A stretch of 64,000 nt of DNA from Leucoraja ocellata (lineage: Eukaryota). The notes below the pieces were generated by a model. It did no database searches. It was not told the origin of the DNA and was given only the letters and a program-made list of their open reading frames with translations. Each line of letters starts with the position of its first letter. Within the stretch, counting starts at the first letter, position 1. Positions 1-64,000 of this stretch are shown piece by piece. Both the position numbers and the translations under genes were made by a program. The stretch lies in the NCBI GenBank assembly GCA_036785375.1, contig JAWMAR010000015.1:3224001-3288000 (forward strand), read 5' to 3'.

Positions 1-79
1 AAACTTTTAATAATTTATAACAGTGGCTACGCTCGAATAGTTTAATAATAATTAAACTAAATAATAGCTAAATTAAATA

Positions 80-195
80 GTGTCAAGGGTATTGGGAAAT
101 AGGCAGGAGAATGAGGTAGGAGGGAGGGAAACGTCAGCCATGATTGAATGGCGGAGTAGACTTGATGGGCCGAATGGCCTAATTCTGCTCCCATT
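80..195 (+). mobile_element. CR1/HER1-type LINE 3' end
   Basis: tcagccatgattgaatggcggagtagacttgatgggccgaatggcctaattctgctcc tail, which recurs throughout the window. Confidence 0.75.
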
Positions 196-449
196 ACTTA
201 TGACCTTTGATAATCAGTAAATTTAATTTAATCTCCTCACCCATAGTAGTTTTTAAAATGTCAAGGATGTGAAAATTGCAATGCTTTCCTGCAAATAACC
301 AATTTATGAATTCCGAATGGTAGATTTTAAATACGTTGTATATCGATTTTGGTTTTATAAGACACAAATTTGTAAAATATTTCACAAAAAAGCAGAACAA
401 TATTTCATTTGAATTATTTAACAAAAGACCGCCACTCATTATACCGAGG

Positions 450-965
450 GATCTTGGTAAGTAGCAACACAAGTGGTAAAACAGGCACGCAGCACATTTG
501 CCTTTAATCCGTCAGGTGATTGAGTATAAAAGTTGGGATGTCATGTTGCAGCTGTATAAAACTTTGAGTTGGCCACATTTGGAGAGGGTGCAAAAGTGGT
601 TCACTGGGATGATGCCTGGATTAGAGACTATTGGAATAGTTGGACTATTGGACAGCCTAGGATTGATTTCTCTGGAATGCCAGAGGCTGATGGGCGAGCA
701 GATAGTATCTAGGATTATGAGTGACATAGATAGAGTAGATAGTCCGCATTTTCTGCGCAGGTGAAATATAAAATACCAGAGGGCATAGGTTTAATGTGAG
801 AGGGGGAACGTTTAAAGGAGATTTGGGGAACTTTTTTTTTTCTTTTACACAAACACAAAGTAGTAGGTGCCTGGAATGCAGTGCCGAGGGAGGTGGTGGA
901 AGCAGATATAACAGCAATATTTAAGATGCATTTAGGCAAGCACATGAACAGGCAGAGAATGGAGG
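450..965 (+). mobile_element. Degenerate CR1-type LINE ORF2 C-terminal fragment
   Basis: Translations MLQLYKTL..PHLERVQKWFT.MMPGL, LGLISLE; accagagggcatag motif. Confidence 0.8.
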
Positions 966-1597
966 GATTACACCTCCAAGAGACTGACAGTTTTATCAAA
1001 CCCAGTGATTTGCGTCTGGTTATAGAATCCAGACTTTCTAAGCAAACAGACAACATGATGACAGCATGCCAACAGATATACTCTCAAATCCAGTAACATT
1101 TCTACCAAGGAAAGAGCACAGTATTAGTGCAAGAACAGTTCACATCAAACTGCTTGTTGAATGTCAAATGAAGACTGCTTGTTCAGTAGACAAACTAACA
1201 ATCATCAACATTCATTTAAAATTAGGTTTGGCTGCTGCTATGGGAGGTTAAAATGTCTGGCTGCCATACAAAATTCAACCCATTCCATTTATCCGAGTAA
1301 ATCTCTTTAAAGTATTGCACCTAATGTACAGGAAGGAATTGTAGATGCTGGTTGAATTTGACAGCATTATAAGATGATATGATTGACGATATCTTAATAT
1401 CAAAGCAGCGTGAGAAACTGCACTGGGTGTAGTAAAGGAGAGGAGGCACCACCCTGTACTCCAGTTAGGACCTGTAGCATTTTGGTTCTAAGTATTAGCC
1501 CAAGGAAACAAATTCTGACATTTCTGCAGATGGAATTTAAAAACCAGGAAGTGAAGTTTTCCTTAAATTGCTTATACATGACATATAAATGGCTGTT

Positions 1598-1712
1598 GAC
1601 CCAAAACATCACCTATTCCTTCTCTCCAGAGATGGTGCCTGGTCCGCTGAGTTACTCCAGCTTTTTGTGTCTATCTTTGGTTTAGACCAGCATCTGCAGT
1701 TCCTTCTTACAC
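1598..1712 (+). mobile_element. Arm of a Penelope-derived foldback element; a remnant of the opposite terminus lies at 1326-1354
   Basis: gacccaaaacatcacctattcc...gagttactccagc...accagcatctgcagttccttc, similar to 55741-55877. Confidence 0.7.
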
Positions 1713-2161
1713 ATTATAAATATAAAATTTACAGATGTGTCTTTTGAATTAAGCACCCTGTATCCTCAAATAAAGGAAACAGACCTCCATATCCAACAAC
1801 ATTAAGAAACAGGAGCAGGGGTTGTTCATACAGCCACCTTCAACTATCTCTTAATAAGAACATGGCTGATCTAACCTTAGCCTCAACCTTCACTTTCTTG
1901 CCTGGCATATTTAAATCTTAATCACCAAAAAATTGTCATCTTACTCAGTTTCAAGGAACCCTCAAATGTTAACCAATCTTTACAGATACTGGAATATGTA
2001 GCTCTATTTGCTGCAAGTCTGTGATCATATTAACTGTTCTTCCTTTGAAGCATTTCCTGTTTATAAGTGTAGACTACATCATTGCCAAAAGCACTTCCAA
2101 GAAAACAAAGCAGGGAGGAGGAGAAGATTAATAATCACGGAAACATAGTACGTATTCTTAC

Positions 2162-2251
2162 CCTTGCGCGGAGATAGCCCAATTCAGAGTTAAAGAGTGG
2201 AAATACATAGCTCTGAAGAATTAACTCCATTTGTCCCTTGTATATATTTTT
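2162..2251 (-). CDS. IPO8: Importin-8 exon 13 ([30 protein letters not shown]); the gene continues beyond the left edge of the window
   Basis: cag acceptor and gtaag donor, 90 nt, in frame with exon 12; matches recalled human [30 protein letters not shown]. Confidence 0.93.
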
Positions 2252-3534
2252 CTGTTGGTTTAAGCATAAAGTTAGTTTACTAGATGAGGAAAAATGTACA
2301 ATACTTCAAAATAACTGTGAAAATAACATTCCAGAGAATGGAATTATTTCGCTTAGGTTGGATATTGACCTTACATGCATTAAATCTGGACTTGAAAACA
2401 ATTCTGCTGAGCAAATGAAAGGTTCCTTTGTTCCCTGAAATGAGTTCAAAAAACTTAAGATGTAATTCTGGTGGACACTATGAAATACATGACTAGACCG
2501 GCCACGAGAGTAGCAACCCATGTGGTAAATGAGTGAAGAATGAGGATTTCCAAAACAAGTTTAGAACAAAGTTTTTATAATCTGCTGTTCACTGTTGGGC
2601 AAAGTCCAGGGAGATGTATATTATATTGAACTATAGTACTGAGCAGCCAAGGTCAATGATCAGTATGCAGGCATCATTTTTAGAGTTAAAAAGAATACAG
2701 GGAGTTTAAAATTAGAATTTATGTGAAGGAAAATCTAATTTCTTACCTCAAATATCGTTGTTGTATTAGCACGATGTAGTGTGACATTTTTTGTACAATT
2801 CATTACTACCCATAATCATACCCAAAACTGAGTGACACTAGACAATAGGTGCAGGAGGAGGCCATTCGGCTCATCGAGCCATTTATTGTGATCATGCACA
2901 ATCAGCAAAACCAAATTGCATGCATTTTGTAATTTTTCTTTGTGGAACAAGAGGGTCTCCAAATTCGAAAGATCAGATACACTCATTAAGGTTGGAATGA
3001 GCGAGTAGCTTGGAATTTTTGGACATGACACAAATAAATACTACTTCAGGGACGATATTACCAACTTTTGAGAATAATTATTTACTTTGTGTTAGTTTAA
3101 ATAACATTACCCCAACTTGCCTGAAAATGCTGACTTTATTAAAATCATGGGGAATCCCCAGATAAGCAACATGTTCGGACCAAAACGGTGAATGATGATA
3201 GATCATGGCCCAAGAAAGATTGGAGCAAACAAAGTCACTCTCATTTCCAACAATAATGCACCTGCCTTTTTGTAAATGCCACTGAAGTCCCAGAAACTTG
3301 CATTACAGACAAAAGCCATTTGGCTCAAGATATCCACATTGGTTCCATGAAAGACTCATCCTCAGCTCTTTCCCCTGGTCTGCAAACTACTCCAGGAGCT
3401 CAACACTTGTCCTGAAATAGTTCAGCTAACTAAGTGCATCACACCCACCAATTACTAACACCTAATAATGTTGTTTTGTACTGCCTACACCAAAGGAAGT
3501 TCAATAGAATGCTCTCCAATGTTTTCACACTTAC

Positions 3535-3651
3535 TTTAAGCAGGATATCTGCCAGGGACCCAATGACATGTAGTGCTCCATCCTTCTTGCGAGGATCTTC
3601 ACTTGGGATTGTCAAGATCTGGTAACAAAAGCTCATCATCTTTGGCAAAAC
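3535..3651 (-). CDS. IPO8: Importin-8 exon 12 ([39 protein letters not shown])
   Basis: tag/gtaag boundaries, 117 nt, [10 protein letters not shown] motif of importin-7/8. Confidence 0.95.
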
Positions 3652-4419
3652 CTACAAGAAACAAATCAGTTTGAAGTGGTACATTGTAGACTAGGAGAAT
3701 TACTATTACATTAGAATTAATTAGAAATTACAAATCGTGGCATCTTCATTAACAAATGTGAAGAAAATGGGATTTGAACATTGTGTCCTAGATTATGTTG
3801 CCGAATTAATTGATCTGTATTATTTGTACAATTTTTTAAAGGCTGCATGCAAATATGTAATGCTTGTTTGATAAAGTACAATAGCCATCACATCCCAAAC
3901 CTCCAATCTCATCTTCCCCTTTATAAAGATTCACTCCACTCCCTCACTACCAATAAATATCGTGGAACGGGCATGCATGCTCTCAACCAATCTCACTCAG
4001 AGTTGAACAACAGATTGGGGAATAACACTCCTTTATCAGGGAAGGCCCCCCATCTTCCTCTTCTCACCAATTATTGTCACCTCTAAGTGGTATGATCTTG
4101 TTGCTTTGATATATGTTGGCACTTTTTTTAATTGCTTGCAAGTACCAGCAGTATCTGCTCAGAATAAAGATGATACAGGAATTATCCCCAAGTCGTGCAA
4201 AATTTAATTATGTACCCATCTACCACATTGTTTTTCATTGGGTATACCTTGTTGTTGATTCACTACATCTAACTGCTGCAGTTTATAGAGATTTTGTTCA
4301 AACATTTGGGTTTGCTGAATAAATAAGACTGCTTGAAGATATTGATATTTTAGGAAAGAGTTACTTTGACATAGTTGAAAAACTGATCTGAACTGAGAAC
4401 AGAGGACGTGTGCCCTCAC

Positions 4420-4496
4420 CTCCTTTCTCTTCTTAGCTGCAGTGTAAAGAAAATTCTGTGCGGCGATAGTTGGAGATACATGGTCCTCAAATACAT
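4420..4496 (-). CDS. IPO8: Importin-8 exon 11 (DVFEDHVSPTIAAQNFLYTAAKKRKE)
   Basis: cag/gtgag boundaries, 77 nt, phase 1-0; TAAKKRKE is IPO8-type. Confidence 0.95.
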
Positions 4497-4654
4497 CTGA
4501 AAAATATTTCAATAGTATCAATGATCAAATGCTCATCTCACGTAATAAATCAGCAGCCAATACTGCAGTGGCTAAATATAGCAACTGGTTGATTTTGCTT
4601 AGCAACAAAAGTAGATAATCACATTTTTCCTGGGACAATGGACAAGAAATAAAA

Positions 4655-4960
4655 ATTACTGGAAATATTCAGGAGGTCCACGGAGAGACATAATTAATGT
4701 TTCGTCAATGGCCTTTTATCAGAGTTCTGATGAAAAGTCATCAATGGTTAACTGTTTTTTTCTGCAAAATATCTCAAAATGCTGGAATAACGCAAAGGGT
4801 CGGGCAGCATCTTTGTAGAACATAGATAAATAATGTTTTGAATCAGATCCCTTCCTCAGACCTATTTTTCTGCAAATCAGCTTGATATATTGGGAATTTT
4901 CCACTTTTATTTCAGATTTCTAGCACCTGCAGGGTTTTTATTTGCTTTGAATAGAAGGTA
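4655..4960. mobile_element. Two adjacent degenerate foldback elements of the Penelope terminal-repeat family
   Basis: tttatcagagttctgatgaaa centre at about 4715-4735; atgctggaataacgc...cccttcctcaga at 4780-4860. Confidence 0.5.
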
Positions 4961-5042
4961 CTGCCAATTTCTCCGAATTTAGTAGCACAGCAAGAAAGAA
5001 TAACACAATCAAATCCGGTTATCTTTTTTTGATGAAGCTCAC

Positions 5043-5142
5043 CAAATTTCATCCGAATGTATTCGTATGGATCCTCCTGCCAAAGCTCCTCATCTTCATC
5101 TTTGTAACACATCAGCGGGAAGACTACTTCTTCAGAAATGCT
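5043..5142 (-). CDS. IPO8: Importin-8 exon 10 ([33 protein letters not shown])
   Basis: cag/gtgag boundaries, 100 nt, [14 protein letters not shown] motif. Confidence 0.95.
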
Positions 5143-5389
5143 CTGCATTAATAATAGGCAAGAGAAAAAGTGTAAGAACAATAGTCACAAAATGAGAAAA
5201 GTAAGAATTGGAGGTGGGGGTGGGAGATAAAAGATTTTAGATGTGTGCATTCATTTTGCACCATCCCTAAATATCAGATCAGATCATCAGATCAAAATCT
5301 ATAACCTCCAACATCCAGTCAAATTATCTTAATCAATGAATAGACTAAAGAAGCACAAGCCAAGAATGAATAACAAGTTATATTTCCCT

Positions 5390-6395
5390 TTGGTCCTCTC
5401 CTTTCACCCCACCAGCCTCTGCATCCAACATTTCTGTCACCTCTAATGTGATCCCACCACCATCCCATTCCCATCCCCACCTCTTTCCGCAGAGACCATT
5501 CCCTCCCCAACTCCTTGTTCACACATCCCTTCCCACCCAAAAACACTCCCTCCACAGATACTTTCCCCTGTAATCGCAGATGTACCACCTGTACCTACTC
5601 CCTCATCTTCCTCCAAGGGCCCCAGCAGCCCTTCCAGGTGAGACAGAGGTTCATGGGCATCTCCTCTAACCTCATCTGCAGCATCCGGTGTTCCTGATGT
5701 GGCCTCCTCTACATCTGCGAGACCAAGCGTAGACTCAGTGACAATTTCGCTGAAGACTTGCCTTTGGTCCGCAAGGCCTACTGGATCTCCCACTTGCCAA
5801 CCATTTAAACTCCTCTTCCCATTTCCATACTGGCCTTTCTGTTGTGAGTCTACTCCATTGCTAGAGTGAGGCCGCACGCAAACAGGAAGAACAGCACCTC
5901 ATATTCTGCTCAGCTAGTTTACAACCCAGGGTTATGAACACTGAATTATCTGGTTTTAGGTAACTACCAACACCCCCCGTTCCCTTCTTCCCCCACACCT
6001 TCCCTATTCCCTCAACCTTCTCCCTTGTGCCCCCCTGAACTTGCACCTATATTTCCCCTACCCTCCCACCTACATTCCTTCCTCCTGCTTCACAATTCAC
6101 AACTCTTCAATCCATTTATCTCACATTTCCTGTCCTTTCATCTCTGGCCTTTGTCCAACCATCTGTCTATCAAACCACCCCTTTACCTCTATCGATTTGT
6201 TACCTGCCAGGCTTGGTCCTGTTCCTCCTCCCTTCCAGCCTTCCTCTCCTTTCCCCCCCTCAATCAGTGAGAAAGGGCCGATGTTAAGCTACCGAAACAC
6301 CACCAATCCACGTTCTCGAGAGATGCTGCCTAACCTGCTGTGTTACTTCAGCAATTTGTCTTTCTTCAAAACCAGCATCGACAGCTCTGTTTCTA
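5390..6395 (+). mobile_element. Degenerate Penelope-like element 3' fragment (GIY-YIG endonuclease region, pyrimidine-rich UTR and terminal repeat)
   Basis: TFPCNRRCTTC, SSNLICSIRCS, YICETKRRL; homologous to 17950-18737. Confidence 0.85.
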
Positions 6396-6699
6396 TATGT
6401 AATATTTCTGCTTTCCATTGAAATGTTGAGAATTCTCACACTGCACAAGAACCCAAATTAGAACAAGGATGGTACTAGTAGTGCGAGAGCATCAACAGGT
6501 TTGCAGGATGATCTAATTAAGTATGCTGATCAAGTGATGAAGATCCAATCAAAGCAGAATCATTACATGCACACACTTTAGGATATTATAGATTATTCAT
6601 CTGTTCCACTGGTCCCTTATTCATCTTCAACCTCAGGGTTCTTTGCGCCCACATCAGTTGAGCTTCATCCCTCTCGAGTACACTGCCAGCTCCCACCTT

Positions 6700-6930
6700 G
6701 GAGATAAATTATTTTACCCAGAGGATAATAAACCTATGGAAATCTCCACCTAGGCTGTTGAAGCCAAATCTCTAAATATATTTCGTAAGGAGATGATTAG
6801 ATTTTTAAACACAAAAGGCATCAGGAAGTATGAGGAGAGAGTGGGAACATGGTTTTGGTGTGGAGGATCATATTGAGTGGTAGAATGAGGTTCAATGGCT
6901 TACTCCCGCTTCTATTTTTCAATGTTTCCT
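6700..6930 (+). mobile_element. CR1-type LINE 3' end, degenerate
   Basis: ttttacccagagg...aacctatggaa...gttgaagcc...ggatcatattgagtgg pattern. Confidence 0.6.
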
Positions 6931-7133
6931 TGAAGGTGGCATTGGGTTGAAAGATTAACTGTGATCGAGCAAACACAAGTGGACAAATGGCTTACTACTA
7001 CTTCCAATTCTTACGTTCATAATAATGAAAATGAAATTCGGCTTTTACAGAAAAACCCAATTGGCACTTTCTCAGTAGCCAGTCTCTCTTTCTTAGCACA
7101 ACATCAAACAAATTAAACTCAGATAGTACTTAC

Positions 7134-7268
7134 CTGAATGTGGGGCTTCATCTGTTTCCACGTGAGAGAGTGATTAACACCTTGATTTAGATAGTTGAGA
7201 ACTTGCTGCAGCACACGAGGTGCAACATATTGTTTCTGACGGTGTTGATCCAGCAATTTCAGCAATAC
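7134..7268 (-). CDS. IPO8: Importin-8 exon 9 ([45 protein letters not shown])
   Basis: cag/gtaag boundaries, 135 nt, strong similarity to human IPO8. Confidence 0.95.
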
Positions 7269-10009
7269 CTGAGAGAGAAAAAAATAACTCAACCAATGCC
7301 CTGCACACCTTTCAACAACATTTGGGATGTGAAAATTTCTGCTTCGACTGTTTCCTGACTTTTTGCCTTACAAAATGTATTGCACTGCTGAACTATTCGA
7401 GGTTTGTGGTTATTTTTTGTCTCAATGTTTGCCTGCAGTTATGGTCTGAACTTTATTCTCACCAGGCAAGTGTGACTATCAATTCTGTGATCCAGTGAGT
7501 AAACCTTTAGTACTACGCCATGCAGCCGGGGTGATCTCAAAAGGTAACCTCAATACTCTGAGATCAAGATTAAGAAATAATTCTCCGCTCCCTAAAGCTA
7601 TGCAGGAAGCCTCATTGGACAACATCCAAGCAAAGATTCGGACTTGATTAGGATTGCCCATAATTGACTCGTAGACATTTTGTCCTTGATTTTGAACACA
7701 TCAGCAGTAAAAAAAAAAAGCATAAACTTTTTGATGGGATTTTCTTACCTACTTTGATTAAGCAATTGTAAATTATGTTTGGGCATTTTGCACCACAACA
7801 TAGGTATCTGTGGGCGATACAAGAACTGCGGCAAGTGATCTTAAATAATTGTAATGTGCCATTAAGGAGTGGTGGTAGAAAGCAAAACTTCAATGAAACG
7901 ACAGATATATGTCGATGGCATCAACCCTTTAACACCATTGTTGGATATCATCCTGCATGATATGTAACAATGTAGGATGGAAGGCAGCTTATATTGGGGG
8001 AATGTCAGAGTTAGTTGGGAAACAGGCCAAGATAGCTTAACATTGTTGCATTACATGAACTGCAATGCATTTCACAACAATAAACAGCTTAACCCAATTG
8101 TAGAAAATGCTGTCCCAGAGAAAGTTGAAGTTACTGTACATCATGATATACAGAACATTGGCATTAATGCCATTATTCTAGTAGGCTGCAGAAGATTGCC
8201 CAACTAGAATCATTGACAAAGTGATAGGAGATTCAACATCAGATTCTCGAAATGGAAATTACTTGAAAAAATGTTGAATCTGTAACTTGCTGAATTGATT
8301 AGAGATTGTGAAAGCTGTTAATTCTACATAAAATAGTGCAATTAGTAGCTGTTAATGCCAAAATGTAAGAATCACAGCGTAGAAACCTTGGCCAAGTTTG
8401 CATTCTTTCATTCTCTCACGCATTATCCCATCCCATAATCTTTTATTCATGTCTCCCGCAAAAGTTTATACGACTTCCCCTTAAACATAACTATTATTTC
8501 ACTTTGACAACTCATGTGATTAAAGCAGTTTGACATAAAATACCATATTAAGGATCATCTTATTTTATAACACAAAACTATGTCCTCCCAAAAATATAAA
8601 CATCTCTGTATTTACCCTTTTAAGTCCTTTCAGAATTTTTAAAAGTTCTATCGTGACCCGTCAGCCTTCTTTTTAGTTTAGGAAAACTTATTTTACTCAT
8701 AGATGTGCTCTCTCAGCTTCTAATAATGTTCTTTTAAGTCTTTCTCACACTTTCTTCTGTGCTTCTGTTTAATATTTGCATTTTCTGTGCATGAATAGAG
8801 TTTCACAAACTTGAACAAAGTCTGGACCAAACTGATCTGAGACAAGGCATTCATTATGTTAAGGCCAAACACAATGGATCCATAGAGTGGCAGGGACATC
8901 ACCCACAGACCATCATCCAGCACGTCTGCCCAACTGCTGCTCAGTATAATACAATATGCAAAAAACTTGAACAACAGAGGTCTTGCACATTAGAGATCAC
9001 AAGGTCATTTGATCCCGAAAGCAAATGTTCATTCAAGGCACCTCCTGCAACATAAAGATTGCTGAAACTCCACAACTTATTTGCAGTAGCATTGCTGCAT
9101 GCTCTCTGACCACTGAGGAAGGAAGCTCTGTAACCTGTACTGGTTAGAGACTTCTATACCTAACCAACACATAAATCACGTCAACGGTCGCTGCAATAAA
9201 TTGGAGGTGGAAACAGCAGGGTGCAAAATTCAGAGCATCTTTTCTGGATTTTTGATTTGACAATGGTGAAGGAAGCAAAGGCCCTGCCGTGGGAACAATG
9301 TTCAGCTTCATTAAGTACTTCATCAGAAATACAAGGCACAGGCTTACATGAGTGAGCATTAGTGATGCATACATTACTAATACATCAACGTGCCTTTGAT
9401 CAGATTCGATTTACAAATCGTGGTGGATAAATAAGTCAATTTATATAGCGCTTTAGCATTGTAAAATTAACTAAATGATTCTTAAGAGTGTTATCAAACC
9501 AAGGCACAGAAATGTAGATGACCAAAAGCTTGCTCAGTCAGAGCAGTCGGTTTAAAGGAATGTATTGTGACAAAGAATAACAGAGAGCTCTACACAAAGA
9601 TTTCTAGAGTGCATAGCCTCGGCAGCTAAATCCATGTTTCCCACAGGTGGAGCTTTAAAATCCATGAACATTAACAGGCCAAAATTAGAAGAGATTAGGG
9701 TTAAAGTGCTGCAGAAGATCAGAACACCTATAGTTGGGTAAATATAAATGCTGCAAAATATCATTAAATCTACAGGGTTATGTAATGACTAGGCCAGTGT
9801 TGCCATGTGGAAAAGTGGGAGAATTATGGATAAGGCCAGGGAGGAAAGTATACGTGAATGTGCTGGATATCATCATTACGAAGAACCTGAGTCTCTGGCG
9901 CTGTGAGGAAGCAGTTCTACCAGCTGCGCTACTGCACAAGCTGCACTATTGGCGAGTTCCAGTAAGCAGCAGATCCAAGATGAGGAGTAGGCAGATCATG
10001 GTTCATAAG

Positions 10010-10200
10010 ATCATAAATGATAGGAGTAAAATTTAATTTCATCATGCTGATCTATCTCTCCCTTCTAACCCCATCCTCCTGCCACATCCCCACAACCTCT
10101 GACACCCGTACTAATCAAGAATTTATCTATCTCTGCCTTAAATATATTCGCTGACTTTGCCTCCACAACCTTCTGTGACGAAGAATTCCACAGATGTACC
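10010..10200 (-). mobile_element. CR1/HER1-type LINE 3' end
   Basis: Minus-strand translation LWNSSSQKVVEAKSANIFKAEIDKFL. Confidence 0.8.
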
Positions 10201-10815
10201 ATCACAGGTTGATGGTGTGTGGGAAGGGGGGGGAAGAGGGAGACGACTGCAGACATCTTCCTGTCATCAAGATGAGTGGAGTTGGGATGACAGTTACATT
10301 TCACTAAAAAAGTAAAGTGAAACAGATTTCAATGTGCCAGATAGCTGCTCAGTTAAGGCTCCTCTAAGTATGTGGTGAATCTCAGAAGTATGGTGGGCCG
10401 CAGCCTTTGCATATGTGGCATGTCTTTTCTACAGGCGCATTAGATTCAAACAATATTACACAACTGCAAGCCCCTGGACAGCACTGTGCAGGCCCAGACT
10501 CTAGGCACAATGTAAAGTGGCAATATTGTGGACATGCTGTACTACGAACAAGTGTACACCTTCCAATAAAACATTAAACTGATAGCCTATCCATTTGCCC
10601 CACTTAATGCAAAACATGCTAGTTGCTACGAATTAAAGAACAAGCAGTTGTCTCTTTGATAGATCACCAATTCATCTCACAACTAACACCACTAAAACAA
10701 ATTGACGATCATTTATCACATAGGTGTTTGAGGGAAGATGGTTGTTAACAATTGCCGGTACACTTGTCTACTCAACAACCACTACACTAGAAATCATTCA
10801 AAGTATTGGTATTGA

Positions 10816-11180
10816 CAATAGACAATAGGTGCAAGAGTAGGCCATTTGGCCCATCGAGCCAGCATTGCCATTCAATGTGATCATGGCTGATCATCCACAA
10901 TCAATACCCTGTTCCTGCCTTCTGCCCATATCCCTTGACTCCGCTATCTTTAAGAGCTCTGTGTAGCTCTTTCTTGAAAGCATCCCGATAACCGGCCTCC
11001 ACCGCCCTCTGAGGCAGAGAATTCCACAGACTCTCAACTCTCTGTGTAAAAATGTTTTCCCTCATCTGCATTCTAAATGGCTTACCCCTTATTCTTAAAC
11101 TGTGGCCCCTGGTTCTGGACTCCCCCAATCTCTGGAAACTTGTTTCCTGCCTCTAGCGTGTCCAAACCCTTAATAATCTT
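10816..11180 (-). mobile_element. CR1/HER1-type LINE 3' fragment with (ctattgt)n tail
   Basis: MGESRTRGHSLRIRGKPFR...VESLWNSLPQRAVEA. Confidence 0.88.
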
Positions 11181-11181
11181 G

Positions 11182-11745
11182 TTAATTATTGCTAGTGTAC
11201 CAAGATATAGTGAAAAACTTTGTGCGAGTTATTCAGTCAAATCATACAATCAAGCCATTATGCAAGTACAGTACAATAAGCAGTGTGAAGAAAAAAGTAT
11301 GTGAGTGCAGAATATAGTGTTATTACATTATGGTGCTGATAGAAAAATGCAAGGGCCACAATGAGGTGGGTTGATTGTGACTACACCCTTAACTGTCTAG
11401 TAACAGTCAGAAATAAGCTGTTCATGATTCTGGTTGAACTTGCTTTCAAGCGTTTGTATCTTCTGCCCAATGGGAGAGGTGAGAAGAGGGAATGATCCTT
11501 GATTATGTTAGGTAGACAAAAATGATGGAGAAACACAGCAGGTGAGGCAGCATCTTATTATGTTAGTTGCTTTCCCGAGTCAGCATTGAGTGCAGATGGA
11601 GAGGTTGGGGGTGGGTGGGGGGGAGAGTGAGGGCAGAGTAAGCTGTTCGGCTACATCAACACCTCTTTGCAATTTCTTGTAGTCTTGGGAAGAGCTGGGA
11701 CTAAACCAGGTGGTGACTCATCCCGAGAAGACACTTTATGCAGTT
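11182..11745 (-). mobile_element. Degenerate Rex1/Babar-like LINE 3' fragment, interrupted by a 45-bp insert at 11512-11556
   Basis: aagctgttcatgattctgg...gtatcttctgcccaatgggagagg resembles the 3' region of 26511-28053. Confidence 0.55.
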
Positions 11746-12086
11746 CTGGGAGCTGTTAAGTCATTATAAACATGCTTTTTATCTCCTTCCTGTATCAGTC
11801 AAGTCACTGTTCAAAATCTGGCCCACTATTGTGGTGTAATTTACAAACTTGTCAACGGAGTTAGAGCAGAATTTAGCCGGGGGGGGGGGGGGGGGGGGGG
11901 GGGGGGAGGGGAGGGGGCGTGACTGTTGAAACATTTTGGGCATAACAGGAGCTCATATGAAGCAAAAATTATGTTTCTGTATAATGCATAAATAGTGCAC
12001 AATAATGCAAAAATAGACAACGTACCAGTTTCTGCAATGCTGATAAGGAACATAAATCTATTTTAAAACCCTATTTGTGCTCTTAC

Positions 12087-12171
12087 CTGCTGAATGCCAA
12101 CAGCATATGTTTTAAAAAAGAATTCCGAAAACTCAATGTACTCTTTTGTTACATTTCCAGGGCTTCCATAT
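12087..12171 (-). CDS. IPO8: Importin-8 exon 8 ([28 protein letters not shown])
   Basis: cag/gtaag boundaries, 85 nt, phase 2-0. Confidence 0.95.
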
Positions 12172-12486
12172 CTGCAGAAAAAGTAACAATAAACATTATA
12201 TGGTCAAGTTATAAGAAAAATACAATTTAAAAGTCAGTAATTCCAGATCAATATAATTGGTGAGACAATCATCTTCAAATGTAGCGTAATCAGAGATTAC
12301 ACAGTGGAATACCATGTGTATACCACAGTGTATACCAGACAGATCTCAAGCTGAGACTCATCTTATGTTCAGTTAATTGAACTCAACAGGAGTTAGATGC
12401 AAAAATCATTTAGATGTAAATTGGTAAATCCTATTTCGGATCACTTTTCAACAGCCACTGCGTGTATGGAAATCAGAAGAGTATCC

Positions 12487-12757
12487 CGCAACGGTAGAGC
12501 TGTTGCCTTACAGCACCAGAGAGCCGGGATTGATTCTGACCACGGCTGCTGTCAGTACGTTCTCCCTGACCACATGGGTTTTCTCTGGGTGCTCCAGTTT
12601 CCTCCCACATTTCAAAAATATACAAGTTTGTAGGTTAATTGGCTTCTGTAAATTGTCCCTAGTGTGTGGAATAGTATTCGTGTACAAGGTGATCGCTGGC
12701 CGGTGCGGACTCGGTAGGCCAAAGGTCCTGTTTCCTTGCTGTATCTCTAAAGTAAAG
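12487..12757 (+). mobile_element. tRNA-derived V-SINE (HE1-like)
   Basis: A/B-box-like head (cggtagagctgttgccttacagc...gggattgattc), V-core ctccagtttcctcccaca, tail ctgtatctctaaag. Confidence 0.85.
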
Positions 12758-14375
12758 CCTGTAGTTGACAACAACCACACATAAAAACAGTCACTTGGGT
12801 AAGATGCCTTAGAAAGTGGCATCATCACATTTTTAAAAAATCAATGTTCTCAAAACATCAGAGGAAAAGTCAAGAGAACTACTGCTCTTTGAAATATGGG
12901 AATATATCAGCCTCCTCAAACATGTGCTGCCATTCAACAAGATCATGATCGATTCTTAAATACTTCCATTTCCATGCAAAATTCCAATCCATTTATCTTC
13001 TCAGTGCCTAAAATCTATCCACAAGCCTCTAAGATACAAAATCTAAAGATTTACTATACTGTGCAAATAAATTCCTCCTCATCCTAGTTCTCATCTCTTC
13101 AGCCTGAATCTTGAATGCTTCTGTGAGACTGCTTATTGATCTTTGCATTTTCAGCGAGTAAAGTCCAATCTTACGCAATTCCTTGTCACAAGATAACACT
13201 CTCATCCCAGTTATCAATCCACACTGCATTCAATCCAAAGCAAGTATATCCTTCCTTAGGTACGGGGACCAAAACTGCATACAACTCTCAAAGTGAGAGT
13301 TCACCAAAACTCAATAAATCTCAGCAAAGTTTCCTTTTGAAAGTCAACCCTTTTGAAATAAACATAGCATTTTCCTTCCCAGCTACTTACTATAGCTGAT
13401 TATTTTTACTGTACCTCATGCAACAGCAGTTTTCTGCCCTTTGACCAATATTTTGTCCATTTAATTCTCGCCCCCCCCCACCACTCCACAAATTCTTATT
13501 TGATCCAACAACCTCTTATTTGTTCCCACTTATCTTCTGCGCCCAGCTCAACTATTCGTTAGATATAGTCTTTCAAAAAATGTAAGATATTTTAATCACA
13601 TAGTTTTTACCTTTACAAAAATGTGTGATTCTTGCAAAAATCACATTATAATTTTCTGCCAATTGCAGTATTTTCCCAACAGATATAAGCCCAAATAGGC
13701 TTTATAAAAAAAATAAAAAATTATCTCCTTCACGCCTTAGATTTACTCCACTTCTGCTACATTTATTGTGCCTTCTTCACTGAAGACAAATACTATTTTT
13801 ATTCAATGTCTCAGGCAAATGTTTTACACTTCATGACAGAATTTACATCTGTTGGGAATTTACAAATATTTCATTAAATCTTTCATTAGCTTTTGACCGA
13901 TGAAGCTCTTAATCTAATTCCCCAATCTACTTTAGCCAAAGGACCTATGTAATTTACCTTATTTAAGTTCAAAGATTGATTTCCAGCAGATTAGTCTCTG
14001 GAACTGGATACAAATTCTATAATTTTGTGATTACATTTCCCTACAAAATCCTGTACTACGAGATTACTAATCAAGCTTACCTCATTATATTAGGTAAGTT
14101 CTTAGACACTGCTCCCTAGTTTCCATCTGTAACAATATATTATAAGAATGGTCTTGAATATATTAATGTAATTAATCCTCCAAACTAACTTTGCCAATTC
14201 AATTTTCTCTCAATATATAATTAAATTGTCATTTGTGGCCATGGAAACAAGTTTAAGCCAAAATCTTATCAGAAACAACAATCACTTAAGTTTAACAAGG
14301 TGATTGAGACAAATAAAATTTCTGGAAGGAAATCCTGTGGCTTCCACACCTACAGGCTGTACTAAGTCACTCTTA

Positions 14376-14896
14376 AGGGGCTGTCCCACAGCAGTGACCT
14401 AATCCGCGAGTTCAGAAGAGTTTACCCTCGACTCATACTTGCAGCATGGTCGACACGAGGTCCTAGGAGGTCTTTGTAACTCTCCTTCATGCTCGAGAGT
14501 AGTCCCCACGTACTCGAGGCCTCAGCTAGGTTGCGGCGTATTTTTCAACATGCTGAAAAACGCCCGCGAGTAAGAAAAGGTCGCCATGGAAATAAATCAA
14601 TATTTTTTTACTCGTAGGTTTAATCGAAGTAGGTCATAGTAGGTCGGCATGTTATTCGTAGGTAATCAAGAGTAGTCGAAGGTAATCGAAGGTAGTTGTA
14701 GATAGTCTTCAACATAGTCGAAGGAGATCGTCTTCACTCTCCACTATTCGGTGTCCAATTTTCCCGAAGCTGGTCGAAGTTAATCTTCAACATAGTCGAA
14801 GGAGGTCGTCTACATAATCGAAGGAGGTCGTCTACATGACAAATTTTCGAACTCTCCTAAACTCGCCAATTAGGTCGCCGCAGTGGGACAAGCCCT
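14376..14896. mobile_element. PIF/Harbinger-like MITE, family A
   Basis: TIRs aggggctgtcccac / gtgggacaagccct, TTA on both flanks (14373-14375, 14897-14899), internal gtcgaaggag repeats. Confidence 0.85.
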
Positions 14897-15557
14897 TTAG
14901 TCTCCAACCCATCACATACTTTTGTTCTCACCACTCCTCCTTTGAAAGCCTCTTTGTTTTCTGTTTCTAGATCTGATGAAAGATCCTCAACCTAAAACAC
15001 TCTTTGTCTTTCAGCCAACTGAATATTTCCAGCATTTTCTTCTTATATTTCAGATACTCAGCATCTGCAATTTTTGTTTTTTTATTGCAGGTACTGGTTT
15101 TATTTCAGTGATGGGCTAGTTGAGTCATTTGCAATGCTCTTGTATCACACTGCTATATTATCATGGGATCAGCATGATTTTGAAATAAAAAGGTCCCATC
15201 TCATCAACTTAGTTAAATTATTTTCTAAAACTAAAACAATCTTGGAAATTGAATACTCAGTCAATATTGTGTACATGGAATTTCAAAGTCTTGAATAAAA
15301 CACTACTTGGAAGGGATTGGGCAAGCTGCCATGGCAGCAATGTTAAATTGAGCAATGCAAACTGACATGAGGTTGAGCTTGAATCTATATTTAAATTGTA
15401 TAAGGTTAGCACTTATAAAGGTTAAACTTTGATCCCATACCCCTGATGATTCACGATGGCTACACAGGAGAAAATTTATATGAAAGGTTTCAGTGACCTC
15501 TTGGAGTTCTTCTATTACCTTGAATGGGAGAAATTTCAGAAAGTTTCTTTCTTAAAG

Positions 15558-15884
15558 CACGGGAGGCACGTTGGAGCAGTGGTAGAGTTGCTGCCTTACA
15601 GCGCTTGCAGTGTCGGAGACCCGGGATCGATCCCGACAATGGGTGCTGTCTAGACGGAGTTTGTACGTTCTCCCTGTGACCTGCGTAGTTTTATCCAAGA
15701 TCATCGGCTTCCTCCCACATTCCAAAGACCTACAGGTTTGTAGGTTAATTGGTTTGGTAAATGTAAAAATTGCCCCTTGTGTGTGTGTATGTGGGATAGT
15801 GTTAATATGCAGGGATCGCTGGTCCCCGCTGGTGAGCCGAAGGGCCTATTTACGTGCTGTATTTCTAAACTAAACTAAACTAAA
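15558..15884 (+). mobile_element. tRNA-derived V-SINE (HE1-like)
   Basis: A box tggagcagtgg, B box ggatcgatccc, (ctaaa)n tail. Confidence 0.9.
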
Positions 15885-16194
15885 GCAATCAACTGTATTT
15901 TGTTCATCTAATCCCATCCTACTCCTTGGTGGGCTGGGGAATACTGTGGAGGAACTAATGAAAACTTTCCTTTGTTATACATTTGGATGAAATAAAATTA
16001 TTAATGCTTTCATCTCCTTAAATTAAACTATAACGGAGATACAATCGACAAAGGTTCAAAGGCAGTTCTTGTGCTTCAAGGCCTTGAAACAAATCTTTCC
16101 TGGAACAGGCTTTTATATTAGGGTCAAAGTGGACTTTTTTGATGCTGAGGGGCTAAGTAACCTGGCTCTTAATTCTCTGTGAACGAAATAATAC

Positions 16195-16289
16195 CTTTCA
16201 AAAAGTCTTGCAACCAAGTGCAAAGCCCACTTCTTACACTTCCACCATACCAGTTCAGGCCGGTCATCTTCATCCACTTGCAAGGTTTC
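16195..16289 (-). CDS. IPO8: Importin-8 exon 7 ([32 protein letters not shown])
   Basis: cag/gtatt boundaries, 95 nt; [11 protein letters not shown] is IPO8-type (IPO7 has ELPWW). Confidence 0.95.
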
Positions 16290-17009
16290 CTGCAAATATA
16301 ACAAACCAATTATTACTTGTTTAATTCCTTCTGGTGCACTGCACTTAGTTAATTGCCACAATAATATTATCATTAAATCAGAACACATTGAAAGGCACTG
16401 CAAACTTTCAATGCACTTAATCTCATATCAAGTAATACACCATTTCAAGCTATGAGAATTCTCACCTCTAATTTCTGACTGATATTAAATATTACACTAT
16501 CACTACATTTCTAGGATTATAATGTAAATAACTTGTGTCAATTGCAATGTAATTCTGCAATGGAATTGTAATTAGATGAAAATACTTCAATGTTATGCAA
16601 TGCGTGCAATTCGTAACATCAACATGCGACTCCTAACCACACTGTGATAACTCTGCTCCTATTAAGACCTTATCTCAATAAATATACAAAGGTGGGTAAA
16701 CAGTTGAAAGGTGGAAGAGCTCAAACATTCAAATGGTCTAGTCTTGCTCATGTTTCCAGAGTGGTGTAGTGGTGATGAGCTCAAAACACATTTTGCAAGC
16801 ACAAGCCTGATTGGGGAAACAGTATTTATATCTGTACTGTTAGGTGCAAATGCAGACATAGTTTCACATGTTTAACATTATACTGTGTGAAAATCACCCT
16901 GGGGAAAACACACAAGATGTATTATAGGCTTTTGTAGGTATAGATATCAGATTTTAAATTAATTCCCGAACTTCTCAACTAGTTTGAGCGGGGCATTTAC
17001 AAACCCATC

Positions 17010-18737
17010 ATATTACTTATTCTTGGACCATGACCCCACAGACGAGCACCAGGCCACTATCTCTAACACTATCACTGACTTCATCACTTCCGGCTCCCTA
17101 CACTCCCAAGCCTCCAACCTCATCGTTCCCCAGCCCTGCATGGCCCGATTTTACCTTCTCCCCAAAATCCACAAACCTGACTGTCCTGGCAGACCCATTG
17201 TTTCTGCCTGTTCGTGCCCCACCAAACTTATTTCCACATACCTCGACTCCATCCTATCCTCCCTGATTAAATCCCTTCCTACCTATGTTCAAGACACCTC
17301 ACACACTCTTCGTCTCCTCCACGACTTCCGTTTTCTTGGCCCCCATTCTCTCATCCTCACCATGGATGTCCAGTCACTCTACACCTCCATCTTAAAGCCC
17401 TCTGTTTCTTCCTCGACCACAGAACCAACCAATCCCCGTCTACTGATACTCTCCTCTGCCTAGCGGAGCTGGTCCTTACCCTTAACAATCTCCGTTTGAC
17501 TCCTCCCATTTCCTCCAAATCCAAGGCGTAGCTATGGGCACGGGCATGGGCCCAAGCTATGCCTGCATCTTTGTAGGGTATGTTGAACAATCCTTGTACG
17601 AGGTGTACCATGGCCCTATCCCCAAACTTTACCTTCGCTACATCGACGACTGCATTGGTGCTACCTCCTGCACCCATACAGAACTCACTGACTTCATCCA
17701 TTTCACCACTAATTTCCATCCGGTACACTGCTTCCCACCCTGCTTTCTGTAAGGACTCCATCCCCTACTCCCAATTCCTCCGTCTACGCCGCATCTGCAC
17801 CCAGGATGAGGTGTTCCACACCAGGGCATCGGAGATGTCCTCATCCTTTATGGAAACGGGGGGTTCCCCTCTTCTACTATAGATGAGGCTCTCACCAGGG
17901 TCTCTTCTATACCCCGTAACTCTGCTCTCACTCCCTACCCCCCCCCCCCCTCACCTTCCACCCAACCAGCCGTCACATACAACAAATAATCCTCCAACAT
18001 TTTTGCAACCTCCAACGGGATCCCACCACTGGCCACATCTTTCCATCTCTTCCCCTTTCGGCTTTCCGCAGAGACCGCTCGCTCCGCAACTCCCTGCTAA
18101 TTTGTCCCTTCCCACCCAAACCACCCCCTCTCCAGGCACTTTCCCTTGCAACCGCAGGAAATGCTACTCTTGTCGCTTTACCTCCCCCCCTCGATTCCAT
18201 TCAAGGACCCAAGCAGTCTTTCCAGGTGCGGCAGAGGTTCACCTGCACCTCCTCCAACCTCATCTATTGCATCCGCTGCTCTACATCGGTGAGACCAAGT
18301 GTAGGCTTGGCGATCGCTTCGCCCAACACCTCCGCTCGATTCACACTAACCAACCTGACCTCCCGATGGATCAGCACTTCAACTCCCCCTCACATTCCGA
18401 ATCCGACCTTTCTGTCCTGGGCCTCCTCCATGGCCAGAGTGAGGCCCACCGTAAATTGGAGGAGCAGCACCTCATATTTCGCTTGGGTAGTTTACACCCC
18501 AGCGGTATGAACATTGATTTCAGGTAGTCCCTGCTTTCTCCTTCCTTCCCCTCCCCATCCCAGCTATCCCACAGCCCACTGTCTCCGCCTCTTCCCTTCT
18601 TCTTCCTGCCCCCCACCTCCCTCCCCCCCCCCCCCCACATAAATCTGAAGAATGATCTTGACCCGAAATGTCGCCTATTTCCTTCGCTCCATAGATGCTG
18701 CCTCACCCGCTGAGTTTCTCCAGCATTTTTATCTACC
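17010..18737 (+). mobile_element. 5'-truncated Penelope-like retroelement (RT plus GIY-YIG endonuclease, frameshifted) with 3' terminal repeat
   Basis: FYLLPKIHKPDCPGRPIVS, MDVQSLYTSI, MGTGMGPSYAC, YLRYIDDC (RT); NLIYCIRC...YIGETKCRLGDRFAQH (GIY-YIG). Confidence 0.92.
18645..18672 (+). ncRNA. Degenerate minimal hammerhead-ribozyme-like motif in the Penelope terminal repeat
   Basis: CTGAAGA (18645-18651), mutated stem II, GAAA (18665-18668), GTC (18670-18672). Confidence 0.5.
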
Positions 18738-19263
18738 TATAATTTTCATGCAGATGTGTCCCCATTCCTGAAAGACTTTTTAAGAAAATGTTTTCTGGCC
18801 ATCATAAATTTTATTTCCAAATTGTTTGAATCGTTAATTCTGTTTCCAAAATGGTTACTATTAATCTGCAATGAATAAAAGTCTTTTTTTGGCAATCGAC
18901 TGATATCGTCACTTACGTGTCCAAAGTTCAAAGATATCTCAGCTAATTTAATGGGTACAGGAAGTTCCTGTATGATGAAAATGTCTGGGATTTTGTAACC
19001 ATACTGAGCTCATATTTCTCATGGCAAATTAAATAGACCAAAGACCTTTAATAACCAGGATTATGCCATGAGACAAAAAGATGAATAGGTTATATGAAAT
19101 ATGCATAAAGGCACACATGAACACATTCAACTGCAGAAGCAACAGATACATAACTGCGGAAAAGAGAGAGTGAAAGAATGAGAATTATTTTTCTTGACAA
19201 TATATCTAATGAACTGAAAATACATTCAATCCAACCAAATAAACATACAAAATGAACACTTAC

Positions 19264-19353
19264 AGGAGGTACATCTCGGTCAATGATTGTTCTAAATATC
19301 TCCATCCATTGAGTCATGGTTTGTTTATTTACCAGTTGTAGTGGTAGTGCATA
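19264..19353 (-). CDS. IPO8: Importin-8 exon 6 ([30 protein letters not shown])
   Basis: tag/gtaag boundaries, 90 nt. Confidence 0.95.
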
Positions 19354-20309
19354 CTAGAAAGGAGAAGCAAGAGAGATAACCTAGGAGAAAAGATCTCCAA
19401 AGAAAAGAGAAATGTCAGAAATTGTCAGTTACAAATACAGTCTTTTCCATTAATTTAGTTTATGTTTAATAAGAAGTTCATTAAGTTTCACTCAAAATGA
19501 TAGATTCAATAATAGTTTTCCACTACTTAGAGCCAAAATGAATGATCTAAAGAATAGTGTAACTTATTAATGGGAATGGAAAACACCTTTGGAAAAATTG
19601 CTTGATGAGGTTTATTTTCCACATCTCTTCCCACAGGAAAATATATTAGATTATTTCTAAGAAATTGAACAGCGAACAGGAAGCTGCAGGATGCAGTAAT
19701 GAATGTCATCTTTTAATAACAGGTTAGATAGCTGTTCGAGGAAAAAAGAAAGAAAGAAGGGATGCAGGTAGTTACATGAGACTAACACTGCCTTGGTAGA
19801 ATAACGCTAGCAATACAGAAATAGCACAACTCTGTGCAGCTCTACATAATTAGCAGTTTCACCATTTTCAGTCTGCTTGAAATCATCCAATTTTAAACCT
19901 GCCAAGATTTAAGGGCAACTACTTTTCAAGTTCCTTCTGCGGAGAAAAAAAAGAGATGGCAAGGAAATGGGAGTAAATTTCCGCTAAAACTGAATTTTGT
20001 ACACAGATTGAAAATTATTTCCTTACCATAGCTTCTTCACTTGGACTTGGAATAAAATATTTTTGTGGGACCAGGGTTTTGTGTGTTTGACTTGCACAAA
20101 TGTATAGAAAAACATTATATTGCACATGGAAGATGCCCTGTTACAGCAGTACTTTTTCAAAGTCTCAACAAATAGCTGGTCCTCCCAAACACTGACTTCA
20201 ATAGTACAGTTAGTCCCCATATCATATTTTACTTTAAAATAAACGTTAATTTCAGTCCCCTTACCCCCTTTATCTCTCTGTTGAATTTTCTCCCTCACAT
20301 TGTTTCAAC

Positions 20310-20480
20310 CTTTCCAGCACCCACCTAACTAGGGCAATTTCCAATGGTCAATTACACAAGCTGCATATCTTTAGGACATGGGCATCTGGATGGGTGAAAG
20401 GGAGAAGCCATGCGGTCATATGAAGAACATGCAAACTCCACATATGCAAGTCGCTGGAGATGTGGATGCTGCAGCATGAA
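20310..20480 (-). mobile_element. Old V-SINE remnant
   Basis: agaacatgcaaactccaca is the reverse complement of the V-SINE core tgtggagtttgcatgttct. Confidence 0.55.
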
Positions 20481-21526
20481 CTGCAGTAACATTGCTACAT
20501 CATAACATGCTTGAAATGCTATACCCTATCCCAGCTCCACAGATAAAGTTGAATTCTATCAAGCTTCATAATAATATTGTATAGGTATAAGGCTAAATAA
20601 AATAAGTGTAGAGAATTACATTCGCATTCCTGTGGACAAGGATGCACTTCCACTCAAATAACCTATCAGCTGCAAGATGATAAACTGGGTCGAGTACCAA
20701 AACATCAAAAAGAATCAGAGCCTTTAAAAGAATTGCAACAGAATTGTTGCTCATAGTGCAAAGATGACAAAAAAGTGCTTCTCAGACACATTCCTTTGAA
20801 ATATTATCACTCGAATGTTGTAGGAAACATGACAGCCAATTTCAACACAAGGACCCGCAAATAATAAAATGAATGGATAAGGGCTGTAGACACAGAATAA
20901 CAATGGTTTGTAATGATTCATATATTGATGCAGAAGCTGGAAATGAGGCCACACCGAGGTCCACATCAGAACATTTAAAACCATTATTAAAATCTGGTAT
21001 TAATAAAGTTAAAAATTAACTTGAAGATGTGGAGATTATCGGCAAAGTAGAAAGTCAATGTTCTTCCATGAAATGTCAATTCATTTGAAACATAATTTAT
21101 ATTTTTCCCTTTTGCTGGTATGTTATCCCAATTGACAAAATTTGTTGAATTCACAGACTGATTCTTAACATTTCAATGCGATTAAGTAGTTTACCAGATC
21201 AGTTCAAAGGGCATTTAGAGAGTCACAGATCGGTGTCTTAGTCTAGTCTATTTTTCTTCCCGGATCAATAAGGTAATCATAAGTTGGGGTTACTTCTACT
21301 AACGTCAGTAGTTTACTTTCAGAGAAATTCAAGTTAGGAAACCGTCATGATAGGGTTTGCTTCCTGACCTTCTAGTTGAGCAATAATGTTACTAAATTAC
21401 CAACAATCCATTTCCCAACCTTTAAATCAGACCAACATACATAAACAACCTGATTAAGTGAAGATACATAAGAATCATCTTAGTGATTTACAAATATTAG
21501 CTTTACTATCCTGGATGTGTTCATAC

Positions 21527-21683
21527 CTGAACAAGTGCATAGAAGATTTTTAGGATCTGTTTCTGTATCAGCACAGAAAGTTGGCTTGAGTCAGGCAAAA
21601 GTTGAAATATTTTCTGCTGAATTCGTGGTAAAAATATTTGCATCGCTGCTATCAAAGGATCTCGCTCCTCTGCCTTCTTGAAC
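21527..21683 (-). CDS. IPO8: Importin-8 exon 5 ([52 protein letters not shown])
   Basis: cag/gtatg boundaries, 157 nt. Confidence 0.95.
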
Positions 21684-22290
21684 CTGAAAAATTACATTGA
21701 AATTTGTGATTCAGCATCAAGTACACAGACAGTAGAATTAAAAGAAGAAACAACTTACTACGCCTATTCTCAAATGTGCAAGATACAGAGAGAAAAAATA
21801 CAGTCCATTGTCAGTAGGGCGAGTAATGTGAAAATAGTGAATGATGTGCCGATGCTCAATTGCTTTGTCAGCTGGGTAATATCAATCATCTCCAAACCCC
21901 TCATAATTCACGTTGAATTTATTATACAGCCTGCTTTTGCCTCTGTTCAAATCTCAGGGCATTACTTTTTTCAATTATTGTGTCATATATAGTTTATATA
22001 GTTTGTCATCAGCAATGCCACAAGAAGTCCACTTTTTTTCGAGGAAAATGTTGCAAGATCCTGCTGCACGAGACTTGCAGCTAACATTACGTCAGGGAGA
22101 AAAAACAAAACTTTATTAAGCCTATAGTTTCAATGTTTGAATTTGTTGTTGTACATGGTATTAAAAGCTAAATTTCAAATAATATTGTTCTGCAAATCGA
22201 ACTATTACATACAAAATAAATAGCTCGATTGTCTATATTCTAGACTTTAACATTGCTTTTTTAAAAAGATGTGATTTTGCATTAAAGATT

Positions 22291-23109
22291 TCAATTTAAT
22301 TTTAATTTAATTCAATTTAATTGTCATTTGGACCCCTTGAGGTCCAAACGAAATGCCGTTTCTGCAGCCATACATTACAAACAAATAGACTCAAGACACA
22401 ACATAATTAACATTTTACATAAACATCCATCACATCGCTGTGATGGAAGGCCAAAAAAACTTATCTCTCCACTGCACTCTTCCCCCCCCCCCCCCCCCCC
22501 CCACCCCATGTCAGAGTCAAAGTCAAAGCCCCCGGCTGGCGATGGCGATTGTCCCGCGGCCATTAAAGCCACGCCGGGTGATGCAAGGTCGCACACCGGG
22601 TCTTGGTGTTAGAGCCCCCGGCGTGCGCTCGCAGAGTCCCGCGGCCATTCCAAGCCGCGCGGGGCAGTGATGTCAGGCCCCACTCCAGGAGCTCTTCGAC
22701 CCCGCAACTCGGGCGGGAGAAGTCGCCGTTGCGAGAGCCCTGGAAAAGCGGTCTCCCTCCAGGGACCCGCGGGCTCCCGGTGCCGCCGTCCGCCAGACCC
22801 ACAGTTGCAGCCTCCGAATCTCCGGAGGTCGGGCCGCAGCAGCGCTCCACCACCGCTCCACCCGCTCCGGACTCGGCCAGCTCCGCGACGAGGTGAGTCG
22901 GCACCAGAGTCCCCGGTCTTCTCCTGTTGGAGGCCGCTCCATATTGCAGCCCCAACCGTGCAGGGAGAGATTTAAAAGTTACCCCCCCCACACACACACA
23001 CACACACACCCCAACAAAAAATAACAAAAACTACATAAAAACATAGACAAAAATAATAAAAACGCGGACGGGCTAGAGGCCGCTGCTGACGTGAGTCGCG
23101 CCGCCTACC
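22291..23109 (-). mobile_element. GC/CpG-rich non-autonomous retroelement with a Rex1-like 3' tail, in IPO8 intron 4
   Basis: Minus-strand 3' end aaatgacaattaaattgaattaaatt microsatellite tail; sharp GC contrast with flanks; no RT homology; possible agatt TSD. Confidence 0.65.
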
Positions 23110-23229
23110 AGATTCTACCACAGCAGCCTCCGTGCCTGCTCATTCATTTAGGCCCACCTTTATTTTTAGTTACATTTACAAAGATTCAGTCAGCATGCTG
23201 ACAAAAGCACACACATCATGAATACTCAC

Positions 23230-23388
23230 TCATAGGTCCTGACCAACTGGTATAGACACATCAGGCTGCCGAGCCAACTTGCGTTATTTGGAGATTGCAG
23301 GAAAAAGCCAATTTTGTCTACCACTGCCGTCCAACGTCCAGGGAAGTCGTATTTAATTATCGCACGAAGACACACAGCCAGCTGAGAC
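23230..23388 (-). CDS. IPO8: Importin-8 exon 4 ([53 protein letters not shown])
   Basis: aag/gtgag boundaries, 159 nt. Confidence 0.95.
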
Positions 23389-26300
23389 CTTTATACAAGA
23401 TATTTACATGCAAGTAAGTCAATCTTCTGCGTAGACATTTTCTAACTGTGCACCATTGAATACTTAAAAGTATTCAAGGAAGCACCACACATCCAAGTGA
23501 AAACTAGACAGCAACAGAATGCAGGACAAAAATCTCCACACGGCTCGAAAGGAGCATTTAATTCTCAGTTCAGTGAGGGCCAAGATGTTCGTGCTGGGTA
23601 TTGAACCTTTTTCTATTCTTAATGCTTCCTCGTGGTACTGTTGGAGGACGTGGGATAAATGGTGAAGACAGGGGCCAGAGAAAGATTTAAAATTATCAGA
23701 AGAGATTTTTTTTCTTTCACCATTGACTCATATTAACGCTGGAGCCATGGGAAGTTCAGGTAACTGCAAGTTTGTAGTTGCTGTGCTGCATGGGGCTAGT
23801 TCATCAACTTTCACAGAAAGACACAAAAAGGGTCAGCCATTGTCTTTATTAATTCAGAAAGCAACAGCTCCATTCCTTCAAACATTTAACAACCTCATTA
23901 ATGAAAGATTTTGTCTCCACTAGCTAGGTGTCTAATATAAGTGGTGATTTATTTTTGTAATTTTTGAGATTCTGCTCAAGATTTTACAGATTTCATTTGT
24001 GCTAGTGTAGTATAAAACTTTATTTTATTAATTTTAACATCAATTCCACATCCTTATTTACCTTAGTTGTGAACAATGTTGGCGAGCAGCCAGAGGGGCA
24101 GAGTTCATGGTTAACAGAACCCTTTGTGTGAAGAATGCTTCCGAATTCCACTCATAGTTTGCTCTAATTTTGTTCATTTGTTCCCGAGGAACATTTTGAC
24201 CATATCTATTCTATTACATTCCAATTTGATGTATTAATTACATTTATAGACATGAGAATCTGCATGTAGCTGCCTTATTTACCTTTTGATTACTATTCAA
24301 CCTCTTAAATTCAAAACTCTTAAGGCTTTCTGTCCCTCTGCTACAAACTCCCCTATGACAACTTTTAATTTTATAATTTTCAGGGAAATATTTCATTGGT
24401 CTTTCGAGCTTTCAATGATATATGCATGAGGACAGCCAAATACCTTTGCTGTGAGTTACTCACTGGAATTCGATGAGAAGTATAAGGTCATTAGGGAGCA
24501 GATTCATAAATAAAGTTGACTTAAAGAAATGGTAATCTTTTGGAGCTGAAAGAAAAAAAAATTTCAAGCCAACTTATTTGTTGTTTAATGTCTAGTAAAA
24601 TTGGCTTCTTTTAAACCTATAATTAAGGAAGTGTTTATTTCCATACCAAAATATGAGAAATTTTGCAACTCAGATTAATTGGGGAGTGGGGGTGTGGAAT
24701 GTCTTAAGTGTGCAAGTGAAGACTTCTTTAAAAAGTACTTTAGAGAGTATCATTTTCTAGCAGTTTAGTTTGTCCAAATAATTCACCTCAATTCTTCAAA
24801 CTAATTCAGGGAAGGGGGTTGAGTGGGGGAAAATTATTATTCTTATCAGTCTGAGATGAAAGAAAAAATGAGAAGATTCTTTAAAACAGTTGGACTAGAC
24901 AGACTAATATTTTAAATTCAAAATTAGAAATGTAATACAGAATTGAAGAAGTCTGAAATACTAGAAATCTGGAAACCACTTAAATCAAACAAAGTATGAT
25001 AATCAACTAACATTGGCCATTTTGGCATACCTTCATATTATGCTTCAATGTACAGGTAGATTATATCAATTGAATTGAGTGAGTAACCACTGTATTGGTA
25101 ACTATTTGGCCTCATCTCACATTGCATTGCTTAGTCTGTCTCCTGAGAATTGAAGAAATTAACATATAATAAAGTAAAACATGTATGCAGGACGTTACAA
25201 TCCCAGGTCAGATAAAAAAGATGCACAGCAACACAAAGTGCACAGAGGATGACTGCTACAAAATAAATTACAGCAGAAAATGTTGGAGACACTCATCAGG
25301 TTAGGCAACATCATAAAAAGAGAAGCATAGTTTGAATTTCTGATCAGAACTAGGAAAATGATTAAATAAGGTCATTTTAATTTGTCGTCATGAGGGACTT
25401 AATAGGATGAAGAAAATGTCTATGATGGGGCAAGACCAGATCAAATGGATCAATGGGACAGTTAAAGAGGAATTATACTTGCTTCTCTGCTTTATGTGCT
25501 GTACCATCAGGCTGTACAATTGGAGCAAGAAAAACTGTGCCAGAAACTGCATATCAATGACTAGTATTTAAAAGGGAGCTGGATAAATATCCAAAAGGAG
25601 GGAATGTGTAGGGTTTTGGAAGAAGAAAATTGGACTAACTGGATTGCTCCAGTTATGAGTCAAATTACCTAATTCCCTGCTGTGACTACTTTTAATTACC
25701 AATATTTTTTTGGCATGTACATTTTCTTGATCTAGCTACATAGAAAAAAAATATGCAGTGCACAATAGAACACCAGAATAGTTTAACAACTTAATTGCTG
25801 TTTTGATAGCTCATTTCCATTCCAAGCAGCATCAACAAAGAAAGATGTCTCACACAAGAAATAAAAAGGAATGTAATTACCATGGTCCACCTGGATAACA
25901 AATGTTGGGTTGTTTTGTATGACTTTGATTGCCCATAACTATTGCTTGCTATTGTAAAGGTTGAGGGCAGAAAACTAAATGAGAATGACTTGCATATGGA
26001 AAAAGTATCAACATGAACCAGACCTCTAATAAGTGTCATAGTTTTTTCAAGACTAAAGAAGAATCTCTCCACAAAGAAATATGAAAACAAGCCATTTGGG
26101 TCAACCTGACATTTTTTTTTTAAATCCTTCACATGACAATGAATCATGATTTAAAATCATGTATTCCTTTATTCAGATTTTCTCGAGTGATTCCTCTTGT
26201 CTAATAACCTTTAATAAACTTCTATTACATTCATTAATTCTAACCGAGAGAGGGTGGCAAGAGTGTAGAATTCACTCCTTCGGTATCTCTATGTTCTAAA

Positions 26301-26510
26301 TATTTTAGATTCAATCTACAATTTAGTCACCGCATTGCATACATCCTCACTCACTAGAAATCATCATTCTTTTCTGACCCATTTCTTTACAATTTTAAAT
26401 TGTCAAATCACTCCACTCTTCCTTGTCCTGGTTTTTAAAATGATTCTTCCTATTTCGCCATATTAGGTAGAATCATAGTGAATCAGAATGAACAAACTGA
26501 GGAAGGAATG

Positions 26511-28053
26511 AAGTCAAGTCAAATCAAGTTTATTTGTCACATACACATACGAGATGTGCAGTGAAATGAAAGTGGCAATGCTTGCGGACTTTTGTGCAAA
26601 AGACAAACAACCAAACAAACTATAAACACAATCATAACACACACATTCTTTTACATAATAAATAATGGAATGAAAAACGTTCAGTAGAGTTAGTCCCTGG
26701 TGAGATAGGCATTTACAGTCCGAATGGCCTCTGGGAAGAAACTCCTTCTCAACCTCTCCGTTCTCACCGATGGCAACGGAGGCGTTTGCCTGACCGTAGC
26801 AGCTGGAACAGTCCGTTGCATGGGTGGAAGGGGTCTCTCATGATATTGTTGGCTCTGGAGTTGCACCTCCTGATGTATAGTTCCTGCAGGGGGGCAAGTG
26901 AAGTTTCCATAGTGCTTCGGCCGAACGCACTACTCTCTGCAGAGCCTTCTTGTCCTTGGCAGAGGAATTCCCAAACCAGATGGTAATGTTCCCGGACAAG
27001 ATGCTTTCCACTGCCGCTGCGTAGAAGCACTGGAGGATCTTCGGAGACACTCTGAATTTCCTCAATTGCCTGAGGTGGTAAAGGCGCTGCCTTGCCTTAC
27101 TCACGAGTGCTGAGGCATGTGATGCCCATATCATATCCTCGGAGATGTGGACTCCCAGATATTTAAAACAGTTCACCCTATCCACAGGATCCCCATTTAT
27201 CCTCAATGAAGTGTACGTCCTCGGATGATGTGCCCTCCTAAAGTCCATGATCAGCTCCCAGGTTTTTTTGATGTTCAAGAGGAGGCTGTTATCCTGGCAC
27301 CAGAGTGCTAGACCAGCCACCTCCTCCCAGTAGGCCTTCTCGTCGTTGTCTGAGATCAGGCCCACCACCACAGTGTCATCAGCAAACTTAATTATTGAGT
27401 TGGAGCTGAACCTAGCCACACAGTCATGTGTGTACAGGGAGTACAATAGGGGGCTGAGGATGCAACCCTGGGGCGATCCTGTGCTCAGGGTGAGGGACTT
27501 TGATGTATTCCCTCCCATCTTGACTACCTGGGGCCTGGCGGTGAGAAAATCCAGGACCCAGGCACACAGGGAGGTGTTGAGCCCCAATTCCATTAGCTTC
27601 CCGGCCAGTCTGGTGGGGACTATCGTGTTGAAGGCTGAACTGTAGTCTACGAACAGCATCCTCATCTATGAATAGCCCCCCTTCTGGCTGTCCAGATGGG
27701 AGAAGGCGGTGTGCAAGACCTGGGAGACCGCATCGTCCGTGGATCTGTCCAGACAGTATGCCAACTGCAACAGGTCCATGTTCCGAGGGAGGAAGGCGCA
27801 GATGTGTTTCTTCACCAGCCTCTCAAAGCATTTCATGACTACCGAGGTAAGGGCCACCGGACGGTAGTCATTCTGACAGGCTGGGGAGGCATTTTGTGGT
27901 ACCGGTACAATGATGGATTTTTTGAAGCAGGCAGGTACCACGGACTTGTCCAGGGAGAGGTTGAATAATGTAGTGAGCACTGGAGCTAGCTGCGTAGCAG
28001 AGGACTTGAGTACTCGCCCCGAGATGCCATCGGGGCCTGCAGCTTTTCTCGTG
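26511..28053 (-). mobile_element. 5'-truncated Rex1/Babar-clade LINE (RT domain with few frameshifts)
   Basis: [64 protein letters not shown]; tail gtgacaaataaa(cttga)n. Confidence 0.92.
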
Positions 28054-29233
28054 GAACTAACCAAGGAAGAAATGTTATGAAGGAACTGGATTTTGCAGCC
28101 TTAAATGGACATTTAGATTACTAAAAATCAGATTACTTCAATTGAATTAGCTTAGTAAAATTCAAGAGTCGAACATTCATATAACATTGAGGCAGAACTG
28201 GGTTGAACGTCAGATTATTATTTTTAGAGATTAGTACCCCCATAATAAAACTGATGGCTCATGCACCAACAGCTGAAATACGGTATACCTTCAATAGAAA
28301 ACAAAACTCCAGTTGGTGATCAAAATGTGTAAGACGTAACGTGATGAAAATCAGGTTTAAATGGGATTGATTAGAGGAATTTTCCAAATTTAAGATTCCC
28401 TAATTAGTCAGCATTTAATTGATATTCTGCCACTCCCCCAAGAAATTGAAAGAAATGTGAACTCCTGTAGTGCTGCAAATTTTATAATTATACAGGACAA
28501 ACTTGGTGAACCAAATGGCCTTTTCTTCTACTTTTTCATACGGATTAAATATTCTTCATTTAGTATGGTGTCCAATACGCTGAACAGTATACACCAATTG
28601 TTGTTTTACCAAGGATTTATATAAATTTAACAACACTTCTCAACTTTAATTCAGTATGAAATGCCATGAAGCATAGTATTCTGTTAGCATTTGAAAGGCT
28701 TGAGGATTTGCTTTCAATGTCTTGTGAACCGGCTCTTCTCAATCATCAAATTTCATTTCAAAGAACAATGGCTTTCTTTTAAGAACTGCAATGTGTCACT
28801 TCAATTATACATCGTGTCCTTTATTTCAGTATTCCTGCAAATTTGATTGCCATTCCTTCCAGCTCATAAGCCAATTCATTAATGCACACATCCAAAAGAA
28901 CTGGACAAAAATCTAGTAAGCATTGCTATCCATATGCAGTCACTATATGAAATGTCTTCTATCTCCCTCTGTCTAATTCTTCTCTTGAGAACATTTTTTT
29001 AATCTGCTTTGCCCCTTTGCCGAAAATCCATATTGTGTGTTGCCTGAGAGGCCACATCAGTGCTCTGCATGTTCATATTCATGTCATCCACTGCATTTAC
29101 TTCACATCTCCCCAGTCGTCATATATAGCCCAATCATTGATAATGGATATTGTATTGTTAACATGTAGCTTGGCCTTTCATACTAATAAATAATGAATTT
29201 CAATGTTTGCTATTTCTATTTTGAGCCCCATAC

Positions 29234-29390
29234 CTGATTAGGTCAGGTGAATGAATGATCCCCTCCACAATGTTGTCACGAATATTCTGCCGATCATTTT
29301 CATGTATGTTGAAAGGTAACATTGCTTCCCCAGGAGGAGCTTCACGGTCCGGCCAGTACTGTGTCACCATATTCTTCATGTAGATAGCAG
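29234..29390 (-). CDS. IPO8: Importin-8 exon 3 ([52 protein letters not shown]), part of the IBN_N domain
   Basis: tag/gtatg boundaries, 157 nt. Confidence 0.95.
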
Positions 29391-30169
29391 CTAAACATTA
29401 ATTTAAAGGAAAATCGGAAATTCAATTTAAAGAATGAATCTACCACCACAATATTTTTCAGTGCATTCAATTGCAATCAAACGCAAATGAAAATCAAAAT
29501 TGCTTCAAGTATTATAAGAATTCAAATTCCAAAGTATTTTACAACATTCTAACACAGAATGATTAAATATTTTAATTGATCAATTTCTCCCATCTCCCCG
29601 TCGGCGATTAACTTATGTGTTAGTGCCAGCTATAACCTTTGCATCTGATTCATATGGTTTGATGCTAAAGTGGGAACAAAATGATCCATTTGCATGGCCT
29701 GAAATAAGTTACCCAATGTCAGATGGTCTTTTGAGATTACTGTCTCCAATTGGTGGGAATGGAGCAATGTCAGGATGTCTGCTCGTGACCATTTTCATAA
29801 CATACTTAGCTACTGCCACACAAATTGTAATTTTATTTTACAAGTAATTGAAAAGCAAATAAGTAATGGGAAATACTGAAATGGCATTTAGAAGATAGCT
29901 CCAGTTGAAAATGTTGTGCTTTCTGACATTAATGGTTGCTTCTCAGCAAAGAAGACATCAACCACGCTACTCTTTCAGTGAGTAAGCAAAGCTTTTAAGG
30001 GCGTTTTAATAGGTGTTTGAAAATTATGACACAAAACTCACGGTCTGTTAGGCACTAATGATTACCCCACCACCACCTAGATTACCTACAGAAAACTCCT
30101 TGAAAAACCAGGGAGATAACATCAATAGTGCCTCTGCAAAATTGTTCAAATACCCAAGCAAGCCAACAT

Positions 30170-30785
30170 CATAGAATGTTTGCCTTCATGGGCCAGGGGA
30201 CAGAATATAAGAGTTGGGACATTATGTTGCAACTTTACAAAATACGGGTCAGGCCACACTTGGGAGTGTTGTGAGCAGTTCTGGTACGTTGTAGGATGCA
30301 TCTCTTATGGAGAGAGTACAATTGAGATTCACCAGGATGCTGCCTGGACGGCAAGAATTGTGTTACGAGCAGAGATTACATAGGCTGGGCTTGTTTTCCC
30401 TGGAGCAAAAGAGCCCAATGGGTGATCTGAGAGACGTACATAAGAATATGATGGGGTACATAAAAAAGTATTTTTCCCCCCATGGAAGCGGTATCAAAAA
30501 CAAGAGGGCATTCACGTGAGAATGGAGTTTTAAAGAGAATCTGATGAGTGAGTTTTTTCCCCTTCACACAGAGTGAGTAATTGCTATCTGGAACACACTG
30601 CCGGAGGAGATGGTTGACAAGACACAATTGCTGCTTTTAAGAGGCACTCATTCAGACAATTAAATGGGCAAGGCAGAAAAGGATATTGTCTTAATGTGGG
30701 TTAATGGGATAGGAGTCAATGGGCAGAAAAGTCAACATGGACATGGTAGGCCAAAGGGCTTGTTTCTTTGCTGTATGACTCTGCC
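30170..30785 (+). mobile_element. Degenerate CR1-type LINE 3' fragment
   Basis: MERVQLRFTRMLPG...YEQRLHRLGLFSLE; tail ctgtatgactct. Confidence 0.85.
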
Positions 30786-31099
30786 AGATCTTTTCCAGGC
30801 TATCATGCCCAACACTGAGGCACTAAATACACTCAGTCACCTCCATCGGCCAGATCATGTTATCATATGCCTGCCATCAGTTCTGTAACAGGGAAGAGAT
30901 TAGCAGTGCAACTAAAATCACATTTTATCTCTTTCAAACATCTCAATATCTCACATAAAAATGACATTAAGCCTTTTACCAACTTCTGCAATTGCATCCC
31001 CAATCTCCTTCAACGCATTTTCTAGGCAACGCTCTTTCTTACAAAATTACAGCTTAATCTGCCAGGAGTGCTTCCCCTGGCTATGAATTTTGGACCCAT

Positions 31100-31350
31100 A
31101 GTTCACAGATGCCCCTTTAGGACTGAGGAGAATTGTTTTCATTGACAAGGTGGTGTATCTTTGGGATTCACTGTTGGGCTAGTGGGCTCTGTCACCGAGT
31201 TGCTTTGACATCAAGATCAATAGATTTCTGGACAATAAGGGAATCAAAGGATAAGGATGCAGAGCAAGAAAATGGAACCGAGATAGAATTGTCAACTATA
31301 ATCTGCATGAATGGCAGAGCAAACTTGAAGGGCCAAATGGCTTACTATTA
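31100..31350 (+). mobile_element. CR1-type LINE 3' end, degenerate
   Basis: gatagatttctgg...ggaatcaaagg...gaatggcagagcaaacttgaagggccaaatggc. Confidence 0.65.
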
Positions 31351-31403
31351 TTACTTATTAATAGGTTCTTCTGTTATCTTTGGAAAAGGCAGCCTAAACT
31401 TAC

Positions 31404-31485
31404 CGGCTTGTCTAACTGGAAATTCAACCTGATCAGACACAATGATCTGAAGCAACGTGGGAGCAAAGTTTATGATCTTGTACGA
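31404..31485 (-). CDS. IPO8: Importin-8 exon 2 ([27 protein letters not shown])
   Basis: poly-T tract plus cag acceptor, gtaag donor, 82 nt. Confidence 0.95.
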
Positions 31486-32329
31486 CTGCAAAAAAAAAAA
31501 GCAGAGTCAAATTTACCACATTTCGCCAAAAACAGGCACTATGTAAATCAGACATTACTGGAATCAAAAACAGGCTTTTCAAAACAAAATGTATGCATTC
31601 TAATTCAGAACAGTTAGTTAACTCCCAAGGCAATCATAATTCAAGTGCTTTTTACCATTTAAGATTGGAGTAATCTGTGCAGCCATGAAACACCAGTACA
31701 ATAGCCAAAATATTAAATAAACCAAATTACAGCTGGATACAGATCAAATATGGTAAATATTGAAGGACAAATGACTACTGACAAAATTCAATAGCAAGTT
31801 CCATTAACTATGCCTGGTCACTAAGAATGTTTGGTTTCAGATGGAGGCAAAGAGCAATTGAATTCACATGACAACTAATTAAAGTCCATTGTAACAGATA
31901 ATCAGTCAAAATTGAATTTGCAATGCAATGCAAGGCAAATTATCGTTGAGACAAGCAAGTGACTGAAACAGAGGAGAGTCTTTAAGTATTTCAATAGGGT
32001 ATAAAATTACTCTTGACGTCCTGCATGGATCCATATTAGCCCCTAAATAAATCAACCTGTACTTTAACAATTAGGGCAATGAGATAGAAGGTCGTCATCC
32101 AAAGTGATCTAAGGACACAAAGAGTATGAACGCTGATATCAGAAGGAGTGAAAGCATAAAATTACAAGATATTAACAATATGACAATGCTGTGCCAAATG
32201 GAATTCAGTGAAGCAATAGGGAGGGTATCTCACATTGAACCTAGAAAGAAAGGAGCAGAATATTTTCAAATTAAATGTCATACAGAGCTCTGAAAAAAGT
32301 GATGAACTCATATATGTAGATCATTAAAA

Positions 32330-32572
32330 TAGAAACAGAGAAAATAGGTGCTGGAGTAAGCCATTCAGTCCTTTGAGCCAGCACCGCCATTCAAGATGAT
32401 CATGGCTGATCTTCCAAAATCAGTACCCTGTTCCTGCTTTTTCCCCATATCCCTTGATTCCGTTAGCCCAAAGAGCTATATCTAACTCTCTCTTGAAAGT
32501 ATCCAGTGAATTGGCCTCCATAGCTTTCTGTGGCAGAGAATTTCACAGATTCACAACTCTCTGGGTAAAAAT
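32330..32572 (-). mobile_element. CR1/HER1-type LINE 3' end inserted into an older + strand CR1 remnant (about 31990-32900)
   Basis: gagccagcaccgccattcaagatgatcatggctgatc...gtggcagagaatttcacagattcacaactctctggg. Confidence 0.8.
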
Positions 32573-33103
32573 GTCATAGACATGTTCAGAAAATCGGAAT
32601 GCAATGCTGATCTTTTGTACATCTGGAGGACCAGAATGCAAAGAGGCAGAATGTATGCCGCAGCTATACAGAGCCCTGGTTTAATCACGCAAGCAGGTCT
32701 GGGCACCATACCTTAGAACAGACACTGGCCTTGACACAAATGCGTCATGAGTTTGCAGTATGACACCTGGATTCCAAGAATAAAATTACAAATTTAGATT
32801 CCACTAACAAGGATTCTATTCCCTGAAATTGGTTGACATAACAACATAGGCTCGAGGAGCTGACAAGAATGGTAGACAGACTTGCCCACCGTGCAATAAA
32901 CAATTCACGATAGAATGACATTTTGCAAAATCTGAAATACTTCATAGACTTGGAAACAAATTGTGCAGGGTGGTCAATTTTTAAGTGCAGAAGAGAAATC
33001 ACCCAACACGAGATACAAAAGAGACAAAAATGGTAATTTGTAGGCTTTAAACTTGTGCTTTATGCATTTTATTCAATCGATTTCAAATAATTTCAACGAC
33101 TTA

Positions 33104-33447
33104 TGGACCTGTTCCACTAAGGCAACTTTTTAGGCGACTGCAGGAGACTATGTGCTCTCCACATGTTCGCGGGTGGTTGTCGGGTAGTCCCGTTTCTGGT
33201 CCTAAGGAGTTCCCGCATTCTGGGAACTCGTCGCGGCCTCATTAGTCGCCGCGCATTTTTCAACATGTTGAAAAATTAGCGGCAACCAGAATGAAGCCGC
33301 CATGAAGAGTAGTAAGAATTCTCATGCCGTAGGTGCAGTGGTAGTGGGTTGCCAGGAGATCGAAGGTTGTCGTAGGTTCTCGCCGGTGCTGACTGGTGAA
33401 TTTCATTGGCTCATTGGGAGGAAAAAAAACTACAGGACAAAGGATAA
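33104..33447. mobile_element. PIF/Harbinger-like MITE cut off by the assembly gap
   Basis: TTA followed by tggacctgttccact (degenerate TIR); CpG-rich interior with tttttcaacatgttgaaaaa as in the other MITEs. Confidence 0.7.
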
Positions 33448-33647
33448 NNNNNNNNNNNNNNNNNNNNNNNNNNNNNNNNNNNNNNNNNNNNNNNNNNNNN
33501 NNNNNNNNNNNNNNNNNNNNNNNNNNNNNNNNNNNNNNNNNNNNNNNNNNNNNNNNNNNNNNNNNNNNNNNNNNNNNNNNNNNNNNNNNNNNNNNNNNNN
33601 NNNNNNNNNNNNNNNNNNNNNNNNNNNNNNNNNNNNNNNNNNNNNNN
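33448..33647. other. Assembly gap (200 N)
   Basis: Run of N. Confidence 1.
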
Positions 33648-36600
33648 AACTGTATTTGTAGTTTTAGCTGTAAGTATATAATCTGGAATCATCTTTTCCA
33701 ATCTACAGTATTGAAGTAATCAGCCACATATAAAGTTGATAACTTGTGTAATATCTGGTGCAGACAGTATTGTAAGGCTAACCCAGGCATACTAATTCCA
33801 TCCAACATGCTTCAAATTGTTACCTATGGCTCAAACCTGCTTCTGGAAATATAATCTGCCTTTGACAATATAGATGGAAGAAGGTAAAAATAATATTAAA
33901 ACCATCTTAGCACATAACAAAACCGTCTACTCTAAAATTTGACATCAAGCTACAGGAGTATCAAAAGTTTGGTTAGAGTTGGGTTTGAAAATTCATCCTA
34001 GAAGAATGCGAAACATTATAATGATTAGAGAAATAATTTCAAAACATCAACAAGGCCAGTGGATGCATTGAGTACCAATGTTGGAGCACGTAAAGCTGAA
34101 GATACCAGATTTGAAATGTAGGGATCCCGTTGCGTTATAAAGCTAAAGATATGGTGAGGCCGTGAAGAGATTTGAAAACAAGGATTTAAAAATGGTGTTG
34201 CTGTCAGACGTGGAGTCATGAAGATCAGCCATCACAGGGGAGATGTGTGGCCATGATGCAGTGGACATCATAGGCAGCAGAGTTTTCAAAGATCGAAAAA
34301 TTGTATGGTGTGGAAGGAGCAGCATTGGATAGGCAAGGGGTTTCAGAAAAAGATTCCATGAGGGAGATTCAGTATATGATAACATAAAGGTCGAAAGAGG
34401 CAGTCTTGATAGTGTCAAGAAAAAGATTGCTAAATTAATCTGAGCCTCAAAGTTGGTCAGTTATAGGAATGGAAACGGTGGTCAGGTAGTGTGGAGGTTT
34501 GGTTGAAGGGTTTTTTTGTTCCTCATTTGGTATGATAAACCTTTTGATTTTAAAAGGCTATTTACTTTCAAGATCATAAAATGGAGCCAAAAAAAGAGGG
34601 TGGTTACGTCATTTATCTACCACACCCACGTTTAGAGATAATATTTTATTGTCTTTTTTGACATGCAATTTAATGGCAGTAAACAATATACATATATATC
34701 CAGGAAACAGCAAATTGACTACTTCTTTTAAAATTCTGAAATGTCGTAAAAGCAGAGAAATACTATACCCTTACATAATGCAAACTTTATGCCGCATTTC
34801 AAATCCAGTTTAACAGATGACGGCAGTGATTTCATTCCTCAGATGAAATAATGAAGTAGGGTTACAATACAAATAACATTGCTGATTTTGTCATGTTCTA
34901 GTTTGAATGAAAATACTGTACAGGTTTAAATGTAAGCAAGGCATCAACAGTGTAGCAGTCATACACATAAAAATATTTTTCACAATATACATTTTGAGCA
35001 CTTGAGCAATGGTTGTATCTAATACAACTAGCATGATCTTTTATGCACCCTCAAGACACCATGTTTTCATCGTTTAAAAACTGTTTCAGCAGTTCAACTA
35101 GTTAAAAGTTCAATTTCCCATTAGTCTGAATCGCAAAGAGAACCAGAATAAGAACGTGCCTGTATACAGTCTTTGATGAAACAGGAGAGGGCATGATTAA
35201 TGCTGCAAAAATGAGTTTTGTTTGTCTATTGTAACATACTGTGAGAAGTGTGTATTGTAAACTGTTAAAACTATGCAAACTTGATTGTGATAGTAATTTA
35301 TTCATGCGTCAGCCTCATTTATGGTGAGATGCCATGACCTGCAAAAGGAAATGAGCCCAAGTCAGCAAGTTTGACTTTTCTGTTCAGTGTATCTTGTACA
35401 ATGCATCAAATCGAAGGCTCCAGTTATTGTGTGCAACAGTGCGATGGCCCAGTTTCTGACTGAACTTGCTTTGCTACGTTAGCAGAGCATACACTGAAAA
35501 TTAATCTAACTGAATATCGTGAGTTCATGTCGATCTCCAGGGTTTAGGATGACACTCAGTGAGGGAATGCTGCTCTGGCAGAGATACGAGCATTTCAATG
35601 GAGGTGTTCAAAGTGAGATTCCAAGAATGTGCAAATTATCCCAGGGCACTCTCCCCCCCCCCCCCCCCCCACCACCCCAAGGAAGAACAGATAGTTTGCA
35701 CCAATGTCATGGTGGATAATCTCCCCTTAAGCAATACCCAAAGGATGACTTGAGTTGTTATTTCATTGTGAAGAGATTGTGTTGTACCCATATTGAGTAC
35801 CAAGTTTCCTAAATTACTACAGCAACTATACTAAAAGGTGTTTAGCTAGCTGTAAAGTGTTTCAGAGCACCAAAGCTAACAAAAAGAAACAATGCTGCTT
35901 CACCCTATAATTCAGTTATTTTGGCAGAAGAGTGTCTCTGCACTATCAAAGCTACACCATAAAGATGCACACTTCAATCCCTTTATCATATTTTTCATGG
36001 AATAATATCAGTTGGATTAATCTACACAGCCCTTTCTGCATATCAATTTCAGCTTTTCAGAATGATCACAAATCCATTCAATTAATCAGGTTTACAGCCA
36101 GGTCAAATCAAAATGACACACTAAGGCAGATTTTCCATGAGAGTTACACACATTAATGCAGACAGTGCTGCCTAACCAGTAAACAAATACATCTTGTTGC
36201 ACGAGAATGTATCCCACTGCAATTGGGCACATCTCTAATATTAATTTCTCCAGAATCATCTCCCTTTCTATTTTGCCTTTCTGAAAATCATAGAATATTT
36301 AATTCCCAATCTTCTACAATGACTATTGAATCATCCAAAAATAAATGTGCTACATTTAATCATTTTGTATTTAAAACTTTGTGCATCCATGTACGTTTTT
36401 AAACCGTTTCCCCCAACTCTGAATATAATTGTGGAGGCTGTACCTTTCTTATGCTCCCCTTTATTATCACCATATCTTTTTCAAACTTTCCGAATTCTCC
36501 TCACCTATATTCACTCCACACTATTATTCAAAGTGTGAGTTAGTCATCCCTCCCTAGAACCCCAAACCATCACAAAAGAACACTTTTCTTATTTCCCAGT

Positions 36601-36834
36601 GTTACTGCCCAAAACCTCACAAATTGAAACTCATTTAACCCACACCAATCTTTGAGCCACATTTACAAATCTAGTTGGTCTAATCTAACCAATTTTACTA
36701 ATTTGCTACACCCCAGCTAGTAATTCAGAAACTTCGCAGTGCTTTTTTTTAATTTGGGTCTTAGCTATTTAATCCTTAGTGGTCAATTATGGAAAATTTT
36801 CAAAAGGCAGTGGAACTTAAAAGATTTATGAAAT

Positions 36835-37165
36835 TCTTCTCCCTTCTCCAATCAGGCAAGAGGTGTAGAAGTGTGAAAACGCACACTGACAGATTCAGGG
36901 ATAGTTTCTTCCCAACTGTTATCAGGCAACGGAACCACCTATCAATAACTGGAGAGCAGTCCTGAGCTACTATCCACCTAAATGGAGACCCTCGAACCAT
37001 CTTAAATTGGACTTTATCTTGCACTAAATGTTACTCCCTTTATCATGTATCTGTACACTGCGTATGGCTCAATTGTAATCATCTATTGTCTTTCCACTGA
37101 CTGGTTAGCACGCTATAAAAACTTTTCACTTTACCTCGGTACACGTGACAATAAACTAAACTAAA
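36835..37165 (+). mobile_element. Rex1/Babar-like LINE 3' end
   Basis: cagattcagggatagtttcttcccaactgttatcagg...acacgtgacaataaactaaactaaa. Confidence 0.8.
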
Positions 37166-37612
37166 ATAGTAATATCCGAGTGGAAACATAGAATTTATTT
37201 TCCGCATTATTTTACAAGAACCTAACAATTAGTGATCCCCAAGCCAGTCTCCCCCATCTGTTAAGTCCATTTAAGGGTGGAGCAACAGCATCAAGAAGAC
37301 CCCATGTAGACCAGGATCACGCTGGTCAATTCGGAGACAGGCCTCTGTCAGACCCAGAACCATGCTGGACCAAATAATAAGGGCCACAAGCTCGCTGGTC
37401 AACAGAAGATATGACTCAATATTATGCATAGATACAGAAATGAACCACACTTAGTTTATATATTTACTTAGTTTCAAAAGTGTTGATTGCAATCAGTACA
37501 ATAGATTAACATAGAAAGTAAATGCAAAATTAATATGTATAAAGGAAACCTTGGGTTGATTACCAAAGACCTTCAACACCTGAAACTATGGGGAAACGGC
37601 AGTCTATCACAA

Positions 37613-37722
37613 GTCTAGAAAGGAACTGCAGATGCTGGTTTACACCAGAGATAGACACAAAATGCTGGAGTCTGCAGAGATGCTGCTGGTCCTGCTGAGT
37701 TACTCCAGCATTTTGTTTATGT
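37613..37722. mobile_element. Penelope-derived foldback element with its centre (hammerhead cores) deleted
   Basis: aaaatgctggagt...actccagcatttt inverted arms. Confidence 0.7.
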
Positions 37723-39179
37723 CACAAGGCCCTGGTTGCAGCACACACATCACTTGTTCAATGGATGCGGGCAGTGGTCGAGGCAAACAACATGCAAAGA
37801 TGTACAAGGGGAAAAGGATATGTCACTGGATGAGATGGAATAAATGGAATGAAAAAATAACCACGTGCGGAAAATGTGTAGAAAATACTTGTGCCCATTC
37901 GTACAAAATAATTTAAATGTAAAATTCAGTAGGTGGGTAAATCTAAACTTTAACCATTACTATGTATTGATACTATATACTGAGCTACAGTAGAGATGAA
38001 GCTACAGTACATTCAAATTATTCCCATCAGCACTCCAAATCTGTAGCTGTGTTTTTTTTCTAGTGTGAGAAGAGGAAAAAAGGTCAAGTGAAACCATGGA
38101 ATAAAAACAGGAAACGGTGGAAATTCCCAACATGCACCTTCATTATTTTCTGTTTTTATTTCTTTATTCTTAACACCTGCAGTATTTTGCTTTAGAAGTA
38201 AAACAGTGGATTTAACACTATTGCCAGACCTCGGCATTACAATTTAACTAACTGATTTAAGTCATCACAACAATTTATGGACTTTGGTAACTCTCGGACT
38301 CCAGTGGAAATTGTAAAGCTCATTAATGAACTAATTGGCCCTGCCAAGGAAACAGACTGTTCATGACCTGCCGTCAATTCCCAAATGTTGAAGATGATGT
38401 TTCATTGAAATCAGATTTTTGTGGTAACTTTAAATGCAAGATCTCGTACTACAAAAACTCAGTTAAAGTGCCTCTTGTGCCTTCTGCATCAATTAAATAT
38501 CAACACAAAATTGTCTACTAAATATCTGAAATTCAGTCTGGATAACAAAATGAAATGCAACACCATGCCCCAAAACCAAAGAGCTTTATGAAAGATTAGC
38601 ACAACTGCATATTGTGAATAATAAATTAAATAGTTCTGAAGCCAGTAAGTCTAGCAGCATCTGAAGGGAGAAAGTTATAATTTCAGTGGTCTTTTATCGG
38701 CCAGCTCACCCTACCCATTTCTCTGAATGTAGTATCTGTTTTCTGTGGTGGTTTGTTTTCGTTTTTCAGAATGCAGTTGTGATTTTGGGGTTCAAATTTA
38801 ACTTTTCTTTTTTAAACAGAAACTGAGACTCAGTGTGGATGCAGAAACATTGGATTAATGGCACAAATTAGTAAATGGAAAAAGTCTTTATCTTTGTCCA
38901 ACACTCAAAGCCACAACTAAAGTTCTATTCCTCTTGTCTGATAAATAATTGACCGCCTTTATTACTGCACAAGGAGAGATGGGATGTTTAATCTTACTCC
39001 TTTCCCTTTAAACATTTTTAGGCCTCCCATTGTTCAATAATATATCAACTGAACAATCCAACCCCAGATGCCTGGCTAAAACTAAATTTATATTGCTTAT
39101 TTTATTCTTCAGCCAGTTTGAATCTGAGGCCTTGGGATATGTTAAATAGACCCAGCATAATTAAAATTGTAATTAAAAT

Positions 39180-39370
39180 GTAAAAACATGCAGATGCTGG
39201 AAATCTCAGCAGGTTTGGCAGCATCTGTGGAGAGTGAAAGAAGGGTTGTTGATTCAAGTCGAAGACTTTATCAGAACTGATGAATGGTTCCCAACCCAAA
39301 AAGTTAATAATTTCATTTTCAACATAAATTGACTAATCTGCATTGTGGTTCCAGCATTTTCTGTGTTTTA
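39180..39370. mobile_element. Old Penelope-derived foldback element
   Basis: gatgctggaa...ttatcagaactgatgaatggttcccaacccaaaaag...ttccagcattt. Confidence 0.6.
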
Positions 39371-41879
39371 GTTCCAACACAAGACATTCGCATCAGGGGC
39401 TCAATGTTAATACCACCAGGTTCAGATATTCAAATAACTGCAAACCTGGATTTTAACAAATATCCCCTAATGTGGGACAAAACACATCTGAATGTCACTA
39501 AACTGAGGATATGGACACATTCCCTGGACTGTAGGACCACTAGTTGTGGCCAATTTATCCATTTGTTTTATGCAACTAGATTTCATTTTACTTGATAAAT
39601 AAACCTGGTCTACATGGCGAACATGGCTGTATTTTCACTCATTTGGAAAAGTATGACTCACCCCCCCCACCCACCCCCTCTCCAACTCATTGGCTATCAA
39701 ATGTAAATATTCATTTCAAACACACTTCGCAATGGCAAGGCTTCATCTCAACTTAATGAGAGCTAATATGAAACTTAATCTTGTTGGCAACCAGATCAAA
39801 CCGCACGACTGAGCCATGAGAAGCAAGCTTCCATTTTACACTCAGCTGTGTAATTGTCTTCCACCAGCAAAAACTCAAATTGTTTGAAAGAGATTGGAAT
39901 GGTTTTCGTTCATTCCCAAATGTTTTTTAGATCAGAAAAAATAATTTGAAACAATTTCCAAACTAAAGGTGGATAGCTTCAGCAAGATTCACAAAAATCT
40001 ACAATTGATATAACGTTTTTTAACAAAGTAAAATCTTCCAAGGCATTTCAAAAGTTAGGATCAGACAAGCTTCAAAGTGGTAGGTTTTCTAAAGTTTCTT
40101 GAAAGGAAGTGGAGGAGTAGAATAGTATGGGGGTGGGGGAATCCAGAGAATTGGAACAAGCAACTGAATGTGTAAACATCAAAATTATACAAGAACTACA
40201 TTGTAAGTTCAGTGATTTATAAGCAGTTATATATACACTTGTATATCCTTTGGAGGAAAGCATATAAATTTGGTAACATTTAGTGGTCAGAGATGATAAA
40301 TTGGATTGAAGGTTCAACATCCACATTCTGTCAAAGGCTAAAATCCATGAAGAGCAGATAGCCAAAAAAAGTTAAGCTATTGAACATTGATACAGCAGCA
40401 GCAATAGCCATCATTTCCAGCAGACCAAATCAGCAGAGGCACTCTGCCTTTAACAACACTCATATCATATCATCAATCGACAGCAATATTTCACAGGCTC
40501 AAATTGAAGAAATGAACCCAGAGACATGTGGCCTCTTCTCGAAAACAGTACAAAAGAGCCAAATTATACCTGCATCTGACCAAGGTTAATCCATAGAGAA
40601 GATTGGGACTGAAACAAGGCTTAAAGGGAGCTTTGTGGTAGTTAAACAAAGACGAATGAGTCAGTTAATGCCAACTAATCTGACATAGGTAGTAATTCTG
40701 CTTGCTTTAAACCATAAGGCAAGGTGATGAGTACTTTGCTCCAATTACACCAAACACTTAGCTTAAGTACTTGATATATTAAAATAATACAGCTGCATTA
40801 GGCCTCGGGGTATGTGTGTGTGTGTAATAGTATTTACCGTATAACTAGAGTCAGTCTGGATTCCCACTTGATGTTACATTAAAATATTTGAAATAAATTG
40901 TGGGAATGTTTTTAATTCTACTGTTAACTTGAGAATATAAAAATGAACTTTGCAAATCAGATTAACGTTCAAATTTAGGATTTATCCTCAATATTATTTG
41001 ATATCTTGAAGAGAATCCCAGAGAGCAGCCTCCACCTGATCAGTACGAGGCTACTTCATGAAAGAGTGGGATTCTTCCACAACTGAAGCAGAGAAGTCCA
41101 CAGCAGCTCTGGGAGTGCTGGTTAATTAAAGCTGCTCATTTCATGCCATATTTTGTAAATTATTAATTAGAAATCATCATCATGGGAACTCAAACTCTGA
41201 GGAAGTAGCTGAACTGGAAGAGATGGGGCAATGGTCTCACTGAATGCATGTTCCATGGGAAAGATAAGTTTGTGAGATACTGATTGCCAGTGGGGCATGT
41301 GATTGGCAAGGATATAAAAAAATTGAGAAAAGACTATCATTAATGGTAGCACATTCATATTTCCTCCATCTGAAACTTGTAAAAAAAAAGGGCATCTGCA
41401 GAAATCAGTCTTTGAAACATTAATTTTTTGCATGTGTTCATCTTGAAATTATCTGGAATATTTTCACACACTTGATCAGTATGCAATACCATCTTTAACC
41501 CTGTGCACCATGGTGTTACTTTTGGAACCATATGTAATGGGGGTTGGAGTAGGTGGAAGATTATTTAAGAAAATATTAAATGATACGTGACGAGTCCCAA
41601 ACTGAAACATGATTTATCCATGTTCTCCGGAAATGCTGCCTGGCCTGCTGAGTTACTCCAGCACTGCGTGTTTTCCTGTTTATACATGTGACCGGTTTGG
41701 CATTATAATCTATTTTGTGCAAATGCAAGCTAAGCCTCTTTGATGGCAAAGATGAATAAGTTTCCTCTTAAGGTATGAAAATCTTAACGTCAAATATCAT
41801 GGTAAACGTCAACAATAATTCTCAGGAACAGTTTATTCCTCTGCAAGTGCAAACTCTTTCCATGTATACATGTAAACTT

Positions 41880-42010
41880 ATAGGGGTGGGAGATTGCAAC
41901 CTTTAAGTGGTCCGCCCTGTTTCGACGAATGCAATCAACTTGGTGTGCACAATCAAATAGAACAAGTTGTCTGGCAACTTTAGGCGGTGCACGCCCTACG
42001 CAAGAAGTAA
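41880..42010 (+). mobile_element. Short CpG-containing retroelement 3' fragment (possibly RTE-like, gaa tail)
   Basis: gtgcacgccctacgcaagaag end with internal gtgcac repeat; composition differs from flanks. Confidence 0.35.
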
Positions 42011-43373
42011 ACTTATAGAAAAAAGTGACCATTTCCAAATTCACAGTTTGCAGTGTTGACTGTATCACCAAGTTATTTACAGATGGAATGGGTGTATACA
42101 GTATATTAGAGCTGAACCATCTTGTTAGAAAAGGCAACCCAGGTTCTTGATTTCAGCATTCAAGAGCAGATTATTTTTATTCAGTACATTTTAACGATTG
42201 CAGGAAAATATGTTCAAGTCTGGGATCAATTTTAAAAGTGGAAATTTGATTGCTACCATAGGAGAACTACACACAAGGCTTCATTTAGTTTAGATTAAAT
42301 TACCTTCAGGAAGGATAGGATAAGGGTAGGTGGGGTGTGCAACAAGGAACCCCTCCACAGTAGAACTATATATCTGCGGGGGGGGGGGTCATTGAAAAGG
42401 GAAGGTGCCTCAATGTCAGAAAGGAAAATATTCCCAGACATTTTGGAGAAGAATTCCATGTCCTTAAATGTATTAGACATGTCCATTGGTGCTTTACACA
42501 GGAGGCCAATTCCTAAGACAATGTACAAGTGTTTAAAATAAACATCTGTTCCTTCTAGAAAAATAAGATTTCTTGGTCAGAAGTTTATGATTATCAACAT
42601 GGGCAGCGCATTAAAATTACTTCAGCTGCATGTCAGGGCAAATAACAGTGTTTCACATTTAGTATGCTTCCAATGACACTTGCCCATGATCCTTATTGCT
42701 CATGTTAGGGGAAATTAGTTTGATCATTTTGTTTAAAATTTCACTGGTTTATTCTGTAAAAAAAGGATATGCACATTCAGTTGGATTTTGCATTTAGTAT
42801 TCAACTTTCTCACCCATGATCCGAGGTGTTCTAGTTGTATGAAGCACAGTAATGTTAGCTGAAAATTAATAAATGTATCATCAAGATAGGTGCAGGAGCT
42901 GAGGGAGATGTTAAATATGCAAATTTAAATCTCAACTACTGAAAAACTAAATGTTCCCACCTGGATTTATGCCAGTAAAACTAACTTTACATGGAAAATG
43001 TCCATTTAAGGCACTTTGGTCAATTTAAAATAAATTGCAGCATCAGAGTTTGCAGGGTTTTTTTTTTTAAATGAAGAACAAACCCACTGTATGGAAAGAA
43101 ATCCTCTCTTACTAGTGAGGGGGGGGGGGGGAGGGAAGAAAGAGATATTATTGTCTCTATGGGCTCATCATTGGCAAAGTTAGGATAATACATGTGCTAA
43201 AGGGCAAATAGTAAAGGCAGTTCACATCTTTGAAACAAAATATTACTCCAGACCTTAGTGATGCTCTAGTTTTTGGAAAGCTATGCAGAACTTAATTTTG
43301 CAATCCTTTATACCTAAAGTGCAGCAACAATACTGTCCATTCAAAAACACCAACCAACAGTGCAGAATATATC

Positions 43374-43379
43374 TTTATT
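43374..43379 (-). terminator. CAPRIN2: Probable CAPRIN2 polyadenylation signal AATAAA, about 290 nt after the stop codon
   Basis: tttatt on the + strand; on the minus strand it is followed by a GU-rich element (ctgttggttggtgtttttg, about 43340-43360). Confidence 0.6.
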
Positions 43380-43668
43380 GAGGCACCATGAGGCATTGTA
43401 AATAGCAGGATCTCTTGCAAAGTAAATTTATCATTTTGACATCACATAAGTTGTCATTGACCAACAAGTGCAAGACGCGTTCTGTAACAAAATATATTTG
43501 CAGCTCTACTAGCAAGGCATCACAGGTTAAAGTGCCCAGTTAGTGCAAACCAAAACCCCAGAAAACCACCGTGACATTTTAACAAGTCATCCCTGGCAAC
43601 TCACTTCAAATTGTGACCTTAAGTTACAGTGATCAGAGTGCAAAGCATTTTAGCTATTGGAGCACATT

Positions 43669-44237
43669 TCAGTCCTGATACAAGAGGTATCCAGAGAAGG
43701 TAGAATATTTCCAGCTGCTTCCATAGATGGCACCTCTATGCAATCGCAGCCAGATTTGATCTCCATGGATAAGCTGCAGAACAGCATGGTTGCTGGCAGT
43801 CTCATGATCGGGGGCACCATCATTGGCATAAGCAGAGCATAGGACTTCGTCATTCTTCATCAAATTTACATAGAGAGGCACATTCACAGCCAACTTCAAC
43901 ATGTGAAAGATGAAGACATAAGTGCCATTCACAGGACAAGTAAATCGCCCCAACTGGAAGTCAAACGTTTCTCCGAGGTTATTGAGCAGTAGATCAAAGA
44001 TAATGGGCTGGTCTAGTGATCCAGGGGCAAAGTTAGAGGTCCTTGCTGTAGAGAAGGCCACTCTCATCTGCTGAGGAAGAGGATAAATGTGCACTGGCAA
44101 GAGGGTGGTAGCTTGGCTGGTCACTGGCATATCCACTGGAGTAAGGCTTCGAGAGTCTCCTTGGCCAGAATCCACACTGTGGAAATGCTCATTGTCTCGT
44201 TCTGGACTGCTCAGCTGAGATGAATCGCTCCAACCAG
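43669..44237 (-). CDS. CAPRIN2: Caprin-2 last coding exon with the C1q domain (AGWSDSSQLSSPERD...QQMRVAFSTARTSN...YSTFSGYLLYQD*)
   Basis: Near-identical to the recalled human CAPRIN2 C-terminus; TGA at 43669-43671; cag acceptor at 44238-44240 (alternative in-frame acceptor at 44255). Confidence 0.96.
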
Positions 44238-45369
44238 CTGTCACGTAATTAAGACCTGTTTGGGTTGAGAAACCTTGCACTCTGCTTATAGAGTTACCAC
44301 ATTTTACCATGATCTAAACAATTAACAGAAATCTCTTAACTAGACATTAAGTGGGCTTTAGAAACAAATGATTAAACACAGCTCTGGTACATTGTTTTAA
44401 GTTCTTCATAGCTCATTCCTGTTCATCACTTAATTCTACAAATGTGATTTAAAATTGCATCAATTAGAAAGTATCTGCATTATGGGTGGAGGATTAGCAC
44501 AGTTTGCAAAAATAAAATGCACCAGCCACTTTAATTTAATTTTATGATTTGTTACATGGGATAAAAAGGATGCCAAACAAAATGGAAACGTGATCAATCT
44601 GTGTAATTAAAGTGGCATTAGAATCGAAATCAGACGTTACAAACCATTACTTAATTTTGTTTGAAGATACTGTGCCCAAAGGACCCATGGTGAACATCCC
44701 AGATTGAAAAAAAATGCAACGTAACCCAGTATATCCTTCAGTTTGAGAGAACCATAACCTGTGCTTGAAGCAGAAAAGCACTTCAACTATAACCAAAGTA
44801 ATAGACTATTTCACACAGTTTATAGACATCAGCAAACATTCTCCCATAGTCTCATCCATAGTAGTGTCCACAAAGTTGAAAGATATGCATTATTGGGATT
44901 GACATAATGTAGCCTACAGCTAAATGTTCAGGACAGATAATGTACTGTTGATTGAAGTGCTAGCAAAGGGACACTTCTTCCAAGTTAAGGAAAATTAATA
45001 TCTGGAACAATGAGATTAAGATTGAATTTCTTTCCAAGGAGGAAACTGTACCATGAAGGCACAAGTGTGAAGTTTAACAAACCATGATCAAGCTGCTCAT
45101 AGTGTTTCTGGAAAATGTTGAGACACTCTCTAGTATCATAAACCATTGTTTGATAATCAAAATAAGTTTCTTCCAATCCAGACCCTTTGAACATGGAGGA
45201 GTTTAATCAATAGATTACATCTCACTAGTACTCATACATTTAATGCAATTCTGATGCAATCGTCATTGATTAACTGCGCACATTAGATTAAGGTCTGCAT
45301 CCCCAAGAGGGATTTTAACAATTCTGTACCCATCCCTTTGTTAAGAAAACATGGTATCTATGAGAGATA

Positions 45370-45695
45370 TTGCCTCAAAAGCCAGCATTCATCAATTATC
45401 ACCAACATCCAGGCTACGCCCTCTTGTTGATACACTCGGGTAGGAATTACCAGCTACTGTTTTACAACTACCAACTCAATCCAACCTCAACAACAAAACA
45501 TTACAAACCATCTCTTGCATTACCATGGACTTTTCCAGTTGTTATTTTGCCCCAATGTCTTTTTTCCTCCATCCATATCTTTTTGTTTTTACTTTGCAGA
45601 CTTGTGCAAAATAATTTAATGTTCTTTGTTGTCAGAATCTGTGCCTGTGGTGCTGCAGCAAGATTCTCATGATACATTATAAACTCAACTTGACA
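45370..45695 (+). mobile_element. Degenerate Rex1/Babar-like LINE 3' fragment
   Basis: aaaagccagcattcatc...catccaggctacgccctctt...cgggtaggaa; tail tgaca. Confidence 0.5.
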
Positions 45696-46457
45696 AGACA
45701 AATCAATGGTTTGGAAACATGGCAAGGGATGTTGGTTGCTCATTGAAGTAGATTGAATGTGGAGCAAAAGAATAAAAATATATTTTAAACAGTGGACTAT
45801 GATCAGTGTTGCAAGGAGCATTCCATCCAAATCTTGAATACCTCCATCCTGCAAAGAAAGCTCATATCTAACTAACAAGCACTTTAATACAATCTCATTA
45901 ATGTTTTGGTATTGTAATGCAAATGTAGTTTAACTTTTAAGTTCAAGGAAGGTGCAGTCTGATGAAAGGAAAAGATTTTAAAGTGTTCAACACAACTCAT
46001 GTTTTGCAGAAACTCTAGTCACCAGATCAAGTTATAATCAACTGTTGAAACAAAATTCCATCTACCACTTACTAGTGTTTACTGAAGAGACATTATTTTT
46101 CAACTGTAGATTCAATTGCGATTGAATTGCCAAATCCCAAGTACAAGTTAGATTTTGTGTTTGATCTGGGGATCAGGGTGGGAAGCAAAAGGTGGAGATG
46201 CAGAAACTTCAGCACCAAGTATTGATAGGAAGTTAATGACATTTTGAAAGTACAGTTTACATCCTAACACTATCATATGGCTTGCAAAATTAAGAGGATT
46301 TTTTTTGTAATGGAAGGTGGACATTTGCAATAATCTAGAAAGTTACAGTATTATCCTCTATTCTGCCATTCATGAACACTGCAAGTTACAAGAGAAAAAT
46401 TAATAATTCCTCAGATGGCCAAGCTTTGAAGCTACAGGAACTTTAGAAGAAAGCCCA

Positions 46458-46705
46458 GAGGCACAATTGGTAATGCCATTGCTTCAATGCCAGAGACTCA
46501 AATTCAATTCCAAACTCAAGTGCTGCCTGTGTGGAGTCCACACATTCTCATTGTTCCTGCATCCCACATCCCAAAGACATGCGATCATGTGGCAGAATCT
46601 GCAGCAAGTTGCAGAAAAATTGGATTTTATGTAGGATTAGTGCAAATTGGGTGGTGACAGCGTGGATTCTGTGGGCCTGTTTTTGTATTGTGTCCCTCCA
46701 TTACA
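46458..46705 (+). mobile_element. Old V-SINE
   Basis: gccagagac...gtgctgcctgtgtggagt...cccacatcccaaagac. Confidence 0.65.
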
Positions 46706-47055
46706 GAGTGCTGTTGCCAGTAGACTAAAGCCTGTCAAGTCCATGTGGCAGCTGGTGTGCAACACGTTGAATGAACTACTACCTTCTTCCCCAAAACTGG
46801 AGCAGTCAACCTCAACTAATGTACAAAGCAGCAGCAGGGGCAGAAATCATTCAAGCATTTCACTTGCTCAATTCGAGCGATATGGCCCTGAAAAGAAACT
46901 CATCCCATGGTGCTAGTAATGCAATTAGTCCTGCATTTGGAATCTGATTGTGGAAGGATGATAGTTAGCAAGCTGCTGGTAAAGTGTCTTGTAATGCAGA
47001 ATGAGAGCTAGCAGCTGACATTTATAGCAACGTAAACAAATTCAGTAATGAGTAA

Positions 47056-47747
47056 AGGCCGTGTCCCACTTGCGTGTCCCTGGCACACAACTTACTCGAC
47101 CTCGTCGTCGCGTTGAGACACACGGGCATCGTGTGGCCACGCGGGGCCGGTCCCACTGAGAAGCGCAGAGGGGTATGTAGTTGTGCTCAGTATCGCGTGG
47201 CGCTCAGAAATTTTGCAGCGAACAAAATCTTTGCGCGCCACCGACCTGTCGGATAACTGACGGCCAAAGTGGGACGGGCCCAAGACCCTGGCGCGACGCA
47301 ATGTCTCATCTCCAACAGCAGCAGAAGCAGGCAAACGATCGCCGAGCTCGGCCTGGGCCTCACGGCCGTTGCGGTCCGAATCCGCCCCCACTTCTACTCC
47401 CAGAACGGGGCCAAGAAAATTGAAGATGGACACAAGATGCTGGAGTAACTCAGCGGGACCGGCAGCATCTCTGGAGAGAAGAAATGGATGACGTTTCGGG
47501 TCAAGACCCTTCTTTCAGACAGAAGGGTCTCGACCCGAAACATCGCCCATTGCTTCTCTCCTGAGATGCTGCCGGTCCCGCTGAACTTTACTCCTGCATT
47601 TTGTGTCCATCTTCAAATGACATCACCCACTCCAGGCGGCTGTGTGGACGCATGAAGTCACACGCGACCTTCGCAGGACCGTCACGCCTCAATGCGACCA
47701 TGAGGTCTTGTAATTAGCGTGCCAAGGACACGCACGTAGGACGGGCT
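47056..47747. mobile_element. PIF/Harbinger-like MITE, family B, containing a hammerhead-type foldback
   Basis: About 38-bp imperfect TIRs (aggccgtgtcccacttgcgtgtccctggcac / gtgccaaggacacgcacgtaggacgggct), TAA at 47053-47055 and 47748-47750. Confidence 0.85.
47420..47616. repeat. About 197-bp near-perfect hairpin (Penelope terminal-repeat foldback) nested in the MITE
   Basis: ttgaagatggacacaa...cagcgggaccggcagcatctc pairs with gagatgctgccggtcccgctg...ttgtgtccatcttcaa. Confidence 0.9.
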
Positions 47748-48699
47748 TAAATCTAGTGCTTGTGGGTTGTGTTTGGGGGAGAAGATAAATGTCACTAAAA
47801 AAAAAAAAATTGGGAGTAGGACCTCAAGTTGCAGAATGTACTCCAAATGATAGACACATTGTAATTCCACCACTCAAAAACTACCAACCCAGTGTATTGG
47901 TAGTCAAGTCGCAGCAAGTTGATATGCCCAAGACTGAAAGCATTCCAATATTGCTTCATTATAAAGCCCTTCATGAAAATTAAAACATCAATCCAATATG
48001 CAAATAGGAGCAGGAGTAGGCTGCCTGGCCAAGGTCTACCTGGCAATCAGCATCACAGATTATTGTTAATTTATGCATGCTAGATCATCATGGCCCTCGC
48101 TCAAAATATACTGTTGCTTTAAATATGCAAGGTTCTACCTTACACTACTCTGCCAGTGAATTCCAGAGATTCACCATCAAGAAGTTTCTACATGCCTCGG
48201 TATTAAGGGAGCAGTCATTTATGGCTCAATGCTTGCAAATCTCCCACTTGCATCTACCCCATCATTCCCTCTTAGGATTTTGCAGTTCAATAAGATCACT
48301 CCTCATTCTCAAACTTTAAACAGTAAAAATCCAATGCTACGCCTGGAAATCCAACTTAGTTTTCAACAAACCTTGAAATTTTCATCTCCACACCAATCCA
48401 AAATAAACACGTGGATCATATTTCTGCAGATGCAACCTCATTAAGATTTAAATCTTATTGATTTCACATCAACCTACCATTTAAATTAAAACCTCACTAG
48501 CGTGACCCACGTTATGATTTAATAATGGGAACAAACTGAATATTTCTACTTTAATATCAGGAAACTAAACCACATTTATTCCATGTGAAATCCCTTACTA
48601 TAGATGAAAAGATATAATATTTTCTGCATACAATATTCAATTTTATGGTAGATAGAGTAGGCTGGGTGTATGATCTAAAAAAAATTAACATCCAGATTA

Positions 48700-49003
48700 G
48701 AAACTGACATAGGCACAGGAGTAGGCCATTCGGCCCTTCGAGCCAGCACCGCCATTCAATATGATCACGGCTGATCATTTAAATTCTGTACCTGGTTCCT
48801 GCTGTTTCCCCCCATATCCCTTGATTTCTTTAGCCCCAAGAGCTAGATCTAACTCGCTCTTGAAGACATCCAGTGAACTAGCCTCCACTGCCTTCTGTGG
48901 CAGAGACTTCCACAGATTCATAACTCTGGGTGAAGAAGATTTTCCTCATCTCAGTCCTAAATGCCCTACCACTTATTCTTAAACTGTGACCCCTGGTTCT
49001 GGA
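48700..49003 (-). mobile_element. CR1/HER1-type LINE 3' end
   Basis: aggagtaggccattcggcccttcgagccagcaccgccattcaat...tgtgacccctggttctgga. Confidence 0.85.
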
Positions 49004-49341
49004 TTAAGAGGTGTTGAGGGACCAATTGATCTTTGGACCAAACTGCATGCTCTGCCAGTTCTAAAAGAATGCACCTCAACTCTGATGCAATGCAGATCAT
49101 AGAACCACAAGTAATTTGCATTGCACAATATGCTTGATATTGTATCCACTTGCTTATGATTAATTGCACTACATCTAACCAACAAAAACAATGGAGGAAG
49201 GAGATGAGGATGTGTTAAATTCAAAAACGGAATAAGTCAATAGCGCAAAGTCCTGTACATCAAATTTGTCAATCTCAGAAGGTACTAAAAATGTGGTTCT
49301 GAATTAAGTGGCCCCAGATAAAGATGTCATTAGATAATTAC

Positions 49342-49408
49342 CTCCTCTCATCGTCCCACGAGGGCCAACTCCTACACTACGTTTGTAGTTCTGCTGGTAA
49401 CCAGATTC
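49342..49408 (-). CDS. CAPRIN2: Caprin-2 penultimate exon (ESGYQQNYKRSVGVGPRGTMRG)
   Basis: cag/gtaat boundaries, 67 nt, phase 0-1; resembles human DNFQQCYKRGGTSGGPRANSR. Confidence 0.88.
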
Positions 49409-49659
49409 CTGCAAAGCATAGACATTACGCTTGTTAAATAAAGTGCATCCATGTATTATGCAGATTGAGCAAGACAGCACAATAGAAGCATCTACCATTT
49501 ACATTCATGCAAATTGTACATCGCAACTAATTTAACTTTAGCAGTTAATTTGTATTTATATTGTCTGGTATAGTACCAAGAGCATTTGGATGTACCAAGC
49601 TTTGATCATTAGCTACTGGGAGATATTACTAGACTTGAAAAAAAAGTTTACATTATATA

Positions 49660-49835
49660 GAAAGACAATGCTCAAGGAACTCAATGCGCCAGGCAGCATC
49701 TGTGGTGGAGAATTCTTCGGTCTGAAGGGTTCCAGATCCTAATTGTCTGTCCAGATCCAGACTGAAAATGACTGTCCTCCATAAATGCTGCGAGTTATTC
49801 CAACATGGTTCAGCTTAAGATTACAGTATCTGTAG
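49660..49835. mobile_element. Old Penelope-derived foldback element
   Basis: atgctcaaggaactcaa...aggcagcatc...gtctgaagggttcc...atgctgcgagttattccaacat. Confidence 0.55.
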
Positions 49836-49978
49836 CTTCGCATTTGCACAAAGTTTAATATTCATATTCCATAACTGTCTTTAGAAACACCAAATCCCCA
49901 AGTACTGATCAGTCAGGCAGTCTTTAATATTCAGTAATATTAACAGTTTGGTTGCCTTTGATCAATTAGAATAATTAA

Positions 49979-50291
49979 AGGGCCTGTCCCACTGTACGAG
50001 GTAAATCAAGAGTTCTCCCGAGTCTCCCCCCCGATTCGAACTCTGTCTGTAGTGGCTCGTACGAGTAACAGTAGTTACTTGGGAAATCCGGTAATCTCGT
50101 GACGTTATTTCAACAGTGAAGAATGTCCATGAGTAAAAAATAGTGATGAAAAAAATGTTACTTTTTACTCATACGAGCCGCTACAAGACATCCACGAACT
50201 CCTACGGACCCGCTACAGACATTCTCCGAGTTCGAATGAGGGGAAAACTCAGGAGAACTCTTGAATTACCTCGTACAGTGGGACAGGCCCT
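49979..50291. mobile_element. PIF/Harbinger-like MITE, family C, with long TIRs
   Basis: agggcctgtcccactgtacgaggtaa perfectly inverted at the right end, imperfect TIR extending about 65 bp; flanks TAA / TTA. Confidence 0.9.
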
Positions 50292-51274
50292 TTATGCACA
50301 AAACAAGAGCCAACAGAAAAAACAAACATCCCTTGTAAAAGCTTAGGTTACCAGCAGAGTATGTGGTTTGATGAAGCTCATGTTTGTTGATCTAGGTCGC
50401 TAAGTCATACGTTGAATACACAAACTAAACTAATTTTATGGTGGCAGAAGTGCAAGAAATGCAAATTGCAGCTACAAGTAAATATATTTGGAAATAATGA
50501 GTAACTTCCAAAAGTGCAGTCAAATATTCCATACTAAGCAATTTAGAGCATATTCACACGTTTCACAACAGAACTTATTTAAAATAGAGGTATGGGGTAC
50601 AGGAGAGCAAAAAAAAATGTTAAAGTCAAGTTGCTCATGTAGCCAGACACATGGAGATTACTGGAAGGGAATATTAAAATTCCTATCGGAATGCCTTGTG
50701 TGCTTTGTACTTTAAAAACTAAAGTCATTCCAGTTCAAATGCACATTTGCAGGAATTGGTTAACTTTAAAAACTATCTTCCTAAAGTTCTCCAACACTAG
50801 GATCTTTCTTGACATCAGGTCTGGATCTGCCATTGGATCATTTTCCTTTGTAACTATTCCCAGGTTGTAAATTGATTAGAATTACATTGTATCACTGACT
50901 TCCAACTTTAAGAGGATGGTGAGCATTTGAAAAAAATGTCCTCCCAAAATTCTGATATTGTCCAAATATTGGTGATTGGATCAATATTAGGAGCTATTAT
51001 AAAAAGCAATAAGAGCAGAGCTTTAGTAATAATTATTCACATGACAAATGCCAGAAAATAAATTTTGATTGGAGGTTCCATCGAGAACAAATTCAATAAA
51101 GTTTCTCATAATTTGCCAACTGAAGTTACCAACAATTCCAAATCTCAAGGACCAGAAATCCTTTAAAAACATTCTTTAATTGGTTCCTCTTGAAGTAAAA
51201 TAGAATGAAGCTGGTCAAATCAGTTAGCTTATCGTAAAAGTGTGCAAATTTCATAATTTCACTGCATTTCTTAC

Positions 51275-51369
51275 CCTTGTTGTGTATGGCATCCCTGCAT
51301 ATTCTCTATTTGGGAAAGGTCCATAAGTTCCATTGGCAGGAATGGGAATTCCTCTGTATCCATCATATC
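51275..51369 (-). CDS. CAPRIN2: Caprin-2 exon (GYDGYRGIPIPANGTYGPFPNREYAGMPYTTR)
   Basis: tag/gtaag boundaries, 95 nt, phase 1-0; Caprin HR-2-like. Confidence 0.88.
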
Positions 51370-51415
51370 CTAGTGAAAGAAAACAAGGATTCAAGTTCCA
51401 TGTAGAATATAGTAA

Positions 51416-51751
51416 TGGGCTTGTCCCACTTACGCAACTTTTTCAGCGACTACCGGCACTAGTCATAGTTTGTTGCAGGTTGCCAAAAATTTAACATGTT
51501 GAAAATGCAACAGTGACCCGAAAGACACTACGACACTTTGGGCGATTGAGACTGCTCACAACCATACAAGCGACACCCCGGCGACATGTTGCAGGGTGAA
51601 GCCTGTATGATCGTGAGTAGTCGCCCAAAGAGTCGTACTTTGTTCTGGTCGTTGCTGGATTTTCAACGTGTTGAAATTTTTCTGCGACCTGTAACGACCT
51701 ATGACAGGTGCCAGCAGTCGCCGGAAAGGTTGCGCAAGTGGTACAGGCCAA
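51416..51751. mobile_element. PIF/Harbinger-like MITE, family D
   Basis: TIRs tgggcttgtcccacttacgcaac / gttgcgcaagtggtacaggccaa; TAA at 51413-51415 and 51752-51754. Confidence 0.85.
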
Positions 51752-52399
51752 TAAGCATCAAGGATGAAAAAGATGGAGATTTTTTTCAGACGTTTCTGAA
51801 AGGCTCCCAAGTCAGTCAAAGGTTTTTTTGCATCCACATCTTAAAAGATAATGGTGACGACATTTATTATACGAGTATTAGATCACAAGTCACAGGAGCA
51901 GAATTAGGCCATTGAGCCCAGAGTCTGTTCTGCCTTTTGATCATGGCTGACATATATTCACCAGCAAATTTATGGAACAATGTTCATACTGTTACTTTAA
52001 AACCTAGTCTATTAGAATTCTTGATGGGCTCAAAAAACTGTATGTTTACGCAATGTCTGTTTCATTTTGTGGCAAAACATTTGTAATTGATGTTTTGGAC
52101 TGATTTGAATTCAAATCACAGAAGTCAGGCAATAAAAAGGAAAAATAAAATGCAAGAAATACTCAGCTGATTAAGCAGCTCAGTAATGAGAATCTGGCAT
52201 CCAAATTCTTGGATCTGGCAACAGGTTAAACTAAAACATTAATAACTGTTTCTGGACAGTTAACTGCAGGCATCACAGCCACCAACTTCACCCCTCTTCT
52301 CTGCAAGCTGACCGAGACTGAATCAGCCATTCACAGCTTCAACACACCAACCATTTTTCTTCAATTTGTCCTGCTCAGTACTTCCTGTCATTGGTTCAA

Positions 52400-52527
52400 A
52401 TGTAGCAAAAAAAAAATCTGCAGCTGCTGGAATCTTAAGCAAAAGTGCCAGAAAAACTCAACAGGCGAGGCAACATTTGTTGAGAAAATTGACAAATGCC
52501 GTTTTGGGTCAGGACCTTTCCTCAGAA
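52400..52527 (-). mobile_element. Single arm of a Penelope-derived foldback with a degenerate hammerhead core
   Basis: Minus strand reads tctgaggaaaggtcctgacccaaaacggc. Confidence 0.6.
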
Positions 52528-53450
52528 AGCCTTGGCTACTCCTGATATGAACAGATCCCATCATTTTTTTCACCTTAAACAGAAGAACAGCAAACACAAA
52601 AACTGCAATACAGCCAACAAATTTATAGCAAGATTAACTCAAGGCAAATACTAACTTCAGAAAAGGAGAGAGCTCCAAAGACTGCTGTGAAGGCAGCAGC
52701 AGCTGATCTAGTTATCTGCAAGCATCTCAAGGCCACCAAAGTTATCTTTCCCTTTGTAAACTATCCAAGGCCAAACCATGATATTGGTTTCGCTCAATGC
52801 TAGCTTCTAACCAATCTGCATTTGAATACTGTCCACCATCTACCTACATTAACCACAAGTCTGAACACTCCCCTCATCTGCTGCTGAAACATTTATCCAT
52901 CCCATTGAGATCAGTAACAACTCACCCATCTCAGGTCGTTAGACTTCCTCCCAAAATCTGAATCACTGTTTTAACTGGTACCGTTCTGTTAAGCACTTAT
53001 GCATTAATGACACTGATGCAAGTGTTCAGGGCAATCTGGTTGTGTTAAATTGACAAGTGGCAGAAGTAGAAAGCGATATATTTTTTAGCCAAAAATAACA
53101 ACCACCGTTGGTCTACAGTGGCTGGGGATGAAGGCCTGCCTTCCCAGGAAATGTTTTTAATATTACAATTTCCTGCATCCAGCACCTCACATTAAGAAAC
53201 AGGTTAAATGTTTTCCAAAAAGTTCAGAGTACAATTTTTATTTTGTACCTCAATTTTTTTTTTTGTAGTGATTGGTGAATCCTGTAAAGGAGAAACTTAT
53301 CCAAAACAGGTATAATGGGGTCACCTGTATAAGAAAATAGGAATTCTAGCGGATGTGGTTCAATTAAACCCAAACTAGCTCTAGCCTAATTTCCCCAGAG
53401 AAAAGCCTTTTTCCCCTCCTGTCAAACGCAATTTATATTTTTAACCTTAC

Positions 53451-53633
53451 CTATTTGTACACCTTTGTATCCATTGTTAGAGCCACGGTAAACATTACCA
53501 ATTCCTCTTCCACCACGTGCGGTTCCCCGTCCAGCATTTCTACTTCCAAAGTAGGCTTGATTTGGTCTTGGTAAAGTGCTTTGCGGATTGTGGGTTAAAA
53601 AAACCGGTGTTCCATTGGCAACAGATGTCGTTT
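53451..53633 (-). CDS. CAPRIN2: Caprin-2 RGG-containing exon (ETTSVANGTPVFLTHNPQSTLPRPNQAYFGSRNAGRGTARGGRGIGNVYRGSNNGYKGVQI)
   Basis: aag/gtaag boundaries, 183 nt, phase 1-1, RGG motif. Confidence 0.85.
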
Positions 53634-53778
53634 CTTCGGATTTGAAAAAACAATAAATTACAACATCTTTAGTTTACAACGACAAAGATGATCACAAGGC
53701 ATCAAGCAGATATAATCAACCACTTTAAACCTGGAAATATTGGTAGTCCTTGATATGGAAGAAAAGTGGATTTCAAAT

Positions 53779-54297
53779 GTTTAGTTTAGAGATACAGCAC
53801 AGAAACAGGCCCACCGACCAGTGATCCCCGCACACTAATGGTATCCTATACACATTAGGGACAATTTACAATTGTACCAAGCCAATTAACCTGTAAACCT
53901 GTACGTTTTTGGAGTGTGGAAGGAAACTGGAGATAACACACGCAGGTCATGGTGAGAACGTACAAAATCCATACAGATAGCAACTGTAGTCGGGATCAAA
54001 CCGGGGTCTCTGGCATTGTAAAGCAGCAACTCAGCCCCACAGCCATCAGGCTATTAAACTTCGCTCGGACAAAACTCTGATTATTAATAACCCATTATCT
54101 GTTATTTGCACTTTATCAGTTTATTTATTCATGTGTGTATATATTTACATTATGGTATATGGACACACTGATCTGTTTTGTAGTAAATGCCTACTATGTT
54201 CTGTGTGGTGAAGCAAAGCAAGAATTTAATTGTCCCATCAGGGACACATGACAATAAACTCACTTGAACTTGAACTCTACTGCTGCGCCACCGTGCC
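53779..54297 (-). mobile_element. HE1-like V-SINE interrupted by a LINE-tail insertion
   Basis: Head ggcacggtggcgcagcagtagag (54297 down) continues as ttgctgctttacaatgccagagacccc below 54032; (ctaaa)n tail at 53779. Confidence 0.88.
54033..54272 (+). mobile_element. Rex1/Babar-type 3' end inserted into the SINE head
   Basis: cacagccatcaggctattaaac...acacatgacaataaactcacttgaacttg; aactc duplicated at 54028-54032 and 54273-54277. Confidence 0.8.
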
Positions 54298-54364
54298 ACA
54301 CAAAGATTGTCAAGATGTTCACGTACACTTCCAATAGCAAGCTTCAATTGTGCAATTTTTTTAC

Positions 54365-54551
54365 CTGTTAAAGAATCTTGTGTCAGTGCGTTTTGCTCCA
54401 CTAGATGTGAAGACTGCAGAGAGGTGGACTGAGGTGGTGTCTGAGTACTAGCAGTTATCAAACTTTGGTTGTAGACAGGAGAATACGAGCGTTCAGATTT
54501 CACTTCCTGCTGCTCAACACGTGGAGGCAGGGGTGCATTAACTTTGAACAC
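54365..54551 (-). CDS. CAPRIN2: Caprin-2 exon (VFKVNAPLPPRVEQQEVKSE...TASTQTPPQ...DSLT)
   Basis: cag/gtaaa boundaries, 187 nt; VF.VNAPLPPR and TASTQTPPQ Caprin motifs. Confidence 0.93.
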
Positions 54552-55639
54552 CTGCAAGAGAACACATTAAGTTAACGACAATTCATCACAAATCATTTTC
54601 TTTAAAGTTGGACTTAAAACTCTGGACATTTTTAGCAGGATCCCCGATGCTTTTAATCCTCAGAATTTCCTTCCCACCCTAAAATTCAAAATGAGATGGA
54701 ATATTTGGATTCAGTTTGATTTCAGCTCGTCTGTTAAGAACAATTCATGAGTTTTTATGCCTCGTTATAACCTTCCCCTCAGCCAACAATGAACCATTCT
54801 ACATTTCCTCGAGCATAGTCTGCTTTGATATGTCATTTTCACACCTGATCCCTCCATATCTCTAGTTTCCCTCTCCCACATTAGCAAACCACTTCAGACA
54901 CTGGAAGCTTCTCCAAAACCTCGCTGATACAATAGTGATTGAAGCAGACCTCTTCCCTATAATCCCTCTTCAAAATTGTCCACAACACAACAGTTGATGT
55001 ACAATTTGTTAATTGCTCAGATTCAATCTCAGAAAAAAGAACATTGGGAATTAATTTAATACCCATTTCCAACATATTTAATATTGCAAATGTTAGCAAT
55101 TAAGTTCAAATAAAATAACTGGCATGAAACAAAAAAAATCCACATCAGTAAATTGCCAAGACACCAGCTCTATTCTGGACAACACATCTTTAGATGTTTT
55201 GAATCAAGGATCCAGATAAAATTTAAACAGAAGTCTTGTTTACAATAAGAATAGAATGGTTTGAAACACATGGGACCATTAAATAACTGTAGAAAGGATA
55301 TCATTACTTTTGGTTACAGTGGTTGGAGGTTTACATTCATTAAAACAACTTACATTTGCAGCATGAAAGATGCAATAAAGGCAAACAGCTACACTGGTAA
55401 TGTAATAAGCTCCAAGTTAAAAGGTTTGCAGTACAATTCTAATAATCAAAATGGTTTTCTTGTTAAAAACACCTGATCCAGACACAATGGAAAATATTAA
55501 TTGCTCTTTAACAGTAGTCTGGATTGCTATTGTGGAAAATCTGCCCAAATAATAATGCCTGGAAAAATACATTAAGCGTCTCAAAACATGCTCCCTCTAC
55601 TGCTGAGGCTGCAGAAGTGCATCCTGACCAAGCAAATGT

Positions 55640-55877
55640 CAAAGAGATACAAAAAGCCAGAGTAACTCAGTGGGTCAGACTGCATCTTTGGAGAAAAGGA
55701 ATAGGTGACGTTTCGGGTCAAGACCCTTCTTCAGACTCTCAATCTGAAAAAGGGTCTCAACCAGAAATGTAATCTATTCCTTTTCTCCAAAGATGCTGTC
55801 TGCCCTGCTGAGTTACTCCAGCTTTGTGTCTCTTTGGTTCTTTGGTTTAAACCAGCATCTGCAGTTCCTTCCTACAC
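55640..55877. mobile_element. Penelope-derived foldback element with two divergent hammerhead-like cores
   Basis: Arms of about 95 bp inverted around 55740; right terminus accagcatctgcagttccttcctacac. Confidence 0.85.
55703..55737 (-). ncRNA. Minimal hammerhead-ribozyme-like motif with intact core, sense to the CAPRIN2 pre-mRNA
   Basis: Minus strand agt-CTGAAGA-a-GGGT cttg ACCC-GAAACGTC-acct. Confidence 0.6.
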
Positions 55878-56379
55878 CAACCTCTATTCATCTTTTTAAA
55901 TTACCTGGACTTCTAATTCACATTCAAATCTTGCCCATTTTTTCATTAAAGCAAATGTATCAACTCAAACCAATGCTTTTATTCATCCTTGTTCCATTTT
56001 TGGATGTTCACCAATTTCCTTTAAAGGATCACGCCAAATATAATCAACAATCCTACATTCCACTCAGCATCCCCTGTGAAATTGCACAATAACAAACTCA
56101 ATCCTTCAGATAAAAAGCATGGCAAAACTGGGCCTAATTTACCTTTATAAAAAAAAATTTAAAATGTAACTTGCAAAATGACTAACTTTCCTTTTCAACC
56201 AGCATATGTTATGGTGTAATTTCTCTTCCTGTACTGGCAAGCTAGTAGAGAGTGCCAATGCCATCTCAACCAAGTATTTTGCTTTACGTGGTAAGCCTAA
56301 ATCAATGCCCTTCTTCGAATTCCTCCCTCTAGGAAGTATGTAAATATGAAGATGTCAGCCACCAGACATAAATGGCCTA

Positions 56380-56675
56380 GGGCAGCACAGTGGTAAAGTT
56401 GCTGCCTTACAGCGCCAGACTCTGGTTCAATTCTGATGACGGGTGTTGTCTGTACAGAGTTTGTACATTCTCCCTGCGACCGCGATGGGCTTTCTCCAGG
56501 TGCTCCAATCTCCTCCCACATTCCAAAGAAGTGCAGGTTTGTAGATTAAATTAGTTTTGGTAAAATTGTAAATTGTCCCTGGTGTATAGGATAGTGTAAG
56601 GGTACGGGAATTGCTGGTCAATATGGACTTGGTGGGCCCAAGGCCTATTTCCGTGCTGTATCTCCAAAGTCTAAT
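56380..56675 (+). mobile_element. HE1-like V-SINE ending about 70 bp from a CAPRIN2 splice donor
   Basis: gcagcacagtggtaaagttgctgccttacagcgccagac head, ggttcaattc B box, tail gctgtatctccaaag. Confidence 0.88.
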
Positions 56676-56745
56676 AGTAAAAATATATAGATAGGCAACA
56701 AGAGGTCAACCATGTCAAAGATTAAATCAGTCTCACGTCACTTAC

Positions 56746-56880
56746 AGTGTGCATAGACTGAAAAGGTGTAGTCTTTGTACTAATTGGAGAAGTGCTCACT
56801 GGTGTCTGAAGCACCGGTCCTTGGGATGCTGGTGTTATTGCTGTGCTTGAGGCAGTCTGGTCATTGGCCAAAGAGGTCAT
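56746..56880 (-). CDS. CAPRIN2: Caprin-2 exon (MTSLANDQ...KTTPFQSMHT)
   Basis: cag/gtaagt boundaries, 135 nt; PFQSMHT joins VFKVNAP as in the Caprin PFQ.MQTVFN.NAP motif. Confidence 0.88.
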
Positions 56881-57614
56881 CTGGTGGAATTGATAAGACA
56901 AGGAATAGTGAATCCAATAGACAGCAGTAAATTAGTTTCCAATCCAGATAATCAAAGCAATTAACTGTCAACATGCAGGAAGTTAGTCCATACTGACCAT
57001 AAACATACAACCAGCAAATGTAAAGCCTGGCTGGTTTTTAAAGCAGATTGCAATAAGTCTGATATTTGCAATAAGCAGATTGAAATAGAAAGTTGAAGTG
57101 GCAATATTTATTAATTGCACAATCAATACACAAAACATGATCAGATTGTAGTCAAAATAATCCCTTTAATTCCACGCACTGCAATAAAAACAATGCTAGA
57201 ACTCAGCCAGCGAAACACCATCCATGGAAAAATAAATTAGTTCATGTTTTGAGATGGCCACCCTTGCTCAACGGGGCTACAATGAAAGATCACCGACTGA
57301 AATATTGGTTTCCTTCCATGGATGGAGTTTGTCTGCTGATTTCTTCCAACAATTTTCTCACTGTACAAGTTAAGCATATTATCTCCTGAATAAACATCAT
57401 TGTGCAGTTTTCCATTAATATCAATATTGATCATGATTAAAATAGATTTTCCCTATGATTATTTTAGAACTACACATTTACTCGAATATTTTGCATTATG
57501 AACAATTAAGTAAATGAGGTTTGACAGATTTAACGATACAGTTGTACAAATGTAGTACTGTATAAATAAATTCAACAATTCCAAATTTCAGATGGAAAAA
57601 AACAAAAATCTCAC

Positions 57615-57728
57615 CTGATTTGATTCCAGTGACAAGTGTGTTAAAGATTCAGTAATGGGTGTACTGGTTTGATATACTTGGGGTGGAGTGGTGAACACTT
57701 CATTTTCTGAATTCTGTGCACTTGAAAC
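57615..57728 (-). CDS. CAPRIN2: Caprin-2 low-complexity exon (VSSAQNSENEVFTTPPQVYQTSTPITESLTHLSLESNQ)
   Basis: poly-T plus cag acceptor, gtgaga donor, 114 nt, phase 0-0, open frame. Confidence 0.72.
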
Positions 57729-58289
57729 CTGGCAAAAAAAGTAGTTCATACACATTGACCACTTAAGATATCTTAAGTGTACTTGTTTAGTGACTTCATC
57801 CACCCTTGGGGCTATGTACCTCCATGAAGTTCACATCTTAAAACAGACAGTTGAGAACATGAAGTGACTAAAGTGTTATTTTTTCCCCACAAGAGCCAAC
57901 TGGACAAATGTATAAACTCAAATGTATAAACTACAATGAAAATAAGTACAAGTGAGGAACTTCAATCCAATTAACAAACACAGGGGACCAAAGGTCAAGA
58001 TTGAAGCAATGGTGCAGAGCTCTGCAGATAACTAGGGTGAGGAAAGAGGGTACATATCAGAAGCACATGGCATTTTGGGATTTTTGATTTAGGATGATTT
58101 AAACCCGAAGCCTGCTGATGTATCAGCTCTTGCGTTCTAAACAACATAGCAAGTAGGATCACATGCTACATTATATTCAAGCAAAGGGCAACTAGCGTTT
58201 TCAGAACTTTAGATCAGTTTGCTAATGACTGAAAGCAAACGATTACCAAGTTTGTTGGGCAGAATCTATTTTATCAGATTAGAAATTGT

Positions 58290-58645
58290 CATGTGGGTGT
58301 ATGGAATGAGCTATCAGAGGAACTAGTTGAGGCAGGTACAATTACAGGTTTTGGACTTGCATGGATAGAATAGGTTTGGAGGAATAGGGTCCAAATGCAG
58401 GTAAGTGGGTCCAGCTTAGCTATCTTGGTCAGCTTGGGCAAGATGGACCAAAGTGCCCATTTCCATGCTGTATAACTATTCCCATCATCACCCTCACCAA
58501 AGCCACCTTTTAAACATGCAATCAAGGGATATGGGGGAAAAAGCTGGAACGGGGTACTGATGTTGGATGATCAGCCATGATCATATTGAATGGCGGTGCT
58601 GGCTCAAAGGGCCTACTCCTGCACCTATTTTCTATGTTTCTATTT
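58290..58645 (+). mobile_element. Two CR1-type LINE 3' ends in tandem
   Basis: gtatggaatgagct...atgctgtataactat, then caagggatatggggg...gatcagccatgatcatattgaatggcggtgctgg...(ttctatg)n. Confidence 0.8.
58372..58506 (+). repeat. 135-bp direct duplication, copy 1 (copy 2 at 62730-62864)
   Basis: 4 mismatches in 135 bp by manual alignment. Confidence 0.92.
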
Positions 58646-58790
58646 TCATCACCTGCGATCCCATATTTGTCATTTAATCTCCTCTACCCACCATCCCACA
58701 GACATACTTCCTTTCTAGGTGTACTTAAATAGATGCTGTTCAAACCAAGCATTGAATATATTCCATGTTAAATTATCAAAATTAGCTTAC

Positions 58791-58880
58791 CTGGGGAGAT
58801 GCAAAATCAGATAATGAAGACTGGTCATCAGAACCAGAACTACCTCCAGTATTGGCAAGGACACTTATTTCTGTTGCAGG
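58791..58880 (-). CDS. CAPRIN2: Caprin-2 exon (PATEISVLANTGGSSGSDDQSSLSDFASPQ)
   Basis: tctttctcag acceptor, gtaagc donor, 90 nt, open frame and phase-compatible. Confidence 0.7.
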
Positions 58881-59024
58881 CTGAGAAAGAAACAGATTTT
58901 TACTCCATGGTCTTTTGCACTTGCAGGGCTACAGTGACAAGTCAGAAGCAAAGAAATTGCAGAAATAGCAAAAACCCAACATCTTTCACAGGCTAGGCAA
59001 AATCTCAGCTCGGGTGTACATTAC

Positions 59025-59509
59025 AGGGGCTGTCCCACGGGTGACCTAATTGGCGAGTTTAGCAGAGTTTGAAAAAAATGTAATGTTGAAGACCTCCTTC
59101 GACTATTTTGAATACTAGCTTCGACTAGCTAGGACTAACTTCGGGAAATTGGACACTGGATAGTGGAGAGTGAAGACGACCTCCTTCGATCTCCCTTCGA
59201 CTATGATGAAGACTATCTACAACTACCTTAGACTACCCTCGATTAACATGCCGACCTACTACGACTGAACCTACGAGTAAAAAAGTATAGATTGTTTCCA
59301 TGGCGACCTTTTTTACACGCGGGCATTTTTCAACATGTTGAAAACCCGCCGCGACCAAGCTGAGGCCTCGAGAACACGGGGACTACTCTCGAGCATGAAG
59401 GAGAGTTACAAAGACCTCCTATCACCTCGTGTCGACCATGTTGCGAATACGAGTTTGGGGCAAACGTGCCAGAACTCGCGGATTAGGTCGCCCAAGTGGG
59501 ACAGCCCCT
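59025..59509. mobile_element. PIF/Harbinger-like MITE, family A (inverted relative to 14376-14896)
   Basis: Perfect 14-bp TIR aggggctgtcccac / gtgggacagcccct; right flank TAA, left flank TAC; interior is the reverse complement of the 14.4-kb copy. Confidence 0.88.
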
Positions 59510-59681
59510 TAACTACCAGTGGAATCATTTGTTAGTCTTTAAATTGCAAGTCAAATCTACATGTACATTTGCCACATGTACAGTGTGACATACAGCATGT
59601 TAAATGCCAACCCCCCCCACACACACGTAACTGTAGCCTACAGTTCCAGCAACTTTAGTTTAAGGATAGAACCAGTCTTAC

Positions 59682-59731
59682 CTTGGATGGTGATGGAACA
59701 ATTTCTGTCTTTTGTTTTGGTTCTTTTAGAG
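59682..59731 (-). CDS. CAPRIN2: Caprin-2 short exon (ALKEPKQKTEIVPSPSK)
   Basis: poly-Y tag acceptor, gtaaga donor, 50 nt, phase 1-0 compatible with both neighbours. Confidence 0.72.
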
Positions 59732-60527
59732 CTAAACAAAGAAAAAAAAATGTTAAAACTGGCAGAACAGATAACTTAAACAATTCACTAGATATTGTTA
59801 CTCATGAAGCAAAATGAACAGCAGCAAGAGACCTTGTCCTGCCAAACATTAACCCTTCACCCACTGAATAGTAATTGGTTCATTACCTCTTTTCCACCTA
59901 TTGCTACAAGCAAGCTGGCCAACATTTCCTGTGTTCAAGAGTATTCTTCAAACATTGGACAAAAGGCACAATACACAAGTGCCACATTTCTCCTCTACAA
60001 TAATGCATTTGCATGCTGCATAACACATGCTGGACATGACAATATAGTCTGACAACATTTGTGGACATAGCAATGAAAACAATCGTTCACTCCCTTCGAC
60101 TGATATTTGGGAACTTTTAAAATATGCTGCACAAAATGCAATCAATACTCAACACCACAAGCTTAGGAAAATTTGGCCTCGTCTGCATGTATCCAAGTTC
60201 ATCACATTGCACCAGTATCATTGAGACAGACTAGTCTATTGAACTTCAACAATCAATTTAAAATAGTATCAGAATCCAATATACAAACGTTTACTTAACT
60301 CATTTACTAATGATCAGGCGAGTCATTTAGCCCAAGCATTTGATTAATTTTATACCAACAGATAATGCAATTCTAAAGGTTAAATATACAACAATACCAA
60401 AATTGCTTCACACCAGCACAAGAACCACACATCAATCAATTTGAGTACTACATTTGAATGCCCAGCTACAAGGATTTTTTTTAATTTTTTTAATTTTTTT
60501 TTAAAGTGTTGAAATAAAAGTAGAATT

Positions 60528-60680
60528 AAGGAACTGCAGATGCTGGCTTACCAAGGAAAGACAAAATGCAGGGACGACTCAGTGTCAGGCAGCATCGCCA
60601 GAGTTTATGGATAGGTGACATTTTGGATCAGGACACTTCTTTGTTCTGAAGGGTCCCGACCCAAAACATCACCTATCCAT
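60528..60680. mobile_element. Penelope-derived foldback element, partial
   Basis: aaggaactgcagatgctgg...tggataggtgacattttgg / tctgaagggtcccgacccaaaacatcacctatcca. Confidence 0.75.
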
Positions 60681-61649
60681 GTTAAAAATAACAAGATAGT
60701 TGAGAATTACAGGGTATTGAGGAGAGGGGATAGCAATGCATCAAGTAAAAAAAAAAAAAGGGGAAGTATGACAGGCAGGAAAAGCAAAGTCAAACAAACA
60801 ATGCAATCCAAGGAGGCTTCAAAAAGCAATCGGGTGCAAAAAGATGCATTAAGGCTACAGGAGATCAGACCAGTGCAAGAGACAAAAAGTCACTAAATGT
60901 TAAAGGGAATGGAGAGTTCACTGGAGAGGTTGGTCATGCAGCTGTTCGAAACAAAACAAAAATGCTGGTGAATTGTGTGAGAAAAATTCAAAGGGAAAAA
61001 AACAAGATAAGCATGGAATTTATATAGGCCATTATGGATTTTCAACCCAAAGCTTGCCTTGTATATTTAAAGGCCAATACTTCAAAATATCAGCTCTTTC
61101 TGCAAGAGACAAAATATTACATTCTGGCTACCAGATATTCAAGAAATAATCAGTGTTCGACAGCTCGATAAATTTATGTGGAAAGTCAATAGGTCATCAT
61201 ACAAAATGCTCTATTTCACACTCCAATGTACCTTCCAACAGAAGTGCGGGAGTCATTTTTTTTGCTCGTTTCCAACTAAATAGTTTTCCCAAATATAATG
61301 GGGGAGAAAAATGCAATCTAATCAGGTCAAGATGGCAGCAAAAAAACTAGATGCCATAATTGGTATTGCAATAGAATTACTACTGTAGTTGTCACATGCA
61401 ATATACTGGTGCTGTTACTCTACTCCCGACATTAAATCTGCTGGATAGCTAGCACTAGAAATTGTCACCTCAAAACTTTACCAAAACTACAACAACTGTA
61501 CGAGTAACAAGATCAGTTTAATTGTGTATTCGATTAGAATGGGCACCTGTTGGTTATCTACCAGTACATTTTAACATGCACTGCAAGTTAATATTGTATA
61601 ACTATGCTGCATCAGAGTCTTGGCAGGGAGAGGATAACAAGTGTCCTAC

Positions 61650-61731
61650 CTGCAGTGTTAAGTGATAACTGAGAACGCTTCTGTGGTCCAATAGCACTTT
61701 GTGAGGGGGCATCAGACTCCAATAATGAATC
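61650..61731 (-). CDS. CAPRIN2: Caprin-2 exon (DSLLESDAPSQSAIGPQKRSQLSLNTA); upstream exons lie beyond the window
   Basis: ctctag/gtagga boundaries, 82 nt, phase 0-1; resembles the ESVLDFD/DSMLDFE segment that follows the Caprin NFMQ/NFIQ motif. Confidence 0.75.
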
Positions 61732-62729
61732 CTAGAGTTTAAAAATTGGATCAAATTTCAGTTCAGCAGAACAAGGTTGAGAACTTATTTAACTTCTAAC
61801 AACTGAAGTCCACGCACAAATGACACCTTCTGGTAGTACAGACAGGTTTATAACATGTTTCGGTCACTTAGCTTTAAAAGTGAAGTCATGCAAAAACACT
61901 TCAAAGTACAACCAGTAATTCAAGCAAGTTGTTTAAATGACCAGCTGCAAAGACTATTTTGATCTCAGAACAGTGTACACATTGATAGATGGTTTAAAAT
62001 AAAACAAGGAGTGATCACATGTGGCAAAGAATGCTCTACTGCAGTCAAGGAAATAAAGGTAGACCAAAATGAATTCATTTCATTTTATTTATTTATTTAT
62101 TTATAAAAAAAAGAAGAATGTTTTTATTTATTTATTAGAAGTAATGTACATTACAGCGATAGAAGCCAAAAATAACCCAATACATTTCCTGTACCACTTC
62201 TTATTTTAAACCTTAGAAAGAAGGAAAGTAGAGAAATTTAGATAGGATAGCAAGTGCGTGAGAAAGTGATCAAGGGAGACCCGTAGAAACGTAAAACCTG
62301 AAGAGGAGATAAAAAGAAAATCAGAATTTTGAATGATTGAATTTAGACACTGAAAAATACATAGCAAGGCTGTGTGTTCAAGCATGGACACAGGAGGATT
62401 AAAGAGGCATGATTTGGCCAACTAGACCCCAATTAGTCTAGTCTCATCTTCCAGCAACACTGAACTTTTTCTACAGTTATTTGCATTCATTACCATTGGA
62501 TCAACTTTCCTTGCAGGAGTACATTACTGTTGAAAAGTGTTGGTAATGTGTGAACAAAACGGGAAAGCAGAATCAATGCTAAAGATTGGCCAGGATTATT
62601 GAATGGCACATCGTCCAATTGCCATTGGGCCTGCACCTGCTTCGATGCACATTTTAACATCCTGGATAACAAAACCAAAACTATATGTTTTCAATCTGTA
62701 GGACTGCTGAGGATTTATACATATAGCCC

Positions 62730-62864
62730 AGGTTTAGAGGAATAGGGTCCAAATGCAGGTAAGTGGGTCTAGCTTAGCTATCTTGGTAAGCTTGGGCAAG
62801 ATGGACCAAAGTGCCCATTTCTATGCTGTATAACTATTCCCATCATCACCCTCACCAAAGCCAC
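62730..62864 (+). repeat. 135-bp direct duplication, copy 2
   Basis: Matches 58372-58506. Confidence 0.92.
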
Positions 62865-63188
62865 ATTCTTGAATGAGACCTCTATTCTTGGATCTCATTC
62901 AAGAATAGCTTGCTAGGAAGAGTGTTCATGCCATCCACCTAATCCCATTACTAGCTTTCTGCCACCTTCCCTAGAATGCAAGATATTTTTTAATTTGGAC
63001 TGGCAAAGTTTTGAAATACCTCATCATAAAAATCAGAGTACTTGTCCCAAACTCCATCCACAGGGATATTCATGCCTTTCCTTCCATCCTGTGCAGTGTA
63101 CACATTTGCAAAGTGTACAGCAGCACCCAAGCTTTGGATTTTTTAACCTGGAAACTACCACCTACAAAAGGACAGCAAGCACACACGA

Positions 63189-63457
63189 GGCACAGTTGGT
63201 AGTGCTGCCTCGGTGCCAGAGACCTGGTTTGATCTCGATCTTGGGTGCAGTCTGTGTGGAGTTTGCATGTTCTCTCTGTAACCATTTGGATTTCTTCCAG
63301 TTTCCTCCCACATCCCAAAAGATGTGCAAGGTTTGTAGGTTAATTGTAGGCCTCTAAAATTGCCCCAAGTGTCGGAAGTGGACGAGGAATCGGGACAACA
63401 GAACTAGTGTGAACAGGTGATCAATGGTGGGCCAACTTCCATGCTGTACGTCTGAAA
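63189..63457 (+). mobile_element. V-SINE (HE1-like)
   Basis: gccagagacctggtttgatc head, tgtggagtttgcatgttctc core, ttcctcccacatcccaaa. Confidence 0.85.
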
Positions 63458-63494
63458 ACAAAGTCCCTCTAAAAAAAGTACGCCTTTGATAATT

Positions 63495-63590
63495 GTCTGA
63501 AGAGTCTCAACCCAAAACATCACCCATTCCTTCTCTCCAGAGATGCTGCCTGTCCCACTGAATTACTCCCACTTTTCGTGTCTATCTTTG
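63495..63590 (+). mobile_element. Arm of a Penelope-derived foldback with a degenerate hammerhead core
   Basis: gtctgaagagtctcaacccaaaacatcacccattccttctctccagagatgctgcc. Confidence 0.75.
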
Positions 63591-64000
63591 ATAATTCAAG
63601 CTCATTGCTCATGCAATACCTTTACCCATGTTGCCCACTTGCATTCTTTGAAAATAAAGGCAATCTCATTGATTTGATTCAACTTTACTGTCATTGTGCA
63701 GAATATAAGTACAGAGACAACAAAATGCTTTTTCGGCATACAAATAAAACACAGAACACGATACATAGAACATAAACATCCCCACAGTGGTATCAAAGCG
63801 AGTGAAATTGCAAGCAATATTTGTAGCCAATTTTAAAACATCCAGGATGAAGCCTATAATATAAGCTCTAGCCAACCTAAGACTGAAGGCCAAGAGATGT
63901 CAATTCAGTGGCTCAGACGCCCAGACTCGGGTCCACTGCCTGGATCACTGGCAATAGTCCACTGGCTGATACAAAGAGAGAGATCCAAGATGCAGCAGAG

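What the first reader, a model, noticed from the sequence alone, without database searches (positions are those of the whole stretch)
55640..55877. Core-intact hammerhead-ribozyme-like motif, sense inside a CAPRIN2 intron, caged by its own antisense arm
Seen: the minus strand at 55737-55703 reads agu CUGAAGA a GGGU-cuug-ACCC GAAA CGUC accu. This has all hammerhead core residues, a stem II, an extra A after A9, a GUC triplet and a palindromic ACGU in place of stem III. Known: Penelope-like elements carry minimal type I hammerheads with palindromic stem III that act as dimers, and an extra A between A9 and G10.1 is tolerated in a natural viroid hammerhead (CChMVd). Inference: the CAPRIN2 pre-mRNA transcribes the antisense arm (55836-55741) first, so a hairpin of about 95 bp should sequester the ribozyme as a built-in off switch and possible ADAR substrate. 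Caveat: stem I is only about 2 bp by eye, so activity is uncertain.
Basis: partly seen in the sequence, partly recalled or inferred. Interest (0 to 1): 0.7.

Follow-up and report, generated by a model that had tools for sequence, protein, structure and literature searches.

The report
Inverted Penelope stub in skate intron
This is an ordinary back-to-back double scrap of a very common jumping gene in a skate CAPRIN2 intron; it carries an intact miniature self-cutting RNA motif that is predicted to stay zipped in a hairpin and likely does nothing for the host gene.

Summary
The minus strand carries all hammerhead core residues, a 4-bp stem II, an ACGU palindrome and a 2-bp stem I. It lies sense in a 2.2-kb CAPRIN2 intron, behind a 91-nt antisense arm. 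It is one insertion of the ribozyme-bearing end (pLTR) of a Neptune-like Penelope retrotransposon: a main arm with tail plus an inverted arm without. In 1.0 Mb of sampled genome there were 466 arms, 82 head-to-head pairs (about 10 expected by chance) and 32 equally intact motifs. Long-ORF copies (RT, GIY-YIG) end in the same pLTR. The cage is real in silico (30 kcal/mol to open). But head-to-head geometry puts the antisense arm first on either strand, intact cores are not enriched in pairs, and cores decay at about the rate of neighbouring sequence once ascertainment is controlled. A host off switch is therefore unsupported. Both the motif and the inverted-pLTR-plus-tail layout are published for Penelope-like elements, and this scan found the same thing before in several shark introns. 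One lead: arm 5' ends pile up at the first bases of the hammerhead, not at its cleavage site.

The parts
55640..55737 (-). Inverted pLTR arm without tail; hammerhead-sense in the CAPRIN2 pre-mRNA; begins 3 nt upstream of C3
   Evidence: 9 differences from the family majority in 91 columns
55705..55736 (-). Minimal type I hammerhead motif: 2-bp stem I (GU 55736-55735 / AC 55706-55705), CUGAAGA 55734-55728, extra A, 4-bp stem II with CUUG loop, GAAA, ACGU palindrome, predicted cleavage after C 55707
55734..55737 (.). Head-to-head junction: GACT fits both arms (4-nt overlap between the inverted arm's start and the parent subfamily's upstream GACTCTCAGT)
   Evidence: sequence compared with upstream clusters of the family
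55734..55877 (+). Main pLTR arm with tail; antisense to CAPRIN2 and the caging strand; its own hammerhead is broken (G8 to A at 55749, 11.1 C to A, and others)
55840..55877 (+). About 35-40-nt PLE tail, present on this arm only (boundary approximate)
   Evidence: tail on exactly one arm in 60 of 82 sampled pairs
56746..56901 (-). CAPRIN2 exon upstream of the host intron (aa 570-621 of P0001); donor GT at 56745
54366..54551 (-). CAPRIN2 exon downstream of the host intron (aa 622-683); acceptor AG ends at 54552
16963..18755 (+). Broken, longer copy of the parent PLE (RT and GIY-YIG remnants) ending in the same hammerhead pLTR at 18642-18755
   Evidence: 79-83% DNA identity to long-ORF copy L141

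Best explanation
The 238-bp feature is one insertion of two head-to-head ends (pLTRs) of a Penelope-like retrotransposon; its intact minimal hammerhead is inherited from the element, is predicted to be locked in a 91-bp hairpin in the CAPRIN2 pre-mRNA, and likely never cuts it. Shown: family identity, linkage of this pLTR to RT/GIY-YIG ORFs, head-to-head layout with a one-sided tail, abundance, and roughly neutral decay among copies. Inferred mechanism: the element's RT starts inside the pLTR/tail region and copies back to the start of the hammerhead. A second copy is made in opposite orientation from the same template, joined by a 4-nt overlap, and only one arm keeps the tail. When CAPRIN2 is transcribed the antisense arm comes first, a consequence of symmetry. 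The duplex outcompetes the hammerhead fold. Even unzipped, a 2-bp stem I and a 4-nt palindrome would need a second copy and probably the PLE protein. The intron is spliced out with the hairpin in it; at most the hairpin is a passive dsRNA, possibly edited.
For: Family: 466 arms in 1.0 Mb (100 stretches, 40 contigs), 0 in the reversed control, 21 in the window. Parent: all 12 long-ORF loci fetched have a same-strand hammerhead pLTR downstream of the PLE coding region, about 115 nt after the stop where the frame runs to the C-terminus. The ORFs show DKG, YIDD, CxxxxCxxC and a GIY-YIG-like end (Pfam RVT_1 E 3.7e-6 and GIY-YIG E 0.008, both below curated cut-offs). L144, L146, L147 and L148 also have an inverted pLTR 5' of the ORF, with the tail on one side. 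Arms of the finding's own subfamily lie 197-248 nt behind PLE C-terminus hits in L081 and L111. Layout: 82 head-to-head, 8 tail-to-tail and 26 tandem neighbours, against about 10 expected per orientation; tail on one arm in 60 of 82 pairs and on both in 3; arms of a pair share non-consensus letters more than random arms do (5.2% vs 2.0%), and this copy's arms share three. Commonness: 31 of 260 core-covering arms are as intact as this one; 13 of 82 pairs have an intact core caged by a core-covering partner. Decay: core 46/747 vs matched downstream 211/2739 substitutions, p=0.18, in 75 upstream-anchored arms; G12 17/74 vs other CpG G 62/224, p=0.45. Cage: 30.4 vs 5.4 kcal/mol. Literature: single min-HHRs showed no detectable cleavage and dimers were weak (PMC4209133); the anole PLE hammerhead cleaved only with protein and was not needed for insertion (PMC11167929); an inverted 5'-truncated copy and a one-ended 30-40-bp tail are typical (PMC8557442, PMC3846280).
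Against: Before controlling for ascertainment and subfamilies, core positions were better conserved than downstream positions (92.0% vs 88.8%, p=1e-5; 6.5% vs 9.5% substitution, p=3e-6). After control the trend keeps its sign but is not significant (p=0.18 and 0.09), so weak copy-level constraint is not excluded. All nine differences of the sense arm from the family majority spare the core and stems (only a loop-II change falls in the motif). The sense arm is identical in the second genomic copy C792 while the antisense arm differs by 2 substitutions and an 8-nt deletion; about 1.3 differences were expected, so this is not significant. No target-site duplication was established (best ACCAAGC/ACCAACC, 1 mismatch). 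Activity was not tested.
Confidence: 0.88

Rival explanations
1. Host-used switch: CAPRIN2 has co-opted the insertion, the antisense arm holds the ribozyme off, and editing, a helicase or slow transcription would release it to cut the pre-mRNA.
For: The core is fully intact and sense in the intron while the antisense arm's core is dead. The insertion is old enough to be shared at its left junction with a contig of another organism label (X13 record 3). Conserved intronic hammerheads in amniotes are a precedent (PMC6155905).
Against: About 32 equally intact motifs per Mb. There is no enrichment of intact cores in pairs. The cage follows from symmetry and costs 30 kcal/mol to open. Stem I is 2 bp, there is no stem III, and the window holds no second intact copy to dimerise with. 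The motif lies 0.9-1.1 kb from both splice sites.
Confidence: 0.03
2. A passive but real dsRNA effect: the ribozyme is irrelevant, but the long hairpin is A-to-I edited or bound by dsRNA proteins, as inverted Alus are, with small effects on splicing or back-splicing.
For: A 91-bp duplex with z -15.5. Family RNA is abundant on both strands in a stranded library (about 1770 vs 1785 depth; tail bin 1293 vs 1049), which fits read-through from host genes. 82 such pairs per Mb.
Against: No locus-specific evidence: 92-98% of laid reads run on into unlike sequence and the locus's own intron depth is 0-3. A>G/T>C differences are as frequent in the X13 contigs (kind not on record, likely DNA) as in the RNA runs. 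This is compatible with the best explanation and adds only a side effect.
Confidence: 0.06
3. A non-autonomous palindromic mini-element (MITE-like or retrozyme-like) that moves as a unit rather than a per-event by-product.
For: Many pairs have both arms starting at the hammerhead (31 of 82 cover the core on both arms), giving similar 200-240-bp palindromes.
Against: Junctions differ from pair to pair (gaps -20 to +48, different start columns). The tail side is random (31 vs 29). There are no tandem arrays as in retrozymes (bioRxiv 10.64898/2026.07.22.740005 defines them as tandem). The same layout occurs around long ORF copies.
Confidence: 0.03

Closest known systems
Minimal type I hammerheads (min-HHR) of metazoan Penelope-like elements (Cervera and de la Pena 2014, PMC4209133; parts 1-2 of 4 of the text read)
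   Same: Full core, unpaired nucleotide between 9 and 10.1, G10.1-C11.1 pair, palindromic 15.2-16.2, location in pLTRs, mass occurrence as single truncated copies and as opposite-strand pairs.
   Different: Stem II is 4 bp (7-8 in Schistosoma) and stem I is 2 bp (4-5 in Schistosoma, 2 in D. virilis). The parts read name no cartilaginous fish; the supplementary alignments were not seen.
EN+ PLE insertion units with inverted pLTR and one-sided tail (Adineta Pen2a, PMC3846280; Craig et al. 2021 Fig. 2, PMC8557442; D. virilis Penelope, PMC2377424; passages read)
   Same: Head-to-head inverted 5'-truncated copy, a 30-40-bp tail at one end, overlap or palindrome at the junction; Neptune-type CX2-5CxxC linker in the parent ORF.
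   Different: Here the unit is reduced to two roughly 100-140-nt arms with no ORF and occurs at about 80 per Mb. No clear target-site duplication.
Poseidon PAc of the green anole (Frangieh et al. 2024, PMC11167929; parts 1-2 of 4 read)
   Same: Hammerhead in the pLTR followed by a tail; uncleaved RNA as insertion template (here: no excess of 5' ends at the cleavage site).
   Different: Different clade. In PAc the ORF starts within the hammerhead; here an ATG about 20 nt after the cleavage site opens only a short frame in the copies seen.
Ultraconserved intronic hammerheads of amniotes (RECK and others; PMC6155905, passages read)
   Same: Type I hammerhead, intronic, retroelement-derived.
   Different: Those are canonical and conserved across species. 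This one is minimal, high-copy, paired with its antisense, and shows no evidence of conservation.
Animal non-LTR retrozymes (bioRxiv 10.64898/2026.07.22.740005; part 1 of 5 and passages read)
   Same: Non-coding, pLTR-derived, type I hammerhead; reported in one chondrichthyan genome.
   Different: Retrozymes are head-to-tail tandem repeats; this is a single head-to-head pair.

Membership tests
PLE minimal type I hammerhead | CUGANGA and GAAA boxes with NUH triplet | tested here: met
PLE minimal type I hammerhead | Helix II with G10.1-C11.1 and an extra nucleotide after A9 | tested here: met
   4-bp GGGU/ACCC and A at 55727; feature list from PMC4209133
PLE minimal type I hammerhead | Palindromic 15.2-16.2 in place of helix III | tested here: met
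   ACGU; self-duplex only -3.1 kcal/mol
PLE minimal type I hammerhead | Helix I | tested here: inconclusive
   2 bp, then A.C, in this copy and across the family; shorter than the 4-5 bp of Schistosoma motifs, equal to the D. virilis variant; the paper's descriptor figure was not seen
PLE minimal type I hammerhead | Located in the pLTR of an RT/GIY-YIG element | tested here: met
PLE minimal type I hammerhead | Self-cleavage as a dimer or with protein help | not testable with these tools
   needs an in vitro assay
Rfam hammerhead families (canonical) | Covariance-model match | tested here: not met
   no hammerhead family at E<=10
EN+ PLE insertion unit | Inverted 5'-truncated pLTR, head-to-head | tested here: met
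EN+ PLE insertion unit | 30-40-bp tail at one end only | tested here: met
   tail on the + arm only; 60 of 82 sampled pairs likewise
EN+ PLE insertion unit | Target-site duplication (optional) | tested here: inconclusive
   best 7-mer with one mismatch; no empty site seen
Neptune clade of PLEs | C-terminal GIY-YIG, DKG motif, CX2-5CxxC linker | tested here: met
   motifs read in the L141-L152 translations; Pfam hits below cut-off; motif definitions from PMC8557442
Neptune clade of PLEs | RT phylogeny groups with Neptune rather than Nematis | not tested
Non-LTR retrozyme | Head-to-tail tandem units each with a hammerhead | tested here: not met
   single inverted pair
Domesticated intronic hammerhead | Conservation at the orthologous site above the neutral rate | tested here: inconclusive
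   only the second genomic copy and 48 nt of one arm in another organism's contig

The most novel reading that the evidence does not exclude
These short insertions are not random truncations. Their 5' ends mark a fixed end of the element's RNA at the first bases of the hammerhead, where every subfamily keeps YAGTCT (fitting an initiator or a 3' splice site). Reverse transcription from the internal tail site to that end yields a whole, uncut ribozyme of about 100-135 nt, and turning round at that end yields the caged mirror arm. The skate genome would then hold a record of about a million events showing how Penelope elements start, stop and fold back, and some 10^5 Alu-like hairpins in its RNA.
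Probability: 0.25. Interest if true: 0.45.

Novelty: new member of a known kind. Interest (0 to 1): 0.15.

Why it matters
As a locus it matters little: it is one of roughly 10^5 equally intact motifs (32 per Mb extrapolated to a 3.4-Gb assembly that contains duplicated haplotypes, so an upper estimate). The family is useful as a large natural data set on how PLEs build inverted ends and where their copies begin, which is still an open part of the PLE replication cycle. It may also be the main source of long intronic dsRNA in skates. A host-controlled caged ribozyme would matter far more, but nothing here points to it.

Tried and rejected
Rfam: no hammerhead match; the miRNA hits only reflect the hairpin. 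Sequencing runs: no RNA holder listed. The RNA runs laid (3 of the 10 raw-read runs listed, 1-6% of each read, under a species label that may not be this genome's) gave exon depth up to about 22, locus intron depth 0-3, element bins swamped by other copies and no pile-up of ends. Such libraries cannot show ribozyme ends or editing at this copy, so this is no evidence either way. The first descriptor undercounted through a loop-length bug (11 hits) and was replaced. Raw core-versus-flank tests were significant but biased by alignment ends, gaps and subfamily columns, so one search is the controlled test. Between-subfamily changes avoid the core (0 of 11 vs 17 of 57 downstream columns, p=0.054), and those in stems keep wobble pairs or NUH: weak support for constraint in the source lineages, not in copies. 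An idea that splicing from AG/GUGACG in the antisense arm to the AG before the core could rebuild a long stem I was dropped: the intron would be under 60 nt and lies inside the duplex. TSD search was inconclusive. Lunse et al. 2016 was not held; its dimer result is taken second-hand from PMC6765202 passages. Not-in-print claim: searches for penelope+skate+repeat+neptune (0 papers), hammerhead ribozyme+shark+penelope-like (1 paper, where 'shark' refers to the shape) and penelope+cartilaginous+transposable elements+skate genome (listing only) found no description of this family. Repbase, Dfam and the supplements of PMC4209133 and of the 2026 preprint were not seen and may list it.

Full report
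Observation. The minus strand reads AGU CUGAAGA A GGGU CUUG ACCC GAAA CG UC ACCU, with C3 at 55734 and C17 at 55707. The region is an inverted repeat with 91-nt arms that are 84% complementary. It folds to -139.7 kcal/mol, and none of 200 shuffles folds as well. A strict descriptor (core, 4-bp stem II, paired palindrome, 2-bp stem I) hits this site once in the window, 32 times in 1.0 Mb of sampled genome, always within one repeat family, and never in controls. Rfam has no hammerhead match. The host gene is CAPRIN2 on the minus strand. The motif lies sense in the intron 56745-54552, about 0.9 kb from the donor and 1.1 kb from the acceptor.

What it is. The arms belong to a very abundant repeat: 21 arms in the window and 466 in 100 stretches of 10 kb from 40 large contigs, with 0 in the reversed control. 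Extrapolated, that is about 1.6 million arms in the assembly, an upper estimate because the assembly holds duplicates such as C792 for this locus. The window itself has a longer broken copy at 16963-18755 that runs from RT and GIY-YIG remnants into the same motif. I fetched 12 of the long-open-frame hits. All have a same-strand hammerhead pLTR downstream of the coding region, about 115 nt after the stop where the frame reaches the C-terminus, and the proteins show DKG, YIDD, a CxxxxCxxC linker and a GIY-YIG-like end. Pfam finds RVT_1 and GIY-YIG only below their cut-offs. By the motif definitions in PMC8557442 this is Neptune-like; no tree was built. The finding's own subfamily is linked to such ORFs in L081 and L111. 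Four long copies carry an inverted pLTR at their 5' end with the tail on one side, and L143 shows a direct upstream pLTR whose tail runs on into the 5' part of the ORF.

The layout is the family's normal product. Among neighbouring arms within 60 nt, 82 are head-to-head, 8 tail-to-tail and 26 tandem, against about 10 per orientation for random placement. The tail is on exactly one arm in 60 of 82 pairs and on both in 3. Arms of a pair share non-consensus letters more often than random arms do, 5.2% against 2.0%. The finding fits this pattern: the + arm has the tail, the - arm lacks it, both share three non-consensus letters, and GACT at 55734-55737 fits both arms. The same arrangement is described for Adineta, Drosophila and other PLEs (PMC3846280, PMC8557442, PMC2377424; passages read), and opposite-strand hammerhead pairs were noted in PMC4209133.

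Is the cage real, and is it a switch? Forcing the hammerhead-competent fold costs 30.4 kcal/mol with the antisense arm and 5.4 without, so sequestration is predicted. But a head-to-head repeat puts the antisense arm first on whichever strand is read (plus strand -137.8 kcal/mol), so this order carries no information. If caging protected hosts from active ribozymes, intact cores should be enriched in pairs. They are not: 20 of 86 paired against 58 of 174 solo arms, p=0.11, with the trend the other way. Thirteen of 82 pairs look like this finding, 4 of them with the strictest intact class.

Conservation across copies. Raw tests showed the core better kept than downstream positions (92.0% vs 88.8%; 6.5% vs 9.5% substitution). 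These are biased by alignment ends, gaps and subfamily columns. In 75 arms whose inclusion of the core is fixed by upstream parent sequence, substitution was 46/747 in the core and 211/2739 at non-diagnostic downstream positions (p=0.18); over all 224 full arms p=0.09. G12, the general base (PMC6155905), sits in a CpG and is lost in 17 of 74 arms, like other CpG Gs (62 of 224, p=0.45), and in 68 of 218 full arms. Stem II shows decay, not compensation: 3 A-U among 224 at 10.1-11.1, about what independent changes would give. Between five subfamilies the core never changes, and the changes in stems keep wobble pairs or an NUH triplet (0 of 11 vs 17 of 57 columns, p=0.054). This suggests the ribozyme matters to the active element but not to its dispersed copies. 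This copy differs from the family majority at 9 of 91 columns and 31 of 260 core-covering arms are equally intact, so an intact core here needs no special explanation.

Would it cut? Published single min-HHRs did not cleave and dimers were weak (PMC4209133). The anole PLE hammerhead cleaved only with the PLE protein and was dispensable for insertion (PMC11167929). This copy has a 2-bp stem I, a -3.1 kcal/mol palindrome duplex and no intact neighbour in the window. The most likely state is inactive; this is inferred, not tested.

Age and expression. The insertion is in the second genomic copy C792, with an identical sense arm and three changes in the other arm. A contig of another organism label bridges the left junction by 48 letters at about 4% divergence. 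RNA reads could not be assigned to this copy. Family reads come from both strands about equally in a stranded library, which fits read-through from host genes.

A lead. Of 417 arms anchored at their 3' part, 159 end within about 6 nt upstream of C3, 84 extend further upstream, and 172 start at about 3 per position between +3 and +60, with 4 at the cleavage site; 2 were not classed. Among solo arms reaching C3, 95 of 184 end there. Every upstream variant keeps a pyrimidine tract and YAGTCT just before the core. This fits a 3' splice site, as at the D. virilis hammerhead (PMC4209133), or an initiator (YYANWYY, recalled). Caveats: old subfamilies with unrepresented upstream sequence can be misclassed, and the ends spread over -1 to -6 rather than sitting at one base. 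It would explain why whole hammerheads, and caged pairs of them, are so common.

Verdict. A real motif and a real hairpin, making up a new member of a known kind. The off-switch reading is unsupported. The scan's notes report the same layout in several shark introns (unchecked AI notes, not used as evidence). Interest 0.15.

Noticed in passing
L031-L130 (1.0 Mb sample): Arm 5' ends pile up within about 6 nt upstream of the hammerhead's C3 (159 of 417) and not at the cleavage site (4); all upstream variants end in a pyrimidine tract plus YAGTCT.
   Followed up: partly
window 37621-37723, 39181-39370, 47423-47613, 60529-60682: Four more head-to-head pairs of the same family in the window; the one at 47.5 kb has a one-base insertion in the CUGA box of its otherwise intact arm.
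   Followed up: partly
window 16963-18755 (+): Broken PLE copy with RT and GIY-YIG remnants ending in the hammerhead pLTR; a second remnant lies near 5443-6388.
   Followed up: partly
L141-L152: Young PLE copies with open frames of 838-1138 aa, 95-98% alike in the C-terminal part, with a Pro/Thr-rich repeat (TGLPPSGPLTRA-like) of variable copy number in the N-terminal region; suggests recent activity.
   Followed up: partly
window 55780-55877 (+) and family majority: The tail's CAGCATCT is complementary to AGATGCTG in the pLTR body, and an ATG there opens a short 13-17-codon frame; this may relate to the internal RT start described for the anole element.
   Followed up: no
window 56380-56670, 53780-54030, 12493-12756, 15577-15875: Another dispersed repeat family, resembling a tRNA-derived shark SINE (label recalled, not tested); two copies are inverted around the CAPRIN2 exon at 54551-54366, about 2.4-2.8 kb apart.
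   Followed up: no
window 26838-28100 (-): Broken LINE-like RT (Pfam RVT_1 plus ALKBH8_N).
   Followed up: no
G000:C792 vs C15 (L001, L002): The locus is present twice in the assembly at about 1.5% divergence, probably as two haplotypes, so the assembly size overstates copy numbers.
   Followed up: partly
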